From assembly GCA_964016885.1 (NCBI GenBank), contig OZ024741.1, positions 399,962,001-400,026,000 of the forward strand: a DNA stretch of 64,000 nucleotides, written 5' to 3'. The DNA comes from Eledone cirrhosa (Eukaryota). Both the position numbers and the translations under genes were made by a program. The notes under the pieces were generated by a model that saw only the letters and a program-made list of their open reading frames with translations, did no database searches and was not told where the DNA came from. Positions 1-64,000 of this stretch are shown here, piece after piece (the stretch's first letter is position 1; every line of letters starts with the position of its first letter).

Positions 1-144
1 AACTGTAAAATACCTGGCCAAATTTACAGTCCTCGTTGGAGCTAGGTACAGCATGGTCAACTCTGGCCAGACTTGTCTCCTGATGTGGACGATCCGTCTA
101 ACCCATGCAAGTATGGAATAATGGGCGCTAAATGGTGATGATGA

Positions 145-560
145 TGATCCAATGTGAATATTAACCATATATATAATAAAACTACATATAATATGATATC
201 CCATGTAATACCAACCATCTATATAATATAACTATATAACTATATATTATATGATATCCAATGTAATATTAACTATCTCTATAATATAACTATATATAAT
301 ATGGTATCTAATGTAATATTAACTATCTCTAGAATATAACTATGTATTATATGATATCCAATGTAATACTAACTATCTATTTAATAAAACTATATATTAT
401 ATATCCAATGTAATACTAACTATCTCTATAATAAAACTATATATTATATGATATCAATGTAATACCTATATAATATGATATCCAATGTAATACCTATATA
501 TGATATCCAATGTAATATCTATATAATAAAACTATATATTATATATCCGATGCAATACTA
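145..560. repeat. AT-rich degenerate minisatellite
   Basis: Recurring atgatatccaatgtaatattaactatct..ataactata units. Confidence 0.8.
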
Positions 561-562
561 AC

Positions 563-704
563 CTTCAATTCCTTTCACAACGGTGTAATTAGCAACTCTG
601 CTAATTTCCAAGTCTCCAACTTGATGTGGAAGTGAGATCACTGATCCATTGCTATAAACTTTTCCATTTGGTCGTACACTTAACATTGTATCAAAGTTGG
701 TGAT
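563..704 (-). CDS. Exon 10, VWD domain continuation (gene continues left of window)
   Basis: ITNFDTMLSVRPNGKVYSNGSVISLPHQVGDLEISRVANYTVVKGIE; acceptor ttattacag, donor G|GTTAGT; phase 0-1. Confidence 0.9.
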
Positions 705-722
705 CTGTAATAAACAAACAGA

Positions 723-1480
723 CAGTTTAACCTTGTTGATACCAGTTTAAACTTGTTGATACCAGTTTAACCCTGTTGATACCAGTTTAACTCTGTTGAT
801 TCCAGTTTAACGATGTTGATACCAGTTTAACCCTGTTGATACCAGTTTAACCCTGTTGGTTCCAGTTTAACCCTGTTGATACCAGTTTAACCCTGTTGAT
901 ACCAGTTTAACCCTGTTGATACCAGATTAACCCTGTTGATACCAGTTTAAGCTTGTTGATTCCAGTTTAACCATGTTGATACCAGTTTAACTCTGTTGAT
1001 ACCAGTTTAACACTTTTAATACCAGTTTAATCCTGTGGATTCCAGTTTAACCCTGTTGATACCAGTTTAACCATGTTGATTCCAGTTTAACCTTGTTGGT
1101 ACCAGTTTAACCCTGTTGATACCAGTTTAACCCTGTTGATACCAGTTTAACCTTGTTGATACCAGTTTAAGCTTGTTGATTCCAGTTTAACCTTGTTGAT
1201 ACCAGTATAACCCTGTTGATACCAGTTTAACCTTGTTGATTCCAGTTTAACCCTGTTGATACCAGTTTAACCTTGTTGATACCAGTTTAAGCTTGTTGAT
1301 TCCAGTTTAACCTTGTTGATACCAGTTTAACCCTGTTGATACCAGTTTAACCCTTTTAATACCAGTTTAACCCTGCTGATACCAGTTTAACCCTGTTGAT
1401 ACTAAACAGTTAACCATGTTGATTCCAGCTTAACCCTGTTGATACTAAACAGTTAACCCTGTTGATACCAGGTTAACCAT
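723..1480. repeat. 20-bp minisatellite abutting the exon 10 acceptor
   Basis: (ccagtttaaccctgttgata)n, more than 30 copies. Confidence 0.95.
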
Positions 1481-1769
1481 GTATGATGGTCATAGTAGTG
1501 ACGTGATAAAAAAGTACCCTGTCCACCCAGTAAGGTGGTTGAGCTGCTGGCTAGAGTTTTAGGATGAGTGTGGTTGAAGAATCACAGTTTAGACAATTAT
1601 GTTTAATAAGAACCATCAAGGTGAGCAATGTTACGTTTCCCACATGCAGGTTAATTAAATATACTATTAGTTATAAAACTGTTCCTCTTGCTGATCAGGT
1701 AAAGACAAAAACAGTGAGAACAAAGAATTTTGTTGAATAACACTCACTTGCTGCATTCAGTATTCAGTA

Positions 1770-2260
1770 ATCAGAAGAACGGGGTAGGTGTACAAGCCAA
1801 ACTCATCTTCAATTTTGTATTTGTGCCAACCCTTACCTATGGTCATGAATCTTGAGTAATGACCAAAATAATACGATCACAAATACAAGTGACCAAAATA
1901 GGGTTCTTCTGAAGTATCTTTGGAGTAGTGTTTCTCAATAGAGTACGTAGTTCGGAGATCAGAGAGTTATTCCAGGTAGAACTGCTACTTGTCTGAACTG
2001 AGAGATCACAGCTCTGATATTTTGGACAAATGGTAAGAATGTCTCAGGAAAGAATTGCTGGGTAGATTTTATGGGCAAAATCAACTGGCAGGAGACCCAA
2101 GGGTAGACTCTGAACAAAATGGTTGGATAACATCCATGAGCTTGGCTGGTCTTGCTTGGGGATCTAGGCAGATCAATTGGAGATGGTTGCGTTTTACAGA
2201 ACCTGCTGGAAGCAGTATTTGAGTACTCTGCTCCCATGACCCTCTCTGGAATATGTTCTC
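1770..2260 (+). mobile_element. Decayed RTE-like LINE 3' fragment
   Basis: FVPTLTYGHES*VMT-like post-RT motif with stops. Confidence 0.55.
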
Positions 2261-2384
2261 CCATAACATTCTATATTTTAATAGGAATAATTTAAAGTAA
2301 AAAAGGAGGAGGAGGAGGAGGAGGAGGAGGAGGAGGGGATAAGGGGCGATGGGAGGAATATGTGGAGGGGGAAGACAGACTCAC

Positions 2385-2596
2385 TTTCAGCTCTACTCGA
2401 CACTGTTGGTTTTTATCACAGGCGTAAGTATGATTTATGTGTACACGAAAACTTGGCTCAGAATTTTGACATTCTTGGAAGAGTGTGTATGTTCCTTTAC
2501 CAGGGAAATAGTAGTAGACGCCATCAAAAGTGACAATATGTCGTCCACCCCATGTAGTACACATAGAGTAACCCTCAGCATCAAATATTGATTCAA
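2385..2596 (-). CDS. Exon 9, von Willebrand factor type D domain (start)
   Basis: ESIFDAEGYSMCTTWGGRHIVTFDGVYYYFPGKGTYTLFQEC...CRVELK: VWD signature CxxWGxxHxxTFDGxxYxF; donor AAA|GTGAGT; phase 1-0. Confidence 0.95.
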
Positions 2597-3000
2597 CTGT
2601 AATAGAAAAAGGAATTTCGTGAAAATCTAAATTAATAAAGTAGTATATATATATATATATATATAAAACCAACAAAATTAAAACTATTACTTCTGTCAGC
2701 CAACTAACAGAGAACGAAGGACAAACACGGACAGAGATATGAACTGTCCTCTCTAAATATGCAAAAACATAATTTTTCTCCCTCCTTTTTATTATTCCTA
2801 TAAATATGCAACATAACTGCACCATGCATATCCGCAGTTGAAAAAGCACATAATGCTGAAATCGGTACCACTATTAAATGCAGAAATATCCACTTTATAA
2901 ATAAATGTTTTGATATTACACTGAAAGAATCTCTTCAGCATTTTCTACTGAAAAAACCTTTTTCCTCTCCACTATTTGCTTTTATATATATATATATGTA

Positions 3001-3467
3001 TATATAGTAGTATAGATAATTCAAACATTGTGAGATATGTAATATATGACTGATAAGTTTCAGAAAGCCAGTACAATGTGGTAGAAATATATAAAGGGTA
3101 AAGGATGACAAATAAAACAAAACAAAGGAATGTTTTACCCAGTATATTTCAACATGATATTTCAGGGTTATAACCCGCTTTTCAAATGTGAAATGAAAAC
3201 AGTTCAAAAAACAAAAACAAAAACGAACTAACGATATGTTCTTCCCTAACTGTTTTTGTTTTGAACTGTTTTCATTTCACATTTGAAAAGCGGGTTATAA
3301 CCCTGAAATATCATGTTGAAATATACTGGGTAAAACATTCCTTTGTTTTGTTTTATTTGTCATCCTTTACCCTTTATATATTTCTACCACATTGTACTGG
3401 GTTTCTGAAACTTATCAGTCATATATTACATATCTCACAATGTTTGAATTATCTATACTACTATATA
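3001..3467. mobile_element. Foldback element between (TA)n tracts, hammerhead in each arm
   Basis: About 210-bp near-perfect inverted arms centred near 3234; explains the near-identical ORFs 2935..3207(-) and 3261..3524(+). Confidence 0.9.
3275..3321 (+). ncRNA. Minimal type I hammerhead ribozyme, U3-A8 core (mirror on minus strand 3147-3193)
   Basis: tttcacat-TTGAAAA-gcgggttataaccct-GAAA-ta-TC/atgttgaaa; stems I and II pair. Confidence 0.6.
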
Positions 3468-3768
3468 TATATATATATATATACCAAGGGCGGTGCCCCA
3501 GCATGGCCTCAGCTGGATGGCTGAAACAGGTAAAAGAGTAAAAGAGTATATATATATGTATATATATATATATGTATAGTATATTTGGCAATATACCGTC
3601 TGTTTAATTAAAAACATATAGAAGACCATACGCTATCAATTTTAGAGTAGTGACTATGTCGCTTACTTACTTTCGGCGAAAGAAGGGAGAGAGGTTGACA
3701 GTCTGTTTCACGCTGGTTAGCGTTCATCAGAACCACGTACTACCTTGCTTCCGCCGAAAAAAAAAAAA

Positions 3769-3845
<77 letters not shown>

Positions 3846-4487
3846 TATATATATACACACCTCATTGTACTATTTTTTATAAACTTATCCTTAATTTAAT
3901 AAATAAGCATTTTTCTTATTTATTAGTCAATATATCCCTCAGACTCTATTTAGACTGGGATATAAACATGACTAGTTGAAATGGACCAGTGTGTTATTTA
4001 CCACAGCCTCAAGTTGACCATAGATTTGTGATTGTAATTTGGTAGAGAGTGACTGTATGGAAGCCCATTGAATGAACTGTATCTGTAATTCAATAGATCA
4101 ACCATATCACATACTGTGGTAAACTGTGGCAAACTTGAGAATTACTGTAATTCTACATCTTATGCACTTTAACTTCATGAACAAGCTGTGTCATTGAGAA
4201 TTTGAATTGGTAGAATCTGTAGAGCATCAGACGAATTCTTAGTTGCATTTGTTCCAGCTTTTACAATATGAGTTCAAATCCGGCTGAGGTTAGCTTTACC
4301 TTTTATCCTTACAGGGTCAATAACACACTGAATACCAGTAACACACTGAATACCAGTAACACACTGAAGTCGATTTAATCAACTTTTCCCTCTCTGAAAA
4401 TTGTTGACCTTGTGCCTAAATCAGAATACATTACTATTATTATTATAATTGTTGTTGTTAAATTAGAAATGTTAGCTAATGACTTAC

Positions 4488-4535
4488 ATTCACCAGGTCT
4501 TGCTTTAGAAGTTTCGTTTTGCAACATTATATTGT
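4488..4535 (-). CDS. Exon 8, 48-nt linker exon
   Basis: (N)NIMLQNETSKARPGE; strong acceptor tttctcttccag and donor T|GTAAGT; phase 1-1, skippable in frame; contains N-glycosylation sequon NET. Confidence 0.75.
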
Positions 4536-5149
4536 CTGGAAGAGAAATTAAATTAAAATTATGAAATAACAACATACACTCATGTTAAAAAAACTATGTA
4601 TATGGAGATATATATATAATATTTATATATCCTTATGCAGTCAATACGACAACTGCAGAGACTCTTGTAGTGACGCAATGTAAAATGAAATGAATCACAG
4701 AGACATAAGGAAAAATATGCTGTGAATCTGGCATGGGAGTCACTAATGATCGATAATCGATAATAGAACTACTTATAAATAACAAAGCCCATCAATTATA
4801 TCACCCCCACCCTTACGGAGGTGTGACATGGGCACTCAACACCAACCCTCATGCAGAGACTCTTGCAGTGGTTCAACGTAAAATGGAGGGAATAATGGTC
4901 GGTATCACCATACGTGACAGGATGAGTAACACCTAGATTTGAAGACAGACTGGAGTGAAGGACATATTTGAGAATAACAAGAAGGACAAACATAGATGGG
5001 CTGGACATGTCTCTCATTTCAGAGACAACAGGTGGGCTATTAGAGTAATAGGGTGGACACCAAGGCAGTGGAGAAGAACTAGAGGGTGACCAGAGATAGG
5101 CTGGTCATGTCTCTCATTTCAGGGACAACAGGTGGACTATTGCAGTAAG

Positions 5150-5192
<43 letters not shown>

Positions 5193-5438
5193 GAGGTTAT
5201 ATTTAATTTGCTGGGATTCAACAAGCTTAAACATTTTTATAACTGATATAAAGCACTCAACAGTTTAGTGGGGTAAATATACAATATATTAATAAATGGA
5301 AACTATATTTATAAAACCATAATTATTTTATTATATATATTTCAAGGGCAAACAAAGACAACCACTATCCAACGAATTTCAACCGTTGAGGTTGTCTTTT
5401 TTCCGGGTATGTCAATATTTATTTATAAAACAAATCTG

Positions 5439-5504
5439 TATTTTATCTGATGAAAGCGCACCATAATCTACCTTGGTTGCCCTTGAAATATATATAATAA
5501 AATA
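5439..5504 (+). ncRNA. Minimal type I hammerhead ribozyme in foldback element 5190-5548
   Basis: tattttat-CTGATGA-aagcgcacc..ggttgccctt-GAAA-tatata-TA/ataaaata; 8-bp perfect stem I. Confidence 0.8.
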
Positions 5505-5568
5505 ATTATGGTTTTATAAATATAGTTTCCATTTATTAATATATTGTGTATATGTGTGTGTGTCTGTA

Positions 5569-5636
<68 letters not shown>

Positions 5637-5940
5637 TATTTCCTTATTTTTATAATGGGTTTTTTTTTTTTGTTTACTCCCTTTCGATTCACCTATTCTT
5701 TCAACCCCCTCCCCTCCTCTTGTCCAGTACACTTTTTCGACCTTTTATACACTATCCTTAGAATCTGCTGTATAAATTTCACTTTCAACGCTTGACTGGG
5801 TTTCCCCCACTCCCTCTTTGTTCTACCGGCAAGTTCAGCCACCCCTACCTCCCACCAAAAGCCATGATAGATTCATCTGTCTCTACAACAAATTTTTTAC
5901 CAACCCTTTTGACAATTACTATCTTTCCATATAAGGAAAT

Positions 5941-6036
5941 ACCCCCTGAGAAGTTCGGCTATTTATTTACCAGGCTAAAAATTCTTATTTAGTCCAGAAA
6001 CAGCCGTCGAAACGGCTTGAGCCCTGCCGCCGAGGT
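5941..6036 (+). ncRNA. Decayed type I hammerhead with full stem III (element about 5637-6128)
   Basis: acccc-CTGAGAA-g..cggct..agccg.c-GAAAC-ggc..gcc-GCC/gaggt; the related arm at 8474-8530 retains GTC/ggggt; core mutated in this copy. Confidence 0.5.
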
Positions 6037-6124
6037 CATACTTGTTTCTATTACCCAATCTACTACCCTAAGTATTGAGTACTTTGGTTCTTTATGGTCC
6101 ATCTGGTTCCTTACCACAATTCCT

Positions 6125-6157
<33 letters not shown>

Positions 6158-6160
<3 letters not shown>

Positions 6161-6768
6161 TTTTGAGTTTATGTTGGTTGTATACCAACACCTCAGTATG
6201 CAGGCTGGAGCACTCGACGAAGTGCGCAGGTTGATTTGGTTACTCCGGAGTAGTGTAAAATAAAGTTAAATAAAAGTCAAATGATTAAAATTTAGTTTCG
6301 TTTATTACTGCTATATATATTTCAGTGACAGCCATCTTTGGCTGGGACCTCTTCAGGCAGTTTGAATTAATATGGTATAGACAAGTACATATGTTGTTTA
6401 GGTGTATGGTATTGTCAATACTCTGATATGCCCAGTTCCTTGTTGGGTTGTTAATTCACTGGGGAACTGGAGTCATATGAATTCAAACAAACGAATTTTC
6501 GTGTAACAGGAGGAGAAGGGGACCTGTGACACGAAAACTCGTTTGTTTGAATTCATATGACTCCAGTTCCCCAGTGAATTAACAACCCAACAAGGAACTG
6601 GGCATATCAGAGTATTGACAATACCATACACCTAAACAACATATGTACTTGTCTATACCATACTAATTCAAACTGCCTGAAGAGGTCACAGCCAAAGATG
6701 ACTGTCACTGAAATATATATAGCAGTAATAAACGAAGCTACATTTTAATCATTCGACTTTTATTTAAC
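6158..6768. mobile_element. Foldback element (about 245-bp arms plus about 105-nt unpaired tail) between (TA)n tracts
   Basis: 6265-6510 is the reverse complement of 6523-6768. Confidence 0.9.
6672..6726 (+). ncRNA. Minimal type I hammerhead (mirror on minus strand 6307-6361)
   Basis: actgc-CTGAAGA-stem II (cagcca-aaga-tggctg in the left arm)-GAAA-tatata-TA/gcagt. Confidence 0.8.
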
Positions 6769-6788
6769 ATTATATATATATATTTTTT

Positions 6789-7030
<242 letters not shown>

Positions 7031-7587
7031 TGAGATGGAGGCACATGGCTTAGAGCATTGGCCTTGCAATCGAAAGGGTGTGAGTTCAGTTCTCAGACCG
7101 GGTGGTGTGTTGTTTCCTTGAGCAAGAGACTTTATTTCACATTGCTCCAGTTTACTCAGCTGTAGAAATGAGATGATAGGTACTGGGGCCCATATCATTC
7201 CCCTGCAAGGTGGTCGTGGAGCACTCACTGTAAATGAGGTTGGTGTTAGGAAGGGCATCCAGCTGTAGAAATCAAGCCAGAATCACTTCCCGTCCCACCC
7301 TTGCAAGCAGGGAAAAGCGGACGTAAAATGATAATATATATATATAATTACCTCTTAGCTTCGTACGGACATATAATAACACACACACACACACAAACAC
7401 ATGCTTACGCACGTGCACAAGTATAGCCCTTTTTACAAAACAGTTTTTTTTTCTATTTCAGGTAGACGCGCTCCATCATCCACTTTTCTAAAAAATAAAT
7501 CATACACAAAACACCAGATGTCAACATGGCAGCATTAGACATGCTCCAACCCGCCCGTCCCCTCAATCTATCTGATTTCTCATTCTT

Positions 7588-7623
7588 TCTTCTGATGAAA
7601 GACTAGCGTCCGAAATCTTAAGA
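7588..7623 (+). ncRNA. Degenerate minimal hammerhead upstream of a (TA)n tract
   Basis: tctt-CTGATGA-aagac tagc gtcc-GAAA-tc-TT/aaga; stem II base is mismatched. Confidence 0.5.
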
Positions 7624-8108
7624 CCCTATTCCTGCTATATCAAGCGTTAAACTTAGATATCCCTTCCATATACTGTACCGATTGTGTTGTTATTTTTGTT
7701 TACCTTTTACATATATATATATATCCAAATTTCTGGCTGCCGTTGGTCCTATTCACGCCACTGAGATGACGTTGTTCAATGTGTGTATTTAAAAAAAAAT
7801 GCAACACGTGGTTCGAATCATTCATAGACTTGCATTTGCTTTGTAAACACAGATGGTTATTTTCTTCTCCTTTGGTGAACATCCAAGAATTGAACTGCTG
7901 TGATTTACGGATTAATAGGTGAAATATATTTCTTACTTAAAGAAATATATACAAAGGAGATTAATCATTTTAAAAGGTATCTATATTTGAAGTTCTAACC
8001 AAACTTTAATTAGTTACCTACCTAGCTATGTGTGCTTACATTCTTTACAAATATTCCCTGTGATTGTTTCAGGTATTTATTCTATATATATATATGTCAA
8101 TCTATTTC

Positions 8109-8160
<52 letters not shown>

Positions 8161-8335
8161 CAAAAATTGTATTCGTTGAGTAAACAACGAACCATACTAA
8201 TCTTTGGTTATATATATATAGAAGTAGTAAGACAACAGTTAGTTCACCATACCGAGAACAATTGTTTCATTTTAGCCGATCATCTGGATATTACCTCTCT
8301 CTCTATATACATAAATATAAATATATATATTTATA

Positions 8336-8526
8336 ACGAAGGAATTGTGGTAAGGAACCAGATGGACCATAACGCACCTGGGTACTCAATACTTAGGATA
8401 GTAGAGTGGGTAATAGGAAAGAGTATGACCCCTACGGCAGAGCTCAAGCCGTTTCGACGGCTATTTCTGGACTCAGAAATAGCCGTCGAAACGGCTTGAG
8501 CTCTGCCGTCGGGGTCATACTTTTTC

Positions 8527-8530
<4 letters not shown>
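8336..8530. mobile_element. Short foldback (about 57-bp arms plus tail) carrying the 3' half of a hammerhead; same family as 5990-6128
   Basis: 8413-8469 is the reverse complement of 8474-8530; GAAACggc..gccGTC motif; relatives at 11965-12050, 29663-29722 and 30097-30195. Confidence 0.8.
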
Positions 8531-8589
<59 letters not shown>

Positions 8590-9119
8590 GTGGCCATCGC
8601 CATTGATTTATCATTTTCTGATTTATCATTTTAAAATTTATTCCTACAATTATTGTATCAATAAATATTTTCTAAATCTTTGGTTAGTTTTCTTCTTTAA
8701 AAAAGCTATCTTTAAGTACTCCAAGCAGAGCTGACTGCTGCTACAGACCACATCTACAGGTAGAGGATAGGAGAGTGACCTTTAGATATAGGGGCCAATA
8801 TGTGGAATTACCAAGTTAATAAACAGTTGTGGGGACAACAGCAGGAGATAACCAAGAGTGAAATGGAATAATGGTGGTGATGAGAGAGATTCTCTTGCAA
8901 TGGGATCTCTATGATGGGGTTGTGCTCAGGCCAGTGCTGACCACACTTTCTAAATAAGTCTGTCCTAGATGGAGGAATCTATTCAAAACTGATGGACAAC
9001 AACATTAACGGGGGTTTCAGACACAATCTGATATGAGTAAGGAATTAAGAGACACGCTACATTGGAAATGAAAGATCTCTAGAGGGAAACTACAGTGGAA
9101 ATGTGGGATCTCCAGTGTG

Positions 9120-10060
9120 GCATCCAGCCTACACTGTAAAGTGGCCATCTACGAGTCATGACAAAAAACACCCAGCCAACACTGAAAAGTGATCATGTAA
9201 ATGACACAAAAAAAACACCCAGCTAACACTGTAAAGTGGTTGTGCAGGTGTCACAACCAAAACACCCAGCCAACACTGTAAAGTGGTTGTGCAGGTGTCA
9301 CAACAAAAAACACCCAGCCAACACTGTAAAGTTGTTGTGCAGGTGTCACAACAAAAACACCCAGCCAACACTGTAAAGTGGTTGTGCAGGTGTCACAACC
9401 AAAACACCCAGCCAACACTGTAAAGTGGTTATGCAGGTGTCACAACAAAAATACCCAGCCAACACTGTAAAGTGGTTGTGCAGGTGTCACAACAAAAACA
9501 CCCAGCCAACACTGTAAAGTTGTTGTGTAGGTGTCACAACAAAAAGCACCCAGCCAACACTGTAAAGTTGTTGTGTAGGTGTCACAACAAAAAACACCCA
9601 GCCAACACTGTAAAGTGGTTGTGCAGGTGTCACAACAAAAAGCACCCAGCCAACACTGTAAAGTGGTTGTGTAGGTGTCACAACAAAAACACCCAGCCAA
9701 CACTGTAAAGTGGTTGTGCAGGTGTCACAACAAAAAGCACCCAGCCAACACTGTAAAGTGGTTGTGTAGGTGTCACAACAAAAATCACCCAGCCAACACT
9801 GTAAAGTGGTTGTGTAGGTGTCACAACAAAAAGCACCCAGCCAACACTGTAAAGTGGTTGTGCAGGTGTCACAACAAAAAGCACCCAGCCAACACTGTGG
9901 TTGGTATTAGGAAGGGCATCCAGCTGTAGAAACCAAGCCAGAAACATTTCTGCGTGAGCAAAACACAGTCCCCTAGCCTGGCTGACTTACAACGAGACAA
10001 CTCATCTAATCCATGCTAGCATGGAAAACGGACGTTAAACAATGAGGATGATGATGATAA
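9120..10060 (+). repeat. SINE with internal 40-41-bp tandem expansion and (GAT)n RTE-type tail
   Basis: (gtcacaacaaaaa[a/g]cacccagccaacactgtaaagtggttgtgcag)n followed by ggaagggcatccagctgtagaaacc..catgctagcatggaaaacggacgttaaa(tga)n. Confidence 0.85.
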
Positions 10061-10086
10061 TGCATATTTAGGAAGGTTATACTTAC

Positions 10087-10182
10087 TAATAGCACAGGTA
10101 GCTCCAGTGAAACCAGGTGGACAAGTACATTTATTTGGTGAGAAACATGTACCACCATTTAAACATGGGGCATCACAGACAG
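10087..10182 (-). CDS. Exon 7, EGF-like repeat 5
   Basis: (P)VCDAPCLNGGTCFSPNKCTCPPGFTGATCAI; acceptor cttctttag, donor A|GTAAGT; phase 1-1. Confidence 0.95.
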
Positions 10183-11153
10183 CTAAAGAAGGGAAACAAT
10201 AAAGTATTTATTTATTTACTTGTTTGTTTGTGTATTTATTTATTTATTTGTTTGTTTGTGTATTTATTTATTTATTTGTTTGTTTGTGTATTTATTTATT
10301 TGTTTGTTTGTTTGTGTGTTTATATATTTGTTTGTTTGTGTGTTTATTTATTTATGTGTTTGTTTGTTTATTGTATACAATCATTTCTCAGTGGAACTAA
10401 TTTGCTAAAATACAGTATCTTTTTTAATTAATCAGTTCCTCTCTCTCTCTCTATCACATATACACCCAGTCTCACACACAGTATTTCACTCACACCCACA
10501 CTCTCTCTCATACACCCACATCCTCTCTCTCTCACACACCCACACTCTCTCTCTTACACACACACACACTCTCTCTTACACACCCACACACACTCTCTCT
10601 CTCTTTCACACACACACTCTCTCTCTCTTACCCACCCACACACTCTCTCTCACACAACCACACACACACTCTCTTACACACACACACACACTCTCTCTCA
10701 CACAACCACACTCTCTCACACACACACACACTCTCTTACACACACACACACACACTCTCTCTCTCACACACAACCACACTCTCTCTCTCTCACACAACCA
10801 CACTCTCTCTCTCTTACACACACACACACTCTCTCTCACACAACCACACTCTCTCTCTCTCACACAACCACACTCTCTCTCTCTTACACACCCACACACT
10901 CTCTCTCTCTCTCTCTCTTACACACACATTCTCTCTCTCTCTCACTCCCTCTCTCTTATGCGCACTCTCTATTTCAGACACTCACAAGGAATAAAACCCC
11001 CATATCTCCCAGATACCAAGGAGAGATTTATCTCAGTGTTTTTATTTTATTTCTTTTTGTTTGTTTCTAATCTGAGTAAGTTACAGTAAAGTTAATACAT
11101 TTCAATAGCTGCAAGTTTAGAAAAATATTTCATAACGAAACAATAATACTCAC

Positions 11154-11249
11154 GGAGTTGACAAAATTCTCCTTTAAAACCATATCGACAAACACATTGG
11201 CCATAATGATTACAGTTACCCCCATTCAAACATTCTCCCCCACAATCAG
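11154..11249 (-). CDS. Exon 6, EGF-like repeat 4
   Basis: (A)DCGGECLNGGNCNHYGQCVCRYGFKGEFCQL; acceptor ctatttcag, donor C|GTGAGT; phase 1-1. Confidence 0.95.
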
Positions 11250-11560
11250 CTGAAATAGAATTATAGAAAATGTTAGAAAGTTGAACGTAGGGAATTACTG
11301 TTAAAATAGGTGAATGCTGTCACTGACAACAGCAGTATGGAAGTTGGGTAAAAATACCCTTAATGGCGGAAAACAGTGACAGTGATTGCTACGGAGACAG
11401 AAAGTTGTGAGGTAGATGAAAAGTAGATAAAATGTATAGATGACTAAGAGAGAGGTATTGGTACCTTGGAGTGATAAGTAAAGAAGAAGGGTAAACAAGG
11501 AGAGATTAAAGTTACAATTTTTACTTAACTGAAATATAATTTATTTATTAAACGACTGGT

Positions 11561-11898
11561 AAATGTGGTAGAAATATATAAATAACTAAGTAATGTTTCA
11601 CCCAGTATATTTCAACATCATATTTCAAATGTGAAATAAAAACAGTTCAAAACAAAAACAAAAACGAACGATCGCTGTGTTCTTCCCTAACTGTTTTTGT
11701 TTTGGACTATTTTTGTTTCCCATTTGAAAAGGGGCTATAGCCCCGCAATATCATGTTGAAATATTCTGGGTAAAACATTACTTAGTTTTGTTTTATGTGT
11801 CATCCTTTACCCTTTATATATTTCTACCACATTGTACTGGCTTTCTGAAACTTATCAGTCATATATTACATATCTCACAATGTTTGTATTAACTATAC

Positions 11899-11903
<5 letters not shown>
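11561..11903. mobile_element. Second, diverged copy of the 3001-3467 foldback
   Basis: Same arms and same central spacer (aaaacgaac..tgttcttccctaac); internal deletions in the left arm. Confidence 0.85.
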
Positions 11904-11964
<61 letters not shown>

Positions 11965-12046
11965 AAGCAAGTGTGGTAAGGAACCACAGTTCGGATCTAG
12001 TAGTCGAAACACCCGGAGCTCAGTCGTCGGGGCCCTGACTCTTTTC

Positions 12047-12077
<31 letters not shown>

Positions 12078-12081
<4 letters not shown>

Positions 12082-15000
12082 GTTATGCAAGAAATGCTTA
12101 GGATTATCCTAAATGCAGTAATGGTTAATTACTACACTAGATAGAGTCGATGTACGGTGAGGGGTTACTCAACGAGTTACAAAAGAACAGTTAAAGAAAC
12201 TTGGTTTCCGATTCTTCTATATTCCGGAGTGTAGATAAAGAATGATTAATAAAACAGGTAGACATCATAAAAATGTAATTTATTCCGAATGTTTACAAAT
12301 GTTTCTTTAGTAGTTACACAGCCTAGTCATGCTATATGCAAATTGGTAGTTATTAAATTGCAGATACTCAGTTTTCAAATGCTGTTCATCCTACCAATTC
12401 TTCAGAACAGAACGAATGGCGGAATTGTAAATTCCCTTGGATTTCTTAAAGGGAGTTATTAGGGAAGATAGATTAGAAAAGGAAGAGAGAAAGAAGAGGG
12501 GGGGGGGGATATGTAGGGGTCGGAGAAATGGGAGAGAGTGGTTTGAAGAAAACAGATAGCTTAATCCAAATGTTGTGATAGGGGTTCACGAGTGGTTTTA
12601 TTATACTGCTTACTCTCAAAGTGACAACTTAGGCATTGTGTTGATATTGTCAAGTTTGGAATTATTTATTGCCACAGAGAGCAAGTTAATAGATGTAGAG
12701 AAGGTGGGAGATAGACAGAGGGCGAGAGAGAGAGAGAGGGGACAGAAAAAAGTTAAGAGAAGGGGAAGGAAAGGCGATATACACCGAGTTGATAGTTGTA
12801 GTTTGCTGATCGTACTTAAGTATCCATTTATTACGATAAGCAAGGAACTGGTTAGTAGTGGGGGGGGGGTTATAGTTAGGAAGTAGTTATTGAGTGAAAT
12901 TAGTTAGCGAGAATGTGGTGTAGTAGTCTCTGGTTCATATTATGTTAAATTACTTTTATAGTGAGAAAATTAAAACTTCAGTTTGTGGTTGCAGTATAAC
13001 GATCGTTCGATTCTGTCATTTAGTAAGTTGTTTTTAGATTTCAAGATATAAAAGAGTTCAAGGTTGCATAATCTGCAGTACTTCAATCCACTCCGATATG
13101 CACTAGCGTACTATGGATAGGTTGGGATAACAGTTCAGGTGGGTTGTGTAATACCCGTCTCCCATTTGGTGGTTGGGAAGTTGATATTACGTTATGCCCA
13201 TCTGTTTCTAAAATAATTTTGTTTTGTAGTATTGTTTAATAATCGCTTTAAGTTAAGTTTTTATATGTGTGCTTCTAGGTTTGGTGCAGTGGAGTATGAT
13301 AACTTAACAGTCTTAGAGTTTAGAATTTTACTGTATTTATTGGAATTAGGGAAATGCTTGTTAATTAGCTTAAATTACGAAAGAGATAGTTTCGTACTAA
13401 TCGAAGCATTAAAAATGGGATTATACCAGATATACTTTCTACAACGCAATTTATTTGAGTTTGGTGATGATTTTCTATTATCAGTATGTCTGGTGGTACT
13501 GTGTGTGTGTGTTTGTATTCCTGTACTCCGATTACATATTCTTCGATTTCGTGTGTTGCTATGTGTGCTCTGGTGATTCTTATCAATGTATTCTATATTA
13601 TCCCGGTGGTCAGCATTCCCCAGTGCGTTATTATAATATTCTGCATGTTCGCTGAAAATCTGAGAGTTAGACGATAGGTGAGAGATGCTGAGAGAAATAC
13701 TACGAGGAACCGATTTGATCATGAAAAGTGGGTGATTCTAGTTGTAATTAATGGTTCTCGTTTATCTTGTGGAAGGGTCGTATCAGTCATGTTTTCAAAT
13801 TAAGAGTTACGTCTAGAAAATTCACTTCTTTAAGATTGTATTCGTACGTTATTTTCAGACTCAGTTCGCTAAAAGATTTCCTAATGTTTTTCCGTAGCCT
13901 TTCGATGTTTTGGTTATTTAAATTATTAACTAATAGAAGCGCGTCGTAGATTATTAAATTTTCCATGTAGTATGTGGGCTATGTAAATTCCCACAAGATC
14001 CGTAACCTCCGCTGAGTCGTTAGAGCCCATGGTGATGTCGAAGTTTGTGGGTCTGTCCCTACGTTCCCAGTAGCAGTTATCAAACCTGATAATAGTTTTC
14101 CTAGCCTCTAGAATAATATTAATTTCGTCCTCCGTTAGGTCGGAATTGACCTTGGCAAACGATAGGGCCTTACGTAAAGTACTGGGTGAGATCGAAGAGT
14201 AGTATTCATCTATATCGAATAAATATTGTATAAACTTAGACGACTTACTCTTGTTATTAACGTTATTAAACCAGCATATTGCTTCGCTGGTGTTGCCCCA
14301 TAATTTAATTTCTATTTTCTTTTTCAATTGAGTTATTACCCTGTCAGGTATATGCTTACTAATTTTTCCTATGTCTGATTTAGAAGGGCATATAAGTCTA
14401 ATCTTAGGGTTAGAGTCAAAATTTACCTTATGGTCCTTCAGATTAAAGGTGAGGGTTGCGGGTATAATCGGCTCGGTTCTATCGCCTATCTTGAGATTTT
14501 TCACTAATTTTATATGCTTCGTTGTTAATGTTCGTTAGTGTAGTTTCACTTGTTTTTCTATATTTCTTATGTAGTTCCTTGCGTATGAAGCTGTTGTATG
14601 TATCGATATCCATGGTATATACATTAGAGGTCTAACAAAAACTGCAATTGCCACCTACCCGAAAGATGTCCATTGAAGAATAAATGCCTAGAGTCCAACA
14701 TTGTTTATCAATACACTGTCGAATCGAGCGACCAGAAATGGTATTACGTCGGGTCTACCACTACCTCCTTTAAATCACGTTGGTATCGTCATCGATTTTC
14801 GATTAAACATCCTGAACACCGTTATGTAACCACACTCGTTAATAAGACCTGGCAACTCCGTGAATGCAACTGGCAGTTCACCTTAAAATGGGATAAATTA
14901 TCCAGCGCTAGTGCATATTGGAGTGGATTGAAGTACTACAGATTATGCAACCTTGAACTCTTTTATATCTTGAAATCTAAAAACAACTTACTAAATGACA

Positions 15001-15339
15001 GAATCGAACGATCGTTATACTGCAACCACAAACTGAAGGCTAAATTTTCTCACTATAAAAGTAATTTAACAATTGTTTCTACTTTAGGCACAAGGCCAGC
15101 AATTACCAGTGCATTACTGGTACATAATATGAACCCGAGACTACTACACCACTTTCTCGCTAACTAATTTCACTCAATAACTACTTCCTAACTATACCCC
15201 CCCCACACACACACACACACTACAGGCCAGTACCTTGCTTATCGTAATAAATGGATACTTAAGTATGATCAGCAAACTACAACTATCAACTCGGTGTATA
15301 TCGCCTTTCCTTCCCCTTCTCTTAGCTTTTTTCTGTCCC

Positions 15340-15397
<58 letters not shown>

Positions 15398-15595
15398 GTC
15401 TATCTCCCACCTTCTCCACATCGATTAACTTGCTCTCTGTGGTAGGATGAACAGCATTTGAAAATTGAGTATCTGCAAATTAATAACTACCAATTTGCAC
15501 ATAGCATGACTAGGCTGTGTAACTACTAAAGAAACATTTGTAAACACTCGGAATAAATTACCTTTTTATGATGCCTACCTGTTTTATTAATCATT

Positions 15596-15600
<5 letters not shown>
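12078..15600 (-). mobile_element. Decayed 5'-truncated Penelope-like retroelement (Hydra-clade-like) with inverted partial copy
   Basis: Minus-strand RT remnants (TSNVYTM.., LKDHKVNF..RLICPSKSDIGKISK, FDIDEYYSSI, FDITMGS, VNFLDVTLNL, IWYNP). Plus-strand arm from about 14631 encodes CNCHLPERCPLKNKCL + VYQY..YYVG..FKSRWYRH (GIY-YIG). About 14905-15600 is the reverse complement of about 12236-13110. Flanked by (TA)n. Confidence 0.9.
14631..15065 (+). pseudogene. PLE GIY-YIG endonuclease with upstream Cys-rich linker (in inverted arm)
   Basis: ORF 14673..15167: IVYQYTV..WYYVGST..FKSRWYRH..RLCNLE..CNH; a SINE fragment is inserted at about 15068-15122. Confidence 0.85.
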
Positions 15601-15670
<70 letters not shown>

Positions 15671-15926
15671 CTACAATGTGGCAGAAATATATATATATAA
15701 GTAGAAGGGATATTTAATTTGCTGGAAATACAACAAATATAAATGTTTATAACTGATTCAGAGCACTCGACAAGTTTCTGGAGTAAATATTCAATGATAT
15801 TAAATAAATGGAAACTATATTTATAAAACCATATTTATTCTATTATATATATTTCAAGGGTACCAAAAAAACTTTGGTACGCTTTCATCAGATAAAATAC
15901 AAAGAGTGTTTATAAAACACTCTTTG

Positions 15927-15990
15927 TATTTTATCTGATGAAAGCGTACCAAAGTTTTTTTGGTACCCTTGAAATATATATAATAGAATA
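15927..15990 (+). ncRNA. Minimal type I hammerhead (mirror on minus strand 15836-15899) in foldback about 15700-16000
   Basis: tattttat-CTGATGA-aagcgtaccaaag..tttggtaccctt-GAAA-tatata-TA/atagaata; same family as 5439-5504. Confidence 0.85.
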
Positions 15991-16025
15991 AATATATATA
16001 ATAGAACAAATATATATATATATAT

Positions 16026-16835
16026 ATTTGGATTTAATGCTCTGAAATAGCGATATATATGTGAAGACAAACATAGAATATTCGAAAATATTCTGTATGT
16101 TTATAATAAACATTTTGAAGACCTAATCGCTATAGAATAGAATACGTCACGTATTACAATTTGGGATTCTCGATAAAAGCAAAGGAAGTAACCTACGCGT
16201 TTCATTCTTGTTAGAAATCATCAGGGCTACATATCCAATGCTTTTATCGAGAACGACACAGCTAGAGACTTATAGAATACTTAGCTGTGTACAGGAACTG
16301 GTTTGAAAGAGCGGTAGCCGGTCCGGCAGAAATTAGAATTTGGATTTAATGCTCTGAAATAGCGATATATATGTGAAGACAAACAGAATATTCGAAAATA
16401 TTCTGTATGTTTATAATAAACATTTTGAAGACCTAATCGCTATAGAATAGAATACGATTAGGTCTTCAAAATGTTTATTATAAACATACAGAATATTTTC
16501 GAATATTCTATGTTTGTTTTCACATATATATCGCTATTTCAGAGCATTAAATCCAAATTCTAATTTCTGCCGGACCGGCTACCGCTCTTTCAAACCAGTT
16601 CCTGTACACAGCTAAGTATTCTATAAGTCTCTAGCTGTGTCGTTCTCGATAAAAGCATTGGATATGTAGCCCTGATGATTTCTAACAAGAATGAAGCGCG
16701 TAGGTTACTTCCCTTGCTTTTATCGAGAATCCCAAATTGTAATACGTGACGTATTCTATTCTATAGCGATTAGGTCTTCAAAATGTTTATTATAAACATA
16801 CAGAATATTTTCGAATATTCTATGTTTGTCTTCAT
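16026..16835. mobile_element. Tandem (312-bp period) plus inverted hammerhead element, retrozyme-like
   Basis: Sequence starting at 16026 recurs at 16338; whole block mirrored around about 16448; flanked by (TA)n. Confidence 0.85.
16188..16230 (-). ncRNA. Minimal type I hammerhead (plus-strand mirror 16666-16708 has GAAA>GAAG)
   Basis: gtagcc-CTGATGA-tttctaacaagaat-GAAA-cgcg-TA/ggttac; palindromic ACGCGT stem III. Confidence 0.85.
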
Positions 16836-17664
16836 ATATATATATATATTTCTGCGACCTTGTAGCTTCACATTAACTATACTAGTTTGGTTTTTTTCAA
16901 TTAAATCATGAGAATTATAAACTATAAACTTTTCAGACACTTGAAAACTAAGAAAGAGTCTTGCTCTTTCTTCGTGTAAACCATAACTGTTATAAAAATT
17001 AACTTTCACTTCATTACGTTCTGTTCTATTAATTCATTCATTTTCATTATATTTTATATTGATTAGAAACATTCCAGCTACAGTTCTCTCCTCAAACTCA
17101 TTTATACACATTCAGCTCTCCTCTCCAATACAAATAATTCCAACTCTTAATCCATTCATCAAAACCCTTAGATTTGCTGTAATTTTACATATTACTCTTC
17201 TCTGCCCTCCTCTTCTCTTTTCTCAACATTATCTTTCATTTTCTACTATTAATATCTTTAGTAATTACATTACCAACTAAACTTAGAAATCTTGACACCG
17301 TTGAAAGTCACTAATAGTTTTCGCGACATAGAAATAGATCTGTCAACCACCCACATTTGACACCTGAAAATGGAAACTAATGAGGAAATACTCTCCTATG
17401 ATGAGATCTATAGAAATATTTAAAACAATTAATTTATATATTTATTCCCATCCAGTCTTTTGTAACAGCCATTTAAATTTTGAGACAAATTCATGCCACA
17501 CTCTACTTTTCTGACACTAATTAACTAATTAACACATTAACTGAACTGACCAGTCTTTCCTTGTTAATATTGATTCCTGAATTAGGCATGAGGTCAGCAA
17601 ATTTGAGGCAGGGGGAAAGGGGGAGGGCAAAGTGGATTAAATCAACCCCAATACATGACTGAGA

Positions 17665-17915
17665 AGGAGCATGGCTTGGTGGTTAGAGCATTGGGCTTGC
17701 AATCAAAAGGTTGTGAGTTCAATTCTCGGACCGGGTGATGTGTTGTTTCATTGAACAAGACACTTTATTTCATATTGCTCCAGTTTACTCAGCTGTAGAA
17801 ATGAGATGATAGGAATGGGGTCCTTATCATTAAATTACCCAAGACACCTCCAATGAGATATACCTTGGAGGAGGCCAGCTAAACCTGCATAGGTGTGAGC
17901 TGTAATACACTCACA
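17665..17915 (+). mobile_element. tRNA-derived SINE, family B (copies also at about 7040-7200, 24700-24945 minus, 30440-30565 minus)
   Basis: A box tggcttggtggttagagc, B box gagttcaattc, core ttgaacaagacactttat. Confidence 0.8.
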
Positions 17916-18824
17916 CACACAATACATGACTGGTACTCTATGCTAAAATTTATTCCTAAATTAGGCACGAGGCCAGCAAATTTGAGGCAGGGGAGAAGGG
18001 CAAAGTAAATTAAATTAACCTCAGTACATGACTGGTACCCTATCCTAAAATTGATTCTTGAGTTAGGCAAGTGACCAGTAAATCTGGAGTAAAGAGCAAA
18101 GTGGATAAAACCAACCCACAGTGACTGGGAAGTTAATCCTGTGATAGACTGGTGTCCTGTCTAGTGGAGGGAAGTCTTGTAATCTCAGTCACTTTACAAC
18201 TAGGAAACTGGCCTGATGAGTCTGGCTTGAGACATACTTTAATTTTAAAAACTAAGTAAGGTAGTTAGGAAGATTGATGAAAATAATACTAAACTGACTG
18301 GGGAATTAAACCTATGATAGATTTGTGTCCTGTCCAGGGGGAAGTCGTGTATTCACCATCACTTAAGGATGAGCCTCAGAGCTTGAGACATATTTAACTT
18401 AAACTTTAAAAACTAAGGAAAATAGTTAGGAAGAGTGATAGAAATAATTGTTTCTACTATTGGCACAAGGCCAGCAATTACCCAGTACATTACTGATATT
18501 TTTATTTTATTGACCCCGTAAGGATGAAAGGCAAAGTTTACCTTGACTGGATTTGAACTCAGATTGTAAAGGGAGATAACTATGCTAGAAAGCATGGCGT
18601 CCAACCCTCTACCGATACTGCCAATTAAAACTAGCAGTGACTGGGGAGTTGATCCTGTGATAGAGTGGTGCCCTATCCAGGTGGGATGAATCTTGTACTC
18701 TCAGTCACTTTACACCTAGGAAACTGGGATAAGCTCAGTCTGATGAGCCTGAGAGTTTGAGTCATACTTTAACTTTTAAAACTAAGAAAGGTAGTTAGAA
18801 AGAATGATGAAAATAATACTAAAC

Positions 18825-19013
18825 CTTGATCACAATTTGGTCCTGTATAACTTTGGAAACATTTACACTTATTTGGTTCAATACAATAACCATGTTTACA
18901 GGGAGGATCACAGACAGGAATTTCACAATATTTCCCATTATATTCTTTGGTACATTGGCAGATATTGGGTTCAGAACAGTGGCCTCCATTCCGACAAGTG
19001 CGGATACAGATAG
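18825..19013 (-). CDS. Exon 5, EGF-like repeats 2-3
   Basis: (A)ICIRTCRNGGHCSEPNICQCTKEYNGKYCEIPVCDPPCKHGYCIEPNKCKCFQSYTGPNCDQ; acceptor tttacag, donor G|GTTTAG; phase 1-1. Confidence 0.95.
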
Positions 19014-19114
19014 CTGTAAATCAAAACAGAATTTATTGAAAGTAAAAACAAAATATTGAATTTATTGAAAATTTAAAGAGTCTAATATCTATCATAATAT
19101 ATATATTATATAAT

Positions 19115-19930
19115 AATAATAATGAAATTATTGTGTAAAGTGCTCAGGTGCACTACAACTCATCAAAGGTGCATGTATAGTACATAGAATAATATACAAA
19201 TGTCAGGGAAGTGAATAGTGTAAGAGTCATGATATACATGTGTGTATGTGTATGGAGGGGGACATTAGGTGTAGTGTTGGCGAATCTCAGGAAGCATGGA
19301 GGTTTTAAAGGATGCAGTGTCTCGACAGCTAACAACTGATGCAGGTAGTTTGTTCCATGCTTCAGCAACTCTGAGTGTGAAAAAATGTTTCTGAAAGTCA
19401 TGGGAGCTGTGCTGTTTTCTGACTTTGTTGGCATGTCCACATGTGTTAGACGCATGGAAATCAAAAAGGTACTCAGGATTGTTGGCAAGATGGTTAACAA
19501 TTTTGTGGCTGTTTACCAAGTCAGTTGCCAGGCGTGGGAGCTTCAATGTATCCATGCCCAGGGAAGCAAGGCGTTCAGAGTATGGTAGATGCCTGATGGA
19601 GGGTATTCGCTTGGTTGCACTTCTCTGAACAGCTTCCAGGCAGTCAATGTTCTGAGCAAGATAGGGGTTCCAGACTGGTGATGCAAATTCTAAGTGTGGC
19701 CGCACCATAGCCACGTACAACCTCAAATAGATAGCTGGAGAGTGGCTGACAAAGGTCTTACTGAGTGATGCTAAGACACCCTCGGCCCTCTTGACAATTT
19801 TAGAGACGTGCTTCATCCAATGCAAATTGCTGCTGACTGTAATGCCCAGGTCACGTTCACAAGAAGACTTCTTGATATTAGTGTTGTAGAGGGAGTATGT
19901 GGACGCTGGGTTTTTACTCCCAAAATGCAT
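19115..19930 (-). mobile_element. CR1-type LINE 3' fragment
   Basis: ERDLGI..LYVAMVRPHLEFASPVWNP..LEAVQRSATK..YSERL..FFTLRVAEAWNKLP; (TAT)n tail. Confidence 0.9.
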
Positions 19931-20364
19931 AAAATTTTACTTAAATTTTTAAATTTTACAATATGTATATTATATTGATTTTATTTAACTTATATAATTA
20001 GGTATATATACTGCAGTTGCTTAGCACACAATTTTATATATGTGTGTGTGTGTGTGTGTATGAATGTGTGTGTGAATGTGTGTGTTTGTGTGTATGAATG
20101 TATGTGTGCGTATGAATGTGTGTCTATCTGTGTATGTGAATGTGTGTGTATGTGTGTTTGTGTCTATCTCTGTATGTGTGCACGTGTGTATGTGTGCTTG
20201 TGTGTGTGCGTATAATATACAATACAATCTGTAAGATGGTTGTTGAACAAATAAGGGACCCTTTCTAGTGTTGGAGCCGCAGTAAAATACACCCAGTACA
20301 CTCTGTAAAGTTGTTCTAAAAAGAGCATCTAGCCATAGAAACTATGCCAAATATAGAATGTAAT

Positions 20365-21473
20365 ATTAACCATCTTGCCAACAACAACCCTGAGCACCTT
20401 TTTGATTTCCATGTGTCTAACACACGTGGTCATGCCCACAAAGTCAGAAAACAGCACAGCTCCCATGACTTTCGGAAACATTTGTTTACGCTCAGAGTTG
20501 CTGAAGCATGGAACAAACTACCTGCATCAGTTATTAGCTGTCGAGACACTGCATCCTTTAAAACCTCCATGGAACAAACTACCTGCATCAGTTGTTAGCT
20601 GTCGAGACACTGCACCCTTTACAACCTCCATGGAGCAAACTCCCTGCGTCAGTTATTAACTGTCGAGACACTGCATCCTTTAAAACCTCCATGGAGCAAA
20701 ATACCTGCATCAGTTGTTAGCTGTTGAGACACTGCATCCTTTAAAACCTCCATGGAACAAACTACCTGCATCAGTTGTTAGCTGTTGAGACAATGCATCC
20801 TTTAAAACCTCTATGGAACAAACTACCTGCATCAGTTGTTAGCTGCCGAGACACTGCATCCTTTAAAACCTCCATGGAACAAACTCCCTGTGTCAGTTAT
20901 TAACTGTCGAGACACTGCATCCTTTAAAACCTCCATGGAACAAACTACCTGCATCAGTTATTAGCTATCGAGACACTGCATCCTTTAAAACCTCCATGGA
21001 ACAAACTACCTACATCAGTTGTTAGCTGTTGAGACACTGCATCCTTTAAAACCTCTATGGAACAAACTACCTGCATCAGTTGCTAGCTGTCGGGACACTA
21101 CATCCTTTAAAACTACCATGGAACAAACTACCTGCATCAGTTGTTAGCTGTTGAGACACTGCATCCTTTAAAACTACCATGGAACAAACTACCTGCATCA
21201 GTTATTAGCTGTCGAGACACTGCATCCTTTAAAACCTCCATGGAACAAACTACCTGCATCAGTTATTAACTGTCGAGACACTGCATCCTTTAAAACCTCC
21301 ATGCTTCCTGAGATTTGCCAACACTACACCTAATATTCGCCCTCCATACACACGCACACATGTATATCATGACTCATACACTATTCACTTCCCTGACATT
21401 TGTATATTATTCTATGTACTATCCATGCACCTTTGATGAGTTGTAGTGCCCCTGTGCACTGTACACAATAATT

Positions 21474-21507
<34 letters not shown>
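20365..21507 (+). mobile_element. CR1 3' fragment with about 13 tandem copies of a 61-bp unit
   Basis: TRGH..RVAEAWNKLP followed by (catggaacaaactacctgcatcagttattagctgtcgagacactgcatcctttaaaacctc)n; (TTA)n tail. Confidence 0.9.
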
Positions 21508-21510
<3 letters not shown>

Positions 21511-21925
21511 AGTTGCATTTCTCTTGCTTTATGTTCATACGAGTTATCACCAAGTCACAACCAGTGACCTCAAGAGACAACAAGGTCTGCCATATTCAAG
21601 AAAGAACACACATACACACACATGCATCTTTAGGTGTTTAGACTTGTGATGTACTTATATTGACAGAATCTTCCTTAGTATATGGGCAGTTCCCATTAGT
21701 ACTATCTTTTGTATTTCTCCTGGGATTTGCAATACGTAATCATTAGACCCCTTAGGTATCATTCCTAGAGCGCTTACAACCACTGGTATTGTTTTAGTTC
21801 TCAATTTCCACATTTTTTCGATTTCTATCTCCAGATCTTTATACTTGCTCAATTTTTCAAATGTTTTTATAAATACATTCTTGTCTATTGGAACGGACAT
21901 ATCAATTAGCAGGCATACCCTCTTA
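21508..21925 (-). mobile_element. 3' fragment of restriction-like-endonuclease (RLE) non-LTR element (second copy about 33470-33762)
   Basis: CLLIDMSVP..EKLSKYKDLEIEI..IPVVVSALG..IQKIVLMGTAHILRKIL. Confidence 0.85.
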
Positions 21926-21947
21926 ATAATAATAATAATAATTTTTC

Positions 21948-21995
<48 letters not shown>

Positions 21996-22249
21996 ATCTG
22001 ATGTCTTGGAAGGGAATAACTTCAAATAAGAACAAAGTTGAACCATCACAACCTGTCCAACACCTGATAGGATCAGAAGCAGGTATAAAATGGCTGAAAC
22101 ATATCTAGAGTTATCTCTCTTTACCAAAAGATTGTATTCCCACTACACTATATTATACTTTTAATTAAATTCGATAATCTAAACTCTAAGTTTGTTTTAC
22201 ATTCCTTTCTTGACAGTAATTATCCTTAAGATAACAAGTTATTTTTTAC

Positions 22250-22348
22250 CTTTGGTACATTCATCTCCTTCATATCCTGTGTTAGAACAATCACATTTGT
22301 TGTCACCAATGCACTTACTGCCATGTTGACAAGGTCGGCTGCAAACAG
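22250..22348 (-). CDS. Exon 4, EGF-like repeat 1
   Basis: (A)VCSRPCQHGSKCIGDNKCDCSNTGYEGDECTK; 6-Cys EGF spacing; AG/GT sites, phase 1-1. Confidence 0.95.
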
Positions 22349-23484
22349 CTAAAATTGAAAGATAAAATTAGTGATAACAACAAGAAGAAGCATGTATGCT
22401 GTTGCTGTACCTCCACTGTAAACTATCTTTAGTAAAACAATAATATAATCTCTTTAATATTCTACAAGGAATTGCAATTGACAAGTTCCACCCCATTCAG
22501 TATATGAACAAGGTCTGGGATCTTGTCAATCGATACTTAATTTAATATATTAGGAATGTATGGTTATGCCATCTAGTAACTCACAGATGTGAGATACAAG
22601 TCGTCATAGCCACACATCTGTCCATCTCTCTTAACTTTTGAAAATCATGAAACTTGTGAAACCGGTAAAGTTATAAATTATTGTTAATAAACCTTTTTAA
22701 AGACTCCAATTACATTTTCAACTTCTTTTTCCTATATTTTTACCCATGTGGGTATTAAAACACCTTATATAACCTTATATATACATATATATAAATACAG
22801 AAAATAGATAACCAGGGGTTAATACATTATTTATTTGATTTACATATGTATCAGTCTCCAATCAACTTATATAATTTACCTTATATATACTGGAAACAAT
22901 ATAAAGGTAGAGATACTATAATAAAGTATCTATATGAGACTCCAAACTTTGAAGCATCACAGTTTAATGTGTTAGATAAAGAAACCTCAGTGGAGGAGAA
23001 GAGAGGTCTTACAACCCTTACATATCTAACTTATAGTCACAATATATTAAAAGTGAAACAATTTAGAAAAAGGGACTTCTGGTGTCCTTGGCCCTAAGGC
23101 CACCTCCCTACCACCACCATCAGTTCAGAGTTGGATACCCACACGTGTGACCCTTAGAGCTAGAATGACTCTTCCAGTGCGTCTCTCTCACCATCCTCTG
23201 TAAAAAAGGCTTCCTTATTCTGTCTGCCAGGGCCAAGTGGGCCCTCATTTTCTCATAATAGTGAGAGAGGGGGAGAACGAGGGAGATGAAGGCAGTGACA
23301 GTGGGAGTTTGGTTCCTTTGTGTTCAGACCTGGTGTATATATGTACATACTCACGCTGAGATTTGATCTTTGTTTTCCATATTTTTGTGTTGATGTCAAC
23401 AACTTATGTAGACAGTATTGATTGTCAAAATTGAGCTTGATAATATAGAAAAGAACAGAAACAATATCTAGAAAAAATGATTAC

Positions 23485-23576
23485 CTTGATCACAGTTTTC
23501 TCCTGACCAGCCTTTACAACAGACTTCTACAGTAAGGTTGCGAAGTTCTCTGGCTGGCTTTTGAACAATGTGATTC
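23485..23576 (-). CDS. Exon 3, EMI-like domain C-terminus
   Basis: Acceptor gacttcag, donor G|GTAATC; (W)NHIVQKPARELRNLTVEVCCKGWSGENCDQ contains the CCxGW motif that ends EMI domains; phase 2-1. Confidence 0.92.
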
Positions 23577-26083
23577 CTGAAGTCAACAAAATATAATAAA
23601 TTATTGTGTACAGAGCTCAGGTGCACTACAACTCATCAAAGGTGTATGTATAGTACATAGAATAATTGTTTCTACTTTTGGCACAAGGCCAGCAATTACC
23701 CAGTACATTACTGGTACTTTATTTTATTGACCCCGTAAGGATGAAAGGCAAAGTTGACCTCGGCGGGATTTGAACTCAGAATAGAAAGGGCCGTAACTCT
23801 ATGTGTCAAAGCATGGTGTCCGACCCTCTATCGATACTGCCAATCCACTATAATGTAGAAATGTGAGGAAAGTGAACAGTGTATGAGTCATGATATACAC
23901 ACAGACACACACCATTACACACATATACCATTTATATAAGGAAAATGATTGTGTACAGTGCTTAGGTAGACTACAAGCCATCAAAGGGGCATGTATAGTT
24001 CATAGAATGATGTACATATGTCAGGAAAGGGAACAGAGTATGTGTCATGAGATACACACAGACACACTGACACACAGACAGACACACACCACGTGTGTGT
24101 GTGGTGGAGAGGGAATATCAGGTGGAGTGTTGGTGAATTTTGGGAAACATGGAAGATTTGAAGGATGCTTCAAGTTAGTAAATATTTGGGGTTTATATAC
24201 AGTGAATATATACTGTGGTCAGTGGTGCCTTAGCTCAATGGTTAAAGGACTTGGCCATAATTTAATGGATTCTACATAGTGGCTGCTGCCCAACTTTTCT
24301 GTTAAAGTAAAAGGAAGGAGAGGGAGCCTCAGACTCTACACCCCAGTCTTGGTGGTGTATCTTAGCTGTGCCCTGTGGATAAATGGCAAAAATACTGCCA
24401 TGTAGAACAGCCAGCGACACCCACTGCTTCAGTCATTCCACATCATAGGGCTCCCTCTTCGGTCAGGATGTACTCCTTCCAATTTTGCAGGGGAGAGCCG
24501 GAGTGACATTTGCTTAAATTCTTATAAGGTGGGGTGGGGAATCGGTAATTGTGTAGTGTATGTCAATAAGTATGGGATCTCTTGTAATGTTCTTTTTTTG
24601 TCATATATAATGTTTTTTAATGTAAAATACAATTATTAGATTCTCCAGCTGCTGTATCAATATAAATCACTTACCATAAAATTTCACCAAGGATAGATTG
24701 TGTGTGTGACAGCTCACACCTATGCAGGTTTAGCTGGCCTCCTCCAAGGTATATCTCGTTGGAGGTGTCTTGGGGGATTAATGATAGGGACCCCAGTCCT
24801 ATAATCTCATTCCTACAACTGAGTAAACTGGAGCAGCGTGAAATAAAATGTCTTGCTCAAGGAAACAACACATCACCCGGTGCGAGAATTGAACTCACAA
24901 CCTTTTGATTGCAAGCCCAATGCTCTAACCACTAAGCTATGCGCCAGGGATAGATTAGCAAAATTTAATAATCAGGGGGTGGGGTCTGAAAATTAACAAG
25001 TGTGGGTGGGGACGATTATGTTGTATATTAACTTAAAAAGCTAAAGAAGTAATTTTTGTTTAAACTTAACATGTTTTTATTAAATAATATATAAATATAT
25101 ATATACATAAATAACACTACAAATATAATTGTTTCTACTTTTGGCACAAAGCCAGCAATAATCCCAGTGTATTACTGGTACTTTATTCTATCGACCCCGT
25201 AAGGATGGAATGCAAAGTTAACCTCGGCGGGATTTGAACTCTGAACGTAAATATAATGTTGATAAACACAAATATAAATACATATAACAAATACAACCAT
25301 TGCCAGGAACTTCACAAAAAACAACACCAAAATATATGACTAGAATGAGAGAAAGAAAAAAAAGAAAAAAAGAGGGGATGCAAAACCAAAAACGAAAACG
25401 ACCATCAATTCACCACCAAATGTGACAATCGGCCGTACATCACAAGGGTAGAAGTAATATAAAATCTATAGTGATGAGTCAGTTTGTCTGGAATCTAATA
25501 AAATGATGCTGGTGCTGGTACCAAATAAAATTGTCACCCAATATTTGATGGGTCATAGGATCCCCATCATCATGTGATATCATCATCATCGTTTAACTTC
25601 CACACTAGCATATGTGATATCATCATCATCTTCCACACTAGCATGGGTTAGACGGGAGTTGTCCCACTTGAGGCAAGATTGGTCGAGTGACCATGTCTCG
25701 CTCATATAGGATATATGGAAGATAATTTAGCCTAGCAGACCCAGCTTCCTTTCAGTCATTGAGGGCAGTTGGAAGTTACAATTATAACCAACCCATGCAA
25801 ACGTGGAAAATTGGTAGTAAAAACGATGATGATAATATAGAAATAGATGGATATATAATAGGACACACAGGACAAAGACAATGGAAAAAACAATGGTAAA
25901 ATGGAAAGTCTCATCTCCTCAGTCAGCCCCTGGAGATCCCCACAGTTTTGAAAGGTTGCCTGGGGTTGACAGAGGAGATGGGGCCATCTGCTTATCTGTT
26001 GTTGTTTCCAATGTCTTTGTCCTGTGTGCTCCACTCTTTTGAAATTCATATTCGAAAACCTTAGCCAAGTGGACATCTTTTTG

Positions 26084-26140
<57 letters not shown>

Positions 26141-26472
26141 TATTCTAGACCTATAACTCCCGATGGAATTGTAGAAGCACCCTAAAGACATCCAGTATTT
26201 CTTGAGGATATTAAAACCTAGCAGAGCCCATCTCGTCTCTGGGTCTGAAAGACAGCCAATTTCTTCCAAAGAAGGAAAAAGAAAATGATAGAGAGGAAAT
26301 GAGAAAGAGATATAGAAAAATAGTTGATCCTAGTACTGGACTGGTATATTTCTTATTGATCTGATAAAGGATGAAAGGCAAAGTTGACTACAACAGGCGT
26401 ACAACAGAGAACTGACATGAATATCAAAAAGCATTCTATTTAGCATTCTAATAACTCTGCCAATTCGCAACC

Positions 26473-26689
26473 TTAACCCTTTAGCCTTTAAACCGGACGT
26501 ATCCAGCCAGAACTCTCTCATCTCTTTCTGTTCAAATCAGTTGTAACTGGCTGCTCATACCTACATTAAGGTATAAATAATATCATAATCTTGTATATTT
26601 GATATTATGTGAGATAATTATGTAAGATAAAGCCATTACTGTGGAAATACAATAGTAAATATAGAGTAATGTAAATGGTAATGGGTTAA
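26473..26689. mobile_element. TTAA-flanked (piggyBac-type) MITE; copies at 44075-44303, 47593-47775, 50699-51129, 59918-60116, 60828-61045
   Basis: TTAA-ccctttagc..gg-TTAA termini with shared internal sequence. Confidence 0.8.
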
Positions 26690-27616
26690 TTTACAATTAT
26701 ATATACACAAGCCACTATTGAGAAAACCAATTCACGGGAGACACAATAGAGGAAGACCTGCTTAAAACTTCATCAATCAACTCTCAGACGATACAAACCT
26801 CAGTAGAGGGCAGTTGTCAGGAGCAATGGAAAGTAGTGAATTGTGGAGAGACTTTGTTAGGAATGTTGGACTGTGGTTGCAATGATATATATATATATAG
26901 TATCTGTTAGACACACAGTGACTAACAACAGAATGTTTTAAGTCTGCATGTCTGACATATATGCGTAGCTTGTGAATAAAAAATTCAAGGGGTTTTGCTG
27001 GCTGTGGTGATCCCTGCCAAACATCTTTTGTAATGTATTGTCTTATTGGCTAATCAACCAATGAGAGTAATTGTTGTTCAAAAGCATCCGCCACTTTGTT
27101 TGTACATTTATTTATCGTTTCGCTTTCGAATCGTCCTCCTGTATTTCGTCTTTTATCATCAAAATATTTTTCTCGTTTTGGTAAGTTATATTGTTAATTT
27201 ATATATGATTTTTTAAATTTATATTAACTATTTTTTTTTCAGTTCGTTATAACATGCTTATAATATTGATTGTATAATATTTACTTGTATATTTGTCCAC
27301 ATTATTGTTCGTTTTATGTTAGATTATTTTATTATTATTATGTTAGATTATTTTTTTATTGTTATGTTACACTTTTTGTATGTAATATTTAATTTTTATT
27401 AATTCAACTATAACAATTATTATGTAAAATATATTTATTTAATATTGATTGTTTTTTGTAGTTGTTTATATTAAAAGTCTGAAAATATTTTTATACATCT
27501 TACAATAATATTTATAAGATCATTTATAAAATAACAATTATACAATGATAATTTATTATTAATATATATCATGTTTAACTAGAGTTATTACAAGCGTTGC
27601 CTTAAAAAAATATTTA

Positions 27617-28067
27617 ACTAGACCTGAAAAATGCGCAAGCTCAAAAGAGCCACAGAATGTTATAATAAACCTTCAAAAGTGTGGGACTAGAGTTGTTGCT
27701 CAAAAGTATTGTAATCATTATCTATCGTACACTCTTTGGCATCCTTTTATAAAAAAAAAAAGAGAATCATAACAAACTCAAGACGACATAATAATTATTT
27801 AAGTGAATTTATAATATAGAATTCAGTTTAAGTGCATTTCGTATTAATCATTACTAAACATCTAATATGAGATATTGGACATTAGCTTAAATAATTATCG
27901 TGTCGTCTTGAGTTCGTTATGATTCTCTTTTTTATAAAAGGATTCCACAGAGTGTACGATAGATAATGATTACAATATTTTTTAGCAACAACTCTAGTCC
28001 CACACTTTTGAAGGTTTATTATAACATTCTGTGGCTCTTTTGAGCTTGCGCATTTTTCAGGTCTAGT
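27617..28067. mobile_element. Foldback/MITE with about 185-bp inverted arms and about 80-bp spacer
   Basis: 27617-27803 is the reverse complement of 27886-28067; termini actagacctg/caggtctagt. Confidence 0.85.
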
Positions 28068-28216
28068 ATATGATATTATAGGAAGCAAATAAGGGAGCTG
28101 CAATAGAGGAAGACCTGCTCAAACATTCATTGATTATACAGGAGCAGTTGTGAGGAGCAAAGGAAAATTGTGAATTATGGAGACTTTTTCAGGTATATTC
28201 AAACACAGTCGCAATA

Positions 28217-28254
<38 letters not shown>

Positions 28255-28319
28255 GTTACAATTATGATGAGTAAATCAACCAGTAATTAACACAGTGTCA
28301 CATAGTTCTACAGTCGTGG

Positions 28320-28622
28320 GCAAGGCTGGATTTAGACCTTGGGTGGCCCAGAGCACTTCATGTTGTTTTGGGGGTGGGGGCTCATTCACAAAAAAGTAGA
28401 ATATACAGCCAACCCCCCAATTTTACATATCAAAGTTAGCTTGGCACAAGTGATTGGCATTGTAAAGTTATACATACAGGTATTAAATTCAAACATTCTA
28501 ACCATCCTAAAACTAAAACTCCTGGCTGAGGGCACAAATAAATTGCTATGACCGTTGCTGGTGGGGCCCCCAATGCAGGGGTCCTGGAGCAATTGCCCCC
28601 TTTGCCGCCATAATTCAGCCCA
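28320..28622. mobile_element. Dispersed MITE-like repeat (copies at about 42845-43160 and 47845-48120)
   Basis: Imperfect TIR ggctggattta..taattcagcc; shared core ccccccaattttacatatcaaagttagc. Confidence 0.65.
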
Positions 28623-28687
28623 AGTGGCAGGCCATCTCTTTAGAGTGTTTGTATACTAAAAATAATTAAAATACAAACATTACTCAC

Positions 28688-28846
28688 CACTTAATTTTGC
28701 AGAAACCTTTTTCGGCCTTATATTCCACGATTTCCATGTTCCTTTCTTCGTTTACTCTGCTGCATCTTTCGTAATCCAGTATTTCTGTTTCTACGGCTCT
28801 CTTCGTGGTATTTACCAAAGTCTGGATAGTTTCCTTACAAAAATGC
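28688..28846 (-). CDS. Exon 2, EMI-like domain (N-terminal part)
   Basis: Acceptor tttctttcttccag, donor TG|GTGAGT; (R)HFCKETIQTLVNTTKRAVETEILDYERCSRVNEERNMEIVEYKAEKGFCKIK; 159 nt, phase 2-2. Confidence 0.88.
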
Positions 28847-29189
28847 CTGGAAGAAAGAAAAAAAAATGAATCTTTAAAATTTAGTTTCTGTAAGTAAACA
28901 TTAGTTGCTCTCTGACAGGTTTGTGGTCGAGTCTGTAGCAGTGGAGATGTCTAGTGTCCTTTACTCTAGGGCCATCTCCCTCACCATCCTCCAGGGAAAC
29001 ATCTCTATTCTGTCCACCGGGGTCATAGGGAAGCCAATGTGTGGGCCCCCATTTGCTTATAATAGAGTGAGAGATGGGGAGGGTAAGAAAGACAGAGGTA
29101 GTGAGAGAGAGAGAGAGAACATCAACCATATAATAGTGAGAGATTGGGAGAGTGAGAGAGACAGAGGTAGTGAGTGAGAGAGAGAGAGG

Positions 29190-29257
<68 letters not shown>

Positions 29258-29719
29258 ATCAACACACAAACTATCACCAACAACAATAACAACATCAATG
29301 TCTTTAATAATTTCTCTTAAAAACATCTTTTAGGTAAACGTTATTTTAAGATTTCTGAAATTTGACAAACATTTTTCGTAACTTTATCCTCTTGAATTAT
29401 TCTTCCATTTTGATAGTATGTATGCAAATAAATGTTTTATAAATGTTTTTTTTCAAAATAGAGAGAAAACGTGGGAGAAGACTTACATACTACTACAAGC
29501 AGTGTTAGGGTCTCCCTTTCCATCCCTCTCAGTAATTCAGTTACCTATAAGCTAAATAAGCTATAACTTAGAGCCACACACCCACAGAGGCCACATTTAT
29601 AAAAATATATTTTAATTTTATCATTAGCTTTTATTCTTTAACACTAAATCATCAAAATTTATGTTCGGATCTAGCTGTCAAAACGGCCAGAGCTCAGCCT
29701 TCAGAGTCCTGACTCTTTT

Positions 29720-29781
<62 letters not shown>

Positions 29782-31193
29782 TCTTTAAGTCGTTTGGAAG
29801 CCTCGACAATGCAAATGGGTAAATCTCCGGGTAACAAGATCCGATGGTGGAGAGAGAGATGTAAGTGGGTGTACGTTGAGATGCGTGGTGTGTATAAGAC
29901 GTGTAGAAGAATGAAGGAAAGAGTATAAAGGATAAAATAAAAATAAGAACACGAGAGAGAGTTACATTGGGAGAGATTTAATTGTCCCTATATATTTCGG
30001 ATACACATCCATCAACTGGGGGTTTTTCCGGAGTGGGGGAAAGGTTGTCTGTCGGAAAGGTGCGAAACGCGTCCTCCGCTGTTTGTTGTTTTGATATTCG
30101 GAGCCCAACAACTGAGCTCTTGCTGCTTCAACAGTTAGTTCCAGTCAGGAACTAACTGTTGAATGGCAAGGGCTCAACCATTGAGCCCCAACTCTTTATT
30201 ATATATATATAATATGGCTTTAAAAGTGGCTTTGAAATTAGGCTTGTTTGCTTAATTGCAAACGAATCGAATGTTATTATTAATATTCGAAAAACTCAGA
30301 TTACATTTATTGTATTCAGCCATGAAGAGCGAAAAAGTTTTTTTTTTCTTTTAATATATATATATGTGAATGGGAGCCCCTGCATGGACACATTGGAAGA
30401 GGAAGACCGAGAGAGGACTCATCCAGTGATCTCGGGAATTTTACCTGCCCTAGATAGATAGCTGGGTAAACTGGAACAATGTGAAAGAAAGTGCCTTGCT
30501 CAAGATCCCAACATACCGCCTGGTTTGAGAATCAAACTCACAACCTCATGATTGTAAGCTCAACAATATATGTGTGTATATGTATGTATACCTATATATA
30601 TATACACATATATATGTATATGCATATATAATTGTTTCTAGTTTTGGCACAAGGACAGCAGTTACCCAGTGCATTACTGGTACTTTATTTTATCGACCCT
30701 GTAAGGATGAAAGGCAAAGTTAACCTCGGTGGGATTTGAACTCAGAATGGCAAGGGCCGTAACTCTATGCGTCAAAGCATGGCGTCAGACCCTCTACCGA
30801 TACTGCCAATCCACCACCCTCATATATACATATATAATAATAATAAGATACACATACACATAGATACATAAGTATATATATCATGTAGGTGTTACGACAA
30901 AAAGCACCCAGCACACACTGTAAATGTGTTTGGCACTAGGAAGGGCATCCAGCCGTAGAAAACCAGCCAGAAACAGTCCTATACAAGTGAGACACGGTCA
31001 CCTGACCCAACTAGCATCATGTGTGGGACAAACCCATCTAACCCATGCTAGCGTGGAAGATGGACGTTAAATGATGATGATGATGTTGATGATGGCCCGC
31101 CTTTACCAGATTTGCTCAATGATTGAAAGAATTAAAAAATAATTAATCAATCAGAGCTTTACAACAGTTATAAATGGGAAGAGACAAATTCTA

Positions 31194-31445
31194 CCTAATT
31201 TTTTCTTCAAAGTCCTGAGAGTTCTAGCAAATATATTACTTGCCTTTACCTCCCTGACCCTTATACCACATGATAAGTTCTCCCTCCCGACAATGTTTCA
31301 CTTGTAGCAGTCAGTTCAAAAATGTGTCCTTTCACTGAGGGCCCTTGTGAAAAGTCAACAGTCTCACGGCCCTGGTGTAAATTGGTTGCACTTTGGCTGC
31401 ATACCTGTCAGTGAAACTAGTCGGGACTTTGAAGAAAAAGTTAGG
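31194..31445. mobile_element. MITE with about 25-bp TIRs and TA duplication
   Basis: TA-cctaattttttcttcaaagtcctga .. tcgggactttgaagaaaaagttagg-TA. Confidence 0.8.
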
Positions 31446-31489
31446 TATATTTTATCTATTTTCTTTTCACATTTATATTGTTATATATG

Positions 31490-31588
<99 letters not shown>

Positions 31589-31617
31589 GTATATATATAT
31601 ATGTATATATATATATA

Positions 31618-32022
31618 TTAGAAAGTGAGGTTTTTTTTTACAAAATGAAAAATAACCGAGGTGTCCTACACGAGTGAAAGTATAAAGAAAAAGAGATGAA
31701 ATCGAAAATGCAACTGGAGTCTTATTTTTTATTTTTTTCTTATTTTTATTTTTTTAAATATATATATTTATTTGGTTCCTTTACCGGTTTCGCAGTTCTT
31801 CTGCTTTTCAAAAGGTGAGTTGAGATGGAGGGTCTGTGGTTTTTCTCACAGATGTGAGAAAAACCACAGACCCTCCATCTCAACTCACCTTTTGAAAAGC
31901 AGAAGAACTGCGAAACCGGTAAAGGAACCAAATAAATATATATATTTAAAAAAATAAAAATAAGAAAAAAATAAAAAATAAGACTCCAGTTGCATTTTCG
32001 ATTTCATCTCTTTTTCTTTATA
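31618..32022. mobile_element. Perfect foldback (about 170-bp arms plus about 63-nt tail) next to (TA)n, in intron 1
   Basis: 31681-31850 is the reverse complement of 31853-32022; explains twin ORFs 31746..31931(-) and 31772..31957(+). Confidence 0.92.
31888..31925 (+). ncRNA. Minimal type I hammerhead, U3-A8 core (mirror on minus strand 31778-31815)
   Basis: cctt-TTGAAAA-gcag aagaa ctgc-GAAA-ccgg-TA/aagg; all helices perfect, palindromic ACCGGT stem III. Confidence 0.8.
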
Positions 32023-32310
32023 TATACATAAAACAAAATTAGTTTTTGCTTTAGCAGACTGGATTCTTAAATGCATTTGTGAGTTTTATATCAAATAATT
32101 ATAATATTTGATTCGTTTGCGAGCAATCAGCCTCATTATGCTATGTGTTTTAGATGACCATCACCATCAAATTTTTCTAGAGATGACAGATAGAAACAAT
32201 CATTGTTTCTCTCTGTCATCTAGTAATAATAATAAATGTGAAGACTAAAATCGAAAGAGGGCTCGATAAGGATAAATATATATCAAATATATAAGAACCC
32301 TAGAGCAAAT

Positions 32311-32451
32311 ATTTATTAAAATAACAGATTAAAGTTTAAGCAAAGAATCGCTGCTTTCACCCTTAACGGGATCTTCTGAGTTTCAGAAGATCCCATTAAG
32401 GGTGAAAGCAGCGATTTTTTGCTTGAATTTTAATCTGTTATTTTAATATAT
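32311..32451. mobile_element. Short foldback with hammerhead-like fold (CAGAAGA core)
   Basis: About 70-bp arms centred at 32381; gagttt-CAGAAGA-tcccattaagggt-GAAA-gcag..ttgc-TT/gaattt. Confidence 0.6.
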
Positions 32452-32527
32452 ATTTATATATATAACGTGTACTACAAATAAGTGTGTAATTCAAGTAACC
32501 TTTAAAAAATATATCATAAAACTTTAC

Positions 32528-32616
32528 CTATTATCTTCCTGTGCTATAGTTTGGCTGAAGCATCCCAGGAGAAATAGCCAAAAAGCTGGGTGTAAAGATG
32601 GCCCACCGGGAACCAT
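32528..32616 (-). CDS. Exon 1 of secreted EMI-EGF-VWD protein (signal peptide)
   Basis: ATG at 32616; MVPGGPSLHPAFWLFLLGCFSQTIAQEDN + AG, hydrophobic signal-like core; donor AG|GTAAAG; phase 2 matches exon 2. Confidence 0.85.
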
Positions 32617-32771
32617 CCTGATTCTTTAATATTCTAGTTCGGTAAACTGCTTTACTTTTTTATTTTTTCTTCTTGTTTGTTTTCTTTGGTTAAAATATTT
32701 TAATCAGATGGGTCTCGGTCTCGCTGCTTTGAAAAGCGAGTTTGAACCAACGAGGAAGTCCAATCGAAAGG

Positions 32772-32779
32772 TTTATATA
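32772..32779 (-). promoter_or_regulatory. Candidate TATA box of the EMI-EGF-VWD gene
   Basis: TATATAAA on minus strand about 155 nt upstream of the ATG, in non-repetitive sequence. Confidence 0.4.
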
Positions 32780-33922
32780 CTCTACCTGGACTACATTTCA
32801 ATAGACAATACAGCTGAAACAAACAATATATTTTCAATACAGGTGTGACAATGTCTTCATATTTGTCTCAACTAAATCAATGTAATCTTCAAAAAAAAAA
32901 AAGCAGCTTTGAAGAATTTTGTCATGGCATTGATTTTGTGTTTTTCTTCGTTTTAACTTAGCTGGGAATGTAAAACGTGGTGGGTTTGTTTGTTTGCTTG
33001 TTCCCATTTTTTTGATTTACGTAAGAGGAAATCATTATAAAAGAACAAAGGATGAAATAGAAATATTAACAAAGATTGTTAAACATTCCCAGACAAATGT
33101 ATATTGGTTCTGCCCTGTTGTTCAATCACATATACGCCTACCTTAATAAGATTATATAACTTAAATTTCATTTAATTAACAAATATTAGGGGATGTTATT
33201 GGGATTTTTGTTGTTGTTATTATTATTATTATTGTTGTATTATCATTATTGTTGTTGTTGTTGTTGTTGTTGGATTGGCAGTATAGATAGAGTGTCCTTT
33301 ACACTCTGAGTTCAAATCCCGCCGAGGTTAGCTTTGCCTTTCACCCTTACGGGATCGATAAAATAAAGTACCAGTCACGCATTGGGGTCGATTTAATCGA
33401 CTTTCCCCTCCCCAAAAATTGCTGGCCTTGTGCCTATATAAGAAACCATTCTTATTATTATTATTATTACAGTTGCATTTATCTTGCTTTATGTTCATAC
33501 GAGTTATCACCAAGTCACAACCAGTGACCTCAAGAGACAACAAGGTCCGCCATGTTCAAGAAAGAACATACATACTCACACATGCATCTTTAGGTGTTTA
33601 GACTTGTGATGTACTTATATTGACAGAATCTTCTTTAGTATATGGGCAGTTCCCATTAGTACTATCTTTTATATTTCTCCTATACGCTGGTTTCCTGGGA
33701 TTTGCGATAAGTAATCATTAGACCCCTTAGGTATCATTCCTAGAGCGCCTACAACCACTGGTTGTATATATAGCTATATTCTTGTCTATTATTATTATTA
33801 TTATTATTATCTGAGTTCAAATCCCGCCGAGGTTGACTTTGCCTTTCATCCTTACGGGTCGATAAAATAAAGTACCAGTAATGCACTGGGTAATTGCTGG
33901 CCTTGTGCCTAAAGTAGAAACA

Positions 33923-33961
<39 letters not shown>

Positions 33962-34087
33962 AGGATGGGGAATTGGACGCCATGCTTTCTAGCATAGTTA
34001 CGTCCCTTTACAGTCTGAGTTCAAATCCTGTTGATATACATACTTTACATATATAGATATATACATATACATACATACATACATACA

Positions 34088-34121
<34 letters not shown>

Positions 34122-34149
34122 CATACATATATACATATATACATACATA

Positions 34150-34812
34150 ACACGAAATACCTGATTTACAAAAGAGATAGGGATGCAGGCAAAACACCAA
34201 GATGTGATAACAAGTGCAGACTCTGCAGAATTAACATCGAAGATGTCACCCATGTCATCAGCAGCTGTCCAAAGATGTCATCACGGTACTATCCACCTAT
34301 GAGGCATGATGTAGTAGCCAAAACACTGTACAATGCAATCCGTAGAAAAGATAGCCCCGATAATAAACACATTAAAAGCTACAGCAATGTGGAAGACATC
34401 CATGTACATAATATGAAAGAGTACTGGTGGAATGTTCCAGTAAAAAAACCCAATGAAATGCAGGCATAACAGACCAGATATTATGATATGGGACAGGGAG
34501 AAGAAAGCATGCACAGTAGTGGAAGTTAGCTGCCCAGCAGATGCCAATATAATATCAATGCTTAGCGAAAAGGAGAATATTTATGCAGAACTGATGAGAA
34601 ATCTGCAGATACTCCACCCTGATTACACCTTCAGATTTATGCCTGTGATTATTGGGGCACTGGGGTATGTTAGTAACTGCCTCATTACAAATCTTGAGAA
34701 GCTAGGCTTCACAGGAACAGAAAGAACACAACTAGTTAGGAAACTCCAAGTACAATCCATTAATGGAACAGTAAAAATATGTAAAACATTCCAAAAATTG
34801 TGCATCTAATAA
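34150..34812 (+). mobile_element. RLE non-LTR retroelement 3' fragment (CCHC finger + PD..D/E nuclease), frameshifted
   Basis: C..C..EDVTHV.S.C, RHDVV, HNRPDIMIWD..VVEVSCP..EKENIY..PVIIGALG; lies in (TACA)n. Confidence 0.85.
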
Positions 34813-35929
34813 CTGTATATACACATGTACAGATGCAAAGCATATACACATGCACACATACAACTCAAAACACACACATCCACACATACAATAACATCCA
34901 TATCTACACATGCATGCATACATACATATCTACCTAGTTGATGTTGTGTAAATTCCAATGAGAGAGTCTTGTGTCTATGTTAGAAACCGACTCTCTCTCT
35001 GTTGGGAAAAATTTGTAAAATTATAAAACCAGAAGAACATACATACATACATACATACACACATACATACATTCATACACAAACATACATACATACATAC
35101 ATACATACATGTATACATATATGCATACATATATACATACATACATACATATATACACACATACATACATATATACATATATATATACATATATACATAT
35201 ATACATACATACATGATGATGGCTGCCCCCTCATTATCGAGTATGGCCATTGGACGATATACCATTATTAATAATTATTAATTAATTCTATCGAGCAATG
35301 AAGATATTTTTTTAAAGTGAGAAAAAACTGTGCACTGAGCCAATCCCACTCTCTGAGAGACAGTAGCTTTAACCCGAAAAGAAGAAAAGATCAACATCAT
35401 CGGTAACTACTGAGCCGCAGGTTTTATGTCGGAGTTATCCCAGTTTCCTGAGTTGCCTTCTCCTAGAAGAATGCTCTGACAAAGGCTAGGGGTTTTTCAC
35501 TCACAGTGGTTTAACCGCGCGATCGGGTGTCCAGCCCAACTATTTCTGTGTCCCCGCACATATACATACATCTGTACATGTGTATATACATATTTACACA
35601 CTTTTGCATACATATGTACATATATATATGCATGAATATATATGTTGATTGCTACTTCGTGTCAGAAGAGTGTGATCCCTTCATTAAACAGTCAGGTGCA
35701 CACAGGTGACTTTTCAGACTCGCTTTTGTTTTGCAGGTATGTTCACAGATGTGACACTTGAACTGTCTGTCTCCTGGTAAAACCATGTCTGGTCAGTCCA
35801 CCAGCTGACTTGCAAGTTAAGTCACACTCACTGCAAATGTACTGTGGAGTTTATGGTGATAGAACCATCTCATAGTTGGCTTACTTTCTCCCCGGCTCGT
35901 GTGATTTCAGATGGTAACAAAACCAGCTC

Positions 35930-37030
35930 TTGTTAGAAGAAATCAGCCACATACATTGCATCAATTCCTGCTGGATTTTTGCAGGTATTGCACTTGACTC
36001 CTGCTTACGAAGTGAACGCTTCAAAAAAGCATGCTCCACTCACTTTTTCTCAAAGACATTACATCCATATTTGATGATCTTTCTCCATGATGTACGGCCT
36101 TCAACCACTCTCTCCCAGTTCTCCATATCAATCTTCAGAGCTTTAAGATTGTCTTTTATGACATCCTTAAGCTGCTTATTTGGTTTATGCTGTGGCCTTT
36201 TCACACTGGTCATCTCCTCATGCAATAACTATTTAGGCAACCTTACATCTTCCATCCTTTATTATCTCTTTGATAGTTGACATTATCTCATCAAATGTTG
36301 GATCATTCCTCATCTCGGTAACAGTCTCCCTCTTTGCAGCAGTCCATTAATAATTTCCTCCTCAACTACAGATGGGTTGTCAAACAGATCTTTAGAGTGT
36401 TCAGTCCACCGACTCATAATACCTGTTGGATCTTTGATAAGAACATTCCTATCTTTTGACTTTAATGATGCCATTTTTTATGATTGTGGACCCAAAACCT
36501 GCCTTATTGCACTGTATAGTGCCTTCAGGTCTCTGCAGGTATAAGCCTTCTGCATCTCTGCTGGAACTTCAGACCACCAGTTGTTCTTTATCTTTCATAT
36601 TTTACTTTGCAGTTTGATTTTGCTTCTTTGAAGGTTTTCTCAAAAGTGGTCCTCACTGGACCCTCTGCAACAAGGCACCTCTCATACAGATTGTTTTTTT
36701 CTTCAATGAGCATAGTGATTGCAGCATCATTGTCATCAAACCAGTCTCTGTATTTTGTCTTCTTAAGACCAAGTACATCAGCCCAACACTGTAAACTTGT
36801 ATTTTAAACTGTTACCAAGTTCCATCAAAGATGATGTTGTCAAGTGCATTTTGAAGAGCATCTCAGATTTCTACACTCTGCAGTTTTGACACATCTAAAT
36901 GTTTTGGCACTTGTACCCGTGCTGTCCTCAATTTTCTTCAGATTTGCAACTTCATTTTCTCACACACAAGTTTGTGGTCTGTACCATATTCTGCACCATG
37001 CATAACTCTTAGAGAGCAGATATCATATAT
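35930..37030 (-). mobile_element. Decayed RTE-like LINE fragments
   Basis: KDVIKDNLKALKIDMENWE..RTSWR C-terminal motif plus upstream DH..V, WFDDND and RWTEH remnants. Confidence 0.65.
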
Positions 37031-37292
37031 TGCATATGACCAGCTCAAACGCAGTGCAAAGGAAGAACATTGGCATTCATCTTGCCCATGTCGTGATGTC
37101 CTAAAACGCTCCAGATGTGCTTGTTGTTTCCAATAAATGCATTAAAATCTCCAAATGTGGAATTGATGTGTCCCCCTGAAAAAGGAACTCTTAGGTGCAT
37201 GATTCAATCACTTATGCCTTGTGGTTGCTCCAGTCATTTTGTGATCTTTGTCTGGACAGAAAAACCTACTCCTCCATTTCTTTTCTCCCCAT

Positions 37293-38530
37293 ACATACAT
37301 ACATGGTGGCAGCCAACTCGTTTTCAAGTATGGCCACTACTTTATATCCATGTAAAAGAACCCCTACCGATGGGCTGAATGAGTGACTTTTTAGTCCAGC
37401 CAGCGACTTGAAAACTCTGGTACAAACACTACACTTGTGACAATTATTGACACATAGTGCTGGGCCCATGGTACCATGTGATGACAAGTGCAGAGAGATT
37501 TCCAGATATAAAGCAATGCCTGTGCCGTGAAGTTTTTATAGTGAGCAAAGGCACTGCACAAAGCCAGTCCCACTCTCTTAACCAAGATGATATTTACCAA
37601 AAAGAAGAACAAGTCAACATCATTGGATACATTATATCAGGGTTTTCCTTCTCCTAGAATTCTGCCTTGACAAAGGCTAAGGGGTCATCTCTCCCGGTGA
37701 TTTTGGATGGCCATTGAGTCTTATGAGCTCCTTTGCCCTTTGACAGGTTTTGTTTTTAGTCCTGCAGGATGTCCAAAGTCACCCTCCTCACCAAGAAACC
37801 TTGGTGGGGTTGCCAGTTTAGTCGCCAATGACCCGACCATGAGACAGGTTGTACTGGGATACATGTTACCAGTAGCACCAACTGGTGACCTGACATATAT
37901 ACATACATACATGCATACATGGTGGCTGCCAACTCGTTTTCGAGTATGGCCACTACTTTATATCCATTTAGGAGAACCCCTACCGATGCGCTGAACAAGT
38001 GTGACTTTTTAGTCCAGCCAGCGACTTGAAAACTCTGGTACAAACACTACACTTGTGACAATTATTGACACATAGTGCTGGGCCCATGGTACCATGTGAC
38101 GACAAGTGCAGAGAGATCTCCAGATATAAAGCAATGCCTGTGCCGTGAAGCTTTTATAGTGAGCAAAGGCACTGCACAAAGCCAGTCCCACTCTCTTAAC
38201 CAAGATGATATTTACCAAAAAGAAGAACAAGTCAACATCATTGGATACCATCAGGGTTGCAGGTGTTATATCAGAGTTTTCCTTCTCCTAGAATTCTGCC
38301 TTGACAAAGGCTAAGGGGTCATCTCACCCAGTGATTTTGGATGGCCATTGACTCTTAAGAGCTCCTTTGCCCTTTGACAGGTTTTGTTTTTAGTCTTGCC
38401 GGATGTCCAAAGTCACCCTCCTCACCAAGAACTCTTGGTGGGGTTGCCAGTTTAATCGCCAACGACCCGACCATGGGACAGGTTGTACTGGGATACATGT
38501 TACCAGTAGCACCAACTGGTGACCTGACAA
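37293..38530 (-). mobile_element. Tandem pair (about 616-bp period) of a bipartite non-autonomous RTE-derived element
   Basis: 37305 recurs at 37921; encodes a C2H2 finger remnant CSVCTRVFKSLAGLKSH; (ATGT)n tails. Confidence 0.75.
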
Positions 38531-38686
38531 TAACATGCATACATACATACATACATACATACATGCAAACATACATACATATCTACCTAGTTGATGTTGT
38601 GTAAATTCCAATGAGAGAGTCTTGTAACTATGTTAGAAACCGACTCTCACTCTATTGGCAAAAATTTGTGAAATTATAAAACCAGA

Positions 38687-38717
<31 letters not shown>

Positions 38718-39195
38718 TATAATATTTAACTATATATTCTTTAATGATAAAATTTACCTAAATTAACTTTAATAACTTTTACTTTTAAAAAAGTTTTCAT
38801 CATCGGTTAAGTGTATGAGATTCAACTTTCCATGTATTTCTTTTCAAACTTTTTTCTGGATTTGACTTTTGTATTAAGTTTTTAAAGTAAGTTATGTTTT
38901 ATGCCTTAATTTCAAATGATTCAGGGTAGGTTTGTATGGGGGCAACTCTAATTGCAGAGATATTGGCTTGTTAGGCGGTTGGTAATAGGAAGGGCACACC
39001 ACTGTAGAAACAAAGCAAAAAAAAAGTGAAAAGGACTTTTTAGTTGTGTCCAGGGCATGACAACTTCTCTAGCGCTGGTGAACTACATGATAATAGACTG
39101 GAAAATAGAACAAATTTCTGGCCCTTTTAAACCTGGTGGAGTTCATTCTTTCTCAAGGTTTAAATACAGCAGATTTCTTGCTGAGAAGGACAGGG

Positions 39196-39395
39196 AGTGA
39201 TAGAGAGGAAGTGAGAAAGATATATATATATATAGAGAGAGAGGGAGTGATAGAGAGGAAGTGAGAAAGATATATATATATAGAGAGAGAGAGAGAGAGG
39301 AAGTGAGAAAGATATATATATATATAGAGAGAGAGAGAGAGGAAGTGAGAAAGATATATATATATATATATAGAGAGAGAGAGGAAGTGAGAAAG

Positions 39396-39431
<36 letters not shown>

Positions 39432-39443
39432 GAAGTGAGAAAG

Positions 39444-39494
<51 letters not shown>

Positions 39495-39501
39495 GTGGGA
39501 A

Positions 39502-39564
<63 letters not shown>

Positions 39565-39571
39565 GTGAGAA

Positions 39572-39619
<48 letters not shown>

Positions 39620-39892
39620 GAAGTGAGAAAGATATATATATATATAGAGAGAGAGAGAGGAAGTGAGAAAGATATATATATATATATAGAGAGAGAGAGA
39701 GGGGAAGTGAGAAAGATATATATATAATAGAGAGAGAGAGAGAGGAAGTGAGACAGATATATATATATATATAGAGAGAGAGAGAGGAAGTGAGAAAGAT
39801 ATATATATGTATATATATATATAGAGAGAGAGAGGAAGTGAGAAAGATATATATATGTATATATATATAGAGAGAGAGAGAGGAAGTGAGAA

Positions 39893-39979
<87 letters not shown>

Positions 39980-40160
39980 GTGAGAAAGATATATATATAG
40001 AGAGAGAGAGTGAGAGAGAGGAAGTGAGAAAGATATATATATATATATAGAGAGAGAGGAAGTGAGAAAGATATATATATATATATAGAGAGAGAGTGAG
40101 AGAGAGGAAGTGAGAAAGATATATATATATATATAGAGAGAGAGAGAGGAAGTGAGAAAG

Positions 40161-40194
<34 letters not shown>

Positions 40195-40478
40195 GAAGTG
40201 AGAAAGATATATATATATATAGAGAGAGAGAGAGAGGAAGTGAGAAAGATATATATATAGAGAGAGAGAGAGAGGAAGTGAGAAAGATATATATATATAG
40301 AGAGAGAGAGAGGAAGTGAGAAAGATATATATATATATAGAGAGAGAGGGGAAGTGAGAAAGATATATATATATATATAGAGAGAGAGAGAGGGGAAGTG
40401 AGAAAGATATATATATATAGAGAGAGAGAGAGGAAGTGAGAAAGATGTATATATATAGAGAGAGAGGAAGTGAGAAAG

Positions 40479-40510
<32 letters not shown>

Positions 40511-41612
40511 GAAGTGAGAAAGATATATATATATATATATAGAGAGAGTGAGAGAGAGGAAGTGAGAAAGATATATATATATAGAGAGAGAGAGAGGAAG
40601 TGAGAAAGATATATATATATAATAATAATGAAATTATTGTGTACAGTGCTCAGGTGCACTACAACTCATCAAAGGTGCATGTATAGTACATAGAATAATG
40701 TACAAATGTCCGGAAAATGAACAGTGTATGAGTCATAATATAATAATAATAACAATAATGAAATATTGTGTACAGTGCCCAGGTGCACCACAACTCATCA
40801 AAGGTGCATGTACAGTACATAGGGCAATGCACAAACATCAGTAAAATGAACAGTGCACGAGTCATGATGTACACATGTGTGCATGTGTATGGAAGGGGTA
40901 CATCAGGTGTAGTTTTGGCGTATTTCGGGAAGCATGAGTGTCTTAAAGGATGCAGTGTCTCGGCAGCTAACAACTGACGCAGGCAGTTTGTTCCATGGAG
41001 GTTTTAAAGGATGCAGTGTCTCGACAGCTAATAACTGATGCAGGGAGTTTGTTCCATGGAGGTTTTAAAGGATGCAGTGTCTTGACAGCTAATAACTGAT
41101 GCAGGGAGTTTGTTCCATGGAGGTTTTAAAGGATGCAGTGTCTTGACAGCTAATAACTGATGCAGGGAGTTTGTTCCATGGAGGTTTTAAAGGATGCAGT
41201 GTCTTGACAGCGAACAACTGACGCAGGCAGTTTGTTCCATGCTTCAGCAACTCTAAGCGTGAAAAAATGTCTACGAAAGTCATGGGAGCTGTGCTGTTTT
41301 CTGATCTTGTAGGCATGTGTTAGACACAGGGAGATCAAAAAGGTGCTCAGGGTTGTTGTTGGCGAGATGGTTAATAACTTTATGGGTGTTTACCAAGTCC
41401 ATTGCCAGACGTCGGTGCTTCAATGAATCTATGCCCAGGGAAGCAAGGCATTCAGAGTATGGTAGGTGTCCGATGGAGGGTATGCGCTATATATATATAT
41501 ATAGAGAGAGAGAGAGGAAGTGAGAAAGATATATATATATATATAGAGAGAGAGAGAGGAAGTGAGAAAGATATATATATATATAGAGAGAGAGAGAGAG
41601 GAAGTGAGAAAG

Positions 41613-41644
<32 letters not shown>

Positions 41645-41694
41645 GAAGTGAGAAAGATATATATATATATAGAGAGAGAGAGGAAGTGAGAAAG

Positions 41695-41728
<34 letters not shown>

Positions 41729-41992
41729 GAAGTGAGAAAGATATATATATATAGAGAGAGAGAGGAAGTGAGAAAGATATATATATATATATAGAGAGAG
41801 AGAGGGAGAGGAAGTGAGAAAGATATATATATATAGAGAGAGAGAGAGAGAAGAAGTGAGAAAGATATATATATATATATAGAGAGAGAGAGAGGAAGTG
41901 AGAAAGATATATATATAGAGAGAGAGAGTGAGAGAGAGGAAGTGAGAAAGATATATATATATATATAGAGAGAGAGAGAGGAAGTGAGAAAG

Positions 41993-42024
<32 letters not shown>

Positions 42025-42036
42025 GAAGTGAGAAAG

Positions 42037-42076
<40 letters not shown>

Positions 42077-42134
42077 GAAGTGAGAAAGATATATATATAT
42101 AGAGAGAGAGAGAGAGGGAGAGGAAGTGAGAAAG

Positions 42135-42166
<32 letters not shown>

Positions 42167-42340
42167 GAAGTGAGAAAGATATATATATATATATAGAGAG
42201 AGAGAGGAAGTGAGAAAGATATATATATATAGAGAGAGAGTGATAGAGAGGAAGTGAGAAAGATATATATATATAGAGAGAGAGAGAGGAAGTGAGAAAG
42301 ATATATATATATATATAGAGAGAGAGAGGAAGTGAGAAAG

Positions 42341-42374
<34 letters not shown>

Positions 42375-42468
42375 GAAGTGAGAAAGATATATATATATAG
42401 AGAGAGAGAGAGAGAGGAAGTGAGAAAGATATATATATATATAGAGAGAGAGAGAGGAAGTGAGAAAG

Positions 42469-42523
<55 letters not shown>

Positions 42524-42697
42524 GTGAGAAAGATATATATATAGAGAGAGAGTGAGAGAGAGGAAGTGAGAAAGATATATATATATATAGAGAGAGAGAG
42601 AGGAAGTGAGAAAGATATATATATATAGAGAGAGAGAGAGAGGAAGTGAGAAAGATATATATATAGAGAGAGAGAGAGAGGAAGTGAGAAAGATATA
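39196..42697. repeat. Compound satellite GAGGAAGTGAGAAAG(AT)n(AG)n, split by a CR1 fragment
   Basis: Arrays at 39196-40620 and 41488-42697; fixed core with variable microsatellite lengths. Confidence 0.95.
40620..41487 (-). mobile_element. CR1 3' fragment with about 5 copies of the 61-bp unit
   Basis: Homologous to 19115-19930 and 20365-21507. Confidence 0.88.
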
Positions 42698-43349
42698 AGA
42701 GTTGAACCCCAGTAGTGGAGAGGAAAATAGTTTTATCAATGTTGAAATAATGAAAGACATAGTTGACCTGAAAGTACTGAGAGAGTAGAGAGAGCTGGAA
42801 CATGGTCCATATGATGAGCTTTCAAATAGGTTCTGCATGTGAGGGCCCAATTTAGACCTTGAGGAGGCCCAGGGCACTTCAGGTTTGGAAGGCCCTCATA
42901 CACGAAACATAGAATACACAACAAACCCCCAATTTTACATATCAAAGTTAGCTGAGCACAAGTAATTGGAATTGAAAAGTTATACTTATAGATATTAAAT
43001 TAAAAAAATTCTAACTATCCTAAAACTAAAAAGCCCAGCTGAGGGCACAAATAAATTGCTACAGCCATCACTGGTGCCCCCATCCCTCATACACACACAC
43101 ACTGCAGAGGGCCTGGGGCTATTGATTCCGTTTCCCCCCACCCTCATAAATCCAGCACTGCTGCCTGTCCAATTTCACTCACAAGGCTTGGGTCAATCAA
43201 AGGCTATGGTAAATGAGAATTGTTCAAGTAGCCCCACTGTCAGTATATCTGTGTGGGTGGTGAATTATTATAAATTAGAATATCTACCTAGAATGTTATG
43301 AACCCCCTTCCCCCTGGTAATGGGCCTGCACCGCCATCTCATCACGGAA

Positions 43350-43700
43350 TCATCATCATCATCATCATCACCGTTTTACATCCGTTCTTCCTCGCTAGCA
43401 TGGGTTAGACGGGTTGTCCTGTTGTGGGCAGTGTCTAGTCGGCTGACCATGCCTTGCTCATACAGGAACTGATCTGGCTTGATTTCTACAGCTGGATGCC
43501 CTTCCTAACACCAACCTCATTTACAGTGAGTGCTGGGTGCTTTTTCGTGGCGCCTACACGTCCACTTTACAGTGTGGGCTGGGTGCTTTTTTGCCGTGGC
43601 ACCTCCACGACCACCTTGCGGTGGGGGGAGTGGGGGCATATTGTTTATATGCTTCAGCATGTACCCATGGGAGGTCGGGTACCCTGTATTACTGCGTGAC
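43350..43700 (-). mobile_element. Young SINE copy with RTE-type tail, near-identical to 56085-56440
   Basis: Matching translated ORFs 43454..43699 and 56162..56440. Confidence 0.85.
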
Positions 43701-44717
43701 GCCAGAAGTCACGGTCGTGTGTCATTGTCTTTGAGAGGTGTAGTTGGGTAAGGTCGGCTTTTATCACCTCATCCCATGTCATCTTGGGTCTCCCCTCTCC
43801 GCGCTACACAATGTTTTAGTGTATTTGGGTCTCTCCACTCCCCACTACACAATGTTTTAGTGTATTTTATTGCAAGATTTCAGGCCAAGACTTTCATTTG
43901 GGGACACCCTTATTCCTCTCACATCCAGTCCTGGAGGCCCTAAAAATTGTCATGAATCCTGCCCTTTTCTCTGGCTAAGCAACAACAACAAAAAGCTTCA
44001 TTGACCTTGATATAAATTAAACTCAGAAAGTTAATGAAAGACCAAATTAGTTACATACAGTATAGTCCCATATTTTAACCCTTTAACATCTAAACTGGCT
44101 GTATCTGGCCAGAATTATCTCACTTCTTTCAGTTCAAACCGGCCATAACAGGCTGCTCATACTGATGTTAAGGTATTATTCTCAAAATAAATAACATCAG
44201 AATCTCGTAAATTTGATATTATGTGAGATAATTATGTGAGATAAAGCCTTTACCACAAAATTACAATAGTAAATATAGAGTAATGTAAATGGTAATGGGT
44301 TAAACATGCTAAATGGATGATCCAACAAGAGAGCCTCCAAGTGATTGCTAAACCTGCTGGAAATAGCAGTTAAAATTCCCTCAGATTACACCTCATAGTT
44401 TTGGAAAGAAAGGGACACACAGAATAATGTAGTTCTAAAACCACACTGTCCAAGAGAAGGATGGTAGTGGTTATGGCTGAAGTGAGAGGTGGGGATGGAG
44501 GGTACTGTTAATGAACAACAAGAATATAGTAAAATTATATTTATGAATGGTGATAAAATATTTATTGTTATATTTGGGGAAGGTGATGTTGTCCTAATAT
44601 TGACAAAAATAGTAAAACAGACTTACTGTTTGGTGTTTGCTTCAGTTTCAGTATCTTTTTTTATACATAAAATTATTATATATACTGAAACTGAAGTAAA
44701 AACCACACCAAACCATG

Positions 44718-44719
<2 letters not shown>

Positions 44720-44752
<33 letters not shown>

Positions 44753-45575
44753 CCATTTTACGTCCATTCTTCCACGCTAGTATGTGCTAGATGTGTTGCC
44801 CTGTTGTGGACAATGCTAGGTCAGGTGACCATGTCTTGCTCATACAGAACTGATTTTGGCTTGGATTCTACAGCTGGATGTCCTTCCTAACACCAACCTC
44901 ATTTACAGTGAGTGCTGGGTGCTTTTTGTTGTGACACCTACATGATCGCTTTACAGTGAGTGCTGGGTGCTTTTTGTTGTGACACCTACATGATCGCTTT
45001 ACAGTATGGGTTGGGTACTTTTTGTTGTGACACCTACATGACCACTTTACAGTGTGGGTTGGGTACTTTTTGTTGTGACACCTACATGACCACTTTACAG
45101 TATGGGTTGGGTACTTTTTGTTGTGACACCTACATGACCACTTTACAGTGTGGGTTGGGTGCTTTTTGTTGTGACACCTACATGACCACTTTACAGTGTG
45201 GGTTGGGTGCTTTTTGTTGTGACACCTACATGACCACTTTACAGTGTGGGTTGGGTGCTTTTTGTTGTGACACCTACATGATCACTTTACAGTGTGGGTT
45301 GGGTGCTTTTTGCTGTGACACCTACATGACCACTTTACAGTGTGGACTGGGTACTTTTTGTTGTGACACCTTCGCGACCACTTTACAGTGTGGGTTGGGC
45401 ACTTTTTGTCGTGTCACCATCACGACCACTTTACAGTGTGAGCTGGGGGCTTCACTGGATGTATACTTTGGCCTGTCCTTATGGGAGGGTGGAGTGGGCA
45501 TACTGTATATATGCTTCAGCTTTGGCCTGTGCCTGTGGGAAGTCAGGTCTTCCATATTACTGCATGACGCCAGAG
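44720..45575 (-). repeat. SINE with internal 40-bp tandem expansion (similar array at about 51560-52140, plus strand)
   Basis: (tttttgttgtgacacctacatgaccactttacagtgtgggttgggtgc)n, reverse complement of the 9120-9900 unit. Confidence 0.85.
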
Positions 45576-46112
45576 ATCTTGGTCCTGTGTTTTATTATTT
45601 TTTGGCAATATTAGGACAACATGACCCACCCCAAATATAACAATATCTCTTTCAACACACGATTTCATATCAAAATCCTTGCAAAACAAATACCCCACTG
45701 TGATAAAATGTTTGCTTTTGTTATATAAATTTAATTCTAGAAATGCAATAAAACTGCATAAATGTTCAAATTCATATCATTACTGTGTGGGAGGAAGGAT
45801 CTGAGAAGAGGCGGTTGGAGGAGGAATTTTAAATATTAAATTAGAACCATGTGGTTAGTTATCAAAGAATGATTGTTGCACTACAACACAATATGACATA
45901 GAGTCCATAGGATAAAAGTGACTTCAACTAAAATAAATAAGTAAATAAAGGAGTGAATAAACACACATATATATATATAGATATGCATATATGTATATAT
46001 ATAAAATAGAGTTGAAAAAATAAAAGCTTCTTCCCTTATATATATGTGTGTGTGTATATATATATATATATATGTGTGTGCGTGTGTGTGTGTGTATATA
46101 TATAAATATATA

Positions 46113-46158
<46 letters not shown>

Positions 46159-48439
46159 TATATATATATCTTAGCTGTGATTAATGATTACCAATAGTCA
46201 CATATGACAGATTTAAATTTGACTAACGTGCTATGTAAGATATTTTCTCTTCTTCATTGGAACGTTGATTAATCTAAATTGCATTCAACATATATTGGTA
46301 AACATAAGAAATAAGCAAGTAAATATAGAGTATATTTCTGTAAACATATGTTCAATATTGATTAGAGTTTTGTTTTTTATTTAACTACACACGGTTAGTA
46401 AGAAAACAGACATGAAAATAACTAAGCTACAAATCCTAAGTCAAACAAATCTTGGCAATATATTCGGTGATTATTGACTTACAAATAACTTTCTATTGCT
46501 GCAATGAAGAAACTATAGAGAGAGGGAAAACATTTGTGACTCCATGTTTCTGTATCTCTGTATGAGGCTTGGCTGAAAATTAGCTGACTTTGAAGGAGTG
46601 ATGCTGTGATGTTAGGGCTGTGAAATCTTGTAGGCATTTATTTTGAACTTTTCTTATTAATAACTGCATTGTTTCTTGTTAGGGACTATGTTGAGAAATA
46701 AACCTCCTTTGGTAATTCCATGAGAGTATCTTGGTCAGCATATGAAGGAGTGATGCTATTGCTGTGAAATCTTGCATGCATTAATTTCAACTCTTCTTAT
46801 TAATAACTGCATTGTTTCTTGCTAGGGACTATGTTGAAAAAGAAACCTCCTTTGGTCATTCCATGAGAGTATCTTGGTCAGCCTATAAATTGAGGAAGGA
46901 GCCCCATGAAGTGAGTGGCTGTTGTAGCAGGTCTCACTGGCCATTATCTGTGGCAATACCTTCACCATTCTGTCTGCAGGGCACAGCTGAATCACCACTC
47001 AGACTGGGGTGTAGAGTCTGTCTCTCCCTTTCCTTCGTGTTTTCATTCTCTCTTTTCTTTTTGTTCTTTCCCTTTCCATTTTCTTGTTTCATTTAAATAT
47101 TATTTGTTATCTTATAATAATTGTTTCTACTTTTGGCACAAGGCCAGCAATTATGCCAGTGTATTACTGGTACTTTATTTTATCGACCCCGTAAGGATGA
47201 AAGGCAAAGTTGACCTTGGTGGGATTTTAACTCAGACTGTAAAGGGCCTTAACTCTATGCTGTAAAGCATGGCGTCCGGCCCTCTACCGATACTGCCAAC
47301 CCACCACCCTTGATCTTATAATAATTGTTTCTGATTTAGGCACAAGGTCAACAATTTGGGGGGAGGGGAAAGTCGATTGAATTGACCCCAGTACGTTACT
47401 GGTACTTTATTTTCTCGACCCTGTAAGGATGAAAGACAAAGCTAACGTCAGCTGAGAACATAAAGGGCCATAACTGTATGCTACAAAGCAGGGAGTCTGA
47501 CGCTCTACCGATTCTGCCAATCCACCACCTTATGTTATTTTATAATAATTAACAAATATTGATATATTTGAAATTGCTGGAACTAACTAATATTAACCCT
47601 TTAGCATTTAGATTACTCTATATATTGTGTAGTGTTTTCATGGTAAAACCTTTATCTCACATAATTATATCACATAATATCGAATCTATGAGAATTTGTT
47701 GTTATTTATTTTGAGAACAATACTTTAACATCAGTATGAGTGGTCAGTTACAGCAGGTTTGAATAGAAAAAGGTGTTACCTCCCTATATTTATATGTTGC
47801 ATTTTTCTTGTTTGATTCTAGCAATATTCTTGTCCCATATCCATGGCCAGATTTAATGGGAGGCAAAGGGGGCAATTTTTCCCAGGTCCCCTGCAATGAA
47901 GTGTTCCACCGGCAATGGCTGTAGCAATTTATTTGTGCCCTCAGCTGGGCTTTTTAGTTTTCGGGTGGCTAAAATTATTTTAATTTAATACCTGTATGTA
48001 TAACTTTTCAATTCCAATTACTTGCACAAGTTAACTTTGATATGTAAAATTGGGGGGTTTGCTGTATATTCTAATTTTTTGTACCCTGCGTCCCCAAAGG
48101 TCTACCTCAGATCCTGCCCATATCAGTTTATAAATATTTCGTCTTGTTTCCATTCACCACCTAAAAATAAATAAACACAACTGCCACATGTGACAGGTTC
48201 TCTGTCTCCAACTTAATCGCTTCGGTCACAAACCCTGGTACTATGGCTTGTAATTCAAAGAGAATGAAGACAAATACCAGGGATTGTCCAGATGCTTCCT
48301 CTTTGCACCCATCCCCATCTAGACCTCAGGCATACTCAGATCCCATACTGCCGAGCTCCTCCACATCGGATCAGCAGCCCATCTGAGGAAGGAGCACCAC
48401 AAGGTGGTGTGGCTGTTGTAGCCAGTTGTTGCTGGCCAT

Positions 48440-48970
48440 TCATCATCATCACCATCATCATCATTTTACGTCCGCTTTTCCCTGCTTGCAAGGGTGGGAC
48501 GGGTCCTATTCAACACAGCATCTCTCCACTTGACACGGTCCTTCGTCATCTCCTCCGTGAGTTTCAGCGATCTGAGGTCTGCTCTCACCACCTCCACCCA
48601 TGTTTTTTGTGGTCTGCCTCTACTGCGTCTTCCTTCTACTGGGATTTCTCCCCACTTCTTCACCCAGCTGTCATCCTCCATGTGCATCACATGTCCATAC
48701 CATCTCAGTCTTCTCTCCTGCACACCACAACTTATCCCTCTTAAACACAGTTTCTCTCTCAACACATTCCTGCTCGGTCATTCACACACATTGACATTGC
48801 ACATCCAACAGAGTATACTTGCCTCATTTCTCTCCAGCTGTCGCATATCCTCTGCAGTTGCTGCCCATGTCTCACTACCATGCAGCATCATATAACCGGC
48901 CTTTCGTACGCAGGGAGAAACCCTTCTTTGTCAGCAGAGGAAGCAGGCCCCTAAACTTCTTCCAACCTGT
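48440..48970 (-). mobile_element. RTE LINE 3' fragment
   Basis: RRLRWYGHVMHM..GRRSRGRPQKTW..; (GAT)n tail. Confidence 0.88.
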
Positions 48971-49216
48971 CTGCGGAACTACTTTTGTGGATTTGTTCAT
49001 GGGTTGCAGCCCCAACACCGCTGCACCCTAGGCCCAGAGCCCACCGCCCTCTCCCCTTCTCCTCTCTTTCTTCTGAGGCCCAAGAGCCCTTGTGTTTCCC
49101 TGCTTTTCCTCTCTTCAAATCAAAACTAAAATTCAAAATATATTTTAATAAATCATTTGAAGTTTTATTCTTGTTAAATTTTTGTTCTTTCCTGTTAATT
49201 TGAAAATCTCATTAGT

Positions 49217-49601
49217 TATTGGTCATGGTTGGTTCCATGTGGCTATTAGATATCGGTCATCTTTGGTCTCATGTGGCTATGAGATATTGGTCATGGTTGG
49301 TCCCATGTGGCTATGAGATATTGGTCATGGTTGGTCTCATGTGGCTATTAGATATTGGTCATGGTTGGTCCCATGTAGCTATGAGATATTGGTCATGTTT
49401 GGTCCCATGTGGCTATGAGATATTGCTCATGGTTGGTCCCATATGGCTATGAGATATTGGTCATGGTTGGTCCCATGTGGCTATGAGATATTGGTCATGG
49501 TTGGTCCCATGTGGCTATGAGATATTGGTCATGGTTGGTCCCATGTGGCTATGAGATATTGGTCATGGTTGGTCCCATGTGGCTATGAGATATTGGTCAT
49601 G
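49217..49601. repeat. 34-bp minisatellite
   Basis: (gagatattggtcatggttggtcccatgtggctat)n, about 11 copies. Confidence 0.95.
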
Positions 49602-49749
49602 TTTATTTAACAAAATCTTCAAAACTTCAAACTAAGATCTTCATTGTTTCAGTGAAAGTCAACAGGGGAATTCTTGTCTGTGTTTTGTCTATGTATATGA
49701 TGACATTAAGATATATTTTACTGACTAATTTCAGACAATCTGTGTGTTG

Positions 49750-50313
<564 letters not shown>

Positions 50314-51332
50314 CGTATATATATATACACACACACACATCCCACCCACTTCTGTCCACACCACCCTTACATTATAAAGTCATGTAGGTATCACAAAAAA
50401 GCATCCAGGCAACACTGTAAAGTGGTCGGGTAGGAGTCAGGACAAAAGCATTCAGGCAACACTGTAAAGTGGTCGGGTAGGAGTCAGGACAAAAGCATCC
50501 AGGCAACACTGTAAAGATATGAGACTAGAAGTGATTTCTTGAAACATTTGTTTCATGTAGTTTAATAAACAAAGTATAATGATTTTTTAATTTTCCACAA
50601 ATTCACATATTTTAAGGAATCATTATAATAGACCTCAGCTTGAAACCTGTTTAATTGACCAGGGAAGGGTTAAAGACAAAAGTAAACCATGGTGATGTTT
50701 AACCCTTTAGCATTTAAACTGGTCATATCCAGCCAGAATTCTCTCACCTCTTTCTATTCAAACTGGCCATAGCTTGCCACTCATACTGATGTTAAGGTAT
50801 TGTTCTCAAAATAAATAATATCAAAATCACATAGATTTGATATTATGTGAGGTAAAGCTTTTACTGTAAACATACAATAGTATATATAGAGGTATGTGAG
50901 ATATTATGTGAGGTAATTATGTGAGATAAAGCCTTTGCCATGAAAATACAATAGTATATATAATGTAAATGCAATGTGAGATATTATGTGAGATAATTAT
51001 ATGAGATAAAAGTGTTTACTATGTAAATACAACAGTAAATGTAGAGTAATGTAAATGTTATGTGAGGTAAAGCCTTTACTGTGAAAATACAATAGTAAAT
51101 ATAGAGTAATGTAAATACTAAAGGGTTAAACACAAAATAAAAAGTGACATAAGTACCACAAGACATCTGTCTACTGTTCAACTAATGTTTCCATCTTTTA
51201 ATCAAAGTATAATAATAATTCTATGGTCTTTCTGTTATAATTGTGGTTAGATAAACGTTTGCTAAGCTGTTACCCAGGATGGACAAATAGTCTGATGTGT
51301 TCTCCTTTCTTTCAAATATTATGACTTAATCA

Positions 51333-51526
51333 CAAGGGCGGTGGATTGGCAGTATCGGTAGAGGGTCAGACGTCATGCTTTGATGCATAGAGTTACGGCC
51401 CTTTCTATTCTGAGTTCAAATCCCGCTGAGGTCAACTTTGCCTTTCATCCTTACGGGGTTGATAAAATAAAGTACCAGTAATGTACTGGGTAATTGCTGG
51501 CCTTGTGCCAAAAGTAGAAACAATTA
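51333..51526 (+). mobile_element. tRNA-derived SINE, family A (Nin-domain-like core), more than 12 copies in the window
   Basis: A box tggcagtatcgg, B box gagttcaaatcc, core gcctttcatccttacggggttgataaaataaagtaccag; this copy has an about 15-bp TSD attatgacttaatca. Confidence 0.88.
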
Positions 51527-53473
51527 TGACTTAATCATTTCAGTCCACCATGTCAGTTGGTCATTTTGGTGCCATGATAAAGACCAGCCAATCCACACTG
51601 TTAAGTGGTCAATTGGTGTCACAATAAAGACCAACCAGTCCACACAGTAAAGTGGTCATTTTGGTGCGATGATAAAAAGCACCCAGTCCACACTGTAAAG
51701 TTGTTGTCTTGGTGCCACAATAAAAAGCATCCAGTCCACATTGTAAAGTGGTTGTCTTGGTGACTTGATTAAAAGGCACCCAAGTTCACACAGTAAAATT
51801 GTCATTTTGGTGCCACAATAAAGAGCAGCCAGTCCACACTGTAAAGTGATCTTTTTGGTGCCACAATAAAGAGCTGTCTGTCCACACTGTAAAGTGATCC
51901 TTTTGGTGCCACAATAAAGAGCTGCCTGTCCACACCATAAAGTGGTTGTCTTGGTGACATGATAAAAAACACCCAGTTCACACCGTAAAGTGGTTGTCTT
52001 GGTGACATGATAAAAAACACCCAGTTCACACCGTAAAGTGGTTGTCTTGGTGACATGATAAAAAGCACCCAGTCCACACTGTAAAGTGGTTATCTTGGTG
52101 ACATGATAAAAAGCACCCAGTTCACACTGTAAAAGTGGTTGGCAATAAGAATGGCATCCAGCCATAGAAACCAAGCAAGAAATAGTTATGCATGACTAAG
52201 TCATGGTCACCTGATCTGACTTGTCTCACATCAGGGCAACTTGACTAACCCATGCTATAGCATTTCCCACTAAATACATTAGCTTATAATATCAACCTAC
52301 ATTCTTTTTCTTTAGTTCCTTTGCCTTCCTATGGAACAATGGCAAACTATAGTTGTTTCTCTAGCAGATTTCATTCATGGAGGTAAGCTTACTAGCCTCA
52401 CACACCATCAATCCATGATAAAACAAACCAAAGACCCCCCCCCCCCAAAAAAAAAGGACAACTTATTTTATATCTTATATCCCAGTTAACTGATCATCAT
52501 CATCACCATCATCATCATTATCACTGTTGGTGTCAATTTTTCATGCTAGCATGCGTTAGGCAAGTTGTCTTGTGAGATAAGTCAGATCAGATGACCATGT
52601 CTTACTCATACAGAACTGTTTCTGGCTTGGTTTCTAAGGCAGGATACCCTTCCTAACATCAACTACATTCTACAGTGTGGACTGGGTGCTTTTCGTCATC
52701 TCACCAACATGACCACGTTACAGGATGAACTGGATTTTTTTGTCGTGTCACCAGCACAACCACTTTACTGCATGGAGTGAGTGCTTTTTCTTGTGTCACT
52801 AACACAATTGCCTTACAGGGTGTACTGGGTCCTTTTGGTTGTGTCACTAACATGATCAATTTACAGGGTGGACTGGTCCTTTTTGTCATGTTACCGACAC
52901 AACCACTTCACAGGGTATATTTTAAGTGATATACATCTAAATCTTAGTGTCATAGCAACATAACACAAAATTATTATTATTATTATTTCTATGGACTGGT
53001 AGAGAGTCGGACACCATGCCTTGCAGCATAGAGTTACGGCCCTTTACGGTCAGAGTTCAAATCCCGCCGAGGTTAACTTTGCCTTTCATCCTTACGGGTT
53101 CGATAAAATAAAGTACCAGTCCTGCACTGGGGTCAATTTAATCATCTTTCCCCTCCTCCAAAATTTCTGGCCTTGTGCCTATATAAGAAATCATTATTAT
53201 TTCTAATGGCGGTGGAATGGCAGTATCGGTAGAGAGTTGGACGCCATGCTTTGAAGCATAGAGTTATGACCCTTACCATTCTGAGTTCAAATCCCGCCAA
53301 GGTTAACTTTGCTTTTCATCCTTACGGTGTTCGATAAAATAAAGTACCAGTAATGTACTGGGGTAATTGCTGGCCTTGTGCCAAAAGTAGAAACAATTAT
53401 TTCTACATTGCTCACAACAGGACAACTCGTCTAACCCATGTTAGCGTGGTGGAAAAATGGGCGTTAAATGGTT

Positions 53474-53546
<73 letters not shown>

Positions 53547-54299
53547 CAGGCCTGAGCCGGCAGTAGTAGATATTTTGTTGTAGTATAGGGATGAAACTTA
53601 AAGAAAGATATAAGTATATATTTGACTGTAGATAATGTAAACCTTAAACATAGACGTAGTCGCCAGGAAATGCCAGTGGAAGGAAGCTGCAGTAGAGGAC
53701 AACCAAGAAAGACCTGGGTAGAAGTTGTGAGAAATACCTCAAATCGTTAAGACTGGAAGAGGAGATGATGAAGGAACACGACTAGTGGAATGATGCTTGT
53801 GCTGAGAAGAATCCGTCCAACCCATGCAAGCATGGAAATGCGGACGTAAAAATGATGATGATGATGTAGCATTTAGAAAAATAAAATCAATGTTTATGAA
53901 AGGGCTGGGCTGTGCTGGGCTGGGCTGGCAGTAGAAGATATTTTATTGTAAAGCTTAAAAAAAATGGGTTAGACGGTTTTGTTCCATTTGATGTGGGAAT
54001 GGTTGCATGACCATGTCTCACTCTCACGGAAGTGTCTCTGGCAGGTTTTTTTTACAGCTGGATGCCCTTGCTAACACTAACCACATTTACAGTGTGGACT
54101 GGGAGCCTTTTCACTGTGTCTCCTACACGCCCACCTTACAGTGTGGACTGTTGTGTCATCGACACAGTGGGCGGAACGGGAAAGGGAGGATGGGGTAGGT
54201 GTGGTTGTAGGGTGTACATTGAGTTAAGAGGTGCCTACTGACTGTAGGTTTGTATGCAATGGTAGTCGGGTCTTCTGTACAACTGCATGGTGCCAAAGA

Positions 54300-55310
54300 T
54301 CTCAATCCAGTGACATTGTCTTAGAGAGGTTTAAGTGAGCAAGGTCAGTTTTTATCACCTCGTCCCAGGTTTTTCTTGGTAAACTCACTCCGCAGCTTCC
54401 ATCAATTTTCATTGACCTGCACTTTTTTATACAGCTGTCGTCCTTCATATGCATCACATGTCCATACCAAAGCAATCTCCTCTCCAGAACACAACATTTG
54501 ATACCTCTTATGCTTAGTCTCCCTCTTAGTTAATTTATGTTTCGCCTTTCGTGCATATTACTATTATACATCCATCAGAGCATGCAAGCTTCGTTCCTTT
54601 CCAATCTACACAGGTCTTCAGCACACAATGCCCAAGTCTCACTACCATGTAATACCGCCATTCGTATGCATGCGTCATACAATCTGCCTTTCATTTTTAG
54701 AGAAAAACCGCTTGTGGCCAACAGTGGTATTAGCTCTCTGAACTTTTTCCATCCTGTTCTAACTCTGGCTACTACATTTTCAGAGCACCCTCCTCCACTG
54801 CTGATTTTGTCACCCAGGTAATGGAAGTTGTCTACTATTTCTATAAAACCATCTAGGCAGTTGAAGGAGATATCATCCAGTAGGTCCTTGCTACTTACTT
54901 CACCTGAGCATCGGCCACATATACAATCTACATTCTTAGATAGCTTACCTCTGATCCCACTAGATCTTTTATGTACCCATACTTTGCATTTGGGACATAG
55001 AATGGAGTTTCTGCCTACTCCTTTCTTATACACTGAGCATGGCCATTTCCCAGAGGGTACCTGTGCCCTATTCTCTTTTCTGCATACTAGAATCTTAGTC
55101 TTAGACAAGGCCTTTTAATTCAAGGCCATGCTTCCATGTTTGGAACATCCTCTCTAGTTCAGCCGTAGATTCAGCTATGAGAGTTAAATCATCTGCATAT
55201 AGAAGTTCCCATGGGCAGCCAGTCTTAAATCCCTGTTATAGCCTGTAGGACAATAATAAATAGGAGGGGGCTAAGAACGGAGCCCTGGTGAATCCCTACC
55301 ATTACGCTAA
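54300..55310 (-). mobile_element. RTE LINE fragment with PHD-like insert in RT
   Basis: LLYADDL, KTKILV..WPC..C.KC..WVH..C.RC, FHYLG, KGRLYDAC..LHGSETW. Confidence 0.9.
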
Positions 55311-55613
55311 ATATATATATATTTATGCAGAGAACAATGAAATAGACAGAAGTCAGAGGTAGGTAGTTAATTAGTTTATTGTTTTATGATTGTTTCAGAA
55401 GGTTGATTGATCGAGGAAGATCGATGTATCGACTAGCTTGGTACTGGTTAGGCTCTTGTCCCCCTTTCTTGTGTGCCCTTGAGGCAAATAAAGAAATATA
55501 CCTATTTCTAGTTTTGAAATTCCTGCTCAGTCGATCAGGAAAGTCCTGATGGTTTCTTTTGAATGAAACATTTCTATATTAAACTTCGTATATATATATA
55601 CATATATATATAT

Positions 55614-55670
55614 ATGAGATTCCTGATGATTTCTAAAGAATGAAACAGTTCTAGTCCTGTAGAATCTCAT
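55614..55670 (+). ncRNA. Canonical type I hammerhead ribozyme with full stem III
   Basis: atgagattc-CTGATGA-tttctaaagaat-GAAA-cag ttctagtc ctg-TA/gaatctcat; 9-bp stem I, GUA site; partial decayed copy at about 55546-55570; tail runs to (TA)n at 55751. Confidence 0.9.
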
Positions 55671-57319
55671 CTATATTAAAACTTTTATACTCTGCTATGT
55701 ATTGAGTACCTTACTTACTGTGGTTACCTCCGATTCAACCCGGAATAACGTATATATATATATATATATATACATATAGCTTAGATGTGTCTATGCACAT
55801 ATAAGCTTGCATATCTGATGAGATATTGAAAGAGTTGGCCCCGTCACCTTGATTGTACCCGGAGCAGATTGATATTGAAACAATTGTAATATGTAAATAA
55901 AGTTTATACATATGTTGCAACCTTGACTCCGACTCTTTTAAATCTATTTACACTCTGCACACTACAGCGGTAACTCTGGAATACAACCCAAATGAAATGG
56001 ACCTTGTAACAGCATTGAGTGCTTCGAACAGTGCACCGCCTGTAACTGTCATTACACACCTAACCAACATATATTTATATGTATACATCATCATCATCAT
56101 CATCATCACCGTTTTACGTCCGTTCTTCCACGCTAGCATGGGTTAGACGGGTTGTCCTGTTGTGGGCAGTGTCTGGTCGGCTGACCATGCCTTGCTCATA
56201 CAGGAACTGATCTGGCTTGATTTCTACAGCTGGATGCCCTTCCTAACACCAACCTCATTTACAGTGAGTGCTGGGTGCTTTTTCGTGGCGCCTACACGTC
56301 CACTTTACAGTGTGGGCTGGGTGCTTTTTTGCCGTGGCACCTCCACGACCACCTTACGGTGGGGGGGGGGGGGGGGGCATATTGTTTATATGCTTCAGCA
56401 TGTACCCATGGGAGGTCGGGTACCCTGTATTACTGCGTGACACACATGTATATAATCATGATAGTCAATAGCTTATGCAGGAATAGAAATTTGTGCAAAA
56501 ACCAAAGCAAAATATTTGTTATATATCAATAAATAACAAAGATCCTGAACATCTGGATATTTGAGTGACAAAATAAACAGAGGTTAGCAAAAATAAAATA
56601 ATATAAATTGATTTCTTCTGTAGGGTATAAACATAACATCAGATATATTAGGGGAGGAGAAACGTGATTGCATGATGTTCGTGCCCCTCCTAAGTGCATT
56701 AGCAATGTCTTCTCATCTTCTTTGTCCACTTATTCCTGAAAGGGCCATGGGGGCAGAGTCCTCAAACATTCCTTCTAGCAGGTTCTGTCAGAAGCAACCT
56801 GTCAGCTAGATCTCCAAGTGAGGCCAGCCAAGTTCATGGATGTTATCCAACCATCTTGCTGAGCATCTACACCTGGATCTGCTGCCAGTTGGTTTTGCCT
56901 GTGAAATCTGTCCGATGATGCTTTCCTGTGATATTCAAACCACAAGCTCATAGTTTGGGAGCTGGATCCCTAAGCAAGACTAGCCAAGCTCATGAATGTT
57001 ATCCAACCATCTTGCTCAGGGTCTACCCCTGAGTCTCCTGCCCGTTGGTTCTTACAAAGCATTAACAATATAAGAGAAGTAATTAAAATAGAATTACATA
57101 TCAAGAAAACTGATAATTCAGAACATGTTGGAAGCTTTGTTCTGCTCTACCGTTCTTGTATCACAGATTTAACATGGCAGTAGATTCTAAATTCTCTGAG
57201 AGAAATGGAAGTTTGTGTTATATATGTTTTTTCCCAAAAGCAACATTGTTGCTTTTGTTAAGACCACCAGCAAAATAAGCAGCGATACACACACACACAC
57301 ATATATATATATATATCTA

Positions 57320-57515
57320 AATAAGTGGATTCTCAATGGATATTGTGAGGTGACCATAGTTAAAGAAGGTACTCAATACATTAGTAGAGTATAAGTATAT
57401 GTATTTTATTATAGTAATGACTTCTACAGGACTAGAACTATCTCATTCGTATTTTCCCGGTGATTTTTTTTAAATGACACAGTTCTAGTCCTGTAGAAGT
57501 CATTTCTATAATAAT
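57320..57515. mobile_element. Short foldback of the 55614 hammerhead family (3' half only) with tail
   Basis: aatgacttctacaggactagaact is mirrored by agttctagtcctgtagaagtcatt; tail homologous to 55671-55750. Confidence 0.75.
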
Positions 57516-57949
57516 AATAATATATCATCATCGTTAACGTCTATCTTCCATGCTAGCATGGGTTTAGACGGGAATTGTCCCACTTGAGGCAAGATTGGTC
57601 GTCTTGCTCGTAGAGGACTGACTGGCAGGTTTTCTACGGCTGGATGCCCTTCCTAACACCAACCAGGTTTACAGTGTGGACTGGGAGGTTTTTACCGTGT
57701 TACCTACATGGTCACATTACAGCGTGGACTGTGTGTTTTTTTTGTCGTGACACCTACACGACCTCATTTATTTAGAACTGGATGTTGTGGTACCAACATA
57801 ACTTAACAGAAAAAGGGATGGTGTGTGTGTGGGGGCAGTAGGGATAGTGGGATAGGGGTGTATATTTAGTTAAGAGGTGCCTACTGACTGTAGGTTTCAC
57901 TTTGTACTTAGGCAAGGCGGATCTTCTGTATTACTGCATAGCACCAAAG

Positions 57950-59315
57950 ACCTCGATCCAGTGACATTGTCTTGGAGAGGTGCAAGTGTGTGAGGTCAGA
58001 ATTTATCAAATTGTCTCAGGTTTTTCTGGGTCTGCCTACTCTGTAACTGCCATCAATTTTGATCGCCCTGCACTTTTTTTTTATACAGCTGTCATCTTTC
58101 ATGCGCAACATGTGACTATACCAACGTAGTCTTTTCTCGAGTAAACAGCATCTGATCCCTAATTTCTCACTTAGTTCATTTATGCTTTGCCGTTTGTGTA
58201 TATTACTATTACACATCCAATGGAGCATGCATGCTTCGTTCCTCTCCAGTCTGCGCAGGACCTCTGCACACAATGCCCAGGTTTCACTGCCATGTAACAT
58301 TGCTGTTCGTATGCAGGCATCATACAGTCTACCTTTCATTTTTAGAAAGAACCCTTTAGCGTCTAATAGTGGTATAAGCTCTCTGAAATTTTTGTATCCT
58401 GTTCTGACTCTGGCTACTGTACTTTCAGAGCACCCTCCACCACTGCTGATTTTGTCACCCAGGTAACCACTATTTCTATAGAACCATCTGGGCAATAGGA
58501 GCTAGTATCCTGTGGGCACTTGCTACTTATTGCACCTGAACACCGGCCACATAAAATCTACATTTGGGACATAAAATGGAATTTCTGCCTACTCCTTTCC
58601 TACACACTGAGCATGGCCATTTTCTTTCCTACATACTAGAACTTTAGTCTTAGACAAGTTAACTTTAAGGCCTTTTGATTCTAGGCCACGCTTCTATGTT
58701 TGGAATTTTTCTCTAGTTCAGCCATCGATTCAGCGTTAGATCATTTGCATATAGAAGTCCCCATGGGCAGCCGGTCTTGAACTCCTCTTTTATAGCCTGA
58801 AGGGCAATAATAAATAGTAGGGGGCTAAGGACAGAGCCCTGATGAACACCAACTTTTATGCTAAATTCTTCACTATATTCGTTGTTAATTCTAACCTTGA
58901 TGACTGTTTCTTTATACATATCTTGTATAGCTCTCACAAGCCATTCATCTACACCTAGTTTTCTAAGGGCCCACCAGATAATGGAGCAGGGGACTCTCTC
59001 GAAGGCTTTCTCCAAGTCAACAAAAGCTAAGTATAGGGGTTTACTTTTAGCTAGGTACTTCTCCTGTAGTTGTCGTACAAGGAAAAGAGCGTCTGTGTTA
59101 CTTTTACCTGACACAAACCCAAACTGCATTTCATCTAGATCAATTCGCTCTTTGATTATTTGATTTATATCTTTTTCTGTGACCTTCATGACCTGGTCAA
59201 TTAATTTAATGAATCTATAGTTTCCCCTAGGGTATCTCCTTTACCCTTGTAGCAGTTAATGAGGCTGCTGCTACGCCAGTCATTTGTAATGACCCCGTTC
59301 TGTATGACTTTGTTT
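57950..59315 (-). mobile_element. RTE LINE fragment (RT core), frameshifted
   Basis: QFGF..AFVDLEKAF..GVHQGSVLSPLLF..LLYAND, RLRWYSH, GRPRKT. Confidence 0.92.
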
Positions 59316-60453
59316 AATATATATATATATATGGTTGTGTTGGTGTCACAACAAAAAGCACCCAGTACTCACTGTAAATGTGGTTGGTGCTAGGAAGGGC
59401 ATCAAGCCAAAGAAACTAAACCAAAATCAGTTCTGTGTGAGCAAGACATTTCTCACAAAAGGACAACTCATCTAACCCATGCAAGCATGGAAAAATGGAC
59501 ATTAAACATTGATGATGATGATATATACACACACAAACATATAAATGTAACTCTCTTTAGTTACGTCATGACAAATGGAAAAAGTGTTCCATGTGTTTCA
59601 TCAATGAGGCAGCTTGTGCGAGAAATTAACGTGCAAGTATTCCCTAGGTACATATATCCTTAACATAGCTCTCAAGGAGATTCAGTGGACAGCTTGTCAC
59701 AAGGCTGGCACTCTGAATTACAGGTTTAGCTAATTTTTTCCAGCCAAGTGGACTGCAGTGACATAAAATAAAGTCAATAAACATTATGTTTACATAGCTG
59801 ATTTCTCGGTCTTTCAAAGTGCTGAGGGGACAAAGTTGATATAAAGAATGGTGTGCTCATGTGTGAAGATGCTATAAAATAGTTTATATAATAGGATGAA
59901 GATCATTAAAAATATTATTAACCCTTTAGCATTTACATTACTCTATATTTACTATTGTATTTTCATGGTTAAGACTCATATCGAATCTGAGTTTGATAAT
60001 TTTTTTTTTTTTAGAACAATATCTTAACATAGGTATGAGCAACAGGTTATGGCCGGTTTGGACAGAAAGAGGTGAGAGAATTCTGGCCAAATACAGCCTG
60101 TTTGAATGCTAAAGGGTCTTCATCCTATTTCATATGAAGTATCTTGTGCAAGGACAAGATATGCCCTCAAGAATCAAACTCACAGTCATAACTGCAAGTC
60201 GAACACCTGATAAACTAATAATGCTGTTTCAATAAATAAACGAAAAAAAAAAACTATCTTTACATCAAATCTTGAAATAAATACACAAAGAGAGAAAATG
60301 TTATATATTTTATTAAAATAGTAATTGAAATTTATCAAAATGTGCATTAAAGAAAAGAAAAAAGAAAATAACAAAAGTGAAAAAATAAATTAATGGTGGA
60401 ATATTTATCACAATTTGATAGAATTATGAAGATTAGTGAAAGTGCTGTAAGAT

Positions 60454-60706
60454 TTAACCCTTTTGGTACAAACCACCAGAAGTTGTGCTGATATAAAATT
60501 GGGGATTTTAAAGGTGTTTAAATTTATCTAAAAAAAAAAAAAACCTTCCATCATAATTTTATCTAAGAATCTTTGTTAATTTCCAAACACCAACTAAATG
60601 AGGAAGTAATATTACTAAATCCCACCAAATTCTTGATTTACAAAATTATTTGAAAATCATAAACAGGCAGTGTGTTTCTTTAGAAATATGGTAATGAAAG
60701 GGTTAA
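60454..60706. mobile_element. Second TTAA-flanked MITE family (related copy about 62176-62410)
   Basis: TTAA-cccttttggtac..gtaatgaaaggg-TTAA. Confidence 0.7.
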
Positions 60707-63195
60707 TGAATGATTGTATAAACTAATTAGAATATTGAAAACTAATGAATCTGGAAAAGATTTGTTAAAGTATTAATAATAATTTCTACTTTAGGTACAA
60801 GGTCAGTAATTTGGACGAGGAAATTGATTAGCCCTTTAGCATTTAAACCGGTCATATCTGGCCAGAATTGTCTGACATCTTTCTGTTCAAACCGGCCGTA
60901 ACTAGCCACTCATACTGATGTTAAGGTCTTGTTTTCAAGGTAAATAACATCAAAATCTCAGAGTTGATGTGAATAATTATGTAAGATAAAGCCTTTACTG
61001 TGAAAATATAGTATAAATAGAGTACTGTGGATGCTAAAGGGTTAAATCAACCTCAGTATTTTACTGGTACTTTTATCAACCCCGAAAGGATGAAAAAGGC
61101 AAAGTTGACCGTGGCAGGATTTGAACCCAGTATGTAGATAGTTGTAACTAAATACCACAATGGTATGTTGTCCAACGCTCTACTGATTCTGCCAATCCAC
61201 CACCTTTTTAAAAGTATTAATATAGCTTTCTGATTTAGGCACAAGGCCAACAGCCAACAATTTTTGGGGATGAGAGAAAGTCAATTAAATCAACCCCAGT
61301 GCATTACTGGTACTTTATATTATCACCCCTGTAAGGATGAAAGGCAAAGCTAACCTTGGCACGATTTGAACTCAGAATGTAAAGAGATGCAACTCTATGC
61401 TGCAAAGCATGGTGTCCAATGCTCTACCAATTCTGCCGATCCACCATTCTTTTTAAAGTATTAATATTAAACTCAAGTTAATACTACTTCTATTGTTAGG
61501 GTTAATTGATTCAATTGAGCCCATTATATGACTGGTATTTCATTTTATCAACCCTGGAAGGATGAAAAATAAAGTTGACCCCAGAATATAAACAGCTGGT
61601 ACAAATAGTCTGACTTGGCCAACCCACCACCTTACATCTACTAACGATTATACTAATTTCAACGAAAGGACAAAAATTGATACAATATTTCAATTGAATT
61701 GAAAAATTAAAACAAAAGGATACAGAAATATAAAGATTTTAGAATTTGATCCTATTTTTAACACTGATCTTAGCATTAAAACTATAGTCATCAGATGTAG
61801 CATTGATACATTAAGTAAACAGAACTCAACTATGTTAAGCTCAAATTATAAAGACATAAGTACACTTGTTCTGGAATCATCTTTAAAGCTTAAAGACAAA
61901 AATGTATTTAACAAAATAGATAAATCCTTTGATGTTTTATAAAATTAAAAATATACATTAACAAGCCATATTTGGCTTCAAAAGAATGAATCACAGAATG
62001 TGTGGCATTCATACCTTTCCCCGAGACATTGATGTCACACACAATCAAACCTGAAACGTAGGCTGGTTCAATAAGAACATACACCCTTTCTTTATAACAT
62101 TACCATAGAACAAATACCACAAAACATTGACATTCAACAACTCTGCCAATTTGTCACCTAATGTGGTAACATAACCTAACCCTTTGGATCCCCCCCCCCC
62201 TCTTTGGTTCTATGATAGAAAACTATTCATTTTAAAGTGTTTTATATAAACAACAGCTTCAATCATAACTTTATGTAAGAACCTTTGCTTAATTGTGTTC
62301 TAAACATTAGCTTAACAAAAAAGTTCTATACTAAATTAATGGTTATTTTCAAAATTATTTGAAAATCCTGAACTATGCAGAGTCTTAGAAATATGGTAAT
62401 GAAAGGGTTCAAGTAGTATTGAGAATTATACTAAGAAAAATAAAATAAAAATTAACCTAAAACTAAGACAGCAAATAAAGAACATTGAAATATTTTACAG
62501 TGCCAAACTAATATTTCAGCTGATTCTAATGAAATAAAGGATTTAGAAACAAAAACAAAACAACAAAAAGATGTCCTTTTTTTATTTAGAAAGTGACAGA
62601 TTTTTTTTCTTTCGAGTGCAAAAGAAAATCACAACCAAGGTGTTTAAAGGAATAACAGCAATAATAGATATTTATATATTTCATAAATGGCAAAAAAAGT
62701 TTAACATGATTTTGTTGGAGCCAGTGGCAAGCAATGTGAACAGAAAAAAAAACTTGATAAACAAATATATATATTTACAAATGAAACTAAGAAAAAAAAT
62801 AAGGTAATGTGCCGAAGTTATAAGAGATAAATATCTGAACTTTGGTAAAGAAGACCCTAACATGGCTACTAGTCAAAGACTAGAATAACTAAATTATACC
62901 TTTATATACCATATTTCCTGGCATCAAAGACGCTACTTTTTTCCTAAAATAAGTCTCAAAAATCTACCATGCATCCTGGAGGCAGAAGGTTGCTTTTTTT
63001 TTTTTCAAATGTTTGGTTGTCAAAATTAGGGTGCGTCAACGAGGACGAAGTATCTTTGGCACAGGGAAATACAGTGTATACACACACACAGAGTCTGCCA
63101 AAACAATGTATACACAATACAAGAAAAGAAAAACTTGTATAGATATTTAACATGTATTTAACACCACTATAAATGTAAATACAATTTTTTTTTAC

Positions 63196-63285
<90 letters not shown>

Positions 63286-63721
63286 TTCATTATTTCGTTT
63301 TATTTTGGGGACTTCAGCTCTTCTCACAGACTAAGTCTTAAATGGATACACTGATATGCCATATTTCAAAACCCAAATTTTTAGCCAGGTAATTTCCTTA
63401 TTTTTTTTAATCATCTCTCAAACTATACCAAACTTCTAGTCAGGTAAATTTCATTATTATTTTTTAACCAAATTTCTAGCCAGGTAAATTTCAACATTCT
63501 TTTAACCATCTCTCAAACTATACCCAAACTTCTAGCCAGGTAAATTTCAACAGTCTTCTTTTGGCAATCTCTCACCTTATACTAAGAACATACAGACTAC
63601 CTACTGTAAATTTACCCTTGATTTACTACTTACTTTTTTATGTTTTTATATTTTTCGCATTTTTTCATATTTTTTCTTGTATATAATTTTATAATTAGTT
63701 AATATCCCGTATGTAATCTGA

Positions 63722-64000
63722 TATTAGGTTGTTCTGAAAATAATGGCTGCTCTAAGTGTTGTGTTTTGAAACGCAATTTTATCATAGTATTTTAATTATA
63801 TTTTAGGTGAATTTCGACATACTTAATAATTGATGTATGCTCTTTAATAATTTTCTACTTATTTCAGACAGAAAACATTCTTGAAGCATAGGCGCCCTTA
63901 ATTATGAACATGACATAAAAGGACCTTCGCTTACTTTTCTTGCATGAGTTCAAGCTTGGGCACAATGCCTCTCAAACAGCTGCCAATATCAACAGAGCAT
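63722..64000 (+). mobile_element. Mariner transposon 5' end, inactive transposase start
   Basis: TA + ttaggttg TIR; from 63904 MNMT*KDLRLLFLHEFKLGHNASQTAANINRA (Mos1/Hsmar1-type HTH) with an early stop. Confidence 0.85.

Follow-up and report, generated by a model that had tools for sequence, protein, structure and literature searches.

Head-to-head retrozyme insertions in Eledone cirrhosa suggest priming of reverse transcription from both ends of the target break on one, probably circular, RNA

The window analysed here, a stretch of 64,000 nucleotides, carries at positions 16026-16834 an insertion composed of two arms of a putative retrozyme unit (Table 1). The first-pass annotation had described a 312-bp unit which is both tandemly repeated and inverted at 16026..16835, and this was borne out: an arm of 1.38 units is followed by an inverted arm of 1.22 units. 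The claimed recurrence of 16026 at 16338 was found as well, since self-comparison identified 16338-16456 as a second copy of 16026-16146 with 98.3% identity, a spacing of 312 and one 2-nt deletion. The reverse complement of the first unit is located at 16559-16843 (98.9%), and a part of it recurs at 16452-16558. Unit positions are numbered from the first base 3′ of the predicted ribozyme cut. The outer 3′ ends of both arms run into (TA)n, so that any target-site duplication would be hidden. The arms differ at four sites (unit 11, 119-120, 128 and 306), each change being private to one copy, and both carry 30C, 70A, 279G, 280C and 296C; 280C is exclusive to this locus within the first sample of 34 loci described below.

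Table 1. Features of the two-armed insertion and of the neighbouring autonomous element, in window coordinates.
Feature	Position	Strand	Description
Reverse transcriptase (RT) part of Hydra-clade element	13926-14534	(-)	
GIY-YIG part of Hydra-clade element	14628-15167	(+)	
(TA)n target run, left	16010..16025	(.)	
Left arm	16026..16456	(-)	431 nt = 1.38 tandem units of the 312-bp retrozyme (self-comparison)
Left arm ends			outer 3′ = unit 168 ('long' end); inner 5′ = unit 48
36-nt 'tail' (unit 133-168)	16026..16061	(-)	at left outer end; right outer end without tail
Long internal stem, ~16 bp (unit 12-27 with 251-266)	16162..16255	(-)	encloses the hammerhead in the predicted fold
Type I hammerhead motif	16188..16230	(-)	intact core, stem III a palindrome; cut predicted between 16194 and 16193
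Head-to-head junction	16455..16456	(.)	2-nt overlap CG, compatible with both arms
Right arm	16455..16834	(+)	380 nt = 1.22 units, inverted relative to left arm
Right arm ends			inner 5′ = unit 65; outer 3′ = unit 132 ('short' end)
Second hammerhead copy	16666..16708	(+)	A>G at 16696: GAAA to GAAG (position A15.1)
(TA)n target run, right	16835..16848	(.)	directly after last unit base 16834

Several other elements were observed in the window. A decayed autonomous Hydra-clade Penelope-like element with an internal inversion occupies 13133-15600 and ends in a TA run at 15599. A second head-to-head family, whose hammerhead-like core lacks stem II, is represented at 15700-15995 and 5190-5548; the copy at 15700-15995 has a near-perfect 81-bp palindrome at its centre and unequal arms ending in TA runs. 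As the retrozyme occupies the TA run at the end of this copy, three Penelope-type insertions are chained via TA runs. Both nested elements are bracketed by a 32-nt inverted match (15668-15699 / 16837-16868, 94%, about half TA), the right-hand part of which (16837-16868) was absent from all other fetched loci. Inverted flank similarity was also seen at loci L037, L044, L053 and L061, which could point to preferred insertion at cruciform-forming targets. Three more hammerhead-like motifs, two of them with a stem II like that of the 312-bp unit, lie at 55546-55900, and related copies occur at L078, L130, L136 and L140. Two tRNA-like heads, probably of SINEs, were found at 24882-24939 (-) by Rfam and at 17670-17730 by eye. 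An open frame at 2292-2870 (-) presumably encodes a von Willebrand factor type D-like stretch and is possibly an exon of the host gene surrounding this region.

The predicted minus-strand hammerhead (16230-16188) comprises a stem I of 6 bp with one G.U pair, the CUGAUGA box, a stem II of 4 bp with a basal U.U, the GAAA box, a stem III formed by the palindrome ACGCGU, and a GUA cut site. The assertion of the first-pass annotation that this copy is intact while the plus-strand copy has GAAA changed to GAAG proved correct, with the change at 16696; it is private to one of the two copies at this locus and was found in none of the rest of the 34 loci. The predicted fold of the unit has a z-score of -5.9, and none of 100 shuffled sequences folded equally well. 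A 31-nt pattern of the hammerhead core has 5,199 exact matches in the genome (2,654 forward and 2,545 reverse) compared with 0 for a reversed control. These two results indicate that the hammerhead unit is not due to chance. At the Rfam gathering score no hammerhead was retrieved from the window, the sole match being the tRNA-like sequence at 24882-24939. The two motifs reached 20.4 and 17.1 bits against Hammerhead_HH9, below the cut-off of 52; matches to microRNA families, obtained with an E-value threshold, were also below cut-off and were dismissed as reflections of hairpin shape. With Rfam scores below cut-off, the ribozyme call rests on manual anatomy together with stem I pairing across haplotypes. 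This pairing is kept: the closing pair is C-G at 16026-16834, U.G in 30 loci and U-A in haplotypes with a changed partner, although these pair changes come from related loci and are not independent events. The palindromic stem III is predicted to be able to pair between two copies of the unit.

The unit has a GC content of 35% and is non-coding, the longest stop-free frames of the circularised unit being 43 codons in sense and 56 codons in antisense orientation. A frame scan of the circularised 312-bp unit identified no open reading frame and hence no RT plus GIY-YIG frame; an ATG overlaps the hammerhead core, and its frame comprises 24 codons. An LTR layout was absent. These properties resemble metazoan non-LTR retrozymes (PMC7229834, PMC7761336, bioRxiv 10.64898/2026.07.22.740005; see also PMC4209133), which consist of low-GC, non-coding tandem units of about 300 bp, contain in each unit a type I hammerhead whose helix III is short and palindromic, are dispersed as dimers to 22-mers and co-occur with Penelope-like elements. 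The U.U at the base of helix II is shared with HHR_Amex2 of axolotl, and the size range of dispersed tandem repeats used to recognise non-LTR retrozymes (150-450 bp) includes the 312-bp family. Judged by every sequence feature tested, the 312-bp family consists of non-LTR retrozymes with a Penelope-type integration footprint. Retrozyme circles exist in coral, mussel and axolotl (PMC7229834). A difference concerns the arrangement: metazoan non-LTR retrozymes are described as head-to-tail in these sources, while most loci here have two head-to-head arms with fixed unequal ends in (TA)n. The word 'inverted' is absent from the main text of PMC7229834 and, as far as the text of PMC7761336 and bioRxiv 10.64898/2026.07.22.740005 was accessible, occurs there in reference titles only.

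Two samples of the family were compiled. The first, by similarity, derives from a DNA search of the 3.0-Gb genome with 152 matches from 39 scored of 386 candidates, and comprises the locus at 16026-16834 and the 33 other loci containing those matches. The second, by position, comprises the first 11 loci with an exact 31-nt core on contig C1. Two arms were found at 40 of the 45 loci (32/34 by similarity, 8/11 by position), head-to-head in every case, and the remaining five loci are single-armed. The shape of the 16026-16834 insertion is therefore the normal product of its family, and this locus is, on its own, an ordinary, slightly decayed member. Unit length is 312 bp, ranging from 308 to 312 bp across subfamilies, and the arms at the 45 loci extend over 0.2-22 units. 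Loci L180-L188 represent a younger 310-bp subfamily which is nearly devoid of singletons and has longer arms of up to 19 units; L185, which has a 310-bp locus 1.5 kb away, is fixed for a 308-bp variant across both its arms.

The self-comparison and the comparison with other copies, as proposed in the first-pass annotation, confirmed the structure and yielded 39 other two-armed head-to-head loci. They also bear on the explanation that the inversion is an assembly or amplification chimera. Among the pieces listed for public runs X1, X2, X3 and X22 on 16400-16510, none bridges the joint at 16456, and the individual from which these runs were obtained may differ from that of the assembly; the unique right flank 16859-17200 is present in X1 and X2 with zero differences, and a very abundant related family was seen in X1, X2, X4 and X21. 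Against a chimera, the arms differ at the four sites given above, each private to one copy, the outer ends are asymmetric in the pattern of the family, unlike those of a fold-back chimera, and 39 other loci show the same build, each with its own junction. A chimera at 16026-16834 is very unlikely, to the point of being hardly credible. The view that one insertion records both reiteration and inversion is supported by the same shape at 40/45 loci and by the single haplotype of both arms (see below).

The most informative feature, absent from the first-pass annotation, is the presence of two different outer ends. These ends occupy two zones of the unit, at about 165-172, in most cases 168, and at about 125-141, in most cases 132, the short-end zone being the part with the internal (UA)4 tract of the unit. 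One long and one short end were found in 35 of 36 scorable two-armed loci (binomial against 0.5, p = 5e-10), the exception being L050 with two long ends; four two-armed loci with one arm ending elsewhere (L031, L035, L056 and L060) were left out of this count. The spacing of 36 nt between 168 and 132 matches the 'tail' of Penelope elements; in the 312-bp family this tail is one-sided in 35/36 loci. In both arms the strand that continues the target 3′ end is the antisense (cDNA) strand, so both arms can be first-strand cDNA.

Comparable architectures are known for autonomous elements of the Penelope/Poseidon, Neptune, Hydra and Naiad groups (PMC8557442, PMC3846280), whose insertions include a partial tandem and an inverted, 5′-truncated copy at the 5′ end in head-to-head orientation. 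Endonuclease-containing Penelope-like elements likewise have a tail of 30-40 bp, often at one end only, and a hammerhead that precedes the 3′ end by about 130-170 nt; Hydra and Naiad target (TA)n as the 312-bp family does, and Neptune has a microsatellite bias (PMC8557442, PMC3846280). In contrast to these elements, the 312-bp unit is of pLTR size, has no open reading frame and repeats many times in both arms, and the ends of those autonomous elements that were checked showed no sequence match to it. The link between tandem and inverted classes drawn in the first-pass annotation stands with respect to a single event, but is not new for Penelope-like elements (PMC8557442, PMC3846280). The head-to-head inverted copies and tails of autonomous elements have been read as self-priming (PMC3846280), and the origin of tandem and inverted Penelope-like insertions has been called undefined (PMC8557442).

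Biochemical data are available for PAc, the Poseidon protein of Anolis (PMC11167929). The purified enzyme, a predicted dimer, cleaves AT-rich DNA on both strands and extends each of them; it begins reverse transcription at two adjacent RNA sites which define the tail. The two start sites spaced by the tail and an ATG overlapping the hammerhead core are shared with the 312-bp family. In vitro, however, start-site use by PAc was the same on both strands, whereas each site was used once in 35/36 loci here, and the accessible text of PMC11167929 makes no claim of two-site coupling within one insertion.

At their inner ends the arms behave differently. The 54 inner ends of 27 loci are distributed uniformly round the unit (KS p = 0.39), and 2 of them lie within 3 nt of the cut site, where 1.2 are expected; a cut linear monomer as template was rejected on account of this missing pile-up. 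The distance between the paired inner ends of a locus is uniform too, meaning that they are unrelated (27 loci, KS p = 0.41), and in 2 of the 27 loci they are at most 20 nt apart compared with 3.5 expected. The 17-nt offset at 16026-16834 is at chance level. Most arms exceed one unit (46/52), arm lengths are uncorrelated (rho -0.07), and the arm with the long end is the longer one in 15 of 26 loci and the shorter one in 11. Random, unrelated inner ends and uncorrelated arm lengths together exclude a linear cut monomer as template and a fold-back self-copy as the rule.

The latter explanation assumes that a target-primed cDNA folds back, or that an antisense template primes itself, and that after self-copying an endonuclease resolves the hairpin, removing 36 nt at one of the ends. 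It would agree with the 17-nt distance and the 2-nt overlap of the inner ends at 16026-16834, with the symmetric locus L054 and with the presence of one haplotype per locus, for which self-copying accounts; moreover, self-priming has been argued from junction palindromes (PMC3846280) and the tail has been ascribed to endonuclease resolution (PMC8557442). Yet a self-copy cannot exceed its template, while the long-end arm is longer in 15/26 loci and shorter in 11, and the inner ends are unrelated (uniform, p = 0.41; 2/27 within 20 nt). For this family fold-back is already largely refuted and we consider it improbable; the 'foldback' class of the first-pass annotation is accordingly not upheld by the unrelated inner ends, the fact that either arm may be longer and the uncorrelated lengths.

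Among 36 junctions, 2 contain inserts of more than 200 nt, 7 were scored negative because a short insert or a mutation lies close to the joint, and 27 have neither. Six overlaps of 7-26 nt within the unit's own inverted repeats were set aside as over-counting, leaving 21 junctions for the test. An overlap of at least 1 nt was present in 16/21 (null 0.47, p = 0.006) and one of at least 2 nt in 10/21 (null 0.18, p = 0.002). Two independent junctions, in L044 and L183, join unit 253 to unit 13, which are the arms of the unit's internal inverted repeat.

Sequence variants indicate that both arms of a locus share a haplotype. Considering sites covered at least twice per locus in the first sample, 32 variants are shared by every copy, 113 are confined to a single copy and 9 occur in some of the copies. 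Discordance between the arms at informative sites is limited to 4 of 40 loci, whereas permutations gave 32.4 (minimum 23); for the 312-nt subfamily alone the values are 4 of 33 loci and 24.6 expected (minimum 18). Each of the four discordant loci differs at one site, three of them at the hypervariable position 190. At this position T>A affects a single copy in 4 loci, T>C was seen in 2 and the 310-bp subfamily has A; the hypervariability may be a consensus error. A non-majority allele is common to both arms in 27 loci, and each of the 20 complete units in the two arms of L185 has a 2-nt deletion which was found in no other locus of its sample. A varied linear multimer as template would give minor alleles mirrored at equal distance from the start in both arms, which was observed for 0 of 21 multi-copy alleles. 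No indel was found in 260 passes over the ribozyme cut site, and template jumping at this site was rejected on this ground. It seems that inherited variation goes through one monomer, a bottleneck which a circle would impose.

Other templates have to be weighed at this point. Both target ends might prime cDNA on an uncut linear multimer of a uniform donor, or on two RNAs from the same donor held by a protein dimer, with no circle involved. Given young arrays of 12-13 identical or near-identical units (L187, L188), uniform arms would also arise if such a donor were transcribed into linear RNA that stays uncut, and uniform arrays of 12-20 units exist. In vitro, PAc mainly used uncut RNA, and mutating the ribozyme did not prevent insertion (PMC11167929). 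Such a template accounts equally well for the head-to-head arrangement, for inner ends at random positions and for cut sites free of indels. It is less easily reconciled with new variants fixed in every unit of both arms (32 sites in the first sample, and the L185 deletion) and with the 0/21 mirrored minor alleles, which require a bottleneck of one monomer somewhere in the cycle; the version with two free RNAs does not by itself couple long with short ends (35/36). We regard templates of this kind as unlikely, while giving them appreciable weight.

Alternatively, a short single copy was inserted, and unequal crossover, inverted duplication at cruciform-prone TA runs and gene conversion built the rest at the DNA level. 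Repeated alleles in non-adjacent units of the long arms of L082, L185 and L186 do point to duplication or conversion after insertion, so that the longest arms need not be primary products, and the inverted flank similarity at four loci and the 32-nt inverted flank match mentioned above would be in line with such events. Inverted duplication, however, would give equal outer ends and mirrored flanks, whereas the ends are unequal at two fixed sites in 35/36 loci and most flanks are unrelated. Furthermore, 125 singletons in 75,687 bases remain unhomogenised, and loci in which all units are identical (L180, L188) are already multi-unit in both arms. A purely DNA-level origin is thus quite improbable.

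We favour, as a reasonably likely reading of these sequences, a single retrozyme insertion in which a Penelope-like enzyme would prime reverse transcription from both ends of the target break on one, probably circular, RNA. Priming from both ends as such appears highly probable, and a circle as the template moderately so overall. According to this model, a tandem locus would be transcribed, its hammerheads would cut, likely as dimers, and the monomer would be ligated to a circle. A Penelope-like RT/GIY-YIG protein, likely a dimer, would bind the circle and cut both strands of (TA)n. One target 3′ end would then start cDNA at about unit 168 with little pairing, and the other would pair with the internal (UA)4 tract (132-141) and start cDNA there. 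Both polymerases would circle round the RNA, displacing the strand ahead, until a random stop ends synthesis after about 0.4 to 6 turns. Because the arms are copies of one sequence, the template, whether circle or multimer, has to be copied with strand displacement, which we assume for polymerases 36 nt apart. The 3′ ends of the cDNAs would anneal by microhomology of 1-4 nt, sometimes via the unit's own inverted repeat, and each would template the second strand of the other. Point mutations, such as GAAA>GAAG, and some expansion of long-arm arrays would have occurred later.

The proposed reaction is related to the twin priming of LINE-1, which is said to have been described by Ostertag and Kazazian in 2001: both target ends reportedly prime cDNA on one RNA, the second by internal pairing, and the cDNAs are said to join by microhomology, leaving a 5′ inversion. 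The two segments there reportedly correspond to separate parts of a linear RNA, and inversion is said to be a minority outcome. In contrast, the arms described here copy the same sequence, each usually for more than one unit, and inversion is the majority outcome.

The autonomous element that would supply the enzyme was sought in the same genome, in which candidate enzymes are abundant. The Hydra-clade family of the window element, assigned by its RWK, DKT and CxCx5C motifs as in PMC8557442, yielded 57,016 first-look candidates, and intact frames of 782-786 aa occur elsewhere in the genome. Among 18 loci examined, all four two-armed ones with both ends covered (L073, L076, L078 and L081) have one long and one short outer end; the offset of 142 nt is far above the 30-40-nt tail in print. 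Besides this tail of 142 nt, the ends of the family do not match the 312-bp unit. Its pLTR contains a hammerhead-like core that is only partial. A search with the GIY-YIG domain (PF01541) gave 10,597 first-look candidates, of which, as of the Hydra candidates, a small part was examined, and revealed several families with a Neptune-like CxxxxCxxC linker, a label based on the motifs in PMC8557442 alone. BLAST comparison of 18 Hydra-family and 50 GIY-YIG loci with respect to an autonomous partner returned only separate retrozyme copies. The 3′ regions of 20 loci bearing open reading frames, which as printed mostly run into TA, showed no similarity to the 312-bp unit above that of 30 shuffled controls, a test in which 1/20 is possible by chance.

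A sister retrozyme family (L083-L097, L043, L045, L076 and L099) with a unit of about 316 bp and about 70% similarity to the 312-bp unit was also observed; its hammerhead is more canonical, 3,343 first-look candidates were obtained, and (CA)n targets are also compatible with its short end. Long and short ends were found together at 3 of 4 loci, and these ends are homologous to those of the 312-bp family. The occurrence of one long and one short end in both the Hydra family and the sister retrozyme suggests that this rule may be general. More tentatively, and with rather less assurance than for the retrozyme itself, Penelope-type retrotransposition could be twin-primed by design, with a dimer holding one circle, two start sites used once each at the two ends of a broken TA run, synthesis in both directions out of one template, and second-strand synthesis at no extra cost when the cDNAs meet.

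Tandem-plus-inverted insertions, the tail and the circle model are already published. In particular, tandem cDNA templated on circles by Penelope-like enzymes has been proposed for retrozymes (PMC7229834, Cervera and de la Pena 2020), and a recent account states that the mechanism of retrozyme mobility 'remains to be elucidated' (bioRxiv 10.64898/2026.07.22.740005). A literature search, which left subscription work including older Penelope reviews mostly uncovered, retrieved no report of head-to-head retrozymes, start-site coupling or twin priming of Penelope-like elements, and the accessible text of PMC8490949 contains nothing on these subjects. The counted rules and the reading as twin priming on one template appear to be new.

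The question of which enzyme moves animal retrozymes, and from which template, has so far been answered by proposal only, as far as the accessible text of PMC7229834 shows. The 312-bp family is short, young and numerous, so that every locus is a countable record of one reaction, and it provides three testable rules: each insertion has one long and one short start, each carries a single haplotype, and its two arms stop randomly and independently of each other. If the proposed mechanism is true, the tandem, inverted and one-sided-tail features of Penelope-like elements would be explained by a single mechanism, and the insertions would constitute genomic evidence for retrozyme circles as a reverse-transcribed intermediate moved by Penelope-like enzymes. 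The family also predicts a genome seeded with long inverted repeats, which could form double-stranded RNA if transcribed.
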